NCBI GenBank assembly: GCA_009695195.1
Contig: SIBJ01000010.1
Span: forward strand, 145 to 64,144
Origin: Pedosphaera sp.
GTDB taxonomy: Bacteria; Verrucomicrobiota; Verrucomicrobiia; Limisphaerales; JADLHS01
Direction of reading: 5' to 3'
DNA: 64,000 nt
In this document: positions 1 to 64,000 of the stretch, piece after piece
Position numbering within the stretch: position 1 is the first letter of the stretch
Layout: every line of letters begins with the position of its first letter
Notes under the pieces: model-generated
What the model was told of the DNA's origin: nothing
The model's database searches: none
Seen by the model: the letters and a program-made list of their open reading frames with translations, nothing else
Made by a program: the position numbers and the translations under genes

Positions 1-89
1 CCATAGGTAACTGCTTTGGTGCTGGTCGCCGCGCCGATCAGCACGAGGGCGGCGAGACAGGATTTGAATATCGGAGTTGTTGTTTTCAT
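1..89 (-). CDS. 5' end of a secreted protein (runs off window start)
   Basis: ATG at 89 reads MKTTTPIFKSCLAALVLIGAATSTKAVTY, a signal-peptide-like sequence (translated by hand). Confidence 0.6.
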   Translation of the reverse strand, partial: MKTTTPIFKSCLAALVLIGAATSTKAVTY

Positions 90-159
90 ACGAGCTTCTG
101 TTCGGGGTTTCATTTTTGATTTGAGCTACGAGGAGATATTAGCGCCGAACCCCGAAAAC

Positions 160-185
160 GCCTAGCTAGCCGAGCGGCTAGTTTT
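160..185. promoter_or_regulatory. palindromic operator-like site CTAGCC-GAGC-GGCTAG, copy 1
   Basis: 23/26 identical to 4686-4711; upstream of a minus-strand secreted-protein gene. Confidence 0.55.
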
Positions 186-816
186 CGGGACCTTGCCCCT
201 GGCGGAATTTCAGCGCCGCCTCGATCCGGGAATGAACGTGCAGCTTCTCGTAGATGTGCTGGAGATGCCACTTCACCGCCGCCACCGTCACGCCCAGACG
301 ATCCGCGATCGCCTTGTTCCCCAGGCCGTGCATGACGAATTCCAGGACCTCCCGCTCGCGGTGGGAGAGATTTTCCAATTGCGCCGCCGCCGTGACCTGA
401 CCGCGAAACTGCCCGATGACTTTGCGCGCGATCTCCGGCGTCATCGGCACGCCGCCCTCCTGCGCTTCCCGGATGGCGGCAATGATTTTTTCGGGCTGCG
501 CGCGCTTGAGCAGGTAGCCACAAGCTCCGGCACGCAACGCCTGAAAGATGCGCTCGGAGTCCTCGTACACCGTGACGATGACGATGTGGACTGCGGGTAG
601 AAGCTCATTGATCTTCGCGGTACATTCCACGCCCGTCGAGTCGGGCAGTTGAATATCCATCAACACCACGTCGGGCATCGCCTTGGGAATTTTGCGCAAC
701 GCCTCCGCCACCGTGGCGCAGGTGCAGACACACTGAAAGCCGGGCGTGCGGTTGAGCAGAGTCTCGAAACCCTCGCGCAGGGTCTTGTTGTCTTCGACAA
801 TGCCGACTTTGATCAT
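178..816 (-). CDS. NarL/LuxR-family DNA-binding response regulator
   Basis: REC domain (VEDN, LMDIQLP, GYLLK) plus LuxR HTH (LSHREREVL...IYEKLHV). Confidence 0.95.
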   Translation of the reverse strand: MIKVGIVEDNKTLREGFETLLNRTPGFQCVCTCATVAEALRKIPKAMPDVVLMDIQLPDSTGVECTAKINELLPAVHIVIVTVYEDSERIFQALRAGACGYLLKRAQPEKIIAAIREAQEGGVPMTPEIARKVIGQFRGQVTAAAQLENLSHREREVLEFVMHGLGNKAIADRLGVTVAAVKWHLQHIYEKLHVHSRIEAALKFRQGQGPEN

Positions 817-2933
817 AGCAATCGTTCGGGTAACGGCGCTTGAAAGCGCACGGTGGTTCCGTTCTTAGCGTCGCTGGAAATTTCGCACTCACCGCCCAGC
901 GCCTTCAACCGCTCCGTCATGTTCGGCACGCCATCGGCGCCCGACTTCGGCTCGCGCGAATTAAAACCGCGACCGTTGTCAGCGACCACCACCACGAGTT
1001 GTTCGCTCTGCACGGAAATGCGCAACCACACCTGCGTGGCGCCCGCGTGACGCACCACGTTGGTGAGCGCCTCCTTGAACGCGAGAAAAAGCTCCTGCCG
1101 AAACTTGGGATCCAGCGGATGGTCCGGCAAATCCTCCGCCACGTCCAATCCACAGGTCACGGCGGCGAGGTCCAGCAACCGCTGCGCGTACGCCCCGAAA
1201 TAACTGGCGAGCGACGCGATGGTGTCGTTGCGCGGATTCACCGCCCAGACGATTTCATCCAGCGAAGTCACCATGCGCCCCGCGGTTTCCGTCAACTCGT
1301 CGAGATAACGGCTCTTCTCCGCCGCGGAAGTGGCCGGGCTTTTCGCGAGCGAACTCAGCATGTTCACCTCCGTCAGTCCCGCGCCCAGGTCATCGTGCAA
1401 ATCGTGCGCGACGCGCGCGCGTTCCTGCTCGATCTCGCGCCGGCGTTCGGCGCGCTGACGTTCCTGAATCTGAATCTCCAGTTCCCGCGTGCGCTCCGCC
1501 ACCTGACGACGCAGCACCACGACCCAACTGAACGCGGCCAGCGCCACAAATCCCAGCGCGCCCGCGATCCACAAAACCTTTTTCAACGTCCACCACGGCG
1601 GCGCTTGCAACACCACCACGTCGTTCGGGGAGCGCAATTGGACCCGGAAAGATTTCGCCCGCCAGTTCTCGCCGGCGCTCCATTCGCCGGGTTCAATCTG
1701 ACAGACGCCGGTGACGGAAACGCGGCTGCTATTTTCCAAAGTCGCGAAAGCGTCCTGCCCCTCCGCCTGTTTCAAGTAGGCTTGGAACGTGAAATCCCCG
1801 TCTTGCAGAATCAAATACTTCTCGGAACCATGCAGCGCGCGGTCGAGCAATCTGGCCGCGACCTGAATCAAGCGGCAGTCGTGCTTGCCCTGCAACGCCT
1901 CGTCCGGGGTCAGGCGCGACGGCTCAATCGGCGGGCCGGCGGCGAGCTTGCGAAAGATGGCGTCCTGCAACACCGGCGTGTATTCCGCCTGGCTTACAAA
2001 GCCCAGCGCTTCCACGCGGTCGCCCACTTGCAACGGCTCGTTCAACTTCGTCTGCACCTCCACGCCCTGTTCGCCATCCTGAAGGAAAAGCGCCTTGCCC
2101 GGTTGGTAATAAATCACGGTGCCCGCCAGCTTCACGCGATGACCGAAGGATTCCTGCGGCGCGAATTGCAGCAGGCTGCCGATGGGCCGCGCGGCAATCG
2201 CAAACGGGTCCTTGAGCGCCGGCTGTTCGATCACTAGATCCTCCGCTCGCGGCACCATGAGCCGGATGGCGAACAACTGGCGTTGATGATTGAACTGCGT
2301 CGCGCAAACGCCGCGCACGCGCACGGTGCTGTCGAGCAATTCCTCCGTCCGTTTCACCGGCAACTGGCGGGCGTAAACCGAAAGCCGCCCGCCGCCCGTG
2401 GCGATTTCGATCAAATGATATTGCGAGCCTTCGAGCGGTTGAACCGACCGCACGATTCCCGCGATCTCGACAAACTGGCTGTCTTCCGTGCCGCTGGCGA
2501 GTTGCTCGTATGTCACCGGCTTCGGCGTCGGCAACGGCGCTTCGCCCACGACGCGCACGCGTTTCGGCACCACGATGGGCGCGTATTCACCTGGACTCGC
2601 CGTTCCCTCCACCTCGACCAACTGGCCGGGTGTGAGGGGTGGCATGTTGGTGGAATCGCGCAGATAAATTCCCGCCGTTTCATCCTGAACAAATCGCGAG
2701 AAGAGCGACTCGTCGAAGAACGTGACGATGCCGCGCAGCCGGACGGGCGTTCGCTGCTGTGCTTGTTCCACCGTCAACCCGCGCACCGCCGCCGCCGTGC
2801 GCAATTCCTCGCCCGACGCTTGCGCTTCGGCCAATGACGGCAACAGGCCAACGCCGATTGCGAAAGCGACTGGCAACCCGCCGCGGAAAAGTCCGGGCTG
2901 CGGTGCGGAAGATGTCACGGGTTTGTCTGGCAT
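813..2933 (-). CDS. membrane sensor histidine kinase (HisKA_3 type) with large extracytoplasmic repeat region; start uncertain
   Basis: ERARVAHDLHDDLG H-box, EALTNVVRHA N-box, DNGRGF; TM helix after PPWWT; overlaps the RR start by 4 nt. Confidence 0.92.
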   Translation of the reverse strand: MPDKPVTSSAPQPGLFRGGLPVAFAIGVGLLPSLAEAQASGEELRTAAAVRGLTVEQAQQRTPVRLRGIVTFFDESLFSRFVQDETAGIYLRDSTNMPPLTPGQLVEVEGTASPGEYAPIVVPKRVRVVGEAPLPTPKPVTYEQLASGTEDSQFVEIAGIVRSVQPLEGSQYHLIEIATGGGRLSVYARQLPVKRTEELLDSTVRVRGVCATQFNHQRQLFAIRLMVPRAEDLVIEQPALKDPFAIAARPIGSLLQFAPQESFGHRVKLAGTVIYYQPGKALFLQDGEQGVEVQTKLNEPLQVGDRVEALGFVSQAEYTPVLQDAIFRKLAAGPPIEPSRLTPDEALQGKHDCRLIQVAARLLDRALHGSEKYLILQDGDFTFQAYLKQAEGQDAFATLENSSRVSVTGVCQIEPGEWSAGENWRAKSFRVQLRSPNDVVVLQAPPWWTLKKVLWIAGALGFVALAAFSWVVVLRRQVAERTRELEIQIQERQRAERRREIEQERARVAHDLHDDLGAGLTEVNMLSSLAKSPATSAAEKSRYLDELTETAGRMVTSLDEIVWAVNPRNDTIASLASYFGAYAQRLLDLAAVTCGLDVAEDLPDHPLDPKFRQELFLAFKEALTNVVRHAGATQVWLRISVQSEQLVVVVADNGRGFNSREPKSGADGVPNMTERLKALGGECEISSDAKNGTTVRFQAPLPERLL

Positions 2934-3041
2934 GATCGGAACCGAACTCAAGCAATGCGGTTTAACGCACGATTCAGCCCTGCTTGTGTCCCGTGCGCCG
3001 GCAATTGTCAATCGGCATCAAGCCGGCGCGCTGCGCTGCGC

Positions 3042-4649
3042 TCAGTTGCACAGCCTCGCAATCCGGTAGAAGCGGGAAGTGGATTGAAAGTTCACCGTCA
3101 CCGTTTGAACGCCGCCGTTGCCGGTAAGGTTGGTCAGCGCCAGCCAGTTTGGATCCAGGAGGTTTGCTTTCCAGCGCACTTGATAGGGCAAATCGAGAAA
3201 GGTCACGAACCCGATGTTCAAGCCGTTGCCGACCCGCGCGGCGGAAACCGGCACGGGGAATTCCGTCGCGCCCGTCGCCGTCAGTTTCAAATCGTCAAAC
3301 AACACCGCGCCGGCGGCAGTGGCAGGTTGCCGGAAAACCACTTGATAGCGGACGAAGCTCGTGCTCGCGGGCGCGACGAGATTTGTCACCGAACCAATCA
3401 CCGCCGACGTCGCGGGATTGAGTTGATTCGTGACGGCGAGATTCAGCCACACGCTGGCGGTGGTGTTGGTGCTGATCAGTGCCGTGCGATAGAGCGCCAG
3501 CACGCTGGCCGACGCGTCGCGAAAGGAAACTTCGATCCACGCCAAGTTCGCGCCCGCAATCTTGTCCCCGCTCGGAGTCAGCGCCCAGCCATCCGCCGTG
3601 AAGTTTTGCCCGGGCGATGTCGGGAGGTCCTGATAAACGCCGGAGTAATTGTCGCTCCCGGTGAACTGGCCGAAGACTTTGAACCCGTTGCTGCCGCCAT
3701 GCACCGGAACATTGTTGCTGTTCTCGAGCAACGTGTTGAACCCCGCGCCGTAGGTCGTCCAACTCGCCAAGCCGCCCGACTCGAAGCCGGGATTGGTGAG
3801 CGCGTTTCCGCCGCACGCGGGCAGGTTCATCGGCGCATAAACGCGCACGTAGTCCACCGTCATGCGTTGCGGAAATGTCGTCGAGCCGTTGGGATTGCCG
3901 GGCCAGTTGCCGCCGACGGCGACGTTGAGCAACAGGAATTGCGGCTGCGTGAACACCCACGTCGCGCCGCCCGGCAGACTCGCGGGCGTCGCGCTGAAAT
4001 ATTGCTGGCCGTCCACGAACCAGCGAAGGCGATTCGTCTCCCACTCAACGGCGAAGACGTGAAAGCCATCCGCGAAGGCTGCGCCCGCCAAAGTGTAAGG
4101 CCCGCCGATGCCGCCGCCGCCGGAGTAACCCGGCCCGTGAATGGTGCCGTGAACAAGATTCGTCTCGGCCCCGATGTTCTCCATGATGTCAATCTCGCCG
4201 CAGTTCGGCCAACTGACCGAATCAATGTTCGTGCCGAGCATCCAGAACGCCGGCCACAGTCCCTGACCGCGCGGAATCTGGATGCGCGCCTCGATGCGGC
4301 CATACGTCCAGGAAATCTTGCCTTTGGTTTTCAGCCGGGCGGAAGTGTAACTGCTGCCAAGATAACTTTCCTGCCGGGCTTCGATCACGAGTTTGCCGCC
4401 TTCGACGCGGACGTTGTTCGTGCGGGAAGTGTAGTATTCGAGTTCGTTGTTGCCCCAACCGCCCGCGCCGATGTCATAGGCCCACTTGGCCGGATCGGGC
4501 GAACTGCCGTCCGCCTGCGCGAACTCGTCCGCCCACACCAACGTCCAGCCGGTGGTGTTCTGCGCGCCGGCGCTCCCGGCGCACACCAGACCGCCAGCCA
4601 GCAAGGCCGCGAGTTTCATCGAGCGCTTCAGGTTCACGAACTGAATCAT
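3042..4649 (-). CDS. secreted GH16 beta-glucanase with CBM-like module and C-terminal FYR domain
   Basis: signal peptide, WPAFWMLG and GEIDIMEN catalytic motif, NPGFESG CBM-like start. Confidence 0.9.
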   Translation of the reverse strand: MIQFVNLKRSMKLAALLAGGLVCAGSAGAQNTTGWTLVWADEFAQADGSSPDPAKWAYDIGAGGWGNNELEYYTSRTNNVRVEGGKLVIEARQESYLGSSYTSARLKTKGKISWTYGRIEARIQIPRGQGLWPAFWMLGTNIDSVSWPNCGEIDIMENIGAETNLVHGTIHGPGYSGGGGIGGPYTLAGAAFADGFHVFAVEWETNRLRWFVDGQQYFSATPASLPGGATWVFTQPQFLLLNVAVGGNWPGNPNGSTTFPQRMTVDYVRVYAPMNLPACGGNALTNPGFESGGLASWTTYGAGFNTLLENSNNVPVHGGSNGFKVFGQFTGSDNYSGVYQDLPTSPGQNFTADGWALTPSGDKIAGANLAWIEVSFRDASASVLALYRTALISTNTTASVWLNLAVTNQLNPATSAVIGSVTNLVAPASTSFVRYQVVFRQPATAAGAVLFDDLKLTATGATEFPVPVSAARVGNGLNIGFVTFLDLPYQVRWKANLLDPNWLALTNLTGNGGVQTVTVNFQSTSRFYRIARLCN

Positions 4650-4685
4650 ACTTGAAGCAACAAGCTTGTCCTGATTTTTGTCCGT

Positions 4686-4711
4686 GCCTAGCTATCCAAG
4701 CGGATAGTTTT
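4686..4711. promoter_or_regulatory. palindromic operator-like site CTATCC-AAGC-GGATAG, copy 2
   Basis: matches 160-185 with a compensatory change; ~40 nt upstream of the GH16 start. Confidence 0.55.
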
Positions 4712-5711
4712 GAGGCGAGGGCGGCTCCAGCGGCATCGGCTGGTCGTGATCCAGAAACTCGCGGCAGATGCGGAAAAAATTATCCTGCGTTTCGGCGCGG
4801 CGGATTTGATGGAGGAACTCGCCGTTCGTGCCCACGCCCTCGCCGAGATAGTTCATGAATTTTTTCATGCGCTCCACCCGCACCTTCTCCGGCGCATCGA
4901 AGCTGGCTTGCGACTCCCAAAGCGCCGTGATGTAAACGAGCACGTCACGCCCCGTCGGATACGTCACCGGTTCGCCGCGCTGGCGCTGGCGGATTTGGTT
5001 GAACAACCACGGGCTGCGGATCACGCCGCGACCAATCATCAACCCGCGCGCTTTCGTCTGCGCCAACAGGTCGAGCGCTTGATCGGCGGAATAAACGTGG
5101 CCGTTCGCAAGCACGGGGCACTTCATGGTTTCGGAAGCTTGGCGGATCAGATCGTAGTGGACGGGCAGGCGATACATCTGCGCCACGGTGCGCGCGTGAA
5201 CCGTCAGCAAATCAATCGAGTGTTTTGTGAAGATGGGCAGCAGCGTGTCAAACTCTGCGGGCGAGGCGAAACCCACGCGTGTCTTCACCGTGAACTTGAT
5301 GCTCACCGCGTCGCGCAGCGCGCCGAGGATGGAATCAATCCGTTGCGGCTCGCGCAGCAGCCCGCCGCCGGCGCATTTTTTGTAAACGATGGGCGCCGGG
5401 CAGCCGAGGTTCAGATCGATCGCCGCGACGGGAAGTTGTTGCAGTTCGTTCGCCGTGCGAATAAGCGAAGGAATGTCGTTCCCGATCATCTGCGCGACGA
5501 CGGGGCGGTCGGTGGAATTCTGTTCGATGGAATCGAGAATCCATTTCTCCGGCCGCGAGACGGCGTGGACGCGGAAGTATTCCGTCCAGTAAACATCCGC
5601 GCCGCCGTAGCGATGCATGAGTTTCCAGAACGCGCCGTCGGTCACGTCCTGCATCGGCGCGAGGGCGAGGAAGGGGGTGGGGCCGCCTAGGAGTGGGCCA
5701 AGATCGGTCAC
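4692..5711 (-). CDS. dus: tRNA-dihydrouridine synthase family protein
   Basis: LAPMQDVT, DLNLGCP, TVHART, GLMIGRG motifs; probable GTG start overlapping the Uma2 stop. Confidence 0.9.
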   Translation of the reverse strand: MTDLGPLLGGPTPFLALAPMQDVTDGAFWKLMHRYGGADVYWTEYFRVHAVSRPEKWILDSIEQNSTDRPVVAQMIGNDIPSLIRTANELQQLPVAAIDLNLGCPAPIVYKKCAGGGLLREPQRIDSILGALRDAVSIKFTVKTRVGFASPAEFDTLLPIFTKHSIDLLTVHARTVAQMYRLPVHYDLIRQASETMKCPVLANGHVYSADQALDLLAQTKARGLMIGRGVIRSPWLFNQIRQRQRGEPVTYPTGRDVLVYITALWESQASFDAPEKVRVERMKKFMNYLGEGVGTNGEFLHQIRRAETQDNFFRICREFLDHDQPMPLEPPSPQNYPLG

Positions 5712-6280
5712 AACGCGAGTTGCAACCAGGTCACGGAGAAGCCGGCGAGGAGTTTGGAGCCGGCCCGCTCGCCCTGTTCGGCGAGGGCGTGCAGTTTGTA
5801 AACACCTTTCTCCAATGCGAAGATTTCCAGCGTGCAGGCTTCCGGGTCCACGATCCAGTATTCGCGCACGCCGAATTTTTCGTAGAGTTCCTTCTTGTCC
5901 ACGCGGTCCCGGCGCCGGCGTCCCGGCGACAAGACTTCGACCGCGAGGTCCGGTGCGCAACGCACACGGTTCGTTACCAGGTGGAGGCGCGGCTTGGAAA
6001 TGAAAAACACATCGGGCTGAACGACGTGCTTCTGGGTCAGCACCACGTCGAGCGGGCTGAGGAAAACTTCACCCAGCTTCCGGCTCATGACGAAAGCATC
6101 CATGAGTTTGTACAGACGGGATACGATCCGTTGATGATCGGGGACTGGTGTCGGGGACATGATGATTTCTCCCTCCCAAAGTTCGACCGGCAAATTGGAC
6201 TCCGGCAATTCGGCGACCATCTCGTCAAACGTCCAAAGCCGCTTCCGCGCAGCGGGCCGGGTCAAAGTTGCTGTTGCCAT
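5708..6280 (-). CDS. Uma2 (DUF820) family putative endonuclease
   Basis: ELWEGEIIMSPTP, QPDV, PDLAVEVLSP, YEKFGVREYWIVDP. Confidence 0.92.
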   Translation of the reverse strand: MATATLTRPAARKRLWTFDEMVAELPESNLPVELWEGEIIMSPTPVPDHQRIVSRLYKLMDAFVMSRKLGEVFLSPLDVVLTQKHVVQPDVFFISKPRLHLVTNRVRCAPDLAVEVLSPGRRRRDRVDKKELYEKFGVREYWIVDPEACTLEIFALEKGVYKLHALAEQGERAGSKLLAGFSVTWLQLAL

Positions 6281-6311
6281 GCCGGCAACTAAACAGATTT
6301 TGCGCGGGAAA

Positions 6312-7793
6312 TCAAACCGCTTTTGCCGGCGGGTTTTCGCGGCTGAGGAGGCTCGCCAGCCAACCTGTCACGAACGTGATCGTCGAGCCGATCAGCACAT
6401 ACCATTGCCAGGAGATTTTAAGTTGCAGCCACACGAAGGCCATGCCCGCGACGCCCACGCTGACTCCCGTCAGCGCGCCTTTCGGCCCGACGCGGCGGGT
6501 CAAAGTGCTGAGCAGAAACAACCCTAGCACCGGCCCGTTGGTGAAGGAGGCCACCGCCAGCACCGCGTCCACGCCGCGGCCTTTCATCGCGATGGCGATC
6601 ATGGCCACGATGATTTGCACTACGCCCCAGAGCGCGGTGAACAGGCGCGAGGCGTTGAGATAGTGCATGTCGGACTTGTTGGGCGCGAACAGCGGACGGT
6701 AAAAATCCGTGACCGCCGTCGCGGAAAGCGAGTTCAACGAACTGGAAAGCGTGCTCATGGCGGCGGCGAAAATCGCAGCAACGACGAGACCGATGAGGCC
6801 GATGGGCAGTTGTGTGACGATGAAATGCGGGAACACGCGGTCCGCTTTCGCTGCGACATCCGGTGGCAGGATTGCGGCTTTCTGGTAGAACACGAACAAC
6901 ATCGTTCCAATGATCAGGAACAGCACGAACTGCGCGAAGATCACCGCGCCGCTCGTCAACAGCGCGAGCGTCGCTTGCTTCGGAGTTTTTGCGCAAAGGT
7001 AGCGTTGCACCATCAACTGATCCGTGCCATGCGTGGCCGTGGTGAGAAACGCGCCGCCGATGACGCCCGACCAGAACGTGTAGCTGCGGCTGAGGTCGAA
7101 GGTGAAGTCGAACACGTCGAACTTGTGCAGTTCACCGCCGACGGCCACAACTTCATTCCAGCCACCGGGAATTTTTCCGAGCAACACCAACGCCGCCACA
7201 ATCGCGCCGACGAGATAGACGACGAGTTGGATCGCGTCGGTCCAGATCACCGCCGCCATGCCGCCGAGATACGTGTAAACAATCGTGACCACGCCGATGA
7301 TGAGAATGGAAACCGGGTCCGCCCAACCGGTGAGCGCCACGAGCACGAGGGCCGTGAGAAAAAGCCGGATGCCGTCCGCAATCGAGCGCGTGATGAGAAA
7401 GAGCGAAGCCGCCGTGCGTTTCACACGCCCGCCGAAGCGCTGGTCGAGAATCTGATACACCGTGAACAGCTCGCCTTTGAAGTAGAGCGGAATGAACAGG
7501 GCCACGATGACGAGTCGCCCGATCATGTAACCGATGACGAGTTGCAGGAAGGTGAAGTTGCCGCCCACGCCCCCCGCGTTGGCCGCAAACGCGAACGCCG
7601 GCACGCTGATGAACGTCACCGTGGAGGTTTCCGTGGCGACGATCGAACCCATCAGCGCCCACCACGGGGCGTTGTTGTCCGAGAGAAAATAATCGCGGAT
7701 GTTGCGCTGCTTGCGGCTGAACCACCATCCCACGCCGAGCGTGCCGAGCATGTAAACCACGATGATGATGAGGTCGAGCGGATGCAGTTTCAT
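6312..7793 (-). CDS. sodium:solute symporter (SSS) family transporter
   Basis: [47 protein letters not shown]; multiple TM helices. Confidence 0.92.
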
Positions 7794-7963
7794 GGTTTGC
7801 GGACGCGGTATTACTGGAGAAGTGACCGCGGGAAGGCGAGAAGATTTTTGAGTGACCGCGCGTGGGGCGGGCGGCTCCGCCTGCCACCGTCCCACCGACC
7901 ATCCCCCCGCTGGGGCCGCACGCAAAACTTGTTTCGCTTCCGCGAATCGGCGACAACGAACAC

Positions 7964-8962
7964 ATGTCTTCCGCCGCCAACGTCGCAATTCATCCAAGCC
8001 AGTTCCCGGACGCGATACGGCGCGACCTGCTCGAATCGCTGCGCACGCGGCGGGTGAACCACAAATTCCATTACGACAGCGCGAAGCAAACGCAGAAATG
8101 GCTCGCGCTGCATCAAGCTCATTCGCCTTCGCGCAATGACTGGGATTGTTCAACGACGTATGAACGGGCCTTCGCCGCCGCGAGCGAACGGATTTCCGCG
8201 AACCCCATTCACTTGATCGGCCTTGGCTGCGGCGGCGGCCAGAAGGACGCGCGCTTGCTGGGAGCACTAAGTCGCCGCGGCAAACGGGTCACGTACTCGC
8301 CGTGCGATGTGAGCGCGGCGATGGTGCAGGTGGCGCGGGACGCGGCGCAGCCGGTGGTCACGGAGAAAAATTGCTTCCCGCTGGTCTGCGACCTCGCGAC
8401 GGCCAACGATCTGGCCGAATTTTTCGCCGCGCTTCAATCGCCGCCCGTTGCCCGCCTCATCACGTTCTTCGGCATGATTCCGAATTTCGAGCCGGCGGAC
8501 ATCCTGCCGAAGCTCGCTTCGCTCGTCCGCTCTGACGACTGGCTCTTCTTCAGCGCCAACCTTGCGCCGGGACCGGATTATTCCGCCGGCGTGCAGCGCG
8601 TGCTGCCGCAATATGACAACCTGCTCACGCATGACTGGCTGATAACCTTTCTGCTCGACCTCGGCGTCGAGCGTGGCGACGGCGAAGTGCGTTTTTCGGT
8701 TGAGGACAATGGCGATTTGAAACGCATCGTCGCGCGATTCCACTTCGCGCGCGCGCGCCGGATCGAACTGGACGGCGAGTCCTTTGAGTTCAACGGCGGC
8801 GAAGCCATCCAACTTTTCTTTTCGTATCGCTACACGCCGGAGCGGGTGCGCACAGCGTTGGCGGGCCACGGATTGGAAGTCCGCGAACAATGGATCACGA
8901 AGTCCGGGGAAGAGGGCGTGTTTCTCGTGCATCGTAGCGGCGACCCGGCAGAGCGCCGCTGA
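7964..8962 (+). CDS. L-histidine N-alpha-methyltransferase (EgtD-like) SAM methyltransferase
   Basis: [17 protein letters not shown] motif, [15 protein letters not shown]. Confidence 0.75.
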
Positions 8963-8975
8963 AACCTCAACGGCT

Positions 8976-9863
8976 TCAAAATACTTTCATCGTCTCCAGC
9001 ACCGCCTTGATGCGCGGGACTTCGTGCGTACGGAACAAATCCGTTTTGCCCAGCGCGGCGAGCACGGCGAAGAACGGTTCGGCGCAACGCACTTCCTCGC
9101 CGAAATACTCGAACGCGTGCGGCAACGCGTGGCAGATGGGAAAGCCGAGCGTCCGCAGCCGGAACGTGTTCAAGAAGATGTTTATCTGATGCCGCACGCG
9201 CACCGCGCTGTCTTGCAAGTCGCGGTAGTAGAAACCAAGACCGGGATCGAGGATGATTTTCTCCACGCCGTCGCGCTGCGCGATCTCGATCTGGCGCGAA
9301 AAATATTCCCGCATCAATTCAATCGGATCGGCGCTGAGATCAAAGTCCGCCACCTCGCGGACGTTTTTCCCCTGAACGTAGCAGATGATCACCGCGGCAT
9401 CGTGCGCCGCTACCAGGCGGAATAATTCGTCGCTGCGATCCACGCCGGTGAGATTCAAAATGTTTGCGCCGGCTTCCAGACACGCGCGGGTCACGGACGG
9501 TTGATAGGTTTCCACCGACACCAGCACGCCGGCTTCGCGCAACGACTTGATCGCCGGCAGCAGCTTGCTGCTTTGGCCCGCGTCATCCACGCGCGCGGCG
9601 TGCGCGAGCGTGGATTCCGCGCCCACGTCCACGATGTCCGCACCCTGCGCCCGCAAAACTTTTCCGCGTTCAATCGCTGATTCCGTCGTGAGGCAGACAC
9701 TCTCGCGATACCACGAATCGGGCGAGAGGTTGATGACGCCCATGATCGCGGGCCGCGCGTTGAAGGGGAAGGGTCTGCCGCCGATGGAGAATTCCTTCAC
9801 CCGCGCCGAGGCCGCGGCGCGATTGTTTTCCAGCAATCCGGAAAGTTGTTCAAGGGTGAGCAC
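8976..9863 (-). CDS. folP: dihydropteroate synthase-like pterin-binding protein
   Basis: IMGVINLSPDS, IVDVGAEST, ILDPGLGF, RTHEV. Confidence 0.75.
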   Translation of the reverse strand: MLTLEQLSGLLENNRAAASARVKEFSIGGRPFPFNARPAIMGVINLSPDSWYRESVCLTTESAIERGKVLRAQGADIVDVGAESTLAHAARVDDAGQSSKLLPAIKSLREAGVLVSVETYQPSVTRACLEAGANILNLTGVDRSDELFRLVAAHDAAVIICYVQGKNVREVADFDLSADPIELMREYFSRQIEIAQRDGVEKIILDPGLGFYYRDLQDSAVRVRHQINIFLNTFRLRTLGFPICHALPHAFEYFGEEVRCAEPFFAVLAALGKTDLFRTHEVPRIKAVLETMKVF

Positions 9864-9945
9864 GCGGAGGCAATCGTAAACTCCGCGCCGGGCGCGAGCA
9901 CGCGAAAACTTTCGGTGTCAAAAATCCAAAATCGTAAATCAGAAG

Positions 9946-10022
9946 TGGCGCGCCCGGCGCGATTCGAACGCACGACCGCCTGCTTAGAAGGCAGATGCTC
10001 TATCCAACTGAGCTACGGGCGC
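9946..10022 (-). tRNA. tRNA-Arg(UCU)
   Basis: reverse complement GCGCCCGTAGCTCAGTTGGATAGAGCATCTGC-CTTCTAA-GCAGG...GTTCGAATC...CGCCA; 77 nt, anticodon TCT, encoded CCA. Confidence 0.96.
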
Positions 10023-10065
10023 CACCACGCCGACAGTAACGGCGCGCCTTCGCCGGCGCAACAGT

Positions 10066-10109
10066 GTTTGGAGTTCCGTCCCGCTTCTTTGCGGGACGGA
10101 ACTCCAAAC
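10066..10109. repeat. perfect 19-bp hairpin (REP-like)
   Basis: GTTTGGAGTTCCGTCCCGC-TTCTTT-GCGGGACGGAACTCCAAAC between divergent promoters. Confidence 0.7.
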
Positions 10110-10174
10110 GACGCGCCCGCGCCGAAAAAACAGTTCCTTTCCACCGAGGCGGTTGCTTACTCTCGCGCCGGAGC

Positions 10175-11395
10175 ATGAGCGCCACCGCCTCACCCCCCGC
10201 CGCCGCGAACCGCCTCATGTCCCTCGACGTGTTTCGCGGTGTGACCATCGCCGCGATGATGCTCGTCAACAATCCCGGCACGTGGTCGCACATCTACGCG
10301 CCACTGGAACATGCTCCCTGGCATGGTTGGACGTTCACCGACACCATCTTTCCGTTTTTCATTTGGATCGTGGGCGTGGCGATTCCGTTGTCCACCTCGC
10401 GCCGGCTGGAGGCGGGGCAAAGCCGCGCGGAACTGTTCCGCCACGCGTTGCGGCGCGCCGCCATCATCTTTGCGCTCGGTTTTTTTCTGAACTCGTTCAC
10501 GTTTTTCATTGATGGTTCGATGGCAAAGTTCGGGTTCGGCGAATGGCTGCATCAATACCTCACCAACGTCCGCGTCCCAGGTGTGTTGCAACGCATCGCG
10601 ATTTGTTATCTCATCGCCACGCTGATTTTTCTGCGCGCGAACATTCGCGGGCAGATTTTTTGGACCGCGGGAATCCTCGTCGGCTACTGGCTGTTGATGG
10701 CGTTCGCGCCGTTCCCCGTGAACGGCCACGGTGAAACGCGCTGGATTTCCGGCGTGCTGGAAAAGGGAGACAACTTTTCCGCCTACGTGGACAACCTCGT
10801 GCTCAACGGCCCCACAATCGGCATCCACGTTTTCAAAGCCGGGAAAACCTGGGATCCGGAAGGCACGATCAGCACGCTGCCGGCGATCGCCACCTGCCTC
10901 TTCGGCATCCTCACCGGCCACTTGCTCCGCGCGCGCCGCAGCGACGCGGAAAAAACGGCGTGGCTCATGGTCAGCGGCGCGTTGTTGATGTGGCTGGGCC
11001 TCCTGATGGACCTCGCTCTGCCGATCAACAAGGCGCTTTGGACCAGTTCCTACGCGGTGTTCATGGCCGGGCTGGCGATGGTTTGTTTCGGCGTTTACTA
11101 CTGGTTCGTGGATGTGAAGGTCTGTCGCACGCTGGTCAAACCGTTCGCCGTTTACGGCATGAACGCCATCACCGTCTTCGTGCTGTCCGGCGTGATTGGC
11201 CGGATCATGCTCACGGCCAAAGTGCCGACCGGCCCGGACACTTCGCTCAATTTGCAGGCGTGGCTGTTTCAAAAATTCTTCGCGCCGCTCGCCAGCCCCA
11301 TCAACGCCTCGCTGCTCTGGGCGATTGTTTATGTGTTCCTGCTCTATCTCGTCGCGTGGGTCATGTATCGAAAGAAGTGGTTTGTGAAGTTTTGA
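10175..11395 (+). CDS. HGSNAT/NagX-like (DUF5009) membrane acyltransferase
   Basis: RLMSLDVFRG, MMLVNNPG, HAPWHG, PGVLQRIA, DPEG, PINKALWTSSY. Confidence 0.88.
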   Translation: MSATASPPAAANRLMSLDVFRGVTIAAMMLVNNPGTWSHIYAPLEHAPWHGWTFTDTIFPFFIWIVGVAIPLSTSRRLEAGQSRAELFRHALRRAAIIFALGFFLNSFTFFIDGSMAKFGFGEWLHQYLTNVRVPGVLQRIAICYLIATLIFLRANIRGQIFWTAGILVGYWLLMAFAPFPVNGHGETRWISGVLEKGDNFSAYVDNLVLNGPTIGIHVFKAGKTWDPEGTISTLPAIATCLFGILTGHLLRARRSDAEKTAWLMVSGALLMWLGLLMDLALPINKALWTSSYAVFMAGLAMVCFGVYYWFVDVKVCRTLVKPFAVYGMNAITVFVLSGVIGRIMLTAKVPTGPDTSLNLQAWLFQKFFAPLASPINASLLWAIVYVFLLYLVAWVMYRKKWFVKF

Positions 11396-11414
11396 TTTCG
11401 CACAATTCCAGCGC

Positions 11415-11984
11415 ATGAAACTTTCGGTGAAAACTGGCGGCGTGCTGCTCGCGCTCGTGGCGTTCACGGGTTGCAACGGTTGCAACAAAACCAACCCGGC
11501 CAACAGCCTGCGCAACACCGGCCCAACGAACAACAACGTGAGCGCACAACCCTCCCTCGACGACCTGCTCCCAAAAAAGGCGCAGCCGAAACTCCAAACG
11601 CTGAAGGTCTGGGTCGGCGCGGAGGAATTGGTGACCGAGCTGGCGCTCAACCGAGAGCAACAGATGACCGGCATGATGTGGCGCACCAACATGCCCGAGA
11701 ACACCGCGATGATCTTCGTTCATCCCGCACCGCGCCAGGCCGCCTACTGGATGAAGAACTGTTACGTCCCGCTCTCCATCGCTTACATTGACACCGACGG
11801 CGTCATCCTTGAAATCCGCGACCTGCAACCGCACGACACGAACTCGGTGGTCTCGGCGTCGGAAAAGATCCGGTTCGCGCTGGAAACGCCGCAAGGCTGG
11901 TTTCTCCGCCACAACGTCAGCACCGGCGCCGTGGTGCGGACGGAACGCGGTTCGTTGCCGGAAACTTTTTTGCGGCGCAACTGA
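11415..11984 (+). CDS. DUF192 family lipoprotein
   Basis: lipobox-like FTGC; GMMWR, YWMKNCYVPLSIAYID, ALE. Confidence 0.88.
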   Translation: MKLSVKTGGVLLALVAFTGCNGCNKTNPANSLRNTGPTNNNVSAQPSLDDLLPKKAQPKLQTLKVWVGAEELVTELALNREQQMTGMMWRTNMPENTAMIFVHPAPRQAAYWMKNCYVPLSIAYIDTDGVILEIRDLQPHDTNSVVSASEKIRFALETPQGWFLRHNVSTGAVVRTERGSLPETFLRRN

Positions 11985-11991
11985 TTCCAAC

Positions 11992-12096
11992 GGGCTGAAA
12001 GCCCGGGATGTGAATAGCCCGGGGTCAGGACGCGAGAGCGGACGCAGCCCCAGGTCTTCGGCCAAAAAGATTCTGCGCCCTGAAAAGGGTGCGACA
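11992..12096 (+). repeat. REP-like element, left arm (inverted partner of 16053-16135)
   Basis: GGGCTGAAAGCCCG..ATAGCCCGGGG..GCCCCAGGT..TCGGCCAAAAAGATTC..GCCCTG..GCGACA. Confidence 0.8.
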
Positions 12097-12140
12097 AGTT
12101 TGGTTGGCAGCGCGCGGGCGGCGGCGATAGGATTCCGGCC

Positions 12141-15100
12141 ATGAGCCAGACTGGGCAATCGGCGCGGGCGAAGCAGGCGTTTGTGCCGCTCTCCAAATCT
12201 CATCCGCTGCTCGCGGCTCAGTGGCATCCCACCAAAAACGGCAACGTCTCGCCGGACGATGTCTGGGCGAACTACAGCAAGAAATTCTGGTGGCGATGTG
12301 ACAAAGGGCATGAATGGGAAGCCCGCGTTCGCAATCGGGCGGTGAGCGGTTACGGCTGTCCTTATTGCTCAGGCAGGTTCATTCCTCCGGAAAGGTCGGT
12401 TGCAAAACTTCACCCTGAACTTTTGTTGGAGTGGCATCCCGCGAAGAATGGCTCACTCAATCCCCAAGCACTCGGGCCGGGCAGTCGAGCGAAGATATGG
12501 TGGTTGTGCCGTAAGAACCAAGCCCATGAATGGCGAACCAGCCTTAGCAAAAGAACCACAGAAGGGACTGGCTGCCCATTTTGTTCTGGTCGCAAGCGCA
12601 GTGAAGGGACTTCGTTCGCAGTCAGATTCTCGAATCTCATGAAGGAGTGGCATCCGACGCTCAACGCACACCTTGACGCACGCACGATGATCGCCGAGAG
12701 CCGCGAGAAAGTGTGGTGGCAGTGCGCCAAAGATTCGAGCCACGTTTGGCAGACGCAGGCGCGAAGTCGAATCAGGGGAGACAAGGGCTGCCCGAAGTGC
12801 AAGCAAATGCTCGTGCCGAAGCGGACGACTCTCGACGTGTTCTCAGCGAGTTTAGCGTCCGAGTGGCATCCGACGAAAAACGACCGACTTCTTCCGAAAG
12901 ACGTGAGCGCCGGAAGCACGACGAAAGTCTGGTGGCGCTGTTCCCGAAATCCGTCGCATGAATGGGAAGCTGCCGTTGGCGACCGATGCCGGGGCAATGG
13001 GTGTCCCTTTTGTGCAGGCCAAAGAGTTGACCTGTCGAACTCGCTTGCAGCAGTCCGCCCCGAACTTGCCGCGCAGTGGCATCCAACGAAGAACGAGAAT
13101 TTGACGCCTGAGACAGTCACCGTGGGCAGCGCCAAGGTTGCGTGGTGGCGGTGTCCCACAAACCCAAAGCACGAATGGCGGACAAAAGTGTTGCATAGAA
13201 CTCGGCGTATTGGATCAGGCTGTCCGTTTTGTGCGCGAGGTTTTGAGGGTGATGTCAACTCGCTGGCATCCCGTTTTCCAGTTCTTGCGGCCCAATGGCA
13301 CAAGACAAAGAACGGTAAGCGCACCCCTGACAACGTAACTCCCGGTTCTGACCTCAAGGCGTGGTGGCAGTGTGACAAAGACGCGAGTCACGTTTGGGAA
13401 GCAAAAATCAAGAATCGCGTGATCCTCAAAAGCGGTTGCCCGATTTGCCGAGTCGGCTGGACTGTCGCTGGCATCCGGAGCTTCGTGGACTCACTCAAAG
13501 CGCATCTCTGCTCGTTCACTCCTGCCGAACTTTACGTTCTGTTTCAACAAAACGGTTTGCTCAGTGGCGACCGCAAGAGCCAGGCGTTTCTCGATGCGTT
13601 GGCGACGGGGCGATTTCCCTTCGAGGAGATCGAGAAGTTTTGCGAAGGACAGAAGTCGCTGGTGGATTCGTTCCTCGCGGATTCAACGCTCACGCTCGAA
13701 GCATTGAGCGAGACGAAGCCGGAGACGACGAAAGAAAATGAGTTGGGCGTCGTCGGCGAAGCGCAGGAAGAAAGCGTGGAGCTTCCCACGGCGGACACGG
13801 CGGACGTGCTCAAGTCGTTGCAGTCGCCGGTGGTCGTCTCCGCCGATCAGGAGGCGATTGATTTCCTGGTGGCTTCGGCGTTGGCGAAAATTTGGAAGCA
13901 CGCTTTCCGCGATGAGACCGTCGCCGTGGCGCAGGCGCGAGATTTCAAGGGCGATGCTTACGCGGAGCGGGTGCGGACGGAATTCCTCGCGGAGTATGAG
14001 CGCGTGAAGTCGCTGGAGATTCCGGCGGGTTATGAGTTCAAGGTTGAGGGCAAGCCGGCGCTGCCGAATCTCATGCAGCGATTGGTGGCGTCGCGGATTC
14101 AGCAGAAGCGGCGCGAGGGAAACTGGTCGGGCACGGGCGCGGGCAAGACACTTTCGGCGGTGCTGGCAAGTCGCGTGGTCGGCGCGAAGCTCACGGTGAT
14201 TTGTTGTCCGAACAGCGTGGTTGAGGGTTGGAAGTCGGCGATTTTGAACGCGTTTCCAGACAGTCTGGTAGCGACGAAGACGTTCGCGCCGGATTGGGCG
14301 GCGATTGCAGGCGATGAGACGGGTTTCGGCAAAGCGGGGGCGGCGCATCGTTACGTTGTCGTGAATTACGAGGCGTTTCAGCAGGAAGATTCGGAGAAGA
14401 AGGTGCGGAAGTTCGCGAAGCACGAGGCGGCGGATTTCGTGGTGGTGGATGAGATTCATTTCACCAAGCAACGGACGGTGGAGAATCTTTCCAAGCGCAA
14501 GAAGCTGGTGACGGCGTTGATCAGCCTGGCCGCCGCGAAGAATCCGCAGTTGTGCGTGCTGGGGATGTCGGCGACGCCGGTGATCAACAATTTGCAGGAG
14601 GGCAAGAGTCTGGTGGAGATGGTGTCGGGTCTGGCGCACGACGACCTGAACACGCGCCCGACGGTGGCGCATTGCATGATGCTGCATCAGCGGTTGGTGA
14701 CGCTGGGCACGCGGTGGCTGCCGGATTACCAGATCGTGTGCGACGTGCAGACGCCGGAAGTGGATTGTGGCGAACACTTGGAGGAGATCAAGGCGCTCGG
14801 ACGAAGCGGCACGCCGCTGGAGTTGGAGCAGATTCTCACGCGCGTCCGGCTGCCGATCATCCGGCAGAACATTCGCCCGAAGACGCTGCTCTACACGCAC
14901 TACATTCAGGACATTGATTCGGCGCTCTACCAGGCTTTGGTCGCAGACGGCTGGCGCGTCGGCTTTTTCACGGGCGATGACAAGAGCGGGCTGGAAGGAT
15001 TTCTGCATGGCGACGTGGATGTGTTGATTGGTTCGAGCGCCATCGCGACGGGCGTGGACGGACTTCAGGAAGTTTGCCAGCGGCTTGTCATCAATGTGCT

Positions 15101-16049
15101 GCCGTGGACGAACGCGGAGTTCGAGCAACTCAAGGGGCGCATCTACCGGCAGGGCCAGCACGCGGACAAGGTCACGGTGATCGTGCCGATCACTTACGCG
15201 GACGTGAACGGCCAGCGTTGGTCGTGGTGCGGATCGAAGATGCGGCGGCTGCATTTCAAGAAGTCCATCGCGGACGCGGCGGTGGACGGCGTCGTGCCGG
15301 AGGGTCACTTGCGCACGTCGGCACAGGCGTATCAGGACGTGATGGGCTGGTTGGATCGGCTGACGACGGGGCGAGTCGAAGTGATTGAGCGACCGCGAAT
15401 TGTTGTGCCGTTGCCGCAAGACGACGGCGGCGAAGTCGAGCGGCGCGCCCGGGAGTATGGCGACTTCTCGGCTATGAACGGGCTATGGAATCGTAGCCGT
15501 AGCGCGACGACACAAACGCGGCTGCAACAGAATCCCGAAGAGTGGGCGCAGTATCACACGCTGTATCGCGAGGCGCGGAAGGATTGGTCGGTCGTGCCGT
15601 TTGAGGAATTCATCCGCTGGGCGAAGCAGCGAAGCGATTACGTTATCGGCGACTTCGGATGCGGCGAAGCGAAAGTCGCGGAAGCGCTGGCGGATGCTCA
15701 CACGGTTCACAGCTTTGATTACGTGGCGGCGAACGATGAAGTGACCGCGTGCGACATGACGAAGACACCGCTGGAGGATGCGACGCTCGACGTGGCGTTG
15801 TTCTCGCTCTCGCTCATGGGCGCGAACTTCACGGATTACCTGCGCGAGGCGTGGCGGGTACTCAAGCTTGACGGACAGTTGCATGTCTTCGAGGCGACCT
15901 CGCGGTTTGGAAATCGTGATGCGTTTGTGACGGAACTGAAGAAGCTGGGATTCGCGAATGTCGAGATGCGAGACGCATGGAAGTTCACGCACATTTACGC
16001 GTTCAAGTCAGAGCGATTGCCAGCGGCGGATGTTGAAATGAGCTTCTGA
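12141..16049 (+). CDS. fusion protein: 6x zinc-ribbon (DUF4379-like) + SF2 helicase + Rrp8-like SAM methyltransferase
   Basis: six WHPxKN..WWxC..HxW..CPxC repeats; GTGAGKT, VVDEIH, SATP, QLKGRIYRQG; DFGCGEA..VHSFD..CDM..FSLSLMG..EAWRVLK. Confidence 0.85.
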   Translation: MSQTGQSARAKQAFVPLSKSHPLLAAQWHPTKNGNVSPDDVWANYSKKFWWRCDKGHEWEARVRNRAVSGYGCPYCSGRFIPPERSVAKLHPELLLEWHPAKNGSLNPQALGPGSRAKIWWLCRKNQAHEWRTSLSKRTTEGTGCPFCSGRKRSEGTSFAVRFSNLMKEWHPTLNAHLDARTMIAESREKVWWQCAKDSSHVWQTQARSRIRGDKGCPKCKQMLVPKRTTLDVFSASLASEWHPTKNDRLLPKDVSAGSTTKVWWRCSRNPSHEWEAAVGDRCRGNGCPFCAGQRVDLSNSLAAVRPELAAQWHPTKNENLTPETVTVGSAKVAWWRCPTNPKHEWRTKVLHRTRRIGSGCPFCARGFEGDVNSLASRFPVLAAQWHKTKNGKRTPDNVTPGSDLKAWWQCDKDASHVWEAKIKNRVILKSGCPICRVGWTVAGIRSFVDSLKAHLCSFTPAELYVLFQQNGLLSGDRKSQAFLDALATGRFPFEEIEKFCEGQKSLVDSFLADSTLTLEALSETKPETTKENELGVVGEAQEESVELPTADTADVLKSLQSPVVVSADQEAIDFLVASALAKIWKHAFRDETVAVAQARDFKGDAYAERVRTEFLAEYERVKSLEIPAGYEFKVEGKPALPNLMQRLVASRIQQKRREGNWSGTGAGKTLSAVLASRVVGAKLTVICCPNSVVEGWKSAILNAFPDSLVATKTFAPDWAAIAGDETGFGKAGAAHRYVVVNYEAFQQEDSEKKVRKFAKHEAADFVVVDEIHFTKQRTVENLSKRKKLVTALISLAAAKNPQLCVLGMSATPVINNLQEGKSLVEMVSGLAHDDLNTRPTVAHCMMLHQRLVTLGTRWLPDYQIVCDVQTPEVDCGEHLEEIKALGRSGTPLELEQILTRVRLPIIRQNIRPKTLLYTHYIQDIDSALYQALVADGWRVGFFTGDDKSGLEGFLHGDVDVLIGSSAIATGVDGLQEVCQRLVINVLPWTNAEFEQLKGRIYRQGQHADKVTVIVPITYADVNGQRWSWCGSKMRRLHFKKSIADAAVDGVVPEGHLRTSAQAYQDVMGWLDRLTTGRVEVIERPRIVVPLPQDDGGEVERRAREYGDFSAMNGLWNRSRSATTQTRLQQNPEEWAQYHTLYREARKDWSVVPFEEFIRWAKQRSDYVIGDFGCGEAKVAEALADAHTVHSFDYVAANDEVTACDMTKTPLEDATLDVALFSLSLMGANFTDYLREAWRVLKLDGQLHVFEATSRFGNRDAFVTELKKLGFANVEMRDAWKFTHIYAFKSERLPAADVEMSF

Positions 16050-16052
16050 TTG

Positions 16053-16135
16053 TGTCGCCCTTACAGGGCTTGGAATCTTTTTGCCGATTAACCCGGGGCG
16101 TTGCCCCGGGCTATCATCTTTCGGGCGTTCAGCCC
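16053..16135 (-). repeat. REP-like element, right arm
   Basis: reverse complement GGGCTGAACGCCCG..ATAGCCCGGGG..GCCCCGGGT..TCGGCAAAAAGATTC..GCCCTG..GCGACA. Confidence 0.8.
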
Positions 16136-16269
16136 TTCCGCCTGCATCCGGTTTCGGCGCGACGAGTTCAATCAGCGGGCATCCCGCCTGCGTTTAACTT
16201 CGGCGCAGTGGAACTTTCAAAAACGGGATTTGGGGTTGCACGGTCAGGAGAGGGTGTTAGTCTCGAATC

Positions 16270-17106
16270 GTGAGCGGCGAAGCTTCAACCGAGAACCCAT
16301 TCCATTTGCAGCCGGACAAACCCGGATTTGAGGCGCTTTCCAAGACGAATGGTTTCCGTTTCTGGTGGGCGTCCGAACTGGCCGTCACGCTGGGCTACGA
16401 AAGCTTGAACAGTTTCCGCAAGGCCGTCGAGCGGGCGATGATCGCGCTGACCAGCTTGAACATTCCGGTGTTCGACAACATCGTTCAGGAGCAACGCGAG
16501 GCGGATGGCAAAACGATTGTGGACTACCGCCTTTCTCGTTTCGCGTGTTACCTGGCAGCGATGAACGGCGATCCCAAGAAGCAACAAGTGGCGCAGGCTC
16601 AGGCTTATTTTGTGAAGTGGGCGGAGGCGTGCCGGTTGTATCTCGAACAGGCGGATGGCGTGGAGCGCGTGGCGATTCGCGGGGAAATCTCCGAGCACGA
16701 ACGCACGTTGTCCGGCACGGCCAAGGCGGCGGGTGTGACGGAGTATGGTTTGTTTCAAAACGCGGGCTATCGCGGTCTTTACAACATGGATTTGTGGCAG
16801 GTCCGTCGGCGTAAAGGCGTGCCACAGGGGCGCACACCACTGGACTTCATGGGCAAGACCGAACTGGCGGCGAATTTGTTTCGCGTGACGCAAACCGAGG
16901 AAAAAATCCGCGCGGCGAAAATCCGCGGACAAAAACCTTTGGAACGTACCGCCGAGGACGTGGGACGTGAAGTTCGTCGCACGATGGTCAAGATCAGCGG
17001 CAAACGCCCGGAGGAGTTGCCGCCCGCCGAGGACATCAAGGAAGTTCATAAGAAGCTGAAGTCCACGCACCGTGAGATTCGGAAATTGGACGGGCCGAAG
17101 GCGTAG
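16270..17106 (+). CDS. DinD/BRO-like DNA-damage-inducible protein
   Basis: WWASEL..LGY, DYRLSRFACYL..NGDPKK..AQAQAYF, FQNAGYRGLY, DFMGKTELAANLFRVTQT. Confidence 0.85.
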   Translation: MSGEASTENPFHLQPDKPGFEALSKTNGFRFWWASELAVTLGYESLNSFRKAVERAMIALTSLNIPVFDNIVQEQREADGKTIVDYRLSRFACYLAAMNGDPKKQQVAQAQAYFVKWAEACRLYLEQADGVERVAIRGEISEHERTLSGTAKAAGVTEYGLFQNAGYRGLYNMDLWQVRRRKGVPQGRTPLDFMGKTELAANLFRVTQTEEKIRAAKIRGQKPLERTAEDVGREVRRTMVKISGKRPEELPPAEDIKEVHKKLKSTHREIRKLDGPKA

Positions 17107-17177
17107 AAAGCACCGTAGGACTTACGGAGCGCGATTTAACGGTTTAACGATTCCACGCGGGCCATTATCCTGCGCCC

Positions 17178-18629
17178 ATGATTTCGCGGGCCAAATCCGA
17201 AGCGCTGTTCGCCGAGGCGCTCAAGTACATTCCGGGTGGCGTCAATTCTCCCGTGCGCGCGTTTCGCGCCGTGGGCGGCAAACCGTTCTTCGTCAATCGC
17301 GCCAGCGGCTGCCGCGTGTGGGACGTGGATGGGAACGAATACATTGATTACGTCGGCACGTGGGGGCCGGCGATTCTCGGGCACGCGCATCCCAAAATCA
17401 TTTCCGCCATCAAGGCCGCCGCCGATCACGGCACGAGTTTTGGCATTCCGAATCCGGGCGAGGTCACGATGGCAAAACTCATCTGCTCGCTTGTGCCCAG
17501 CGTGCAGAAGGTGCGCATGACCAACTCCGGCACGGAAGCCTGCATGAGCGCCATCCGCCTCGCGCGCGGGTTCACGAAGCGCGACAAGATCATCAAGTTC
17601 GACGGCTGCTATCACGGCCACGGCGATTCGTTGCTCGTCAAAGCCGGCAGCGGCGCGCTCACATTCGGTCATCCGGACAGTCTGGGTGTGCCGGCGGATT
17701 TTGCGAAACTCACCCTCGTCTTGCCTTACAACGAGGCCGAGCCGCTCAAAGCCGCGTTCGCGGCGAACAAAAACGAGATCGCGTGCATCATCGTCGAGCC
17801 GGTGGCGGGTAACGCGGGATTGTTCGTCCCCAAACCGGGCTGGCTGGAATTCCTGCGCGAGATCACCAAAGCCAACGGCGCGCTGCTCATCTTCGACGAA
17901 GTGATGACTGGTTTCCGTCTCGCGCCCGGCGGCGCGCAGGAGCGCTTTGGCATCACGCCGGATTTGACGTGCCTGGGAAAAATCATCGGCGGCGGTCTGC
18001 CGGTGGGCGCTTTCGGCGGGCGGGCGGACATCATGGATTATCTCGCGCCGCTTGGCCCGGTGTATCAGGCGGGAACGCTCAGCGGCAATCCGCTGGCGAT
18101 GGCGGCGGGGATTGCGAATCTGCAAGAACTTTGTGGGTTGGACGCAGGTGGAGCGAACCCTCACCCCGGCCCTCTCCCTTTCCGAAAGGGAGAGGGAGAA
18201 TCATCCTCAGCCGGACGCCATGCTCATGCACTCACGACAACTGGCGACCGTGCGAAAGCTGTTCCCTCTCCTGGGGGAGAGGGTCAGGGTGAGGGCGGTC
18301 TAAAAAACAAATACCTCCTGCTCGAACAACTCGGCGCGTTGCTCGAATCCGGGATGAAGGACGCCGCGAAATCCGCGGGCGCGCCGGTGACGTTCAACCG
18401 CTGCGGTTCGATGTTCTGCGGTTACTTCACCGGCGAGCCGGTGTGGAATCTTGCCGACGCGATGAAAGCCGACCGCGAACGGTTCAAGAAATTCTTCCAC
18501 GGCATGTTGGACGCGGGCGTTTATCTCGCGCCGTCGCAATTCGAGGCTGGTTTCATGTCCACGGCTCACAGCGAGGCGGACATTGCCAAGACGGTGAGCG
18601 CGGCGGCGCAGGTGATGAAGGGACTTTAA
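17178..18629 (+). CDS. hemL: glutamate-1-semialdehyde 2,1-aminomutase with in-frame repeat insertion
   Basis: [52 protein letters not shown]. Confidence 0.96.
18158..18295. repeat. palindromic element inserted in-frame in hemL
   Basis: CCCTCACCCCGGCCCTCTCCC ... GGGAGAGGGTCAGGGTGAGGG terminal inverted arms; 138 nt = 46 codons. Confidence 0.85.
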
Positions 18630-18684
18630 CCGCTGATCTCCGCTCATCAGCGCTGATGAGCGAGGATAAGCGGTTCATTTCAGT

Positions 18685-19419
18685 TTACCCCGAGGCCAGC
18701 ATTTTCACTCCCGCGACCACGAGCACCACGGCGAGCAGGCGGCGCATGGTCATCGGCGCGAGGCGGCGGCTGCCGAGTTCGGAGCCGAGGAGTCCGCCGA
18801 TGAGCGCGGCGGGCGCCCACCAGATGATTTCGTGGGGCACGTTGCGGACGCTTGCGAGGTGACCGAGCAAACCGGACGCGGAGTTGACGAGAATGAACGC
18901 CACGGAAACGCCCGCGGTCTTGCGCACGTCCGCCCATCGCAACAACAGCAGCAGCGGACTCAGAAAAATTCCGCCGCCAACGCCGGTCAGGCCGGAGAGC
19001 AATCCGAGCGCCGCACCGGAAAACAACGCCGGCACCAGCGGCAGGGGTTTTGGTCCGGCGGCGTGGTCGGCCACTTTGAACGCCATGCGCGCCGCGGCGA
19101 AGATCAATACCCCGCCGAGAATAATTTTGTAGGTTGTCATCGGCAACTTGAGCCAGCCGCCGAGAAAGGCGCAGGGAATGGACGTGACGGCGAATGGCCA
19201 GAAAATATTCCACGCAAAATGTCCCGCGCGCGCGAAACGGATCGTGCCCACCGTCGCGACGACGAGGTTCAGCACGAGCGCGGTGGGTTTCATCACGTCG
19301 GGCGCGAGGTTGAAGAGCGCCATCGCCGCGAGATAGCCGGACGCGCCCGCGTGGCCGACGGAGGAATACAGCAGCGCGGCAACGAAGATCAGCAACGCAA
19401 GCAGCAGCGTATCGGTCAT
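18685..19419 (-). CDS. TauE/SafE sulfite exporter family membrane protein
   Basis: YSSVGHAGASGY, SGLTGVGGGIFLSP; hydrophobic. Confidence 0.9.
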   Translation of the reverse strand: MTDTLLLALLIFVAALLYSSVGHAGASGYLAAMALFNLAPDVMKPTALVLNLVVATVGTIRFARAGHFAWNIFWPFAVTSIPCAFLGGWLKLPMTTYKIILGGVLIFAAARMAFKVADHAAGPKPLPLVPALFSGAALGLLSGLTGVGGGIFLSPLLLLLRWADVRKTAGVSVAFILVNSASGLLGHLASVRNVPHEIIWWAPAALIGGLLGSELGSRRLAPMTMRRLLAVVLVVAGVKMLASG

Positions 19420-19838
19420 GCGGCTTCGGACGGTGGCGGAGCGGGCGGCGGAACGTGTTTGACCAGCAGCGGCATCGAGGCTTGTTGCTGGCCGTCGAGC
19501 GAAACGTCCACGGAGTAGAGGCCGGGTTCGTCGAACTTGAGCTGCTGGATGTTGATGATGAAATTGCGCGTGCCGAAGTGCATGTCGTCGGGCAGCGCGA
19601 CTTCGACCGGGATGTCAATCGGCGGCATGATGGCGTGGCCATCGGCATCCACGAAGCTGAGTTTCATCTGGCGCTTGCCTTCGTCGCCGGCGAGAAAGGT
19701 CACGCGCAACGCCACGGCGCATTGCGGATGGATGGCGGGGAGTTCGCGCGCATAGATCGTGTCGAACGCGCCGAGGAGATTCAGTTTCCCGTTGTCGTCG
19801 GTGGCGGCGTCGCAAAGGACGGCGACTTGGATGTTCAT
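19416..19838 (-). CDS. conserved hypothetical protein (DUF6941-like)
   Basis: LCDAA..GKLNLLGAFD..F..PGxY pattern. Confidence 0.7.
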   Translation of the reverse strand: MNIQVAVLCDAATDDNGKLNLLGAFDTIYARELPAIHPQCAVALRVTFLAGDEGKRQMKLSFVDADGHAIMPPIDIPVEVALPDDMHFGTRNFIINIQQLKFDEPGLYSVDVSLDGQQQASMPLLVKHVPPPAPPPSEAA

Positions 19839-19853
19839 GCGCGAGGAGGAAAC

Positions 19854-19880
19854 CACGAATGAACACGAATGAACACGAAT
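19854..19880. repeat. short tandem decamer (CACGAATGAA) x~3
   Basis: seen directly in the intergenic region. Confidence 0.7.
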
Positions 19881-19890
19881 TTCTTCGGGC

Positions 19891-21573
19891 TCAGATCACC
19901 GAGCGAGCGGTGAGAAACGCCTTCAATGCCGCCGCCGCCGCCTTGCCGCCGAAACCGGACACTTCCGCAAGCTGCTCGACGGTCGCCGCGCGCAGCCGTT
20001 GCACGGAGCCGAATTTTTTCAGCAGAGCGGCCTTGCGCTGGTCGCCGATGCCGGGGAAGTCATCGAGAATGCTCTCGGAAATTTTCTTGATGCGAAGCTG
20101 GGCGTTGTAGGAGTTGGCGACGCGATGAGATTCGTCCCGCACGCGCTGGAGCAATTTCACGGCGGGATGATCGAGGCCGAGGCGCAGCGGCGTGCTCTCG
20201 CCGGGTCGGTAGATTTCCTCGAACTCTTTCGCCAATCCAATGACGGTGAGGTGACCCAAACCGAGCTTGGCGAGTTCCGCACACGCGGCGTTGAGTTGGC
20301 CTTTGCCGCCGTCTATGAGGATGAGGTCGGGCAAGTTACTTTTCCCACCCACCCACTCACCCACTTTCCCACTCACGGGCGTAAGTGGGTGAGTGGGTGA
20401 GTGGGTGAGTGGGTGAGTCCGACTTCGCCCCCGCCTCACTCGCACGCTGGTCTCATCCACCAGCTTCTGCAACTCCTGCGGGATCGCTTCGCCGCCTTCG
20501 TCGCGCGCTTGGACTCTGGACTCTGGACTCTGGACTCTGGACTCATTCAGCAGCCGCGTGTAGCGCCGCCGCACGACTTCCGCCATGCTCGCGAAGTCAT
20601 CCTGGCCGGCGACGGTCTTGATTTTGAACCGGCGATAATTCGCCCGGTCGGGCCGGCCGTGCTTGAAACTCACCAGCGACGCCACGGCGAACGTGCCGCT
20701 GATGTTCGAGATGTCGAAGCCCTCGATGCGTTGGGGTGGCGACGCGAGGTGGAGGATTTTTGACAATTCAACCAGGTCGTTTTCCGGGTTGATCGCGAGT
20801 GGCAAAGTGTAAGGGACTCGCTCGAACGACTTTTCCTTCTTCGTCGTGCGCCCGAGGTCCTTGATGAGATCGCGCAAGTCCGCGGCCTTCTCGTAATCCT
20901 GCGCGACGGCGGCTTTGCGCATCTCGACTTCGAGCTGGTCTTTCATCTCACTGCATTGACCGTCGAGGAAGCCGCACGCCGCGGTGACCTGTTGGACGTA
21001 TTGCTCGCGCGTGACGTTGCCGATGCAGGGCGCGGTGCAATATTTGAGATGCGCGTAGAGGCAATGCTTGTAATCGGCCTCGCCTGGCGTGAACACCCGG
21101 CAGCCACGCAAGTTGAACTGCTTGCGGACGAGCGCGAGCGTGTTGCGCGCGGCGGTGGAGTTCGTGAACGGCCCGTAGTAACGCGCGCCGTCGTCTTTGC
21201 GAATGCGGGCGAAGGCGAAGTTCGGAATCGGATCGTTCAGGTTGATCTTCACCAGCAGGAAGCGCTTGTCGTCGCGAAAGCTGATGTTGTAGCGCGGCTG
21301 GAATTCCTTGATGAGTTTGCTTTCGAGGAGCAACGATTCCGGTTCGTTGCGCACGACGTGGACATCGAAATCATGAATCGCTTCAACGAGCGCGTTGAAT
21401 TTCAAGTCCCAGCCCATCCGCCGCGAGGGGTGGAAATACTGGCTCACCCGCTTGCGCAAATCACGCGCCTTGCCCACGTAAACGACGGTGCCGAACCGGT
21501 CCTTCATCAGATAGATGCCGGGCTTGTGCGGCAGCGTGGAGATTTTCTTGCGGATGGCGTCGGTTGCAGGCAC
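19891..21573 (-). CDS. uvrC: excinuclease ABC subunit C with repeat-derived insertion
   Basis: GIY..YVGKARDLRKRV GIY-YIG, RIEGFDISN, PDLILIDGGKGQ, RDESHR, HhH. Confidence 0.96.
   Translation of the reverse strand: MPATDAIRKKISTLPHKPGIYLMKDRFGTVVYVGKARDLRKRVSQYFHPSRRMGWDLKFNALVEAIHDFDVHVVRNEPESLLLESKLIKEFQPRYNISFRDDKRFLLVKINLNDPIPNFAFARIRKDDGARYYGPFTNSTAARNTLALVRKQFNLRGCRVFTPGEADYKHCLYAHLKYCTAPCIGNVTREQYVQQVTAACGFLDGQCSEMKDQLEVEMRKAAVAQDYEKAADLRDLIKDLGRTTKKEKSFERVPYTLPLAINPENDLVELSKILHLASPPQRIEGFDISNISGTFAVASLVSFKHGRPDRANYRRFKIKTVAGQDDFASMAEVVRRRYTRLLNESRVQSPESRVQARDEGGEAIPQELQKLVDETSVRVRRGRSRTHPLTHSPTHPLTPVSGKVGEWVGGKSNLPDLILIDGGKGQLNAACAELAKLGLGHLTVIGLAKEFEEIYRPGESTPLRLGLDHPAVKLLQRVRDESHRVANSYNAQLRIKKISESILDDFPGIGDQRKAALLKKFGSVQRLRAATVEQLAEVSGFGGKAAAAALKAFLTARSVI
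20344..20544. repeat. (GTGGGTGA)x4 with inverted arm plus (TGGACTC)x5 inside uvrC
   Basis: octamers 20385-20416 pair with 20344-20376; heptamers 20510-20544. Confidence 0.85.
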
Positions 21574-21654
21574 GCCGGAATTTCAGCGCAAAGGCGCGCG
21601 GGCGCAAAGAGATTTTCCCGGTCAGTTTCCAGCCCGGCAAAGCCCGGCTGCCAT

Positions 21655-22368
21655 TCAGCACTTCACGGTCTTGCGCTTTTTCCCAATGGCCCCGCGTTTT
21701 TCCGCCTTCCGGATGTAGTCCGGGGCAAACGGCACCTGGCACGCGGTGTTGCCCATATCCACGGTCACCGGCCCGATCAATTCCGCGGTTCGCAGGGCAA
21801 GGCCGGTCAAAGGTTGCACGTAGCTGCCCACCGCAATGACGAACCCGTTCATCTTATAGCGCACCTCGTCCGGTGCCTGATGAATCGTCTGCTGCACCCG
21901 CTGCAAAAGCCGTTTCAATTCCGCGAGATCAAGTTCCGCGTCGGTTTTGATGGACACCAAGCAACTCAGCGTCGCCCAACCGGCTGCGGCTACGAAGTCC
22001 TTTCCCGACTCAATCCAATCCAGCGCCATCTCGCGCGCGTGCGGGCTGCCCGCCGTGACCTAGGGGACGGTGGACCCGGTCAGCACACCGCCATGAGCCT
22101 TGGCCTTCTCCACCCAATGGCGCAAGTCCTGTTTTGTCATCTGCGCATCGTCGGCGATCAATCCGGCCAGACACATCGCGTCATAGTTGCCGGTGTCGTA
22201 AAGCTCGAGCGCCAGGCGATAATCCTGCTTGATGCGCTTCTGGATTTTCTTCAGCTCCTCGATTTTCACCCCGAAGCACGGCTCCTCCACACCGTGGTTC
22301 AGGAGCACCTTCTTGTAACTGTCCCGGCCCAGCGGTTTGATTTCTTCGAGGATGGCTTTTGTTGTCAT
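21655..22368 (-). pseudogene. DNA alkylation repair (AlkD-like) protein interrupted by in-frame TAG
   Basis: two same-frame ORFs joined by ...TVP-TAG-VTAGSPHA...; FGVKIEELKK, LYDTGNYDAM, VDMGNTAC motifs. Confidence 0.75.
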
Positions 22369-22654
22369 AAGTGTTCTCGGTTTGGCCCGTTGAATTACAA
22401 TTCCCATCCCCGCGGCGGCAAGGGCGGAAATGCGGGCCGATTTGTTTGTCCGGGTCGCGCGCTGTGGCGGCGTGGCTCACGGTGCCGGAGCGGTCCCGGT
22501 GCGGATACACGCCCGACCCTTGCGGAACCCGAGTGGGTTTTCTGCGGCTGGGATCGGACATGGTCATCGCGTGGAAGTTACAGGTTGAAGGTCGGAGGTG
22601 GCAAGTCGAGCGCAACAATTTTGTCGTGTGAGCCGCGAGCGAAGCCAGACCCGT

Positions 22655-23308
22655 CTAAAACATTTTCCCAAGCCGGTGAATCACCTCGCCGGTGTTCTCG
22701 AACCACCAGCCGAGCATCGTCGTCAAATCTACTTTCGCCGTGAGCAACGGAAGACCGACGAGCAGCACCAGGACGTTGCCGAGAAAAATCACCACCGCCG
22801 AAAACAGATAGCCCTGGCTCGTGATGTCGGATTGCTGCGTCTTGAGCACGTGCGCTGTGAGCGTGACGTGAAACGCGTACGCCGCCCCGACCAGCAGATG
22901 AAACCAGACGAAGAAATTCTTCCAACCCCAGATCAGATGGCCCACGCCAAACACCGCCACGACCATCACCGCGTAGAGCGGGAAAAAATATGGCGAGAGC
23001 GCGATAAGGAAGTTGGTCTTGTCCACGATCACGTGACCGCCCTCGGAAGTGGCTTTGAATTTTTTGACCGAGCCGCCAAACAACCAGACCCAGATCGCGT
23101 GCGTAAGTTCGTGGCCGAGAACATAAATCCACATGGGCCTAGGTAGCAGGAGATAGATGACGACCCAGCACCCAGCGCCCGCCGCGATGGGCACGAGCGT
23201 GATGTCCGCCCCGCCGCACCCGCGCATCACCATCCACAACGTCCGCCCTGCGCCGATGCAGACCGGCAGCAGCAGAATCGCCACGATCATCTTGGCCCAC
23301 TTCGGCAC
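22655..23308 (-). CDS. membrane protein with HExxH motif (M50-like metallopeptidase); start uncertain
   Basis: GHELTHA, SEGGHV, ALSPYFFP, QSDI; TM segments. Confidence 0.75.
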   Translation of the reverse strand: MPKWAKMIVAILLLPVCIGAGRTLWMVMRGCGGADITLVPIAAGAGCWVVIYLLLPRPMWIYVLGHELTHAIWVWLFGGSVKKFKATSEGGHVIVDKTNFLIALSPYFFPLYAVMVVAVFGVGHLIWGWKNFFVWFHLLVGAAYAFHVTLTAHVLKTQQSDITSQGYLFSAVVIFLGNVLVLLVGLPLLTAKVDLTTMLGWWFENTGEVIHRLGKMF

Positions 23309-23365
23309 GGGCGGATTGTTTTGGAAAACGAAACGCGCCGCGAGCGATTTTGTGCGGAGCATTGT

Positions 23366-23438
23366 CTGGGAGCGGCGGCATCCTTGCCGGCGCGTTGCAA
23401 ATCGAGGAACTTGCCGGCAGGGATGCCGGCGCTCCCAG
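23366..23438. repeat. REP-like palindrome
   Basis: CTGGGAGCGGCGGCATCCTTGCCGGC ... GCCGGCAGGGATGCCGGCGCTCCCAG. Confidence 0.75.
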
Positions 23439-23440
23439 GC

Positions 23441-26400
23441 TCACGGCCAACGCAGGCGATAAAACTCTTGCGGCGCTCCCGGCAGCGTGCGGCGATACTC
23501 GAAGACGCCGTTCGTGTTGAGATACGGCCCGTCCAGCGGCAACCAGAGCGCCGGCGGCGAGAGATTCGTCGTGGCTTCGAGCGTGTAACCGACGTAATTG
23601 AGCGGCCAGTTCAGCACGGCGGCGTTGGGTTCGAGATGGAAGGACACTTCCGGTTCGGGCGGCGTGAGCACGAGCACGCCGGGATATTGCAGCCGGAAGA
23701 ATTTGCGCGACGCCAGCGCCGTGCGCGCTTCGCGGTATTCATAATTCGGGCCCACACGGAAATACGGCCCGCTGACCGGCGTCCACGTAAAGCCCGCCGG
23801 CAGGTTCACGGCGGATTCCAGCGTGAAACCGTCGTAGTTCGTGCTCCAGTAAACCACGATCGCCGTCGGTTCGAGCCGGATGTGCAACCCGAGATTCGTG
23901 TAGCTCACGCTGGGCAACGTGCCGATGACCGAGCCGGCAAAATCAATCGGGTCGCCCGCCGAAGTCGGCAGCCGCAGCGGTGATCCGTCGCAATCCGTCC
24001 CATCCGGCGTCAACGGCAGCACCCAAAGTCCATTCGTGCCGAAGATCGTTCCGGCGGTGACGAGCGCCGCGCCATCGTGCTTCCACACCGCGCCATTGGG
24101 AAAACCGTTCGGGTTGCCGTTCAGCGCGGTGATTTGATAAACATTGGTCTGCGCGCCGAGTTTCACCACCCACAGATTGCGCCCGGCATCCAGCGCGGTG
24201 CTGACGTCCGGATCGTCCGCCACGGCGATGCGCCCGCCGTCCGGCGACCACGCGGGCCAACGCGGACTTAGAATAATGCTCAACCCAAGATTTTGCCGCG
24301 ACGTCACGTTGGACGGTGTGAGGTAAAGCCCGGTGCTGCCGGGAAAAATAACTTGCAGCGCCACGCGCCCGTCCACCGGGTTCACACTCGGCGCGCCCTG
24401 CCTCGGGTCGCTGGCCAGCGGAAACACGGTCACCGGTTCGTTCAAACCAATCCGAAAGAGCGCGCCACCAGTGGCGAAAATCAGGTTCGTGTTGCCGATC
24501 TGCCAGTCGTAACCGACGAAGCGACTGCCGCTGGTGTGCCAGCGGCTCTCCTGGCCGGTGGGCACTTCACGCAGCCACAGGCTGAATTGATTCGTCAGCG
24601 GATCGTTCTCGCGCCAGAACGCCAGCCAGCGTCCGTCGCGCGACACACGCGGCTCGCGGCCGGTGGTGAGGAAGGTTTCGCCGCTGCCGTCCAGATTGAT
24701 TGACCAGATCGTCGGAATGGTATTGCTGGCGCGCCGGCCATAAAACGCCGTGCCGTGGATGGAGGGGAGCGGAACGTTCGGATTCACGACCGGCGGCGGG
24801 TTGGTGTCGCTGCCCGGCAACTTCACCAGCGCCTCGCTCACGCTCCAGGCGCGGCCCATCGTGTAGCTGGCGAATTGCAATCGCCCCCGCGTGCCGCCGG
24901 GGATGTTGCCGTAGTATTGAATCGTCGCGTCGTTCGTCAGCGCGAACGGCGCGGAATACAATTTCCAACTGTCCGCCGTCCCGGTGCGATAGAGAACCTG
25001 GTGCGCGGCGTTCTGCTTGATGAACGAAATTGAGATCGGCCCGCCGTAAGCGCCCGGCGGCGGCGCAATGGTGATGACGACCGGCTCGGCGGGACGCGGC
25101 GGCGCGTAAGTGAAAAAAGAAATGTCGTCGCGATATTGATCGGGCAGCGCGTAAGCCGTTCCGGCCGGCGGCACGCCGAGATTATTCGTGGCCGGACTGC
25201 CCAAGCCCGACGCCGCGCCGGCATCATTTTCCGCGCGGACCGAGAGTGAACCGGGCACGCCGAACGTACCGCTGCTCCAGTCCGGCACGCTGAACGAGGC
25301 GATGAGCGTGGCCGTGGTGTTGGTGAACGGCTCGGATTGAAACAGCCAGACGGTCGCGCGCGTGTTGCGCGTCGTGGTCGCGGGCAGACTGTTGGAACTG
25401 ATCTGGGTGTAGTTCGTGCCGTCAAACGTCATCACTTGCGCGCCCACGGATGAAACCGTGCCGGTCGGCGCGTTCAGCAGAACAAATTTTCCGTCGTTGA
25501 GCGCGGCGACGCCGGTGAAATGATTTCCCCCGCCCACCGAATATTTTACGGCGAGACTCGGCGTGCCGCCGGGCAGTCGAGCGCCTTGAATGCCGTCGCC
25601 GAACTGGATCATCGCGCTGCTGTCGTTGCTCGCGCCGACGACGTAAACGTGTTCCACCGTCTGCGTGAAGTAGAGCGTCAGCGGCGTGCTGAAACCAAAA
25701 CCCGCGCCGCTAGTCACGAGTTGCCGAATGGTCAGGTTCGTTCCGCCGGGAACGTAAAACCAGAAACGCGGCAAGGCTTCGTCGTTGAACCGGCCAAACG
25801 CGTAATCGCTGCCGGGCGGCAGATTGCTCAACAAACCGATGACGCTCGCGGAATTGGTGAACTGCCAGAGATGCAGGGCGTCGTTGGTCGCGCCGCGCAC
25901 GAGGCCTACGGCAAACGTGAGGTTGCCGGCGAGAGGCAGGGGATTGACGCGGTCCAGCGGCGCGGTTTCGGCGTATTCGGGCGCGGCCACGACCGTGCCG
26001 GCGTTCAAGCCCAGCAAATTCAGCCGCGCCGCCGGAGTTGAATTTTGCGAACTCGCGCAAAGCAAACGGTCAAAGGGCGCGTTGGTTCCGAAGGGCGCCG
26101 TCAAACCCGCGAGCCCCTGCTGCCCGAGGCCGCCGGCGGGGATTGGCGTCGCATTGAGCTGGATGTTGTCCAAGCGGTTGTTGCCGCCGGCTGAGGTGGC
26201 GCCGGACAGGGTGTAGCGCAGCCAGACGGTTTCCGCATTGTTCAAAGCGGTGGCGGCGGTGAAGTCCACGGACGCGATGGCAAACGTCGCGTTCGTGCTC
26301 GCGGTGTTCACGCCGGGCAGCGTGTTGTAATTGATGCCGTCGGTGCTCCAGGCCCAGACGCCGGACGTGAAACCCGTCGAAGTACCACGCGTGGCGAAGG

Positions 26401-27178
26401 TGACCACGAGGTCGCGAGAGCCGGCCAGGCTGAAACTGAAAATGGCCGCCTTGCCATTGGCGGAACTGTTGGCCAGCGCCAGCGCGGTGCCGGGGTTTCC
26501 GTCCACGGACCCGGGCGGGACGTTCAACGTCGTGCCCGTGAAGGAAGTTCGTTCCGGGCTGGAGCCCTGGGGAGAACCCAGCCCGAAGGCGGAAACGTCG
26601 AGCGTGCCGTTGCCGAACGAGGCGGGGATCGTGGCGGGCGTGGCCGTCGAAATCGTGGTGGCGGGCAGGCTCAAAAAATCCCACGCGGCAATCAGACCGT
26701 TGCTGGACGTCGCGCTCCCCGGCAAAATGATCACCGGCACGGCGTTGCTCACGTCCAGCAGCGCGATGCGATTGAACTCCGGCGCCGTGACAGCGAACGA
26801 GTCGCGGTTCGCTTGCAGGAAGCGTCCGATGCCGCAACCGGTGGCGTTCTCGACGCCCGACACGAGCGGCGCGGACCAGGTAAGGACGCCGGCGGGGCTT
26901 TGATAACCGACGCGCGCGTTGCCGATGGCTTTATCGAGCACGAGCACGTCGGGAATGCCGTCGCCGTTGAAATCGCCGGAAGTGAGGAACTCGGCGGGCG
27001 TTTCGTAAACCACGGAGGCGTGGGATGAAATCGGACAAAGGAGCATGCAGGCCGCAAACGCAGAGGAGAAAAGGAGCAGAGGTGAAAAGGAGATGAAGGC
27101 AGTTTTCCTCTGCTCCCTTTCTCCTCTACTCCCTTTCGGTTCGAGAGATTCCGGATTTTGGATTTCAAATTTACTCAT
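23441..27178 (-). CDS. large secreted protein (~1245 aa): FG-GAP-like start, Fn3-associated-like domain, TolB/PD40-like propeller, two C-terminal FYR domains
   Basis: GDFNGDGIPD; PPPGAYGGP..YSAPF; PRVSRDG/PAWSPDG repeats; start overlaps upstream stop (TGATG). Confidence 0.8.
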   Translation of the reverse strand: MSKFEIQNPESLEPKGSRGEREQRKTAFISFSPLLLFSSAFAACMLLCPISSHASVVYETPAEFLTSGDFNGDGIPDVLVLDKAIGNARVGYQSPAGVLTWSAPLVSGVENATGCGIGRFLQANRDSFAVTAPEFNRIALLDVSNAVPVIILPGSATSSNGLIAAWDFLSLPATTISTATPATIPASFGNGTLDVSAFGLGSPQGSSPERTSFTGTTLNVPPGSVDGNPGTALALANSSANGKAAIFSFSLAGSRDLVVTFATRGTSTGFTSGVWAWSTDGINYNTLPGVNTASTNATFAIASVDFTAATALNNAETVWLRYTLSGATSAGGNNRLDNIQLNATPIPAGGLGQQGLAGLTAPFGTNAPFDRLLCASSQNSTPAARLNLLGLNAGTVVAAPEYAETAPLDRVNPLPLAGNLTFAVGLVRGATNDALHLWQFTNSASVIGLLSNLPPGSDYAFGRFNDEALPRFWFYVPGGTNLTIRQLVTSGAGFGFSTPLTLYFTQTVEHVYVVGASNDSSAMIQFGDGIQGARLPGGTPSLAVKYSVGGGNHFTGVAALNDGKFVLLNAPTGTVSSVGAQVMTFDGTNYTQISSNSLPATTTRNTRATVWLFQSEPFTNTTATLIASFSVPDWSSGTFGVPGSLSVRAENDAGAASGLGSPATNNLGVPPAGTAYALPDQYRDDISFFTYAPPRPAEPVVITIAPPPGAYGGPISISFIKQNAAHQVLYRTGTADSWKLYSAPFALTNDATIQYYGNIPGGTRGRLQFASYTMGRAWSVSEALVKLPGSDTNPPPVVNPNVPLPSIHGTAFYGRRASNTIPTIWSINLDGSGETFLTTGREPRVSRDGRWLAFWRENDPLTNQFSLWLREVPTGQESRWHTSGSRFVGYDWQIGNTNLIFATGGALFRIGLNEPVTVFPLASDPRQGAPSVNPVDGRVALQVIFPGSTGLYLTPSNVTSRQNLGLSIILSPRWPAWSPDGGRIAVADDPDVSTALDAGRNLWVVKLGAQTNVYQITALNGNPNGFPNGAVWKHDGAALVTAGTIFGTNGLWVLPLTPDGTDCDGSPLRLPTSAGDPIDFAGSVIGTLPSVSYTNLGLHIRLEPTAIVVYWSTNYDGFTLESAVNLPAGFTWTPVSGPYFRVGPNYEYREARTALASRKFFRLQYPGVLVLTPPEPEVSFHLEPNAAVLNWPLNYVGYTLEATTNLSPPALWLPLDGPYLNTNGVFEYRRTLPGAPQEFYRLRWP

Positions 27179-30100
27179 CACGGATTTTGCGGAATTGTCA
27201 CCAGGCCGGCGGGCACGACTTCCTGGACTTCGCGTTTGGCGTCGAACCGGACGACGAAATATTCGTAGGCCGCCCCGGCGACCACGGGTTGTAGATCGCG
27301 CAGATAAAGGAAGTTGTAATAGTGCAGGGCGTCCTTGGTTTCGTAGTAATTGGCGAACAGTCGGTCGGGAATTGTGATGACTTGTCCATTGGGAGTAATC
27401 CGCCACGGGATGCGCTCGATGAGGGGTGAGACTTGAGTGAGGTCGCCAGACACTTTCGGAAACCAGTCGTTGGTGATCTGCTGGCGGTAAATGGCGATGG
27501 GTAACAACGGCTGGCCGGCCCGGGAACTGTCCGGCGAGCGGCTGCGGAAAATCGTGGGATTCGGATCCGGATTTTGGCTGCTGCTGCCGTACCTCGAATA
27601 GTGGACGTAATTGGTGTTGCCCACGTTTGACGCCAGCACGGTGCCCGCTTCTTGTTCGCTGACCAGTTCCCCAATCCGAATCAGCACGGGATAACGACGA
27701 TCGAGTAGCCCGCCATCGTTGAACAAAACCACCGCAGCAACTCGCGGATTAAATTCGTAGCTCGGCGACGGCGTGGTGAACGTATCGAAGTCGCGCACGG
27801 GCGGCAGCGGTCGCGCCGGCCAAGGAACGGTTGGCAAAACCACGGGCGGCTTCCACGAGAATTCCCACGCGTCCGAAGCGTCGCCCACGTTGCCTTGGTC
27901 ATCCACCGCCGCAACGCAGACGGAGTAGGTCGCATTGGGAATGACCGTGGCGTTGATCGTAAACTGCGGCCCCGGCCCGAATCCCGCGCCGATCCGCGAG
28001 GTCCAGTGCGCCTCCAGAAACGACGCGGGCAGATACTTCGACGATTTTTTCTTGAGGCCAAGGTAGCTGGCGTTGGTGTTGTAAACGGGGTAATGCGTCA
28101 CCTTGGGGCTGGCAAATCCGCTCGACTCGGACGGCTTCGGCGAATCCGTCCGGCTGATCTTGAATTGAAACCGCGACACGCCGGCGGTGGGACAAAACCA
28201 GTTGAGCGTGACTTGCGCATTGTTGTTCGAGCCGATGGCGATTGGCTCGGACAAAACGGGTCGCGGCAGCTTGTCCGGTTTGACTTCCTTGCAACCGATG
28301 AACGAAAGCGGACTGCCGCTGCCATGTTCATCCAGCAGTTGAACGAAGTAACACAAGCGCGTCGGGCTGGATGGCATCGTGTCGTCGCGGACTTCCAAAA
28401 TTCTCGTTGGCTTCGCCGGGTCGTACGCGCCGGCGCCTTGTGCCACGAGCGTCAGCGGCCCTTGATCCGCGCGGCGATAAACCCGGTATTCGCGTGTGCG
28501 CGGAGTGAGCGTGAACCGGACGCGCAGTGGAGCGACCTCGCCGGAGTCCGCGGCGCGCGCGACATGTTGATCGCAATCGGCAGCCATCGCCTGATTCACT
28601 CGACAGCCGCGGAACTGTGGCAGCGGCCCGATCAGGCAGGCGGGAAAGGAAACCCAGGAGATACTATTCGCATCCGGCGTGACGACGGCTACGTCGTACC
28701 AAGTGTTATTGGTCAGCGCCTGAATCAAAATCGGTGAACCGAGCGTGATGTCCAAGTGGATCGCGACCATGCCGTTCACGTCGGGCACGGCGCTGTAAGG
28801 ACTCAGGCAGAAAGTCGAACCCTGATTGAGCTCGGTCAGCAATGGATCGCTTGAGTTCAACGCCGTTGAAAGCAATTGTCCCGCATAGAAAACGATTTCC
28901 TTTTGTTTGCCCGGCGGAATCGGCACCACGAAAGTGCTGCTCGCCGGCTGCGAAGTTTGACCGTACTGCGTGCCGACGGTGCAGGTCACCCACACTTCCG
29001 GAGGATACGTGTTCACTGATGGCATTTCGAAATCAACCGGGGCCAGGTCGTCGTCCGGTGGGAAATACACCGGGCCGACCGTCTGCGTGCCGGTCCAATA
29101 ATTGGTGACCGTGAACGTGACCCACGCGATGCCGCGGTCGCGCCGTTGGCAGGTCAGGCGCAAACTCCAGGCCTGCGTGTTCACCGTGATCGTGTTGGTC
29201 ACAAAACTTTGAAACATCACGACGGGCGTGCCGCAACTTCCAATCACGGAACCGGTCGCCACGTCCGGCGCATCGCGCTGACGCAAAACACCCCAAGCCG
29301 GACCCGCGTGCGGCGAGAGCAGCGGATCGCAAGCCGCCACGCTCACGGCGCGGACGGTGAACCAGGCATTGGTGATGTTGGCGTTGGTCAGCGCGCCGAT
29401 GCCGGTATCAATGAACGAATTGAAATTCGTGCCGGGAACGTTGGTCACCACTCCGACGCGGAAGTTCAGCGGCGTCGCGTCGTTGGTCAGCGCCATCGTC
29501 GGATTCGGCCAGCGATAAATCCAGTAGTGCGTCACGAGATCGGCGGCGTTCGTGTTTTGAACCCAGTTGACTTGCAGGCGCGGCTGGTTGGTCGAGCCGG
29601 GCAGGACGGTGTTCACGACTTTCACATCGGTCGGTTGCTTGGGCGTCAACCGGCGGCACGCACGCGCCAGTCCGCCGGGCGACACCAGCCCGTCGCGCCC
29701 GAGCAGATCGCGCGCGGTTGCGAAGTAATAAAACTGTTCCCCGTCAGTGAAGGGCGGCGAGCTGGACCCGCGTCCGCTGTCGGCGAAGAAAAACGTGATG
29801 CGATCCGCGGGATCATCCGCCGCGCCCGCGCCGCTGCCGGCGTTATAGTCCATCGGGGCGAAAACCGCGGCGCGGTTGGCCTGGACAAAATTCGCGTTCC
29901 CATGAAGCTGCGCCGGCGTGGGCGGCGTGACGTGGAAATTTCCCGCCTCAGCCACCGCCTTCGGGATGCGCCACAAGTTGAATCCCACATTCAAGACCGA
30001 AAGCCTCCGCAACTCCGCCGGCGTGCCCCACCGTAGGCGGATGAGCAGGTGTTCGCTCATTTGATTGCTAACGACTTGAAACGGCCTGCCCGGCGCAGGC

Positions 30101-30822
30101 AAAACCACCGGCGCATTGGGCACCAGCGTGACACGCCCGACGACGTCGCCCGCCGCGCCCGACACGGGATCGAGTTCGCGAACTTCGTAAGTCGTGATCG
30201 TGCCGATCAATTCGGAAAACGCGTGACCGGCGCAAATGGTGAGTCCGGGATTGCCGTGCTCAAGCAGCGCCAGCATTTCGGCAGTGGGCACGTCGGTCGC
30301 GGCCTTCTGAAACGCGGAGAGAACTTTTTGCGGTAGCGTTTGATTCGTGATGCCGGGCACTTTGCGCAGCAGCCCGAAGACATTGGTCCCGACTGCCGAG
30401 GCGAGCGCGTCGTTGAGCGAAGCGAGATTCTGGCCGAGCGCAACCGACTGATTCAGCTTCGAGTTGATGGCGGTTACATCCGGTGCTTGAACCAGATTGC
30501 CGCGCAAAGTAAATGCGCCCGCGTTCGTGGGATAACCGGGCTTGCCATAAACCGCGAAGCGTTTCCCCGCGAGAATCTGCGGCGCATCCGTATCGAGTAG
30601 CACGTAAGACCAATCCTGGTTCGAGTTATCGCGGATGGTGGTGCCGACCGAGTAAACGAGATTGGAGAGCGGGGTTTGGGCGCGAGCGCTGAAGCACCAA
30701 GCTCCAAAGACCAAGCTCCAGAGAAGCACCAACTTCCAAATACCAAAGCAGAGAGTGCTGCTCTTGAAGCTTGAAGCTTGGAGCTTCTCTGGAGCTTGGT
30801 GCTTGGGATTTGGAGCTTTCAT
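27178..30822 (-). CDS. large secreted beta-sandwich/FnIII-like repeat protein (~1214 aa)
   Basis: signal peptide ending ARA-Q; repeated LxW..Y/FxxYR..YxVxAxD patterns. Confidence 0.75.
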   Translation of the reverse strand: MKAPNPKHQAPEKLQASSFKSSTLCFGIWKLVLLWSLVFGAWCFSARAQTPLSNLVYSVGTTIRDNSNQDWSYVLLDTDAPQILAGKRFAVYGKPGYPTNAGAFTLRGNLVQAPDVTAINSKLNQSVALGQNLASLNDALASAVGTNVFGLLRKVPGITNQTLPQKVLSAFQKAATDVPTAEMLALLEHGNPGLTICAGHAFSELIGTITTYEVRELDPVSGAAGDVVGRVTLVPNAPVVLPAPGRPFQVVSNQMSEHLLIRLRWGTPAELRRLSVLNVGFNLWRIPKAVAEAGNFHVTPPTPAQLHGNANFVQANRAAVFAPMDYNAGSGAGAADDPADRITFFFADSGRGSSSPPFTDGEQFYYFATARDLLGRDGLVSPGGLARACRRLTPKQPTDVKVVNTVLPGSTNQPRLQVNWVQNTNAADLVTHYWIYRWPNPTMALTNDATPLNFRVGVVTNVPGTNFNSFIDTGIGALTNANITNAWFTVRAVSVAACDPLLSPHAGPAWGVLRQRDAPDVATGSVIGSCGTPVVMFQSFVTNTITVNTQAWSLRLTCQRRDRGIAWVTFTVTNYWTGTQTVGPVYFPPDDDLAPVDFEMPSVNTYPPEVWVTCTVGTQYGQTSQPASSTFVVPIPPGKQKEIVFYAGQLLSTALNSSDPLLTELNQGSTFCLSPYSAVPDVNGMVAIHLDITLGSPILIQALTNNTWYDVAVVTPDANSISWVSFPACLIGPLPQFRGCRVNQAMAADCDQHVARAADSGEVAPLRVRFTLTPRTREYRVYRRADQGPLTLVAQGAGAYDPAKPTRILEVRDDTMPSSPTRLCYFVQLLDEHGSGSPLSFIGCKEVKPDKLPRPVLSEPIAIGSNNNAQVTLNWFCPTAGVSRFQFKISRTDSPKPSESSGFASPKVTHYPVYNTNASYLGLKKKSSKYLPASFLEAHWTSRIGAGFGPGPQFTINATVIPNATYSVCVAAVDDQGNVGDASDAWEFSWKPPVVLPTVPWPARPLPPVRDFDTFTTPSPSYEFNPRVAAVVLFNDGGLLDRRYPVLIRIGELVSEQEAGTVLASNVGNTNYVHYSRYGSSSQNPDPNPTIFRSRSPDSSRAGQPLLPIAIYRQQITNDWFPKVSGDLTQVSPLIERIPWRITPNGQVITIPDRLFANYYETKDALHYYNFLYLRDLQPVVAGAAYEYFVVRFDAKREVQEVVPAGLVTIPQNP

Positions 30823-30829
30823 TTCGCGC

Positions 30830-33800
30830 TCAGTAATCAATCGAGTAATCCACGCCATCATCCGTCACCGTGCCGCTCACGGAGAGCGTCGCGCAGGCTT
30901 TCAGGCAGAAGGGACACGCGCCGATTTTCCCGCAGAGCCGCGCTTGGCCGGCCATGGACAATTTCCCTTCCGTATCCAATCGGTAGCCCATGGCCCAGGA
31001 CGCCTCGGCGCTGATGATGCAAATCAAGTCGGCGCTCAGGCTCAACTTCTGCCGGCCGCCGATGCTGCCGAATCGCGGGCCGCCTTGATAAAAGAGCGCG
31101 TAGTCAACTCCGCCGGTGACATCCAGCAGGCAGCTTGAGGAGCCGAAAAGAATGTCGGACAAGGAAACGCGCGCGCCGAACTGAAGATAAATTCCCGTGA
31201 ACTCGTTCGCTTTGGTGATCAAGACTTCTTCCACTTCCGGATCAATGAACTTCAGCGGATCGAGCGAACAGGCGTGGCCGGCGAAAATCCCGACGTTAAA
31301 ATCCACCGGGATGGCGATGATGGTGACGGTGGCGCCCGCCTTGGCCGCGAGATAATTTTCGAACTGGCCGATGGCCAGCGACGCGCCAAAATTATTGATG
31401 CTGCCGCCCTTGAATCCGATTTTTCCCAGCACCTCGAATGACCCGCCAATGCCGAGCACCGCGCCGCTTTGCAACGTCCAGCGCGCCTCGATGTTTAGTT
31501 TGAGCGGACCGCCGCCGGACACGCCCAGCCAATCCAGCGGAATGTCCTTTGCGCCCAGCGTCACTTCCGCTGCGGGAGCACCCGGCGGAATGCAACTCAG
31601 CGCCGTGGATTGCGAGTTCAGTTCCTTGATGTCCATGTAGGCGAAGAACTTCATCTCGTCCGGCAAGTTCATTTTGATTTCCGAATCGAGATGAATCTTG
31701 CGCAGCGAATCGCCCTCGAACGTGGGCGCGCCGCGAATCTTGGCCGAGAGCAACGAACCGCCCATCGCGCCGCCGCCTTTCATGCTATCAAAACCATCCT
31801 GCGCCCCGGCGAGATACGAACTCAGTCCGTTGCGGATCGAACGATTCACCTGATCGAAGAGCACATCCATCAACTGATTCAGCAGAAAATTCTTGTCGTA
31901 AAGAAACTGGCGGAATGCGGTCTGGTAATTGGCCGTCAGCGACGAGCTGAGGAAAGCCATCGTGAGCCGCTCACGGATTTCGTGCTTGGCTCGCGCCGGA
32001 TCGGCGGTGAAATAATCTCCGGCCGTTCCGACCGTGGCCGAAAACAGATTCGAGACGGCGACGCCGGCGGCTTGCGCATAATTCGCCAACGTGGCGTTGT
32101 TGTGGTTGGCGATGTTCAGGGCTTCGTCAATGTCCGAATCCAACGGGACGGTGCCGACCTGCATCCGGACCTGAGTGAACTCGGAACGGAGTTGCCGCAG
32201 CTCGCCTTCGATTTTCGCGAGCGTCGGTTCGAGATCGCCGAGCAGCCCGTTTACGACTGAATCGTCGAGGTCCACGGAGACGCCGGGCAGGCCCTGGTCG
32301 TGGGCCAGTTTCTGGATCATCGCGCGCACGACGTGCCGCTTGCCGCCGCCGTCCTTTTCCAGCGTGCGGATGAACAGGCCGAGCGTGTCGTCCGCGTTCA
32401 GCAACGTTTGATTGAGCTGGCCAAGAATTGAATTCGCCTGCCCGGCCGTGCCGTTGAGACTCATGATGGCTGTTTTCAGTCCGTTGCTGTTCGCGGCGAT
32501 GATGCCGGGGGTTTTCGCCAGCAGATTGGCCCGGCTCACCGCGAGTTCGGCGGCGAGCGCATTGTAGAGCTTGTCCTCCACGTTGTTGCCGGCGTCCGTG
32601 AGCGCCGACGCCAGCGCGGGGCGAAACAATCCTTCCGCGTTTTCGCGCATGACATTTTGCAGGCTGCGGAAACCGCTGGTAAGGCCGGAAGTGTTGAACG
32701 CCCCACCGAGTTCCGATTGGATGGCGGCGGACACCGAGTTGAGCGGGCCGTTGATTTCGTTCAACGCGTCGTTGGCGAAGTCCAGCACCTTGATGCGCGG
32801 CAGTTGGAGGTTGATGTCCTGCGCGAAATCCAAATCCACCTTGCCGGGCGTGATCTGTTTGAGGCGACTGTCCACGTCAATCACCGGCAGAATGACTTTC
32901 GCGTCCTCGAACCCGGAGAACTCGCGCAACACCGCGTTCCAAGTCAGCGGATAATCGAAGCCGGCCACGTCAATCCAGTTTTGTTGCGCGCGCATCCGGT
33001 AGGTCACGGTGGGAGAACTGCGGTATTCGGCAATCGGCACCGCGGTGGGCCAGCCGTCCGCGTTCGCATCAAACTTCGGCGTGTTGAAATAATTTTGCGT
33101 CCCGTTGTTCCAACCGCGATTCTCGCCCTTGCCTTCTTCCGCCGTCCAGCCGCCCATCATGTCCACTTGCGCGTTGGTCGGACTGGCGGGCGTGACGTGA
33201 AAATGCGTTTTGATGTCTTGGAAAAACGGCACCCGAACCCGCCCGGCCAGATTGTAAAAACCCTGCGCTGGTTTGCCCCCGGTTTCCCAGTTGTTGAAAT
33301 AACCATCGCCCGCCGTGGTGATCGGATAAAAACTTCCGCCGGGTCCCTGCAATTGGAGGTTCGCGGGAACGGCGAATCGCGAGTCCACGCCTTCCACCTG
33401 CGTCGCCGCTGTGGCGAGATTGCCGTTGGCTTTGATGGCCAGTGCGGCGTGGAAGGCCTGTGGAATGAAGGGTAATTTTGTTTCGACGCCCAGCACCAGA
33501 TAGCGTTCCGTCAAACTGCACGCGGCGCCGGTCTTGGGTCTGAATTGAAGGCTCAACAGGCTGAGGTCCGTGTTCCAGTAGGCCAGATGTTTACTGGCGA
33601 TGTTGGCCGGCAGCCGCGCGGAGTCGAGATTGCCGCGACACAGAAATTTCATCCGCTCGAACTCCACCGGAAAACCGGACGGGACGGGCAGCGCAATCAC
33701 GCCGTCCGTGCGCGATTCGTAATTGTCGCTGTCGAGATACGAGAGCCGATACGTTTGGAACGTGAAGTCATAACCGTACAGCCTCTGGTTCGCGGGAAAA

Positions 33801-36800
33801 GTCGCGGACTCATGAATCCCGCTGACGCCACCGAAGCGGGTGTAATATTTGGAGCGCCCAGTGAGCGGATACCAACCCGTGTTCGTGCCGGCGATGAAGC
33901 TGTTTCCCTGCGTCGGCGCGCGAAAGTTTAACCCCGCGTAATTCGCGAAACCATCGGCGTAGTTGGCCGCGCCCGGACGTTCGACGGAAGTGAAATCGTT
34001 GGTGTTCGCGCTCCCGTAGCCGGTGAGCAACAGCCGCGCGGGACGGCGCGCATCCTGTTCGCCCGCCAGATCGCCGGCTTTCAGAAAAGTGCCGGCGAAA
34101 TAGCACGCACCGTTCGTCACGTTGCTCGTGCGTTGGGCGTAATTGGTCCCGCCCGCAAAGCCCCAAGTCAAATTCTGCGTGTCAATGGTGCCGTAAGCCA
34201 GCAACCCGCCCTCGGGTGTGAAGCGAAGTTCGCGCGAGCCAAAGGGTCCGGGCGGCGGGGTGAAATACATGGATTGCAAGCCCACCACCCCTCCGCTGCA
34301 ACTGGCATCGGACGAACAATCGCGCGCGTAAGGCAAATTCACCGAGCTGTTAAGCAACAAATAACTTGCGGCGGTGTCCATCAGATCGTTCGTGATAACC
34401 AACGCGCCCTGACCCGCCGGGATGGATTGGCCGGCCACATAGGGAAAATGCGTGCGGTAGTTGTAGTCGCCCGGCTGCAGGCTGGCCTGGATCGTGAGCA
34501 GTGCGCTGCCGTTGGTGTCGGGCCGCACATAGACCGGCGTGCCCGCGACCGCGGCGATATTGCGGTAATAGTTGTCGTTCGAGATCCGATACCATGCCAG
34601 TTGATCCACGAGGAACGGGAACTCCGTCACGAGGTCGGCGTCTTCCTGTTGGCGGACGAACTGAAGCGCCTGCGCTTCGGAAATGAAAAACTCGCCTTGG
34701 GGAATCCGCCACTCGATTTGCGACCCGCCAATCCAGAACGGTTTGGTTTCCTCCGCGAACCAAAGGCGATTCGTGTTGTAGGACGCGGCGGTGAAAATGA
34801 CGGGCGAACTCGTGGGCAACAAATCCGGCCCCAACGCGACGTTGGCTTTCGACGCGAACGGTCGCAGCGCGCGCGAGTTCGTGGTGACGCTCAAGCCAAA
34901 GCCGGCGGGAAACCATGCTTCGAGATTTGTCGCGACCATGCCCGCTGCGCTCAAGGTCGCGCCCGGCAGGCGATAGCGGATTCCGTTGGTCTCGAAGAAC
35001 TGCGTCGGGTTGGCGAGACTGAACGAGCCGTTCAGGTTCGTGGCAAAACCATTCGCGCCGAGGTTCACGTTGAACGCCGCGCCGCCGCCGAACTTGAACC
35101 CGGGCGCGATTGCGAGATACGCGCCGCCCACGCCGAGATGCAGTTGCGACGCCAGATGCGTCGGCGCGGTGATCGTGCCGGCCGACGGCGCGTTGAGGAC
35201 GTTGGTGAGCACGGTCTCAATGTTGCCGAAGAAAACGTGACCGTTGAAATGCAGCAGCCGCGCGGGGTCGGTGGCTTCCGTGCCGTCAGTCGTGAAGCCG
35301 CCGCCGTTCTCATTATGCGAAAGCGTGGCGGTCAGCCGATGGAAATTGTTGACCGAATCCAATTGCAAGCCGGTGTCCGGCTCGACGTTTATGGAGGGAT
35401 TGATCGTTGCCATTCCCACTCCGGCTCCGGATAAAATCGGCGTTGAGGCGTTGTAATACGCAATGGTGAAAGCATTGGAGTAGGTGTTGGGTTTAACCGC
35501 CAGCGGCGTGCCGGAGGGCGCGATTTGCAGCCCGGCATCCAGTTTGTATCCGACAAGCGCGTTCGGCGGCGCAGGGCCGAAGTCGTAGAATCGCCAGAAC
35601 GTGGCATTGGCCGTCACGACAAACGAGTTCACCAGATTGCTGCCGTTGATGGCGTAGAAGCGCCCAACGGATGGAATGCCCGTCGCCGCGACCAGATGCA
35701 CGCTGCCATCGCCGAGATACGCCGTTGAACCCGTCCACGCCGCGCCATTGGTCAGTGTTCCGGTGTGGCCCAAGCCGGTGGCATCGGCGGCGGTGTTTCC
35801 CGTCGCGTCGTCGAACCGCCAGTAGGCCACCAGTCCGCTTTCATTGCCGACGAGCGGGAGGTTCTTCATGGACAGAATCTCGCTGGCCGTGAGCGCGCGG
35901 TTCCAAACCGTGACCTCATCAATCGCTCCCGCCAACGGTGTCGTGTAATTGAAGTATCTCCCGATTTGAAGCGGATCCGTGAGGGTCATCGCACCGGCCG
36001 AACCGGTCCAGGCGCTGGAACCCACGAGGACGCCGTCCAGAAAGAGTTTGCCTCCCGAAGCATCCACCGTCAGCGCGGCATGATGCCAGGCACCGTCCGC
36101 CACGAGAGTCGCCGGATTCGAGTCAATCGCGTAGTTGGCGAACGAACGATAGTAGAAACCGCGGAGCCGCCCGCTCTGCACGATCAGACTCCAGGCATTG
36201 CCCGTGTCCACGGATTTGGTGACCAAACCCTGAACGACGCCGCCGCCATTGGTCGTGCGAAACCAGGTCGAGACGGTGATCGGATAAGCATTCAAGTCCG
36301 CGTTGTGCGGCACCGTGACGAAATCATTCACGCCATCGAGCTTCACGGCGCTGGCAGCGATGGGGGCCAACGCAATTGCGGCGTGCGATTCGACCCAGGC
36401 CGGCGCATTGAGCAAGGTGCCGTGAAACGCATTGGTCGCCGTGTTGTTTGCCGCGTTGCCGCTGCCTTCGTCGAAACGCCAATAACCCAGCAACCCGTCC
36501 TCGGTGCCGCCCAACCGGCGATGCTTCAAATAATTCAGCTCGCTCGCGCTCAGACCGCGATTCCAGAGCGTCACTTCGTCAATCTCGCCCTGGAAGGCAT
36601 TCCCATAATTGAAATAACGACCGATCTGGAGCGGTTCGGTGCCGGTGGGCGGGCCCGGCGTGCCGGTCCAGGCGACGCTGTTCCGCAGATTGCCGTCCAC
36701 ATACAGCAGCCCGGTGGTGGTGCTCACCACGAAGGCAATGTGGTGCCAGTGGCCGTCGGCGACGAACCCGCCGTCCAACCCGAGCGGATTCACCACCACG

Positions 36801-37102
36801 CTGCCGCCACTGCGCAAATACCAGGCGTACATGTTTCCGTTGCGGAGGTTGATGGAGTAGCCGTTGCCCGAGCTGTCCTGATATTTGCTCACGATGCCAT
36901 CCACCAGGCTCGTGTTGCGCAGCGTTTTGACCCAGGCCGTGATGGTGAGCGGATAGGCGTTGAGCGCGGCGTTGTGCGGAACGGAGACGTAACTGTTCGT
37001 GCCATTGAAGCGGAGGCAATTGCCGGGAGTAATCTGGGAAAAACCCGAAACCACTGCGAGGAACAGCAACGCAGCCGACCGCAACAGATGGTTTGCTATC
37101 AT
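30830..37102 (-). CDS. giant secreted protein (~2090 aa): two LamG/ConA-like domains, long beta-rich body, helical segment, beta-rich C-terminus
   Basis: signal peptide; two copies of TITAW/TVSTW..WHH..LYVDG/LFLDG..IDEVTxWNR..YWRFD. Confidence 0.82.
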   Translation of the reverse strand: MIANHLLRSAALLFLAVVSGFSQITPGNCLRFNGTNSYVSVPHNAALNAYPLTITAWVKTLRNTSLVDGIVSKYQDSSGNGYSINLRNGNMYAWYLRSGGSVVVNPLGLDGGFVADGHWHHIAFVVSTTTGLLYVDGNLRNSVAWTGTPGPPTGTEPLQIGRYFNYGNAFQGEIDEVTLWNRGLSASELNYLKHRRLGGTEDGLLGYWRFDEGSGNAANNTATNAFHGTLLNAPAWVESHAAIALAPIAASAVKLDGVNDFVTVPHNADLNAYPITVSTWFRTTNGGGVVQGLVTKSVDTGNAWSLIVQSGRLRGFYYRSFANYAIDSNPATLVADGAWHHAALTVDASGGKLFLDGVLVGSSAWTGSAGAMTLTDPLQIGRYFNYTTPLAGAIDEVTVWNRALTASEILSMKNLPLVGNESGLVAYWRFDDATGNTAADATGLGHTGTLTNGAAWTGSTAYLGDGSVHLVAATGIPSVGRFYAINGSNLVNSFVVTANATFWRFYDFGPAPPNALVGYKLDAGLQIAPSGTPLAVKPNTYSNAFTIAYYNASTPILSGAGVGMATINPSINVEPDTGLQLDSVNNFHRLTATLSHNENGGGFTTDGTEATDPARLLHFNGHVFFGNIETVLTNVLNAPSAGTITAPTHLASQLHLGVGGAYLAIAPGFKFGGGAAFNVNLGANGFATNLNGSFSLANPTQFFETNGIRYRLPGATLSAAGMVATNLEAWFPAGFGLSVTTNSRALRPFASKANVALGPDLLPTSSPVIFTAASYNTNRLWFAEETKPFWIGGSQIEWRIPQGEFFISEAQALQFVRQQEDADLVTEFPFLVDQLAWYRISNDNYYRNIAAVAGTPVYVRPDTNGSALLTIQASLQPGDYNYRTHFPYVAGQSIPAGQGALVITNDLMDTAASYLLLNSSVNLPYARDCSSDASCSGGVVGLQSMYFTPPPGPFGSRELRFTPEGGLLAYGTIDTQNLTWGFAGGTNYAQRTSNVTNGACYFAGTFLKAGDLAGEQDARRPARLLLTGYGSANTNDFTSVERPGAANYADGFANYAGLNFRAPTQGNSFIAGTNTGWYPLTGRSKYYTRFGGVSGIHESATFPANQRLYGYDFTFQTYRLSYLDSDNYESRTDGVIALPVPSGFPVEFERMKFLCRGNLDSARLPANIASKHLAYWNTDLSLLSLQFRPKTGAACSLTERYLVLGVETKLPFIPQAFHAALAIKANGNLATAATQVEGVDSRFAVPANLQLQGPGGSFYPITTAGDGYFNNWETGGKPAQGFYNLAGRVRVPFFQDIKTHFHVTPASPTNAQVDMMGGWTAEEGKGENRGWNNGTQNYFNTPKFDANADGWPTAVPIAEYRSSPTVTYRMRAQQNWIDVAGFDYPLTWNAVLREFSGFEDAKVILPVIDVDSRLKQITPGKVDLDFAQDINLQLPRIKVLDFANDALNEINGPLNSVSAAIQSELGGAFNTSGLTSGFRSLQNVMRENAEGLFRPALASALTDAGNNVEDKLYNALAAELAVSRANLLAKTPGIIAANSNGLKTAIMSLNGTAGQANSILGQLNQTLLNADDTLGLFIRTLEKDGGGKRHVVRAMIQKLAHDQGLPGVSVDLDDSVVNGLLGDLEPTLAKIEGELRQLRSEFTQVRMQVGTVPLDSDIDEALNIANHNNATLANYAQAAGVAVSNLFSATVGTAGDYFTADPARAKHEIRERLTMAFLSSSLTANYQTAFRQFLYDKNFLLNQLMDVLFDQVNRSIRNGLSSYLAGAQDGFDSMKGGGAMGGSLLSAKIRGAPTFEGDSLRKIHLDSEIKMNLPDEMKFFAYMDIKELNSQSTALSCIPPGAPAAEVTLGAKDIPLDWLGVSGGGPLKLNIEARWTLQSGAVLGIGGSFEVLGKIGFKGGSINNFGASLAIGQFENYLAAKAGATVTIIAIPVDFNVGIFAGHACSLDPLKFIDPEVEEVLITKANEFTGIYLQFGARVSLSDILFGSSSCLLDVTGGVDYALFYQGGPRFGSIGGRQKLSLSADLICIISAEASWAMGYRLDTEGKLSMAGQARLCGKIGACPFCLKACATLSVSGTVTDDGVDYSIDY

Positions 37103-37225
37103 TGCGTGCTTGCAACGGGCGGGGGTGCGAGCAGAGCTAACAAAGTCCAAAAGCCGGAAAAATGCAATGAAATTCTGGCGCCAGGATTGCGTTTTCAAAC
37201 CAGACACGCCAAACTCCGCGCTCGC

Positions 37226-37792
37226 ATGACGCAAGACGAAGTGCTGCAAGTCTTCCGTGACACGGGCGCGCTGCTCGAAGGGCATTTCATTCTTCGCAGC
37301 GGATTACACAGCCGGCAATTTTTTCAGTGTGCGCTCGCGCTTCAGCAAATGCCCATCGTTGAAAAGCTCGGCGCGGCGCTGGCGGCCAAAGTGAAATCAC
37401 TCGGCGCGGTCACGATTGTTTCCCCCGCGATGGGCGGACTGGTCATCGGCCAGGAGGTCGCGCGGCAACTGGGCTTGCGATTCATTTTTGTGGAGAAGGA
37501 AGAAGGCAAACTGGTTTTGCGGCGCGGGTTCAAGCTGACGCCGGGCGAAAAGATTCTCGTCATCGAGGACGTGGTGACGAAAGGCGGACGCGTTCAGGAG
37601 ACGATTGACATCGTGCGCGCCAGCGGCGGCGTTGTGGCCGGTGTGGCGATGGTGGTGGACCGCTCGAACGGTACAACCAGTCTTGGCGTGCCGATGTTTA
37701 GTCTCATCGCGTTGCAGGTGGAAACCTTCGACCCGGACAAACTTCCACCCGACCTCGCAAAGATTCCGGCGGTGAAACCGGGGAGCAAGTAG
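37226..37792 (+). CDS. pyrE: orotate phosphoribosyltransferase
   Basis: [30 protein letters not shown] motif, ends KPGSK. Confidence 0.93.
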
Positions 37793-37795
37793 CGA

Positions 37796-37868
37796 AGCGC
37801 CGAGCACTGTCTCGGCGAGTTTCAAAACAATCCGCCGCCCCCGACGAGCCGAGACGGTGCTCGGCGCT
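37796..37868. repeat. REP-like palindrome
   Basis: AGCGCCGAGCACTGTCTCGGC ... GCCGAGACGGTGCTCGGCGCT. Confidence 0.75.
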
Positions 37869-38015
37869 CCAATCCGTTGTGCCACGCCTGCCGTGCCAAG
37901 CGGGTTTTAACTGTGCCATCGCGTCGCCGTTGACACAGTTGATTGCCGGGCGGGTCGTTCACATTTCTTCTACTTTCCTCGGCAAATCAAGCGATTTCAG
38001 CCCAAACCGTCCTCA

Positions 38016-38031
38016 TGGCACGGGCATGGCT
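38016..38031 (+). promoter_or_regulatory. candidate sigma54 -24/-12 promoter of dnaK
   Basis: TGGCACGGGCATGGCT versus consensus TGGCACG-N4-TTGCW; GG-N10-GC spacing kept. Confidence 0.55.
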
Positions 38032-38079
38032 AAAGGACCTATCGTCGCGCGTGTCGCGGCGCATCCAACATTTTATTTT

Positions 38080-40020
38080 ATGGCAAAAGTTTTGGGCATT
38101 GATTTGGGAACGACGAACTCGTGCATGGCGGTTATGGAAGGCGGCGAGCCGCTCGTTCTGGAAAATTCCGAAGGCAAACGCACCACGCCGAGCGTCGTCG
38201 CGTTCACCAAGAGTGGCGAGCGCATCGTCGGCGATGCGGCAAAGCGCCAGGCCGTGACCAACTCGCGCAACACGGTTTATTCCATCAAGCGTTTCATGGG
38301 GCGCAAGTTTGACGAGGTGCAGGAAGAGGTCAAACGCATGCCTTACAAGGTGGTGAAGGCTTCCAATGGCGACTGCGCCGTGGAAGTCGAAGTGGACGGC
38401 AAGCCCAAGCAATTTTCTCCGCCCGAAATTTCCGCGATGATTCTTGGCAAACTCAAGAGCGACGCCGAAACGCGCCTCGGCGAGAAAGTGACCCAGGCCG
38501 TCATCACCGTTCCTGCTTACTTCAATGACTCGCAACGCCAGGCCACGAAGGACGCCGGCAAGATCGCAGGGCTGGAAGTTCTCCGCATCATCAACGAGCC
38601 GACTGCCGCCTCGCTCGCTTACGGTCTCGACAAGAAGAAGGACGAGAAGATCGCGGTCTACGATTTAGGCGGTGGCACGTTCGATATTTCTGTTTTGGAA
38701 ATCGGCGATGGCGTGTTCGAGGTGAAGGCCACGAACGGCGACACGCATCTCGGCGGTGACGATTGGGACAACAAGCTGATGGATTGGATTCTCGACGAGT
38801 TCAAAAAGGAATCCGGCATGGATTTGCGCAAGCAGCCCGACGCCCTACAACGCATCAAGGAAGAAGCTGAGAAGGCCAAGATCGCCCTCTCCAGCGCCAC
38901 GACCTACGACATCAATCTCCCGTTCATCACGGCGGACGCCAGCGGGCCGAAGCACATCCAGAAAAATCTCACCCGCGCCAAGATGGAGCAGCTCACCGAC
39001 GCGTTGTTCGAGCGCACCATCAAGCCCGTTGAGGCCTGCTTGAAGGACGCAGGCATTGACGCCGCGAAAATTGACGAACTCGTGCTCGTCGGCGGCATGA
39101 CCCGCATGCCCCGCGTGGTCGAGACCGCGCACAAGCTGGTCAACAAACCGCCGCATCAGGGCGTGAACCCGGACGAAGTCGTCGCCATCGGCGCGGGCAT
39201 TCAAGGCGGCGTGCTCAAGGGCGAAGTAAAGGATGTGCTCCTGCTCGACGTGACCCCGCTCTCGCTCGGCATCGAGACGCTCGGCGGCGTGTTCACCAAA
39301 TTGATCGAGCGCAACACCACGATTCCGTCGCGCAAATCGGAAATTTTCTCCACCGCCAGCGACAATCAGCCCGGCGTGGAAATTCACGTCCTCCAGGGCG
39401 AACGCCAGTTCTCCAAGGACAACAAGACCATCGGCAAGTTTCATCTCACGGACATTCCGCCCGCGCCGCGCGGCGTGCCGCAGGTCGAGGTGACGTTCGA
39501 CATTGACGCCAACGGCATTTTGCACGTCGGCGCGAAGGACCTCGGCACGGGCAAGGAACAGAAGATCACCATCACGGCCAGCAGCGGTCTCTCGAAGGAC
39601 GAAGTCGAGAAGATGCGCAAGGACGCCGAGTTGCACGCGGACGAGGACAAGACGAAGCGCGAGGAAATCGAAACGCGCAACGAAGCCGACAACGCGGTGT
39701 ATCGCTCCGAAAAAATGCTCAAGGACAACGCCGACAAAATTTCCGGCGACGACAAGGGCAAGATTGAAAGCGCGGTCACGGCGGTGAAGGAAGCGCTCAA
39801 GGGCAGCGATGCCGCCGCGATCAAATCCGCGAGCGAGAAGCTCAACGAAGCGTGGCAGGCCGTGAGCGCCGAACTTTACAAGGCGGCGGCGGCGAAAGCG
39901 CAGGCGGATAAGACGCAAACCGGCAGCAGCGCTGGTGGCGAGGCCAAGCCCGAAGAGAAGTCGGACAAGAAGGACGAAGGTCCGATCATTGACGCCGAGG
40001 TTGTGGACGAGAAGAAGTAA
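38080..40020 (+). CDS. dnaK: chaperone DnaK
   Basis: [32 protein letters not shown]. Confidence 0.98.
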
Positions 40021-40024
40021 AGCT

Positions 40025-40597
40025 ATGAGTTCATTCTTTGATACCTTGCAAAAAGTCTCTTCCAATTCGGAGGATAAGTTTGAACGGCATTGGTTCGATT
40101 GTCGCAATGTCGCCCAATCTGTTCGAGAAGATTTGGCGAAGTTACTGGGTTTGACACCTGGAGAAGTGAAGTTTGTCCGAGAGGGCGATCTAACTTCTCC
40201 AGGGGAACGCCCGACGGATTCCATTCCAGAGCAGGTAAATGATGCTCTGGATGCCGGGGAGTTTACTCCTGAGGGTTGGTTTCGCTTGGGCGTTGCTTTC
40301 GGCGTTCCTTATAATCTCGAAAGTGATCCGGCATGGGTATTCATCATCCCATTGCAGATCGCCCGTCGTGAAAACACGTTCGTCCTAAAATTAGAAGGTG
40401 CAGGCCGCGATTTTTCTGTTGGAGTTCCACCGAAAATTGACGTGCGCCCGTTCACCGAGTGGTTTTTGTGCGATTTGATAGAAAGGCGAAAGACTAGCTT
40501 TGAAAAATTTATTGCGGGGAGCAGTGTTCGAGAAGCCGGATTTGCCGCAATCATGCGATTAAGAGAGCGGATAGCGAGGGAAGAAGCAGTGGCGTAG
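40025..40597 (+). CDS. hypothetical protein, AT-richer than its flanks
   Basis: 190-aa ORF starting 4 nt after the dnaK stop; no motif recognised. Confidence 0.6.
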   Translation: MSSFFDTLQKVSSNSEDKFERHWFDCRNVAQSVREDLAKLLGLTPGEVKFVREGDLTSPGERPTDSIPEQVNDALDAGEFTPEGWFRLGVAFGVPYNLESDPAWVFIIPLQIARRENTFVLKLEGAGRDFSVGVPPKIDVRPFTEWFLCDLIERRKTSFEKFIAGSSVREAGFAAIMRLRERIAREEAVA

Positions 40598-40677
40598 CTC
40601 GCAACTTTTCCTACGCTTGAGCGGCGGAAGTTTTGAAACCAGAATGAACATGGCGCAGACAAATTTGAGCGGCGAGC

Positions 40678-40893
40678 AATCCCAAAGGGATTGTGTCCTC
40701 CAGCCCAGGGTTGCGAGGAACGAGCTACCCTGGGTCAGCCGAAGAAAATCCCGCCAACCCCAACGGGGTTGCGGCGAGGTTGACCGCGACGATGCCACAA
40801 CCCCGTTGGGGTTGAGAAAATCCCGTTCCCCGTTCACCCAAGGTAGCTCGTTCCTCGCAACCTTGGGCTTTGGGCCGGAATCCCTTTGGGATT
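40678..40893. repeat. 216-bp REPIN/MITE-like nested palindrome
   Basis: AATCCCAAAGGGATT..AGCCCAGGGTTGCGAGGAACGAGCTACCCTGGG..CAACCCCAACGGGGTTG mirrored on the right arm. Confidence 0.85.
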
Positions 40894-40964
40894 CATCCAT
40901 GAGAGGCGGCGATTAGAATTTTCCCGTCCGCTTGGGCGGCGGGATTTGAAACCAGATTAAGAGA

Positions 40965-41492
40965 ATGAAACAGCGGACAACCAAACGAAGCAGCCAGGCG
41001 CGCACCATTGCCGCCGGGCCGCGTCCGCGCGTTTATCTCGATAGCACGATTCCGAGTTATTATTTCGACGAACGCCCGGAAATCTTGAATTACATCCAGG
41101 ACACGCGCCGTTGGTGGGATGAGGAATCGCAGGCGTACGACTTGTGGGTTTCGCAGACGACTTTGCGCGAGCTGTCGAAAGGCAAGCACCCGCACAAGGA
41201 AAAGATTTTGAATCTGGTCGGGAAATTGAGCGTGCTGCCGGAAGACCCGAAGATTTTGGAAATCACGGAGACGTACATCCAGCACAAGTTGATGCCCGCA
41301 CAGTTGGAAGGCGACGCAACCCATCTGGCATACGCCGCATTTTTTGATTTCAAGTATCTGCTGACGTGGAATTGCAATCATCTGGCCAACGCCAACAAAC
41401 GCCGGCACATTGAAGTGATTAACAACTGGCTCGGATTGGCGACACCGTTGATCGTCACGCCGCAAATGCTGGTGAAAGAGGAATGGCCATGA
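40965..41492 (+). CDS. PIN-domain (VapC-like) toxin
   Basis: VYLDSTIPS, SQTTLREL, DATHLAYA, YLLTWNCNHLAN. Confidence 0.88.
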   Translation: MKQRTTKRSSQARTIAAGPRPRVYLDSTIPSYYFDERPEILNYIQDTRRWWDEESQAYDLWVSQTTLRELSKGKHPHKEKILNLVGKLSVLPEDPKILEITETYIQHKLMPAQLEGDATHLAYAAFFDFKYLLTWNCNHLANANKRRHIEVINNWLGLATPLIVTPQMLVKEEWP

Positions 41493-41842
41493 AAAAATAT
41501 CCGGTAGGTCTTGATTACAAATACGCGGCGCAGGCGCGGATGCATGAAGATTGCGGCGGCGACCTAAAACGCTTTTTCCGGCAAACTGGCGGAGCGACGC
41601 GGGAAATCCGACGACGCTACGGCATCAAGTTTCACGTCGCCGCTCCAGCGGGTTGGACCGCGCCGAAGGTGAAACGAATCATGCCTGGCGAGAATGATCC
41701 GATCATTGCGGAAGTTCGCCGCGTGCGGCACAAGATTTCCGCCGAGCACGGTCACGATACGGCACGGCTGGCGAAGCATTATCAAGAAATGGAAAAAGAA
41801 TTGCGCAAGACCGGCAAATACAAGTTTGCCGCCGTAAAATAA
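41489..41842 (+). CDS. small partner protein (putative antitoxin)
   Basis: overlaps the PIN stop (ATGA); [18 protein letters not shown] motif typical of PIN neighbours. Confidence 0.6.
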
Positions 41843-41909
41843 AATTTTCCCACCGCTTGGGCGGCGGGATTTGATTACATCAAACAACAAAAAACCAAAC
41901 AGAAAAACT

Positions 41910-42203
41910 ATGGCACTGAACATCAAACCCCTCGGAGACCGTCTCCTCGTTGAGCCGATTGAAGAGAAGGAAACCAAAAAAGGCGGCATCATCATTCCCG
42001 ATTCCGCCAAGGAAAAGCCCCAGGAAGGCATCATCGTCGCGCTCGGCACCGGCAAGACCAATGATGACGGCAAAAAAATCGCCTTTGAGGTCAAGAAGGG
42101 CGACCGCGTCCTTGTCTCCAAATACGGCGGCACGGAAATCAAACTCGACGGCAAGGAGTACAAGATTTTCAGCTCCGACGACCTGCTGGCAATCATTGCT
42201 TAA
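41910..42203 (+). CDS. groES: co-chaperonin GroES
   Basis: [32 protein letters not shown]. Confidence 0.98.
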
Positions 42204-42241
42204 CTCTCAACACTCAACACTCAACTAAAGACTAAAAAATT

Positions 42242-43882
42242 ATGGCAGCTAAACAACTATTGTTCGACGAAGCCGCACGGCAGGCAATCCTGCGCGGCGT
42301 GAGCAAACTCACGCGCGCCGTCGTCGCCACCCTCGGCCCGAAAGGCCGCAACGTCGTTCTCGACAAAAAATACGGCTCACCCACCGTCACCAAGGACGGC
42401 GTGACGGTCGCGAAGGAAATTGAACTCGAAGACCCGTACGAAAACATGGGCGCGCAAATGGTCCGCGAAGTCGCCAGCAAAACCAGCGACAACGCGGGCG
42501 ACGGCACGACCACCGCGACGGTTCTGGCGGAGTCCATCTATCGCGAAGGCCTGAAGTTCGTCACCTCCGGTGCGAACCCCATCGGCATTCAACGCGGCAT
42601 CAACAAGGCCGTCGAAGCCGCGGTCGCGCACCTCGACAAGATCTCCAAGAAGGTCAAGGACAAGGAAGAGATCAAGCAGGTCGCGACCGTGTCCGCCAAC
42701 TGGGACGAAACCATCGGCGAGATCATCGCTGACGCGATGGACAAGGTCGGCAAGGACGGCACCATCACCGTCGAAGAGGCCAAGTCCATTGACACCACGC
42801 TCGACGTTGTCGAAGGCATGCAGTTCGACAAGGGCTATCTCTCGCCCTACTTCGTCACGAACGCCGAGACGATGGAATGCAAACTCGAGGACGCCTACAT
42901 CCTCAATTACGAAAAGAAGATCAGCTCGCTGAAGGACCTGCTCCCGATCCTCGAAAAGGTCGCGAAGCTCGGCAAGCCGCTGCTCATCATCGCCGAAGAC
43001 GTCGAAGGTGAAGCCCTCGCGACGCTCGTCGTGAACAAGCTCCGCGGCACGATCAACGTTTGCGCCGTGAAAGCCCCCGGCTTCGGTGATCGCCGCAAGT
43101 CCATGTGCGAAGACATTGCCATCCTCACGGGCGGCAAGTTCATCAGCGAAGACCTCGGCGTGAAGCTCGAAAGCATCGGCCTCGAAGACCTCGGCCGCGG
43201 CAAGAGCATCGTGATTGACAAGGAAAACTGCACCATCGTCGAAGGCAACGGCAAGTCCTCCGAGATTCAGGGCCGCGTGAATCAAATCCGCCGCCAGATC
43301 GAAGAGACGACCAGCGACTACGACAAGGAAAAATTGCAGGAACGTCTGGCGAAGCTCGCCGGTGGCGTGGCCGTCATCAACGTCGGCGCTGCGACCGAAT
43401 CCGAGATGAAGGAAAAGAAAGCCCGTGTCGAAGACGCGTTGCACGCGACCCGTGCCGCCGTCGAAGAAGGCATCGTGGCTGGCGGTGGTGTGGCGCTCAT
43501 CCGCTGCATCGAAGCCATCGAAGCCGTCAAAGGCTCGAACGACGATGAAGCCATCGGCGTCAGCATCGTGAAACGCGCGGTTGAATCCCCGCTCCGCGCA
43601 CTCGCCGCAAACGGCGGCGTGGAAGGCAGCGTTATCGTGGAAGCCGTCAAGAAGTCCAAGGGCAACCAAGGTTACAACGTCGCCACGGGCGAGTTCGAAG
43701 ACCTCGTGAAAGCCGGCGTGGTTGATCCCAAGAAGGTCACCCGCTCCGCGCTGCAAAACGCCGCGAGCATCGCCGGTCTGTTGCTCACGACCGAATGCCT
43801 CGTGACCGAAATCCCGGAGAAGGACAAGAAAGCTCCGGCGGGCCACGGCCCTGAAGGCATGGGCGGCGGCATGGATTACTAA
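42242..43882 (+). CDS. groEL: chaperonin GroEL
   Basis: [20 protein letters not shown], ends GMGGGMDY. Confidence 0.98.
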
Positions 43883-43911
43883 GACGCCAAGTTCGGAGGA
43901 ACCGAAAACAG

Positions 43912-43944
43912 AAGCGCGGCTGGGAAACCAGCCGCGCTTTTTTT
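43912..43944 (+). terminator. intrinsic terminator after groEL
   Basis: AAGCGCGGCTGG-GAAA-CCAGCCGCGCTT followed by a T run. Confidence 0.85.
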
Positions 43945-43960
43945 AGGGAGCAATCTCAAC

Positions 43961-46075
43961 TTACGGCAGGCGGTGCAGGCGGTAGTATCGCATCGGCCGG
44001 TTGTTCGTTTCGGTGAGTTGATACTCGCTGCCAACGATGACCGGTAACGCGACAACGTTGGACCAGAGCGTGGCCGAGAGGAAATTGGAATTGAACTCCA
44101 ACCCATAATTCGTCAGCGCCGCGCTCCATGAGATGCGCACGCCGGTGGCGCCTGAACGTTTCACGGAGAGGATGGGCAGCGGCTGCACGAGCGTGGTGTT
44201 GGTCGTGGAATTATTCGCCGGCGCCGGGTCGGTGTAGAGGCTCGCGACGGTGGCGATGTTGGTGATGGTGCCGACATCTTGCGGCACGACGGTGAGCGTC
44301 ACGATCGCGTTAGCGCCGGAGTTGATCTGACCGAGGCTGCCGGTGATGGGAGAAGTGTTGGTGATCAACGTCCCTTGCGAAGTCGTGGCCGCGACGAGGA
44401 GCGCGGGGCCGATCAACGTGTCCGTCAACGTCACGCCGGGCGCGGCGAACGGGCCGCTGTTGGCGATGGTGATGGTGTAAACCAGATTGCTGCCGACCAG
44501 CACCGGGTCCGGCGAGTCGCTCACGGTCACGGACAAGTTCGCGGCGTAATCGAGCACGAAGTTCGACGCGCTGTTGGTGGTGCCCGCCGGAGCGACGACG
44601 GTGATGGGGCCGGTGCTCGCGCCGGCTTGAACCACCGCGCCGATCGTCGTGTTGTTCGTCACGGTGAAACTGGCGGCGTTGGTGCCGTTGAAGCGCACCG
44701 CGCTGGCGCCGAGAAAATTCAATCCGCTGATCGTGACGTTCGTTCCGGGCAGGCCGTGCGTGGGATTGAAGCTGCTGATGCTGGGCGCGCCGTAGAAATT
44801 CGCCGCGCTGTTCGCCGTGCCGGCGGGCGCGGTGAGGCTGATCGGGCCGGAGGTCACGCCGGCGGGAACGACCGCCCCGAGCGAAATGTTGTTGCTGATG
44901 TAAAACGCGGCGGCGGGCGTGCCGTTGAACGAGACGGCGCTGGCGTTGAGGAAATTGACGCCGCTGATCACGACGAGAGTTCCAGGCGCGCTGTTGGTGG
45001 GTGTGAAGCTGGTGATGCCCGGTGGCAAAAAGAAATTGGTCGCGCTCGTCGCGGTGCCGTCCGTGGTCGTGACGCTGATGGGGCCGTTGGTCGCGCCCGC
45101 GGGCACAACGGCGGTAAGTTGACCAGACGTGATACCCGTCGGGGTGGCGGCGGCGATATTGCCGAACTTCACGGTCGGTGTGCCGATGAAGTTCGCGCCG
45201 CTGACGGTGACGCTCGTGCCCACCGGCCCGAAGCCGGGCGTGAAACCGGTGACCGTCGGTTGCACAACGAAGTTGCCGCTGCTGAAAGCCGAACCAGCCG
45301 GCGTGATGACGCGAATCAATCCCGTGGTCGCACCGGCGGGAACCATCGCCGAAACCGCGCCGTTGCTCAGCACACTGAAACTGGTCGCGTCTTGGTTGTT
45401 GAAGAAGCGCACGGCGGTCGCGCCGAGGAAATTCGCGCCAGTGATGGTGACGTTGGTACCACTGCGCCCCGCAGCGGGCGAAAATCCTGTGACGACCGGC
45501 GGGACAAAAAAGTTTGTGACGGTGGTGTAGCTGCCGAGCGTGGTCGTCACCGAAATCGGGCCGGTGGTGACGCCGGCGGGGGCGGTCACCGAAATCTGTG
45601 TCGGCGACGCGGCGCTTGCACCGGGCACGTTCACGCCGTTGAAGGTCACGGTCAGCGGATTGCTGAAATGCGCGCCGTTGATCGTCACCGGCGCGCCCGC
45701 GCCGCCGGTGGCGGGTGTGAAACCGGTGATGTACGGGCCGGGGCCGATCACAGTGAAATCCTGCCCGCTGTAAGCCGGGATGCCGTCAACCGAAACAAAA
45801 ATCGGCCCCACGCCGGTGGGAGCGCCCGCGGGCACGTGTGCTTGAATCTCCGTCCCGTTTGCCAACGTCGCGCCCGCGGTGGGGTCGGTGACGCCGTTGA
45901 ATTTTACGACGAGGGTGCCGGGATAAAATCCGCTGCCATGGATCGTGATGAAGCCGGGGTCGCTCGCCGAGCCGAACACCGGAGTGAAGGAACTGATGGC
46001 TGGGCCACCCAATAGCCGGCCTGCGCTGAGTGACAGCAGGACAGCCCAGGCGGCCAAAAACTTTTTTAACTTCAT
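43961..46075 (-). CDS. secreted IPT/TIG-repeat protein with DUF11-like and C-terminal FYR domains
   Basis: six PxI/VxxFxP..GxxVTIxGxxF..VxFNG..GPI repeats; DSPDPVLVG..YTIT..N; ends RYYRLHRLP. Confidence 0.85.
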   Translation of the reverse strand: MKLKKFLAAWAVLLSLSAGRLLGGPAISSFTPVFGSASDPGFITIHGSGFYPGTLVVKFNGVTDPTAGATLANGTEIQAHVPAGAPTGVGPIFVSVDGIPAYSGQDFTVIGPGPYITGFTPATGGAGAPVTINGAHFSNPLTVTFNGVNVPGASAASPTQISVTAPAGVTTGPISVTTTLGSYTTVTNFFVPPVVTGFSPAAGRSGTNVTITGANFLGATAVRFFNNQDATSFSVLSNGAVSAMVPAGATTGLIRVITPAGSAFSSGNFVVQPTVTGFTPGFGPVGTSVTVSGANFIGTPTVKFGNIAAATPTGITSGQLTAVVPAGATNGPISVTTTDGTATSATNFFLPPGITSFTPTNSAPGTLVVISGVNFLNASAVSFNGTPAAAFYISNNISLGAVVPAGVTSGPISLTAPAGTANSAANFYGAPSISSFNPTHGLPGTNVTISGLNFLGASAVRFNGTNAASFTVTNNTTIGAVVQAGASTGPITVVAPAGTTNSASNFVLDYAANLSVTVSDSPDPVLVGSNLVYTITIANSGPFAAPGVTLTDTLIGPALLVAATTSQGTLITNTSPITGSLGQINSGANAIVTLTVVPQDVGTITNIATVASLYTDPAPANNSTTNTTLVQPLPILSVKRSGATGVRISWSAALTNYGLEFNSNFLSATLWSNVVALPVIVGSEYQLTETNNRPMRYYRLHRLP

Positions 46076-46205
46076 GACTTCGTGCGACTGGCCGGCCGGG
46101 TTCCGGGCGCGGCGACGGTTTTTCACCGTCGAACCTGCCATCGCGGTGTTGAGTGATAACCCGGATGCGACAGCAAATCAATTGCGTAATCCGATGCGGA
46201 GCGGG

Positions 46206-46304
46206 GCGCGGACTTCAGTCCGCTTCAACCTCCGAACTCGTGGGGTGTCCGAGAACTCCGGCGCCGGCAGGCGGTCGTGAATTGAAGCGGACTGAAGTCC
46301 GCGC
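46206..46304. repeat. REP-like palindrome
   Basis: GCGCGGACTTCAGTCCGCTTCAA ... TTGAAGCGGACTGAAGTCCGCGC. Confidence 0.8.
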
Positions 46305-46312
46305 GCCGAACC

Positions 46313-47276
46313 TCACTGCGCGGTGCGATAAAAGCGGGCGGGCGCGTTGGTGGCGCTGGAATCGGCGAGCGTGGCCGTGCCGGTGGGCGTGTTCACGGTG
46401 CGGATGGGAAACCAGTTTGAGAAATTGGACGCCGCCTGAATTTCATACGTGCCCGGTGCGCCGGTGAGTTGGAGCGACGGAATCTTGTTCGTCACGCCGG
46501 AGAGCTCCAGTTGCGTCGCGGGCGCGGGACAGGTTGAGCGCGCGGACGAATTCGACTTCGTTCGTCCAATACGACGGCAGCGTATCCCACGGGTTCGTAC
46601 CTTTGTCGTTGGTGATGTAAATCCAGCCAGCGTTGCGGCTCACGGCGAGGTTCACGTAATTCGTCATCGTGGTCGCGTCCGTCACGTTGTACGGCAGGTG
46701 GCAGAAGTGGCGTGCGAGATGATTCGTCACCCACGCGTCCGGCGTGTAGCTCGCGTAGCCCGTGTACCCCTCGAACGTGACGACCACGTCGGCGACCGGC
46801 GGTGCGAGATAGGACTCGAGCGTGTTGATGCCGGGATTGCAAACCACCAGCGCGTTGGTGGATTTGCTTTTGATGTATTGGTAAAGCGCCGCGTAGTAAT
46901 TCAGATGGTTCGTGTTCGCGTCGTTCGTCACTTCATCGAGAAAAATGCCGTCCATCGCGTAGAACGAATAGTAACGATCAATATCCGTCCGCACGGCGTT
47001 CGTCGCACGCGCGCCGTAGGAAGTGTAAACGTAGCCGATGACCTTGCCGCCGGCGGCGCGGAGCGAGTTCACGGCGGCGACGTAATCCGGGTTTTGCGTC
47101 GTGTCCGGCCCGCTATTCGGGTTCAGGATGGCGATGAGCGGCGCGCGCGTGGCGGCGTAGTTCATCGAGGTCCAAAGCGATCCGGGATAGAAATAGGCGG
47201 GCACGAGGAAGCCGAGCGGCGCTGCGTGCGCGGCGGCCAGCGACGCAACGAGCGTGAGGATGATCCGGAACTTCAT
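46313..47276 (-). pseudogene. spherulin-4/GH135-like secreted protein, frameshifted just before its C-terminal FYR domain
   Basis: VPAYFYP, NPNSGP, GYVYTSY, DGIFLDE, NPG, VTFEG, NPWDTLPSYW; removing one G at 46526-46528 fuses it to the 46313-46495 ORF. Confidence 0.7.
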
Positions 47277-47344
47277 GCCGCAGTAATTAAACCACGAAGG
47301 ACGCGGATTGCGCGGATTTTTTGCGAGAGCTTCCGCAGGAAATG

Positions 47345-47375
47345 AAAAACGGCGACCCGCTGCCGGGTCGCCGTT
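47345..47375 (-). terminator. intrinsic terminator after gap
   Basis: AACGGCGACCCG..CGGGTCGCCGTT stem with T run on the minus strand. Confidence 0.8.
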
Positions 47376-47399
47376 CGAGAAACTTTGGTGGACGAAAGC

Positions 47400-48464
<1,065 letters not shown>

Positions 48465-48569
48465 TTAATTCCGACTGGGTAAAATCCAGGCGCAGGCATG
48501 GTAACGGCGCGGCGGTTCGGGTCAACGAAGAATTGGCCCGCCGCTTTCACCGAAAGTCCGACGGGGCGG

Positions 48570-48608
48570 AAAAGAAAACCGCCGGCGGAAAAATCCGCCG
48601 GCGGTTTC
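48570..48608 (-). terminator. intrinsic terminator after pilC-like gene
   Basis: AAACCGCCGGCGGA..TCCGCCGGCGGTTT stem plus T run on the minus strand. Confidence 0.75.
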
Positions 48609-48641
48609 GTGAGCCGGGGCGTTTGTCGCGCCGGCGCCGGA

Positions 48642-49853
48642 CTATTTTTTGGCGTTGATGATGTCCGCCATTTTGAAGATGGGCAGGAACATGCAGATCA
48701 CCATGCCGCCGACCACGACGCCAAGGAATACGATCAAGATAGGTTCGATGAGCGAGGTGAGGCCGGACAAGGTGGTTTCGATTTCTTCGTCGAGGAAGTC
48801 GGAGATGCGTTCGAGCATGTTGTCAATTTTGCCGGTCTGCTCGCCGGCGGTGATCATGCGGAGGATCATGTTGGGGAAGATGGGGTGCTTGCCGAGGGCG
48901 GCGGAAATGCTTTCGCCGCGCTCGATGTCTCCGGCCGCGACCTTGATGGCTTTCTCCATGACGACGTTGCCGACGGTTTGGGAAACAATTTGCAGCACTT
49001 CGAGGATCGGAACGCCGCTGCGAACCAGCGACGCCAGCGTGCGGGTGAAACGCGCGAGGCAGATCTTGTGGGCGATGGTGCCGAAGATCGGGAGTTTGAT
49101 GCGCCGGGAATCCCAGAACTCCCGACCGGTCTTGGTCTTGATGAAGTAGATCCACCCGTAAACGCCGCCGCCGCCGCCGAGGATGACCAGGAGGATGTAA
49201 TGCTGCACGAAATTGCTGAGGGTGATGAGGAATTGCGTCGGCCCGGGCAGTTCGGCGCCGAAACCCGAGTAAACCTCGCCGAAGACCGGAACAACTTTCA
49301 CCAGCAAAAAGATGGTGATAAGAATCGCGACAATCGTGACCACGATCGGATACATGAGCGCGGACTTTACCTTTTTACGGAGGCGAGCCGTGTTTTCAAG
49401 ATAGAGCGCCAGGCGGGCGAGAATCTCCGCGAGCAAGCCTCCCTTTTCACCAGCGGAAACCATCGAAACGTAAAGGCGCGAAAAAGCCTTCGGGTGTTTT
49501 GACAGCGCTTCCGAAAAACTGTCGCCGCCTTCGACCCGGGTACAAACATCGCGAATGACATCGCGCATGACTTTGTTGGTGGTTTGCTCGGCCAACGCCT
49601 GGAGTGATTGCACCATCGCCAAGCCCGCATCAATCATGGTCGCCAATTGCCGCGTGAAGATGACGAGGTCCGCCAGGCCCACGCTGCCGCCGCCGGTACG
49701 ACCTTTCTTGCCAACCTTCTCCTGAATGGAAACGACCAGGAGATTTCGGTTCAGCAGGGCGGCGATCGCCGCCTGCTCGGTGGCGGCTTCCACGGTGCTG
49801 CGAATTTCCCGTCCGGTCCCGGTTTCCCGCGCTACATAAACGTATGAGGCCAT
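48642..49853 (-). CDS. pilC: type IV pilus/T2SS inner-membrane platform protein (PilC/GspF)
   Basis: FTRQLATMIDAG, AGEKGG, KSALMYP, GEQTG, LIEP, FLPIF. Confidence 0.9.
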   Translation of the reverse strand: MASYVYVARETGTGREIRSTVEAATEQAAIAALLNRNLLVVSIQEKVGKKGRTGGGSVGLADLVIFTRQLATMIDAGLAMVQSLQALAEQTTNKVMRDVIRDVCTRVEGGDSFSEALSKHPKAFSRLYVSMVSAGEKGGLLAEILARLALYLENTARLRKKVKSALMYPIVVTIVAILITIFLLVKVVPVFGEVYSGFGAELPGPTQFLITLSNFVQHYILLVILGGGGGVYGWIYFIKTKTGREFWDSRRIKLPIFGTIAHKICLARFTRTLASLVRSGVPILEVLQIVSQTVGNVVMEKAIKVAAGDIERGESISAALGKHPIFPNMILRMITAGEQTGKIDNMLERISDFLDEEIETTLSGLTSLIEPILIVFLGVVVGGMVICMFLPIFKMADIINAKK

Positions 49854-50189
49854 AGCTGCTTTGTTTGATATCCTGTTAGTGACTAAACTTCAAGCCCAAG
49901 GTCCACGACCCGGGCTGAAGGAACTTCGTTTGAAAGTAAGCAGCAGCTATTCCATCAAGCGGGCGGTGGTCTATTTGCCTGTCACGCGTTGATTCGATCG
50001 TCGAATTCCTCGTTGTTTCCACCGCGTGTGTGCTTAGAGGACTCCTGTTTCGTTGGTGCGATGCCCTCAAATGATGTGAGAAAAAGCCTGTACCTGCTTA
50101 GGCGATAATTGGTTGCAATGGCTTCCGGAGTAATCGTTTGAAAAAAAGTGTTGTCAAATGTCCACATTTCGCCAATTATGTCCAGCAAT

Positions 50190-50206
50190 TGCACCAACGT
50201 GGTGCC
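50190..50206. promoter_or_regulatory. NtrC-like binding site
   Basis: TGCACC-AACGT-GGTGCC versus TGCACC-N5-GGTGCA; ~85 nt upstream of the porin. Confidence 0.45.
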
Positions 50207-50288
50207 GGGGCAAACCGGTTTTGCCTCACAAAAATGCATAAAGTGAAGTGTAGTGCACAACAATACAAACCAACATCGGAGGAACCAA

Positions 50289-51437
50289 ATGAAGTTTAAT
50301 AAATGGACCTTAGGCCTGGCCGCTGTCGGAGTGGTTAGCCTCGCGTCGGCGGTCAAAGCCGAGGAAAAGTTGAGTGCCGTTCAATCAGCCCTGTCTTCGA
50401 CCACCATCAGTGGTTATGTGGACACCTCGCTTGAATGGACCATTGCGCCAAATGAAGAATCCACCGGCGTCATGACGCTCATCCCCTTCCGGGGACAGAA
50501 CAAACAGGACGGATTCAACCTCAACGTCGTCAAGCTGTCGTTCGAGAAACCCTTGGAAGAGGGCGAATGGGCTTCAGGCTACAAGCTTGACTTGCTCGCC
50601 GGACCTGACGCCGTGGGTTACAACGCGTCTGCAAACTCAGCCGGAACATCCGACTTCGGCATCAAGCAGGCGTACATCGCCCTGCGCACGCCGATCGGCA
50701 ATGGTCTCGACTGGAAGGTTGGCGTATTCGACACGATCATCGGTTATGAATCGTTTGAATCCGGCAACAACCCCAACTTCACGCGCTCATGGGGCTGGGC
50801 GGCGGAACCGACGCAGCACACGGGCGTGCTTGCTTCCTACAAGTTCAATGAAAACGTGGCGGCCACGTTCGGTATCGCGAACACCCTCTCGGCGGGAATT
50901 AACAACCGCAACACCGAGTTGACCCAGAACCACTCGTTCGGGCGCAAGACTTGGATGGCGTCACTCTCGTTGACCGCCCCCGAAAGCATGGGAGCCCTTA
51001 AAGGCTCAACCCTGTATTTCGGAATCGTTGACGGATTTGCGGGATCTCCCGCCGCATCTCCTTCGGGTTCTACTGAAGACCAGCTCAACCTGTATGTCGG
51101 CGCAACGGTTGCCACCCCCGTGAAGGGCCTCAAAGTTGGCGCCGCGCTTGACTACGTTGAGAACTTCGGCGGAGTGGACGGTCGCCAAATCTGGGTTGCG
51201 GGCGTTTACGCTTCCTTCCAGGCGACTGAGAAGTTGAGCCTTCACGCTCGTGGCGAATACGGCGAATTCGACAATCTCGCCAGCGGCTACAGCCTCACAG
51301 GCACGCTCCAATACGACCTGTGGGCCAACGTCATCAGCCGACTCGAACTGCGCTGGGACGAAGCTGACGTAACGGGTGCTTCGAACAACTTCGAACGCCA
51401 CCTCGGCTTCTACGCGAACCTCATCTACAAGTTCTAA
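50289..51437 (+). CDS. outer-membrane beta-barrel porin (BBP2/DUF1597-like)
   Basis: signal peptide, SGYVDT, KQAY, FDTIIGYE, PTQHTG, RLELRWD, C-terminal YKF. Confidence 0.85.
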   Translation: MKFNKWTLGLAAVGVVSLASAVKAEEKLSAVQSALSSTTISGYVDTSLEWTIAPNEESTGVMTLIPFRGQNKQDGFNLNVVKLSFEKPLEEGEWASGYKLDLLAGPDAVGYNASANSAGTSDFGIKQAYIALRTPIGNGLDWKVGVFDTIIGYESFESGNNPNFTRSWGWAAEPTQHTGVLASYKFNENVAATFGIANTLSAGINNRNTELTQNHSFGRKTWMASLSLTAPESMGALKGSTLYFGIVDGFAGSPAASPSGSTEDQLNLYVGATVATPVKGLKVGAALDYVENFGGVDGRQIWVAGVYASFQATEKLSLHARGEYGEFDNLASGYSLTGTLQYDLWANVISRLELRWDEADVTGASNNFERHLGFYANLIYKF

Positions 51438-51455
51438 GGCTTAACGCCTGATCTC

Positions 51456-51494
51456 AGACCCCTTCCGCCACCGGCGGAAGGGGTTTTTGCTTTT
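51456..51494 (+). terminator. intrinsic terminator after porin
   Basis: ACCCCTTCCGCC-ACC-GGCGGAAGGGGT followed by a T run. Confidence 0.85.
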
Positions 51495-51535
51495 CGCTTT
51501 CAGTGAACCGGTCGTCTGTGTTAGGCCTCTTTCCC

Positions 51536-52231
51536 ATGCAACCCGAAATTCCGGCCCCCGGCTTCATCATCTGGGGCGTGGATCAAATTCCTTACGGCCC
51601 GGTGGAATTGCCAGTCCTCGTCGCCTGGATTCAGGACGAGCGGGTGCTGGCCGACACCTGGATTTTTGCGCAACGCGCCGCCATCTGGAAACGCGCCGCG
51701 GACATTCCCGAGTTGCAAATGTTTTTCCGCCGCAAATCCTCTCCCTCGGATGGTTCGCCTTCCGATCTACGGGCTGGCGTCCTGCGCCGCGTCAAAATCC
51801 TCGCCGACCTGACCGACGCCCAACTCGAGCGCTTCTCCAGTTCCATGGAGCAGGAGCAGATTCCGCAATGGACGCAGGTCGTGAAACAGGGTGACCCGGG
51901 CGACACGATGTTCCTGATCCTGGAAGGTGAACTCCGCGTCCGACTGGCGACCGGCGGCAAGGAAACCATTCTGGCCACGCTCGGTCCGGGAGATTTTTTT
52001 GGCGACCTCTCGCTGTTTGATCACGGCCCGCGTTCGGCGGATGTCATCGCCAATGTGGACAGCACCGTTTTGAAAATCTCCTCGGCTGGATTTGAAAAAC
52101 TGGCCAAGGATTCCCCGGAGGTTGCCTCCCCCTTTCTCCTCTCCACTATCAAAACCCTCGCGGCCCGGATCCGGGCGGACAACAAACGGCTGCGCGATTC
52201 CGTCAATTTCTCCAGCTTCGGCGGCCTTTGA
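51536..52231 (+). CDS. cyclic-nucleotide-binding domain protein with N-terminal GYF_2-like motif
   Basis: YGPV..L..W..W; VKQGDPGD, GDFFGDLSLFD..PRSADV; no HTH. Confidence 0.85.
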   Translation: MQPEIPAPGFIIWGVDQIPYGPVELPVLVAWIQDERVLADTWIFAQRAAIWKRAADIPELQMFFRRKSSPSDGSPSDLRAGVLRRVKILADLTDAQLERFSSSMEQEQIPQWTQVVKQGDPGDTMFLILEGELRVRLATGGKETILATLGPGDFFGDLSLFDHGPRSADVIANVDSTVLKISSAGFEKLAKDSPEVASPFLLSTIKTLAARIRADNKRLRDSVNFSSFGGL

Positions 52232-52254
52232 GCGCCCGCCCGCTCCGCACAATT

Positions 52255-52551
52255 TTAGTCGCCCAACAGATTCTTCAACTGTTCTCTCGCCTTTGCCTCG
52301 CGTGACTTTTCCAGCGCCGGCGGCACGAAAACCCGCCGCACCATCTCAAAGTATTCACAATAATTCGCCAGGTGTTTCTCGAGCACCGGCTCGGCCCGGC
52401 GGTCGCGGCACTGGTCAGCGACCGCTTTGTCATAACTCACGCAATTCAAACAGACCTTCAAATCGGCGCCGCACTTCTCGCACGATTCCGAACGCCCGGG
52501 GGTTCCGGACAATTTGTATTCTTCGCCGCACTTCCAGCAATGTCGGGTCAT
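52255..52551 (-). CDS. small Cys-rich (Zn/Fe-S) conserved hypothetical protein
   Basis: CWKC, CEKC, CLNC, C, ANYCEYF. Confidence 0.75.
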   Translation of the reverse strand: MTRHCWKCGEEYKLSGTPGRSESCEKCGADLKVCLNCVSYDKAVADQCRDRRAEPVLEKHLANYCEYFEMVRRVFVPPALEKSREAKAREQLKNLLGD

Positions 52552-52633
52552 GGCCGAACTCTACCAAATCTCAATTGTCCGCCAAGTTCATCCTGCCGCT
52601 TGCCCCGCCGCGTTGCGCCGCTAAACTCCCGGC

Positions 52634-53638
52634 GTGTCCTGGAACGTTCTCCTCACCGCGTCCGCGCTGGCGGAAACCGGCCGGGCGGCGCTGGAACTGC
52701 TCCGGCACGCCGGCTGCAAAATCACCCCGCCGGATTCCGCCGGGTCGTCCCCGCCCGGATCCCGGCTCGCGTTGTTGCCGGATTGTGACGCGGTGATCGC
52801 GGGCGTTGACAAATTTTCCGCCGCCGTGCTGGCCTCGCCGGCGGCCTCGCGTTTGAAAATCATTTCTCGTTGGGGGGTCGGTTTCGATTCCGTGGACGTT
52901 TCGGCCGCGACGCAAAACGGAATCGTCGTTTGCAACACGCCGGGGCTGCTCGACGAAGCGGTGGCGGATTATTCCTTTGCGTTGTTGCTGGCGCTGGCCC
53001 GACAGATTCACGCCGGCCACACGATCATGCAATCCGGTGACTGGAAACAATCGTGGGGTTGCGATGTTCACGGGAAGACGCTGGGCTTGATCGGTTGTGG
53101 CCGCATCGGCCGCGCGGTTGCCCGCCGCGCCGCTGGTTTCAACCTCCGCGTGCTGGCCGCTGATTCCAACGCCCGATCCGGTGCCGGCACATCGGCGATT
53201 CAATTCGTTTCCCTCGAAGAGTTGCTCGCGACGAGCGACTTCGTTTCCCTTCACGCCCCGCTCACGCCGGAGAATCGTGATCTCATCGGCGAAACCCAGT
53301 TGCGAAAAATGAAACCATCCGCCCTGTTCATCAATGCCGCGCGCGGGCCGCTGGTGGACGAGGCCGCCCTGGCCCGCGCGCTCCGCGAAGGCTGGATCGC
53401 TGGCGCGGCGCTGGATGTTTTTTGTCAGGAGCCGCTGCCGGCGGACCATCCGCTGCGCACTGCGCCGAATCTGCTCCTCACGCCGCACCAGGCCTCGTTC
53501 GCCCGCGACACGGGCGAACGCGTCAGCCGCGCCGCCGCGCAGGCGATTCTGGACCTGTTGCAAGGCCGCCGCCCGCAATTCGTCGTGAACCCGGAAGTCT
53601 TCGCTTCTCCGGCACTGCGCGTTCCCATTCCCGCATGA
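52634..53638 (+). CDS. D-2-hydroxyacid/phosphoglycerate dehydrogenase family protein
   Basis: RWGVGFD, GCGRIG, INAARG, LDVF..EP, TPH. Confidence 0.9.
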   Translation: MSWNVLLTASALAETGRAALELLRHAGCKITPPDSAGSSPPGSRLALLPDCDAVIAGVDKFSAAVLASPAASRLKIISRWGVGFDSVDVSAATQNGIVVCNTPGLLDEAVADYSFALLLALARQIHAGHTIMQSGDWKQSWGCDVHGKTLGLIGCGRIGRAVARRAAGFNLRVLAADSNARSGAGTSAIQFVSLEELLATSDFVSLHAPLTPENRDLIGETQLRKMKPSALFINAARGPLVDEAALARALREGWIAGAALDVFCQEPLPADHPLRTAPNLLLTPHQASFARDTGERVSRAAAQAILDLLQGRRPQFVVNPEVFASPALRVPIPA

Positions 53639-54591
53639 AAATCGTTGTGCTCGACGGCTTCACTTTGAATCCCGGCGATTTGAGCTGGGATGAATTGAAA
53701 GCTCTCGGTGACTGCGAAATCTTCGACCGCACACCGCCGGAGTTGGTGCTCGCCCGCTGCCGCGACGTGGAAATTATTCTCACCAACAAAACCGTGTTGA
53801 CCCGCGAACAACTCGCGCAATTGCCCCGGCTGAAATATATCGGCGTGCTCGCGACCGGCACCAACGTTGTGGACCTCGCCGCCGCGCACGAACGCGGCAT
53901 CGCCGTCACGAACGTTCCCGCCTATGGCACGCGCTCGGTCGCCCAAGCCACCTTCGCGCTGTTGCTGGAGCTCACCAACCGCGCGGGCGCTCACTCGCAA
54001 TCCGTTCGCGACGGCCATTGGTCGCGCGGTCCGGACTGGTGTTATTGGGAATTTCCCCTCGTCGAACTGGATGGCTTGACCATGGGAGTGATTGGCTTCG
54101 GCCGCATTGGTCGCGCGGTCGCGGAAATCGCGCACGCCTTCGGGATGCAAGTCATCGCCCACAGCGCTTCAGCCAAAACCGGCCCCGCGTTCGTCCGGTT
54201 CGTTGAATTGGAGACGCTTTTCAAAACCTGCGACGTCGTCAGCTTGCATTGCCCGCTGACTCCACAAACGAAGCAGATCGTGAACGCCGACCGCCTTCGT
54301 CAAATGAAACCGTCGGCCTTCCTGATCAACACCAGTCGCGGGCCGTTGGTGGACGAATCCGCGTTGGCCGACGCGCTCAACGCCGGTCAGATCGCGGGCG
54401 CGGGCCTGGATGTCTTGTCCGCTGAGCCGCCACCGGCGGAAAACCTATTGTTGAGCGCTAAAAACTGCATCATAACGCCGCACAACGCCTGGGGGACACG
54501 GGCAGCGCGTTTCCGTCTTTTGCACATGGCGGTCGAAAATCTCAAGGTTTTCATCTCCGGACGTCCTCAAAATGTCGTAAATCCCGCCTGA
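53635..54591 (+). CDS. D-2-hydroxyacid (glycerate/hydroxypyruvate) dehydrogenase
   Basis: MKIVVLDGFTLNPGD, GFGRIG, INTSRG, TPHNAW. Confidence 0.9.
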   Translation: MKIVVLDGFTLNPGDLSWDELKALGDCEIFDRTPPELVLARCRDVEIILTNKTVLTREQLAQLPRLKYIGVLATGTNVVDLAAAHERGIAVTNVPAYGTRSVAQATFALLLELTNRAGAHSQSVRDGHWSRGPDWCYWEFPLVELDGLTMGVIGFGRIGRAVAEIAHAFGMQVIAHSASAKTGPAFVRFVELETLFKTCDVVSLHCPLTPQTKQIVNADRLRQMKPSAFLINTSRGPLVDESALADALNAGQIAGAGLDVLSAEPPPAENLLLSAKNCIITPHNAWGTRAARFRLLHMAVENLKVFISGRPQNVVNPA

Positions 54592-54752
54592 CCGTTGTCC
54601 GAGGAAATACCTAGTACTCTCCGTTTGAATCCCACCTGAGAGCGGTTACTCTCTGTGCCGAAAGCTATGTTTTACGGCACCATCAACGACATACTTTTAC
54701 AAGTTTTGGACATCCGCCTTCCTTTTGACTCCGGCCTGCCGTTTTCCGGCGC

Positions 54753-56807
54753 GTGGTACGACGGCAGCTATCCAGCGAGGCGAAGAGCGACTTAAAGGTG
54801 GGAATCTCATCACAATCACGCGCGGCCCTTCCGGGTCGTAACCTGGCGCAGGCACTCAAACCCCGGTCAGGAGTTCTGTTCTGGACGATCATGCTCTTGG
54901 CGTCAGCGGCCATCGGCCGCGCCGCCCCGCAGATCACACCGCAAGCTTTTGTCCCCGGCCAGATTCTGGTGAAACCCAAAGTTCACATGAAGGATGCCGA
55001 CTTTGTGGCGTTGACGCGATCCCACGGCGCAACGGAAAAAAGCCGGCTTAAAGAAATCAACGTCCGTGTCCTCGCCGTTCCCGAAGCCAACGCCGACCGC
55101 GTCCTCACCGCACTTAGCCACAACCCCAACATCGAATTCGCCGAGCGCGACTTCATCGCCAGTCCCGCTTTTACTCCGAACGACACCTACGTCCAGTCCG
55201 GCGAGGAATGGCACCTGGCGAAGATTCAAGCGCCGCAGGCGTGGGACCTGGCGACGGGCCGCACGAATGTCGTCATTGCCATTCTCGATTCAGGAGTTCA
55301 AACCACGCACCCCGACCTCGCGGCGCGACTTCTCCAAGGCTACAACTACGTCGCGAACAACAACAATTCCGCCGACGACAACGGCCACGGCACCGCTGTG
55401 ACCGGGGCCGCCGCCGCCATCGGCAACAACGGCGTCGGCGTGGCGGGCGTCGGTTACGGTTGCACCATCCTGCCCGTGAAAGTTTCCGACGCCACGGGCT
55501 ACGCGGCCTACTCGACGATCGCTTCCGGCATCAACTACGCCGCCAACCAGGGCGCGCGCGTCGTCAACATCAGCATCGCCGGCACGACGTCCTCCAGCAC
55601 GTTGCAGAACGCGGTGAACTACGCGTGGGCGCACAACGTCGTCATCGTCTGCGCCGCCGGCAACAGCGGCAACTCCTCGCCCATGTATCCCGCCGCGTGC
55701 GCGAACGCGCTGGCCGTCTCCGCCACCGAACCCAACGACACGCTCTCGACTTTCTCCAGTTACGGCAGCCACCTCGCCGTCGCGGCCCCGGGCAACATCA
55801 TCTGGACCACCCAAAACGATTCGACCTATCCCTACGGCGGCTGGTGGGGAACCTCGTTGGCCAGCCCGGTCGTAGCGGGCCTCGCCGGTCTCATCGCCTC
55901 CGCCAACCTCTCGCTCTCCAACACCCAGATCGTCGCCCTCATCAAGACCAACGCCGACGACCTCGGCGCGCCGGGCTTCGACTCCTCGTTCGGCTGGGGC
56001 CGCATCAACGCCCGCCGCGCCGTGGCCGCGGCCATCGGCGGCGACACCGTTCCCCCTTCGACCACCATCGCCTCGCCAGGAATGAGCAATCTGCTTTCGG
56101 GCACGGTTTCCGTTCAGGTGAATTCGTCGGACAACATCGGCGTCACGCGCGTCGAGTGTTACGCCAACAACATTCCCCTCGGCACGAACGCGGGCACGAC
56201 GGCGCAGTTTCCGTGGAGTACGTTCGGCAATTCCAACGGCACCTACCAGTTGCAATCCCGCGCCTACGACGCCGCGGGCAACGCCGGCGCGTCGCTCGCC
56301 GTCACGGTGGTGGTGTCGAACACCGCGCCCGTCATCACTTCACAACCGGCCAGCCTCACGGTCTGGGCCGGCAACGCCGCGACGTTCTCGGTGTCCGCCG
56401 GCGGCACGGCACCACTCGGCTATCAGTGGAAATTCAACAACGCACCCATCGCCGGCGCGACGGCCAGTTCTTTCACGCGAACGCCGACGTTAACCAGTCA
56501 CGCCGGGAATTATTCGGTGGTCGTGAGCAATGCGATCGGGAGCGTGACCAGTTCAACGGCAGTGTTGACCGTGAATGTGGTGCCCGCGCCGCAGTTGTTG
56601 CCGCTGACGCTCGCCGCCGGCAATCAGGTGACGGTGAAGTGGAGCGCGGTCAGCGGGCGCAGCTATCGCGTGCAATTCAATTCTTCAGTGGGTGGCGCTT
56701 GGACTTCGCTCTCGCCCGACGTTTTGGTGAACGGCTCGGTCGGATCCAAAATTGATTCCACCGGCGGCGCGGCGCAACGGTTCTATCGCGTGATTCTTCT
56801 CCCGTAG
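54753..56807 (+). CDS. secreted S8 subtilisin-like protease with Ig-like and C-terminal FYR domains (true start probably downstream)
   Basis: catalytic triad motifs ILDSG, HGT, GTSLASP; Ig-like tail; ends RFYRVILLP. Confidence 0.9.
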   Translation: MVRRQLSSEAKSDLKVGISSQSRAALPGRNLAQALKPRSGVLFWTIMLLASAAIGRAAPQITPQAFVPGQILVKPKVHMKDADFVALTRSHGATEKSRLKEINVRVLAVPEANADRVLTALSHNPNIEFAERDFIASPAFTPNDTYVQSGEEWHLAKIQAPQAWDLATGRTNVVIAILDSGVQTTHPDLAARLLQGYNYVANNNNSADDNGHGTAVTGAAAAIGNNGVGVAGVGYGCTILPVKVSDATGYAAYSTIASGINYAANQGARVVNISIAGTTSSSTLQNAVNYAWAHNVVIVCAAGNSGNSSPMYPAACANALAVSATEPNDTLSTFSSYGSHLAVAAPGNIIWTTQNDSTYPYGGWWGTSLASPVVAGLAGLIASANLSLSNTQIVALIKTNADDLGAPGFDSSFGWGRINARRAVAAAIGGDTVPPSTTIASPGMSNLLSGTVSVQVNSSDNIGVTRVECYANNIPLGTNAGTTAQFPWSTFGNSNGTYQLQSRAYDAAGNAGASLAVTVVVSNTAPVITSQPASLTVWAGNAATFSVSAGGTAPLGYQWKFNNAPIAGATASSFTRTPTLTSHAGNYSVVVSNAIGSVTSSTAVLTVNVVPAPQLLPLTLAAGNQVTVKWSAVSGRSYRVQFNSSVGGAWTSLSPDVLVNGSVGSKIDSTGGAAQRFYRVILLP

Positions 56808-56813
56808 CGGCGC

Positions 56814-58388
56814 TCAAGCCCAGTAACGTGGCTCGATGTTCGAAAATAAATTGTCGCGCCCCTCGACTTCCCGCAGCCATTTCTCGTCCACGCGCTTCTT
56901 CTTCAACTGCCCGTAGAGCGTGAGGAAACGGAGCAGATGATCCTTCACCCGCTGGCGCGCGTAATCCGGACTGGTGCCCGTGCGCAGGATGAACGGCCAG
57001 TCGGACGATTGCGCCAGCAACAGTTCGCGCGCGGCCTGCTTGAGCGCACGCCGCACCAGCGCCGGCGGATTCACGAAGCTCCGCGCCAGTTCCGTCATCC
57101 GCTCCTGCGCGATCTGCAGATGCGGATAAATCCATTCGTTCTTCTCGTTGAGCCAGACGCGATAGTAACCCTCCTCGCCCCAGCTCGACGCCGCGGGCTT
57201 CACCACTTGATTCGTCGGTTGCAGCCGCAGGTAATCTTCCGGCGTGATCAGCGTAAAACTTTTCTGATCGAAGTACGCCTTCCGCACAAAATAATCGAGG
57301 AACTCCGGCCCTTCATACCACCAGTGCCCGAACAGCTCCGCGTCGTAGGGCGACAACACCAACGGTGGACGATCCAGAATCCGTCCCAGTTTTTCAAACT
57401 GCGCGAGCCGCGCATTCAGAAAATGTCCCGCGTGTTCCGCCGCCGCTTGCAACGCCGTCGCGCGGTGATACGGATGCTTCTCCGTCGCGCCGCCCGTTAT
57501 GCGAAAATATTTCAGGCCGGTGAAGCCGCGATGGTCAGGCGACGGCAGGTGGCGCTTCACGTAATCGAAATCGAGATCGAACCCAATGTCGCGGTAGAAA
57601 TCGCGATAGCGCCCGTCGCCGGGATAACCCTCGTGCTTGCTCCAGACCTGCCGCGAGGATTCGAGGTCGCGCCCGAACGCGGCGATGCCGTTGGGCGTGA
57701 ACACCGGCGCGAACACGCCGTAGCGCGGGCGCGGTTGCGCATGCAACAATCCGTGCGTGTCCATGATGAACCAGCGGAGATTCGCCTCCTGCAAATACTT
57801 TTCCACGCCCTCGAAGTACGCGCACTCCGGCAGCCAGATGCCGCGCGGGTCGCAACCGAAACAACTGCGATAATGATCGCGCGCGGTGAGGATTTGCGCG
57901 CGCACCGTCGGCGGATGACTTGCGAACAGCGGCAACAATGCGTGCGTGGCGGCGGTCGTGATGATTTCCAACTGGCCGAGGTCTTGAAACTTTCGGAACG
58001 CGGCGACGAGATTCCGCCCGTAGCCGTGCCAGGCATCGCGGACCGTGGTGAACCGGTGATGATACATCCATGCGAGTTCGTGGTAGGCGCGATCCCAGTG
58101 CGTGCGGTGGATTTCTTTTTCCGCAAGTTCGATCAGCCCGTGGAGATGCCGGTCGTACCGGTCCTGCAACAACGGATCGAGCAGCATCGCGCAAAGCGTC
58201 GGCGAAAGCGTGAGCGTCAGCCGCGTCGCCATCCGGTCGCGCCGCCAGCCTTCCATGATTTGCAGCAGCGGCAGGTAGGTCTCGGTGATGGCTTCGAAGA
58301 GCCAGGTTTCCTCGAGAAACTTTTCTTGCTCCGGATGCCGCACGAACGGCAGGTGCGCGTGCAGGACGAGTGAGAGGTAACCGGGCAT
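56814..58388 (-). CDS. GH57 1,4-alpha-glucan branching enzyme (DUF1957)
   Basis: LHAHLPFV, WLPECAY, YDAELFGHWWYEG, LAQSSDWPFI. Confidence 0.93.
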   Translation of the reverse strand: MPGYLSLVLHAHLPFVRHPEQEKFLEETWLFEAITETYLPLLQIMEGWRRDRMATRLTLTLSPTLCAMLLDPLLQDRYDRHLHGLIELAEKEIHRTHWDRAYHELAWMYHHRFTTVRDAWHGYGRNLVAAFRKFQDLGQLEIITTAATHALLPLFASHPPTVRAQILTARDHYRSCFGCDPRGIWLPECAYFEGVEKYLQEANLRWFIMDTHGLLHAQPRPRYGVFAPVFTPNGIAAFGRDLESSRQVWSKHEGYPGDGRYRDFYRDIGFDLDFDYVKRHLPSPDHRGFTGLKYFRITGGATEKHPYHRATALQAAAEHAGHFLNARLAQFEKLGRILDRPPLVLSPYDAELFGHWWYEGPEFLDYFVRKAYFDQKSFTLITPEDYLRLQPTNQVVKPAASSWGEEGYYRVWLNEKNEWIYPHLQIAQERMTELARSFVNPPALVRRALKQAARELLLAQSSDWPFILRTGTSPDYARQRVKDHLLRFLTLYGQLKKKRVDEKWLREVEGRDNLFSNIEPRYWA

Positions 58389-58443
58389 GGTCAGCAGGTC
58401 GTAATGAAAGAGTTAAGCTCAGGAATGGTGCCGCACTTCATCG

Positions 58444-58872
58444 TCATGCGGACGCAGCACGTCTGTCGAAAATTGTTTTAACCGAAGGTCGCGACAAGAC
58501 GACGAGGGTGAACACTCCCAACACGGTGCCCAGGGGCACGGACAAACAGATGAGCGCTGCCATCACCATGCAGAACATGTGGCGCTTGTGATGTGAAAGT
58601 GATCTTCCCGCGAAAATCCACAGCGACCCAAGCCCGATGCCGATCACCGTGAAAACCGCCCCCATGGCGGCAAAGAACAATCCAAAGAACGCAGGCGGAA
58701 GGCTGTCGCTTCTGTGGGAAGTAGCGGCAGCACCCATCATGATCAAGCCGATGAAAACGTACAAAATCCCCAGGCATGACATCAGCGCGGTGAAGCCACC
58801 GAACACGTAGTAGCCGATGCCCAGCAGGCGGAGGTGTTCTTCGTCCCGGTTGATAAGAACAGGCTCAGACAT
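58444..58872 (-). CDS. small membrane protein
   Basis: three to four hydrophobic segments; HLRLL, PLGTVLGVFTLVVLSRPSV. Confidence 0.7.
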   Translation of the reverse strand: MSEPVLINRDEEHLRLLGIGYYVFGGFTALMSCLGILYVFIGLIMMGAAATSHRSDSLPPAFFGLFFAAMGAVFTVIGIGLGSLWIFAGRSLSHHKRHMFCMVMAALICLSVPLGTVLGVFTLVVLSRPSVKTIFDRRAASA

Positions 58873-60175
58873 TGTCAGGCGTCGGCGGATTGAGCGCGGG
58901 GTCCTGCGGGTGCGCGCCCACTTCGCCGAGGTATTCGGTCGTGCGCGTGAATTTCAACTCCGCCGCCCGCCCGTCGGTTTCGTCCGCCGAGATCGCCACC
59001 ATTGGCAAATCATATTTCCCGTCCGGCAGCGCAAAACGATAACTGAACGAACCGTCCGCGCGCAGTTTGATTCTTCGACCGCCGATGGTGACCGTGGCAT
59101 CGCGTTCGGTTGCGCCGTAGATGATGAGTTCGGCGTTCACGTTGAACCAAAATCCCTTGCCCGGGTGGCGCTCGCCGCCGAACGGACTAGACTCGCTCCC
59201 GACCGCGACCGCCGGCGAGGTGGGCCGGCTCAATTCCGCCGCGCCGATCGAAGCGAGTTCGCGCTCGAACTGGCGTCGGATCAGTTCGGTGATTTCCAAA
59301 GACCCCATCCAGACCCGTCGCACTTGATCCAGGCTGACGATCTCCGCCAGCGCGCGTTCCTGTTCCGGCGTCCACGGCGCGGATGCGGACGCAGCGACGC
59401 GCACGGGCGGCAAGCCGGGATGCCCTTCGCGCCGCAACTCCTCGAGCGCCCGCGCGAGCGGCTGGTTTTCGCGCACCGCTTCCTTAACGAAGGCGAGCAA
59501 AACTTCAAACGGCACGTCCGCCGGCAGCGTGGCGAATTCCACCGCCGCGTCGTCCGAGATGGTTTCCGCCGGCGTGATGGTCGCGCTGGAAACGGCGATG
59601 CTTTTCCATTTACGGCCCTTGCCGTAGTAGCCGACCTCGGCCGAGTACTTCGCGCCCGCGCTTTCGACGTGAACGAACCAGTGGCGCGACTCGGGGTGAA
59701 CATGGGCTTCCAAAACCGAACCGCCCGCCGCTTCGGCGACGCGCAAAATCAAATGTCCGTCCAGCGACTGCTGATTGCACCGCGCCTGCTGTTCGCGCGT
59801 GAGGTCCCAGTTCGCGTAGAGCCAGTGCGGGTCGCGCGCGGTGAGGAACAGGCGTTTCGTGCCGTAGGCTTCCGGCAAATCGGCGGCCACTTCAAATTCC
59901 TGTACCGGCGGCGTGGGGCCGAGCGCAAATTTTTCTCCCGGCCCGCTGACCGGCGACGGCGAGGGAAAATCTCCTTCCAGCAGGATCGCGGGAATCTTCA
60001 CCGCCTTTGCGCGGCGGACGGTTTTTTTTGCGGGCGCGACCGTTCCGACCGGGGCCGCCCGGGCCACGGTCTTCCGGGCGGGCGCGGTTTTTTTCTTCGC
60101 CGTTTTTGTCCGGGCCGGAGCCGGCCGGCGGACGGGAGTTTTTTTTGTTTTGGCGGCGGGTTTCCGGGCTTTCAT
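58865..60175 (-). CDS. DUF4912 domain protein with K/A-rich N-terminal tail
   Basis: LPEAYG..LTARDPHWLYANWD; FWFNVNAELIIYGATE; near the GH57 gene. Confidence 0.85.
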   Translation of the reverse strand: MKARKPAAKTKKTPVRRPAPARTKTAKKKTAPARKTVARAAPVGTVAPAKKTVRRAKAVKIPAILLEGDFPSPSPVSGPGEKFALGPTPPVQEFEVAADLPEAYGTKRLFLTARDPHWLYANWDLTREQQARCNQQSLDGHLILRVAEAAGGSVLEAHVHPESRHWFVHVESAGAKYSAEVGYYGKGRKWKSIAVSSATITPAETISDDAAVEFATLPADVPFEVLLAFVKEAVRENQPLARALEELRREGHPGLPPVRVAASASAPWTPEQERALAEIVSLDQVRRVWMGSLEITELIRRQFERELASIGAAELSRPTSPAVAVGSESSPFGGERHPGKGFWFNVNAELIIYGATERDATVTIGGRRIKLRADGSFSYRFALPDGKYDLPMVAISADETDGRAAELKFTRTTEYLGEVGAHPQDPALNPPTPDNV

Positions 60176-60339
60176 GGTCGCGCCTCTGTTGTTGTCATCT
60201 CGCTTGGTCTTTCAGCCTGCGAGACTACGGCGGGCCGCACGGGGGCGCAACGGGATTTTGGCCCGGTTGGCGGTGAATCAGGTGAACAAAGTCGGCTTGC
60301 CAGCGGCGGCGCGCGCGCGATAATCCCCCGCAGAAAACC

Positions 60340-60747
60340 ATGAACGAGCCGACCACCCATCCCGCCACGAACGGCGCTGATTCCCGCCCGGTTGTTTTCG
60401 TCGTGGACGACGAGCCGATGTTGCTGGAGTTGAACACGGTGATCCTCGAGCCGATGGGTTTTCGCGTGCGGTCGTTTCGCGACCCGGATACCGCCGTACG
60501 GGCGTTCTCGCTCTCCAGCCCACGGCCCGTCCTCATCGTCACCGACTACGCCATGCATACCATGAACGGTTTGGATTTGATAACCGCGTGCCGCCGCGTC
60601 GCGCCCAGCCAGAAAATCATCATGGTCAGCGGCACCGTGGATGAAACCATTTTCCGGACGGCAGCGGAAAAACCCAACCGCTTCCTCGCCAAACCGTACC
60701 AAAGCAAACAACTCACCGACCTCGTCCGCGCCGTGCTCGACGAATGA
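60340..60747 (+). CDS. single-domain response regulator
   Basis: VVDDE, VTDYAM, NGLDL, KP. Confidence 0.88.
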   Translation: MNEPTTHPATNGADSRPVVFVVDDEPMLLELNTVILEPMGFRVRSFRDPDTAVRAFSLSSPRPVLIVTDYAMHTMNGLDLITACRRVAPSQKIIMVSGTVDETIFRTAAEKPNRFLAKPYQSKQLTDLVRAVLDE

Positions 60748-60791
60748 TTTTTGCTCGCCGCGCGGCGCGGGGTCGTGCTTAATTCTGCATT

Positions 60792-61556
60792 ATGAAAAAA
60801 ATTCTCATCCGCATCGCCATCGTGCTCGTGGTCCTCGTGGTGCTGGCCGTGTTGGCCGTGGCCCTCTTCCTCGATGGCGCGATCAAGAAAGCCGTGGAAT
60901 CCGTCGGCCCGCAGATCGCCAAGGTGGAGGTCAAACTCGACAGCGTGAATCTCTCGCTGCTCTCCGGCTCGGGAAAAATCAAGGGCCTCGTGCTTGGCAA
61001 TCCCGAAGGTTTCAAATCGCCCCATGCCATCAGCGTCGGCCTGACGGCGGTTTCGGTCAGCCCCGGCTCGTTGTTGTCCGACAAGGTCGTCGTGAAAAGC
61101 ATCCGCATTGAAGCGCCGGAAATCGTTTACGAAATTGACAGCCACGGCAGCGCCAATCTCAAGCGCATCCAGGCCAACGCTTCCTCCGGCTCGCTGCCAG
61201 CCACCAACACCCCTGCCGCCACCGCCAAAGCCAGCAAGAAACTTCAGGTGGACGACTTCGTCATCACCGGCGGCAAGGTCACGCTCGCCACCTCGCTGCT
61301 CGGCGGCAAAAGTTTCACCGCTCCGCTGCCGGACATTCATTTTTCAAATCTCGGCACCGGACCGGAGGGCATCACGGCGGGCGAACTCACCAAGCGCATC
61401 CTGTCCGAGATCACTCAGGAAAGCTTGAAGGTGGCGGAGAAAATGGCCGGCGAAGCGGCCAAAGGCGCCGTGGACGCGGCTTCGAAGGCCGCCACTGAAA
61501 CCCTCGGCAAAGGCACAAAAGTCTTCGGCGATTTGCTCAACAAAAATAAGAAATAG
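60792..61556 (+). CDS. AsmA/DUF748-like membrane-anchored protein
   Basis: N-terminal TM, LGNPEGF, SANLKRI, LPDIH. Confidence 0.7.
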   Translation: MKKILIRIAIVLVVLVVLAVLAVALFLDGAIKKAVESVGPQIAKVEVKLDSVNLSLLSGSGKIKGLVLGNPEGFKSPHAISVGLTAVSVSPGSLLSDKVVVKSIRIEAPEIVYEIDSHGSANLKRIQANASSGSLPATNTPAATAKASKKLQVDDFVITGGKVTLATSLLGGKSFTAPLPDIHFSNLGTGPEGITAGELTKRILSEITQESLKVAEKMAGEAAKGAVDAASKAATETLGKGTKVFGDLLNKNKK

Positions 61557-61615
61557 AAACCTTCCTTGCGTTTCCCGCGCCACGACGAGCGCCGGCTGCT
61601 TTGCCGACGCTTTTT

Positions 61616-64000
<2,385 letters not shown>

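Follow-up and report, generated by a model that had tools for sequence, protein, structure and literature searches.

Accessory genes lie between inverted short elements in MITE-flanked integrons, integron mobilisation units and the pdif modules of Acinetobacter plasmids, where the elements are recognised by an enzyme encoded elsewhere and the cargo varies between copies. These systems use DDE transposases or XerC/XerD, acting on double-stranded DNA. A second class of short repeat, the REP, has been defined by a GT(A/G)G head immediately 5' of an imperfect palindrome (PMC2817692, partial text), and REP doublets are described as the unit mobilised by the transposase RAYT (PMC2817692, PMC6006769, PMC8266576, partial texts). 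The available part of PMC8266576 states that the E. coli enzyme TnpA-REP tolerates no change in GTAG. Here, we analysed a 64,000-nucleotide stretch of a Pedosphaera sp. contig (the window), in which a 3.9-kb helicase-methyltransferase gene lies between two inverted REP-like arms. That arm, gene and arm form a discrete unit is well supported. Our preferred reading, which we hold with rather more confidence than doubt, is that the region is a REP-doublet (REPIN-like) carrier loaded with the gene and inserted as a unit.

The collinear blocks that the initial annotation had named in the two arms were confirmed in the sequence. The arms represent a single repeat of about 95–115 nt in inverted orientation, with three hairpins, H1 (outer), H2 and H3 (inner). 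In a MAFFT alignment (11985–12110 on the plus strand against the reverse complement of 16045–16145), mean column identity is 76%, and the left arm carries one insertion, of 18 nt; 70 of 92 aligned bases are identical in a pairwise alignment, and a repeat search placed the core inverted repeat, I7, at 12047–12088 and 16058–16099. The left arm (11988–12101, minus strand) comprises H1 at 12004–11992 as read on that strand, an ATAG head at 12014–12017, H2 with a long loop at 12018–12054, H3 at 12075–12092 and, following H3, GACA at 12093–12096. Its outermost hairpin begins at 11992, the DUF192 ORF having ended at 11984. The right arm (16046–16139, plus strand) overlaps the stop codon of the 1302-aa ORF, which ends at 16049, and comprises H3 at 16057–16069, H2 with a short loop at 16092–16110, CTAT (ATAG on the other strand) at 16111–16114 and H1 at 16123–16135. 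A covariance model built here on the full arm, R1, scored the right arm at 78.7 bits (E 1e-20) and the left at 52.9 bits (E 2e-13). In an alignment of 18 arms (A2), compensatory changes occur at 13 of the 18 pairs in the three hairpins.

The arm family is the Acido-Lenti-1 motif of Rfam (RF01687), the opposite strand of which presents an RTAG head and a palindrome, the form of a REP. Together, H2 and H1 align to the entire 46-position RF01687 model. In this genome, RF01687 has eight matches above its gathering score of 37, arranged in (-)(+) pairs, and other arms of the family score 44.9–58.3 bits; the right and left window arms, at 33.1 and 17.2 bits (the latter on the minus strand), fall below that score, yet join the other arms in the single three-hairpin alignment A2. 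They are therefore divergent members of the repeat family rather than Rfam hits. On the strand opposite to that of Rfam (RTAG-CC-palindrome), the head in A2 is ATAG in 11 of 18 arms, including both window arms, GTAG in six and ATAA in one. A match of the Twister-P5 ribozyme (RF02684) to the minus strand of the right arm was rejected: it reached 23.0 bits against a gathering score of 37.6 and rests on H2, and its 3' part crosses H3, which covaries as a separate hairpin.

Rfam classes the motif as an sRNA, which fits an alternative in which the arms are cis elements inherited along with the gene, either two-way terminators or insulators or outward-facing Acido-Lenti-1 sRNAs, with no role in movement, the package spreading by ordinary island transfer. 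Stable folding on either strand is in keeping with such a role (z scores of -2.3 to -4.0; as DNA, -2.28 for the left arm and -3.65 and -3.97 for the plus and minus strands of the right), as is the start of the right arm at the stop codon. REPs, moreover, lie mostly just 3' of ORFs, where they are thought to act in termination and mRNA stability (PMC3733652, partial text). Gene-less doublets weigh against this alternative: the arms form them in 39 of the 41 genomes searched, the same number that have R1 matches.

Mapped genome-wide, as the initial annotation had proposed, the family is sparse and found mostly as short inverted doublets. At least 25 clear arms were detected in the 4.46 Mb of this genome (R1, E<=1e-4), a lower bound for which 150 of 872 candidates were scored in an assembly 90.8% complete and in 162 contigs. 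Twenty of them make up 10 short doublets, one lies 3' of a Y1 transposase gene, two are the window pair and two are singletons. Relatives carry 0–62 arms each (lower bounds; R1, E<=1e-6), and the match lists of G004, G015 and G016 show the same inverted-doublet pattern as this genome (G000). These numbers bear on whether two independent REP insertions could have come to flank one gene by chance. REPs favour sites just after stop codons (PMC3733652, partial text), and each window arm stands just after one. However, about 0.005 inward-facing pairs within 4.2 kb are expected among the five non-doublet arms (25 arms in 4.46 Mb), the window arms belong to a subfamily of which the genome has just one other close copy, and the arrangement is repeated around a homologous helicase gene at eight other loci, in Verrucomicrobiota genomes and metagenome contigs. 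Such a coincidence would be extraordinary, and we regard chance flanking as excluded.

A Y1 (IS200-like) transposase gene of this genome (G000:C12:31989-32438) lies beside arms, in the order arm(-), arm(+), Y1 gene, arm(+), which is not a simple inverted pair. In other genomes, the Y1 gene sits between arm(-) and arm(+) in all three cases examined (L044; L095, in G018; L096, in G004); in L044, for instance, arms at 1170–1277 and 1771–1877 enclose an ORF at 1299–1748. That the same arms surround a transposase gene argues against their being cis elements of the helicase gene. The Pfam Y1_Tnp domain scores 82.5 bits in L044 and 85.3 bits in L095, and the L096 gene was recognised by tblastn at 67% identity. 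The initial annotation had expected a cognate RAYT. A cognate Y1 gene does exist beside the arms, and lies within an inverted pair in these three loci, but the RAYT model is not reached: none of three Y1 proteins scored passes NCBIfam NF047646 (REP_Tyr_transpos, cut-off 80; best 21.6 bits), a model that, we assume, may have been built on proteobacterial RAYTs. Two of the three pass NF033573 (IS200/IS605, cut-off 55), at 60.6 and 65.2, with L044 below it at 53.7. The further proposal that the cargo takes the position of a transposase gene was borne out, in that the helicase gene is placed as the Y1 gene is in L044, L095 and L096; it is the sole long ORF between the window arms and has no Y1_Tnp domain by Pfam.

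The cargo gene (12141–16049, plus strand) encodes 1302 residues with six DUF4379 zinc-ribbon repeats, an SF2 helicase and a Methyltransf_8 domain (PF14311, 377.8 bits in six stretches; PF04851; PF00271; PF05148, 161.4 bits), and was found in none of 40 relatives. Assignment to a known anti-phage system was rejected, as no PADLOC defence model matched at full length; matches of 60–125 residues were confined to the helicase core (PbeA, 32.3 bits; DrmD, 30.4 bits), and the NCBIfam DrmD model gave 36.3 against a cut-off of 610. A promoter-like site (TTGGCA, 18 nt, TAGGAT; 12104–12133, plus strand; 9 of 12 matches in a consensus scan) lies between the left arm and the ATG and ends 7 nt 5' of the start codon, so that the predicted mRNA may be leaderless. 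By eye, this leader is conserved in the arm-bearing homologues L039, L046 and L067 and in the armless L068. The position of the site, inside the inner end of the left arm, would leave that arm outside the gene's own transcript, and a single T-tailed terminator-like site was reported in the neighbourhood of the right arm, beyond its end, at 16175–16191. Both observations count against the arms as cis elements of the gene, a reading we consider improbable.

The insertion interrupts a junction between two conserved neighbours, a DUF192 gene on the left (11415–11984, plus strand; PF02643, 89.9 bits), present in 40 of the 41 genomes searched, and a hemL-like aminotransferase gene on the right (17178–18629, plus strand; PF00202, 241.8 bits). 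An empty form of this junction, as envisaged in the initial annotation, exists in G001, G007, G009 and G035, where hemL follows DUF192 directly after about 15–60 nt, and arms were seen at none of the 19 relatives' loci searched (L019–L037). This bears on a second alternative, also raised in the initial annotation, in which the centre of a REPIN serves as an acceptor site: doublets already in the genome, of the subfamily with a long H2 loop, would be loaded in place with incoming genes, by site-specific or homologous recombination at a conserved inner motif, and the arms would not be the movers of the gene. The lack of a doublet at the four empty sites speaks against it, though these relatives are distant (DUF192 67–72% identical, and 49% in G035). 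Between the right arm and hemL lies a further ORF (16270–17106, plus strand), a Bro-N or candidate defence protein (PADLOC PDC-S13, 292.2 bits; PF02498, 23.5 bits, under its cut-off), which is likewise missing from the empty sites and has no homologue beside the helicase gene in 50 loci. It lies outside the unit that the arms delimit, and the junction insert holds more than one unit. As to the outer limits of the unit, the region 16136–16200 (no strand assigned) is a possible outer tail: the DNA likeness of the window to locus L039 extends to 16167, and a word at 16167–16177 mirrors both the word immediately outside the left arm and the repeat runs on the outer side of other units. On the other side, DUF192 ends in LRRN* in the window and in LRR* in G008; the inserted element may have supplied the final codon and the stop.

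The same package occurs in other surroundings. Among the 20 closest helicase loci with flanks read, eight carry an arm(-) upstream, and an arm(+) starts from the stop codon in all six of these for which the contig includes the 3' flank. None of 50 helicase loci has the DUF192, Bro-N, hemL or upstream ORF of the window. In the arm-bearing loci, DNA similarity to the window breaks off at 11981–12168 on the left and 16098–16167 on the right, and outside the arms the units share only short repeat runs. The presence of the package at unrelated sites in other Verrucomicrobiota suggests that it travels as a cassette. Resemblances among the arms agree with this and disfavour an acceptor site: the right arm is 82–85% identical to arms of homologous units (L049, L063, L039) and 66–73% to four resident arms of this genome, the corresponding values for the left arm are 76% (L039_L and L046_L) and 59–68% (resident arms), and across the window, L039 and L046 each arm resembles those of its own side. 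In the other direction, no arm adjoins the gene in 12 of the 20 closest homologues, so that arms must have been lost or gained repeatedly. On a quick gene tree, arm state is scattered, with at least seven changes and no more clustering than expected by chance (a count as low arose in 216 of 500 shuffles), and in L042, L049, L064 and L067 the two arms of one unit are, in an alignment read by eye, more alike than arms between units. All three features fit loading at an acceptor site.

Accessory genes other than the helicase, which the initial annotation had anticipated within inverted arm pairs, were indeed found there, in four further types. Between (-)...(+) arms lie a gene with a GmrSD_N domain (104 bits; G016:C1), a minus-strand gene for a 457-aa TPR protein (G016:C3), a gene for a second TPR protein, of 617 aa (G020:C351), and a cluster of three ORFs, two of them RlaP (G016:C23). 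Cargo on either strand goes with the same arm geometry (L098, L099), a further point against cis elements. Loading in place is also favoured by these loci: three different cargos lie within arm pairs in a single genome, G016, where the arms of C1 and C3 are 78–86% alike; an unloaded long-loop doublet with a 90-nt centre (G004:C1:1966135-1966447) resembles the G016:C1 arm at 82%; and G004 carries the 457-aa TPR gene without arms, between Hen1 and Pnkp. Against it, no recombinase gene was found beside the units read. Taking both sides together, we rate an acceptor site as unlikely, if worth keeping in view.

In this genome, as in its relatives, arms normally form short doublets in head-to-head orientation. 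On the preferred reading, that of a loaded carrier, as the initial annotation had suggested, the centre of such a doublet would here have been filled by the promoter-like leader and the 1302-aa zinc-ribbon/helicase/methyltransferase gene instead of a Y1 gene, and the arm-gene-arm package inserted as a unit at the end of DUF192, beside the small defence-type ORF and 5' of hemL. We infer that a Y1 transposase mobilises the package in trans, excising and inserting it as single-stranded DNA, as is thought for REPINs, and the arms may double as two-way terminators around the cargo. Several observations weigh against this reading: neither an excision product nor an empty allele nor a circle junction was seen; the Y1 proteins score far below the RAYT model; the Y1 gene of this genome does not sit within a simple inverted pair; both window arms have ATAG, where E. 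coli TnpA-REP accepts GTAG alone; 12 of the 20 closest homologues have no adjoining arm; and the insert includes a second ORF outside the arms. A broader proposal, which we put forward tentatively and with some reservation, is that the Acido-Lenti-1 'RNAs' are arms of a DNA transposition system whose doublets ferry genes, many of them defence-like, within and between Verrucomicrobiota by means of Y1 enzymes encoded elsewhere. If true, single-strand hairpin repeats would form the basis of a gene-cassette system similar in role to integron cassettes and pdif modules and distinct in mechanism.

Among known systems, REPINs and REPtrons (Nunvar 2010, PMC2817692; Bertels & Rainey 2011, PMC3116915; Quentin 2018, PMC6006769; partial texts) share with the present family a tetranucleotide head and palindrome, intergenic inverted doublets, a low-copy Y1/HUH gene flanked by inverted repeats, and repeats set tight on stop codons. 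They differ in that the centre here is a 3.9-kb non-transposase gene, the arm has three hairpins over about 95–115 nt rather than the 20–40 nt of a REP, the copy number is 25 (a lower bound) rather than usually more than 100 per genome, the head is RTAG and the Y1 protein scores under the RAYT model. Unrelated genomes share the package, in contrast to REPINs, whose inheritance is described as vertical, and to REPtrons, which are said not to move as a unit (partial texts). The nearest printed hint of such cargo is a toxin/antitoxin operon in place of the REPtron locus in some E. coli strains (PMC6006769, partial text). Relative to Acido-Lenti-1 RNA as published (RF01687; Weinberg 2010, PMC2864571), the element here behaves as a repeat at the DNA level, has a third hairpin, is arranged in inverted pairs and is tied to a Y1 transposase. 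The TIRtrons (TIRYT) of Acidobacteria similarly hold Y1 genes within long inverted repeats and form moderately abundant families (Di Nocera 2013, PMC3733652, partial text); Koribacter versatilis, named in the available part of that report, is also in the Acido-Lenti-1 seed alignment. Set side by side by description, the families differ in cargo, the same part of PMC3733652 describing none besides the transposase. With IS200/IS605 elements, the family shares the Y1 transposase family (NF033573), subterminal hairpins and the expected lack of terminal duplication; the window unit was rejected as such an insertion sequence, as it has neither tnpA nor tnpB between its arms and its ends are mutually inverted copies, which those of IS200/IS605 are not (PMC8266576, PMC6006769, partial texts). 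The MITE-bounded and pdif systems, finally, differ from this one in that the arms here are hairpin repeats belonging to an HUH/Y1 system, and both arms together amount to one ordinary doublet.

The gene for a 1302-aa zinc-ribbon/helicase/methyltransferase protein (ORF 12141-16049, plus strand) lies between a left arm at 11988-12101 on the minus strand and a right arm at 16046-16139 on the plus strand. The initial annotation took two stretches here for inverted copies of one element, and a MAFFT alignment of 11985-12110 with the reverse complement of 16045-16145 bears this out, giving 76% column identity, as does a pairwise alignment with 70 identical bases among 92 aligned; the left arm has one 18-nt insertion, in the loop of its middle hairpin. 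With the upstream DUF192 ORF ending at 11984 and the cargo ORF at 16049, a stop codon is therefore abutted by an arm on each side. The right arm matches the Rfam family Acido-Lenti-1 (RF01687) at 16092-16136 on the plus strand with 33.1 bits, near the gathering score of 37, and the left arm matches it more weakly at 11991-12054 on the minus strand with 17.2 bits; a covariance model of the full arm scores them at 78.7 and 52.9 bits, respectively. A Twister-P5 match (23 bits) and weak Rfam matches to the Avashort thermometer, psaA and CbSR2 were rejected as hairpin look-alikes. The cassette is unmarked by base composition, with a GC content of 0.592 against 0.606 for the window and a GC3 of 0.72 against 0.75-0.81 in neighboring genes. 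When contigs of four public runs were compared with 10500-18600, those from X1 and X2, which are possible source samples, and from X3, which belongs to another study, spanned the left junction, and those from X1 and X2 the right; no contig over this range showed a joint skipping the cassette, a result uninformative on excision, as contigs drop rare variants.

A search of the whole genome with Acido-Lenti-1 gave eight matches above its gathering score and many just under it, arranged as (-)(+) pairs some 100-150 nt apart, and the sites of paired matches that we read were palindromic doublets. Each half comprises, in order, an outer hairpin, a conserved CTA(C/T) and a longer middle hairpin, followed, across a variable spacer, by an inner hairpin and an inner word that is conserved. 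An alignment of 18 arms, both window arms included, covers their full length, and RNAalifold recovered the three hairpins from it, 13 of the 18 pairs showing compensatory changes. Read on the opposite strand, each arm is RTAG-CC-palindrome, and a head followed by a palindrome is the form that defines REPs in the part of PMC2817692 consulted. The head is ATAG in 11 of the 18 arms, both window arms among them, GTAG in six and ATAA in one. By the full-arm model, the genome, which is 90.8% complete, holds at least 25 arms at E ≤ 1e-4 among the 150 candidates scored out of 872. Of these arms, 20 form ten short doublets, one lies 3' of a gene for a Y1 transposase, two are the window pair and two are singletons. 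Plain blastn with the arms found just two more copies in the genome and so undercounted the family, which came to light only with the covariance models. The family is present in 39 of the 41 genomes of the order searched. Earlier concern that such repeats might be too abundant for flanking to carry meaning thus falls away, and chance flanking, by which two unrelated copies merely happened to enclose the gene, can be set aside given this sparse copy number.

Several other repeats were seen. Beyond the outer hairpin of many of them, inverted runs of 7-8-nt repeats occur (flanks of the homologous loci L039, L049, L050, L067 and of L094; window 11975-11991 and 16136-16200), so that the palindrome extends 40-100 nt past the arms. 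Low-complexity inverted and tandem oligonucleotide repeats in intergenic positions at 20344-20543, 30692-30818 and 63694-63733 could be relatives of the repeat runs found beside arms elsewhere. A separate three-hairpin palindromic doublet at 40678-40893, with 58-nt arms that are 86% complementary and 100 nt apart, scores 22.3 bits with the full-arm model and is a distant relative of the family, lacking both cargo and the CTA word. A 7.6-kb (-)...(+) pair in one relative (G004:C2) was taken as two singletons rather than a unit, as it encloses several ordinary-looking genes, DUF192 included.

The insertion site was examined in relatives. A search of 40 relatives, drawn from the window's genus, family and order, did not find the cargo gene; 40 of 41 genomes had DUF192, and none of the 19 relative loci searched contained an arm. 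The empty DUF192-hemL junction that the initial annotation proposed to look for is seen in a genome of the same genus (G001) and in G007, G009 and G035, where hemL follows DUF192 after about 15-60 nt with no arm, and G008 has a different 495-aa ORF between the two genes. In the window, the insert begins at the end of DUF192, stops about 60 nt short of hemL (17178-18629) and comprises the arm-gene-arm unit together with a separate ORF at 16270-17106, just outside the right arm, which matches the candidate defence protein PDC-S13 (PADLOC, 292 bits) and a weak Bro-N domain. The empty sites lack this ORF too, which makes the junction a small accessory islet of two genes. The DUF192 protein ends in LRRN* in the window and in LRR* in G008, and for this reason it may owe its final codon and stop to the element.

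Relatives of the cargo protein were collected at 50 loci from species-representative genomes and metagenomes, of which the named loci nearest to the window belong to Verrucomicrobiota (Limisphaerales, Chthoniobacteraceae). Among the 20 closest loci with flanks read, eight have, by the full-arm model, an arm(-) that precedes the start by 40-70 nt (L039, L042, L046, L049, L050, L063, L064 and L067), and an arm(+) starts at the stop codon in all six of these that have the 3' flank on the contig. All 50 loci lack homologues of DUF192, the Bro-N ORF, hemL and the upstream ORF. DNA likeness to the window stops at the arms (window 11981-16167 for L039, 12132-16137 for L063, up to 16137 for L049 and 12062-16098 for L067), outside of which the flanks share just short runs of 7-8-nt repeats. 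Identity of the right arm is 82-85% with arms of the homologous units and 66-73% with four resident arms of the window's genome; for the left arm it is 76% with its counterparts in L039 and L046 and 59-68% with the resident arms. The window arms therefore have a common ancestry with those that flank the homologous gene in other genomes and, judging by these identities, appear not to have been recruited from the host's own doublets. There is good support for regarding the arm-gene-arm package as a discrete unit within a REPIN-like family, one that the ancestral site lacks and that recurs, arms included, in unrelated surroundings.

Copies of the gene also occur without arms. No arm lies next to the gene at 12 of the 20 closest loci, five of which are cut at one end and were judged on a single side, nor at E ≤ 1 in the remaining 30, which are more distant or partial. 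Armed and arm-less rows are mixed on a quick tree, a pattern requiring at least seven state changes, and the label is unclustered (216 of 500 shuffles as low); for L040, L043 and L057, whose internal stops (17, 42 and 15) were replaced by X, branches are long and placement is uncertain. These stops, from plain translation of the matched range, may reflect frameshifts, pseudogenes or a frame-changing match. Arms are present in the deepest rows of the Verrucomicrobial clade, and the arm-less L044 and L068 retain the leader and, by eye, an apparent piece of the inner hairpin; repeated arm loss would be consistent with both observations.

A cognate transposase, which the initial annotation suggested seeking, was found beside other arms of the family. 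In the window's own genome, a Y1 (IS200-like, HUH) gene at G000:C12:31989-32438 encodes 150 residues (Pfam Y1_Tnp, 74.9 bits), with a doublet directly upstream and an arm directly downstream. In three other genomes a Y1 gene sits between arm(-) and arm(+), the same geometry as that of the helicase gene: a Chthoniobacteraceae contig (L044; arms 1170-1277 and 1771-1877, ORF 1299-1748, 82.5 bits), G018:C12 (L095, 85.3 bits) and G004:C2 (L096, 67% identical by tblastn). Two of three Y1 proteins passed the NCBIfam IS200/IS605 equivalog, and all scored far under the cut-off of the NCBIfam REP-associated tyrosine transposase (RAYT) model, so they are RAYT-like by context and not RAYT by sequence. Such Y1 enzymes are described, in the parts of PMC8266576 and PMC6006769 consulted, as cutting and rejoining REP hairpins on single strands. 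Since a Y1 gene elsewhere holds this position between such arms and such enzymes act in this way, mobilisation of the arm-gene-arm unit in trans by the Y1 transposase would be the most economical mechanism.

Inward-facing arm pairs with kilobase gaps enclose other genes in four further units. In G020:C351, arms at 220-331 and 2206-2299 flank an ORF (347-2200) for a 617-aa TPR/zinc-ribbon protein; one relative, G016, holds a GmrSD_N protein (C1, 104 bits), a minus-strand gene for a 457-aa TPR protein (C3) and a three-ORF cluster with two RlaP proteins and arms on both sides (C23). A homologue of the RlaP cluster in the window's own genome lies beside a singleton arm (C121:54618-54710; at 6619-6711 of the fetched locus C121:48000-60000), which abuts an RlaP-type nucleotidyltransferase and other ORFs and is the nearest copy of the window's right arm, at 86-90% identity. 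The G016:C1 unit sits between Hen1- and Pnkp-like RNA-repair genes, and three congeners carry three different arm-less inserts at this junction; the four inserts are arms with a GmrSD-like gene (G016), a 294-aa ORF (G017), a 323-aa ORF (G047) and a 457-aa TPR ORF (G004), one of the arm-less inserts being a homologue of the G016:C3 cargo. The junction resembles another hotspot for insertion. In G004:C1 there is a doublet that has the long-loop arm type of the G016:C1 unit and no cargo. An explanation in which the arms are purely regulatory is the weaker one, because the arms are tied to a transposase and their geometry is independent of gene strand. The main rival to mobilisation in trans is that doublets were loaded in place, as the several cargos in one genome and the arm-less copies of the same genes would suggest; the two are compatible and not mutually exclusive.

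The cargo protein comprises six DUF4379 zinc-ribbon repeats, an SF2 helicase and a Methyltransf_8 domain by Pfam, and beyond the helicase core no family or defence-system model of PADLOC or NCBIfam matched it. Its family is large and spans many phyla, with at least 1644 relatives at E ≤ 0.001 among 7997 candidates scored. Between the left arm and the ATG lies a promoter-like site (TTGGCA, 18 nt, TAGGAT), and the leader containing it is kept among homologues. The zinc-ribbon repeats are visible as 213-219-nt direct DNA repeats at 12141-13400, and some homologues of 854-875 aa in the protein database lack this region. Arm-less helicase copies (upstream of L041, L062 and L045; flanks of L040, L043, L047 and L057) adjoin apparent defence-gene fragments, putatively a Cas9-like N-terminus and type I restriction enzyme-like pieces in translations read by eye. 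Repeated cassette placement and defence-type neighbors make the protein a candidate for functional testing.

GTAG-headed REPs in Verrucomicrobia (Opitutus terrae) and Y1 genes with long inverted repeats in Acidobacteria are both reported in the part of PMC3733652 consulted. Acido-Lenti-1 is an abundant Rfam family, still of unknown function according to a preprint of October 2026. If our reading is true, it would have a concrete role, hairpin repeats of a Y1/HUH system could serve as gene-cassette ends, and inward-facing arm pairs with a kilobase-scale gap would provide a simple rule by which to search little-studied phyla for accessory genes and defence candidates. In the print sources consulted, REPtrons are described as immobile as a unit, and REPINs and their RAYT transposases as vertically inherited, gene-less passengers. 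A doublet that is loaded with a gene, recurs with it at unrelated sites and has sister units with other defence-type cargo would change this picture. In the portions consulted of the literature on Acido-Lenti-1, REPIN/RAYT and REPtron, no non-transposase gene is described between REP arms. Unlike REPINs, which those portions describe as gene-less, the window unit is a doublet holding a 3.9-kb gene, and the same gene occurs at unrelated sites in different genomes.
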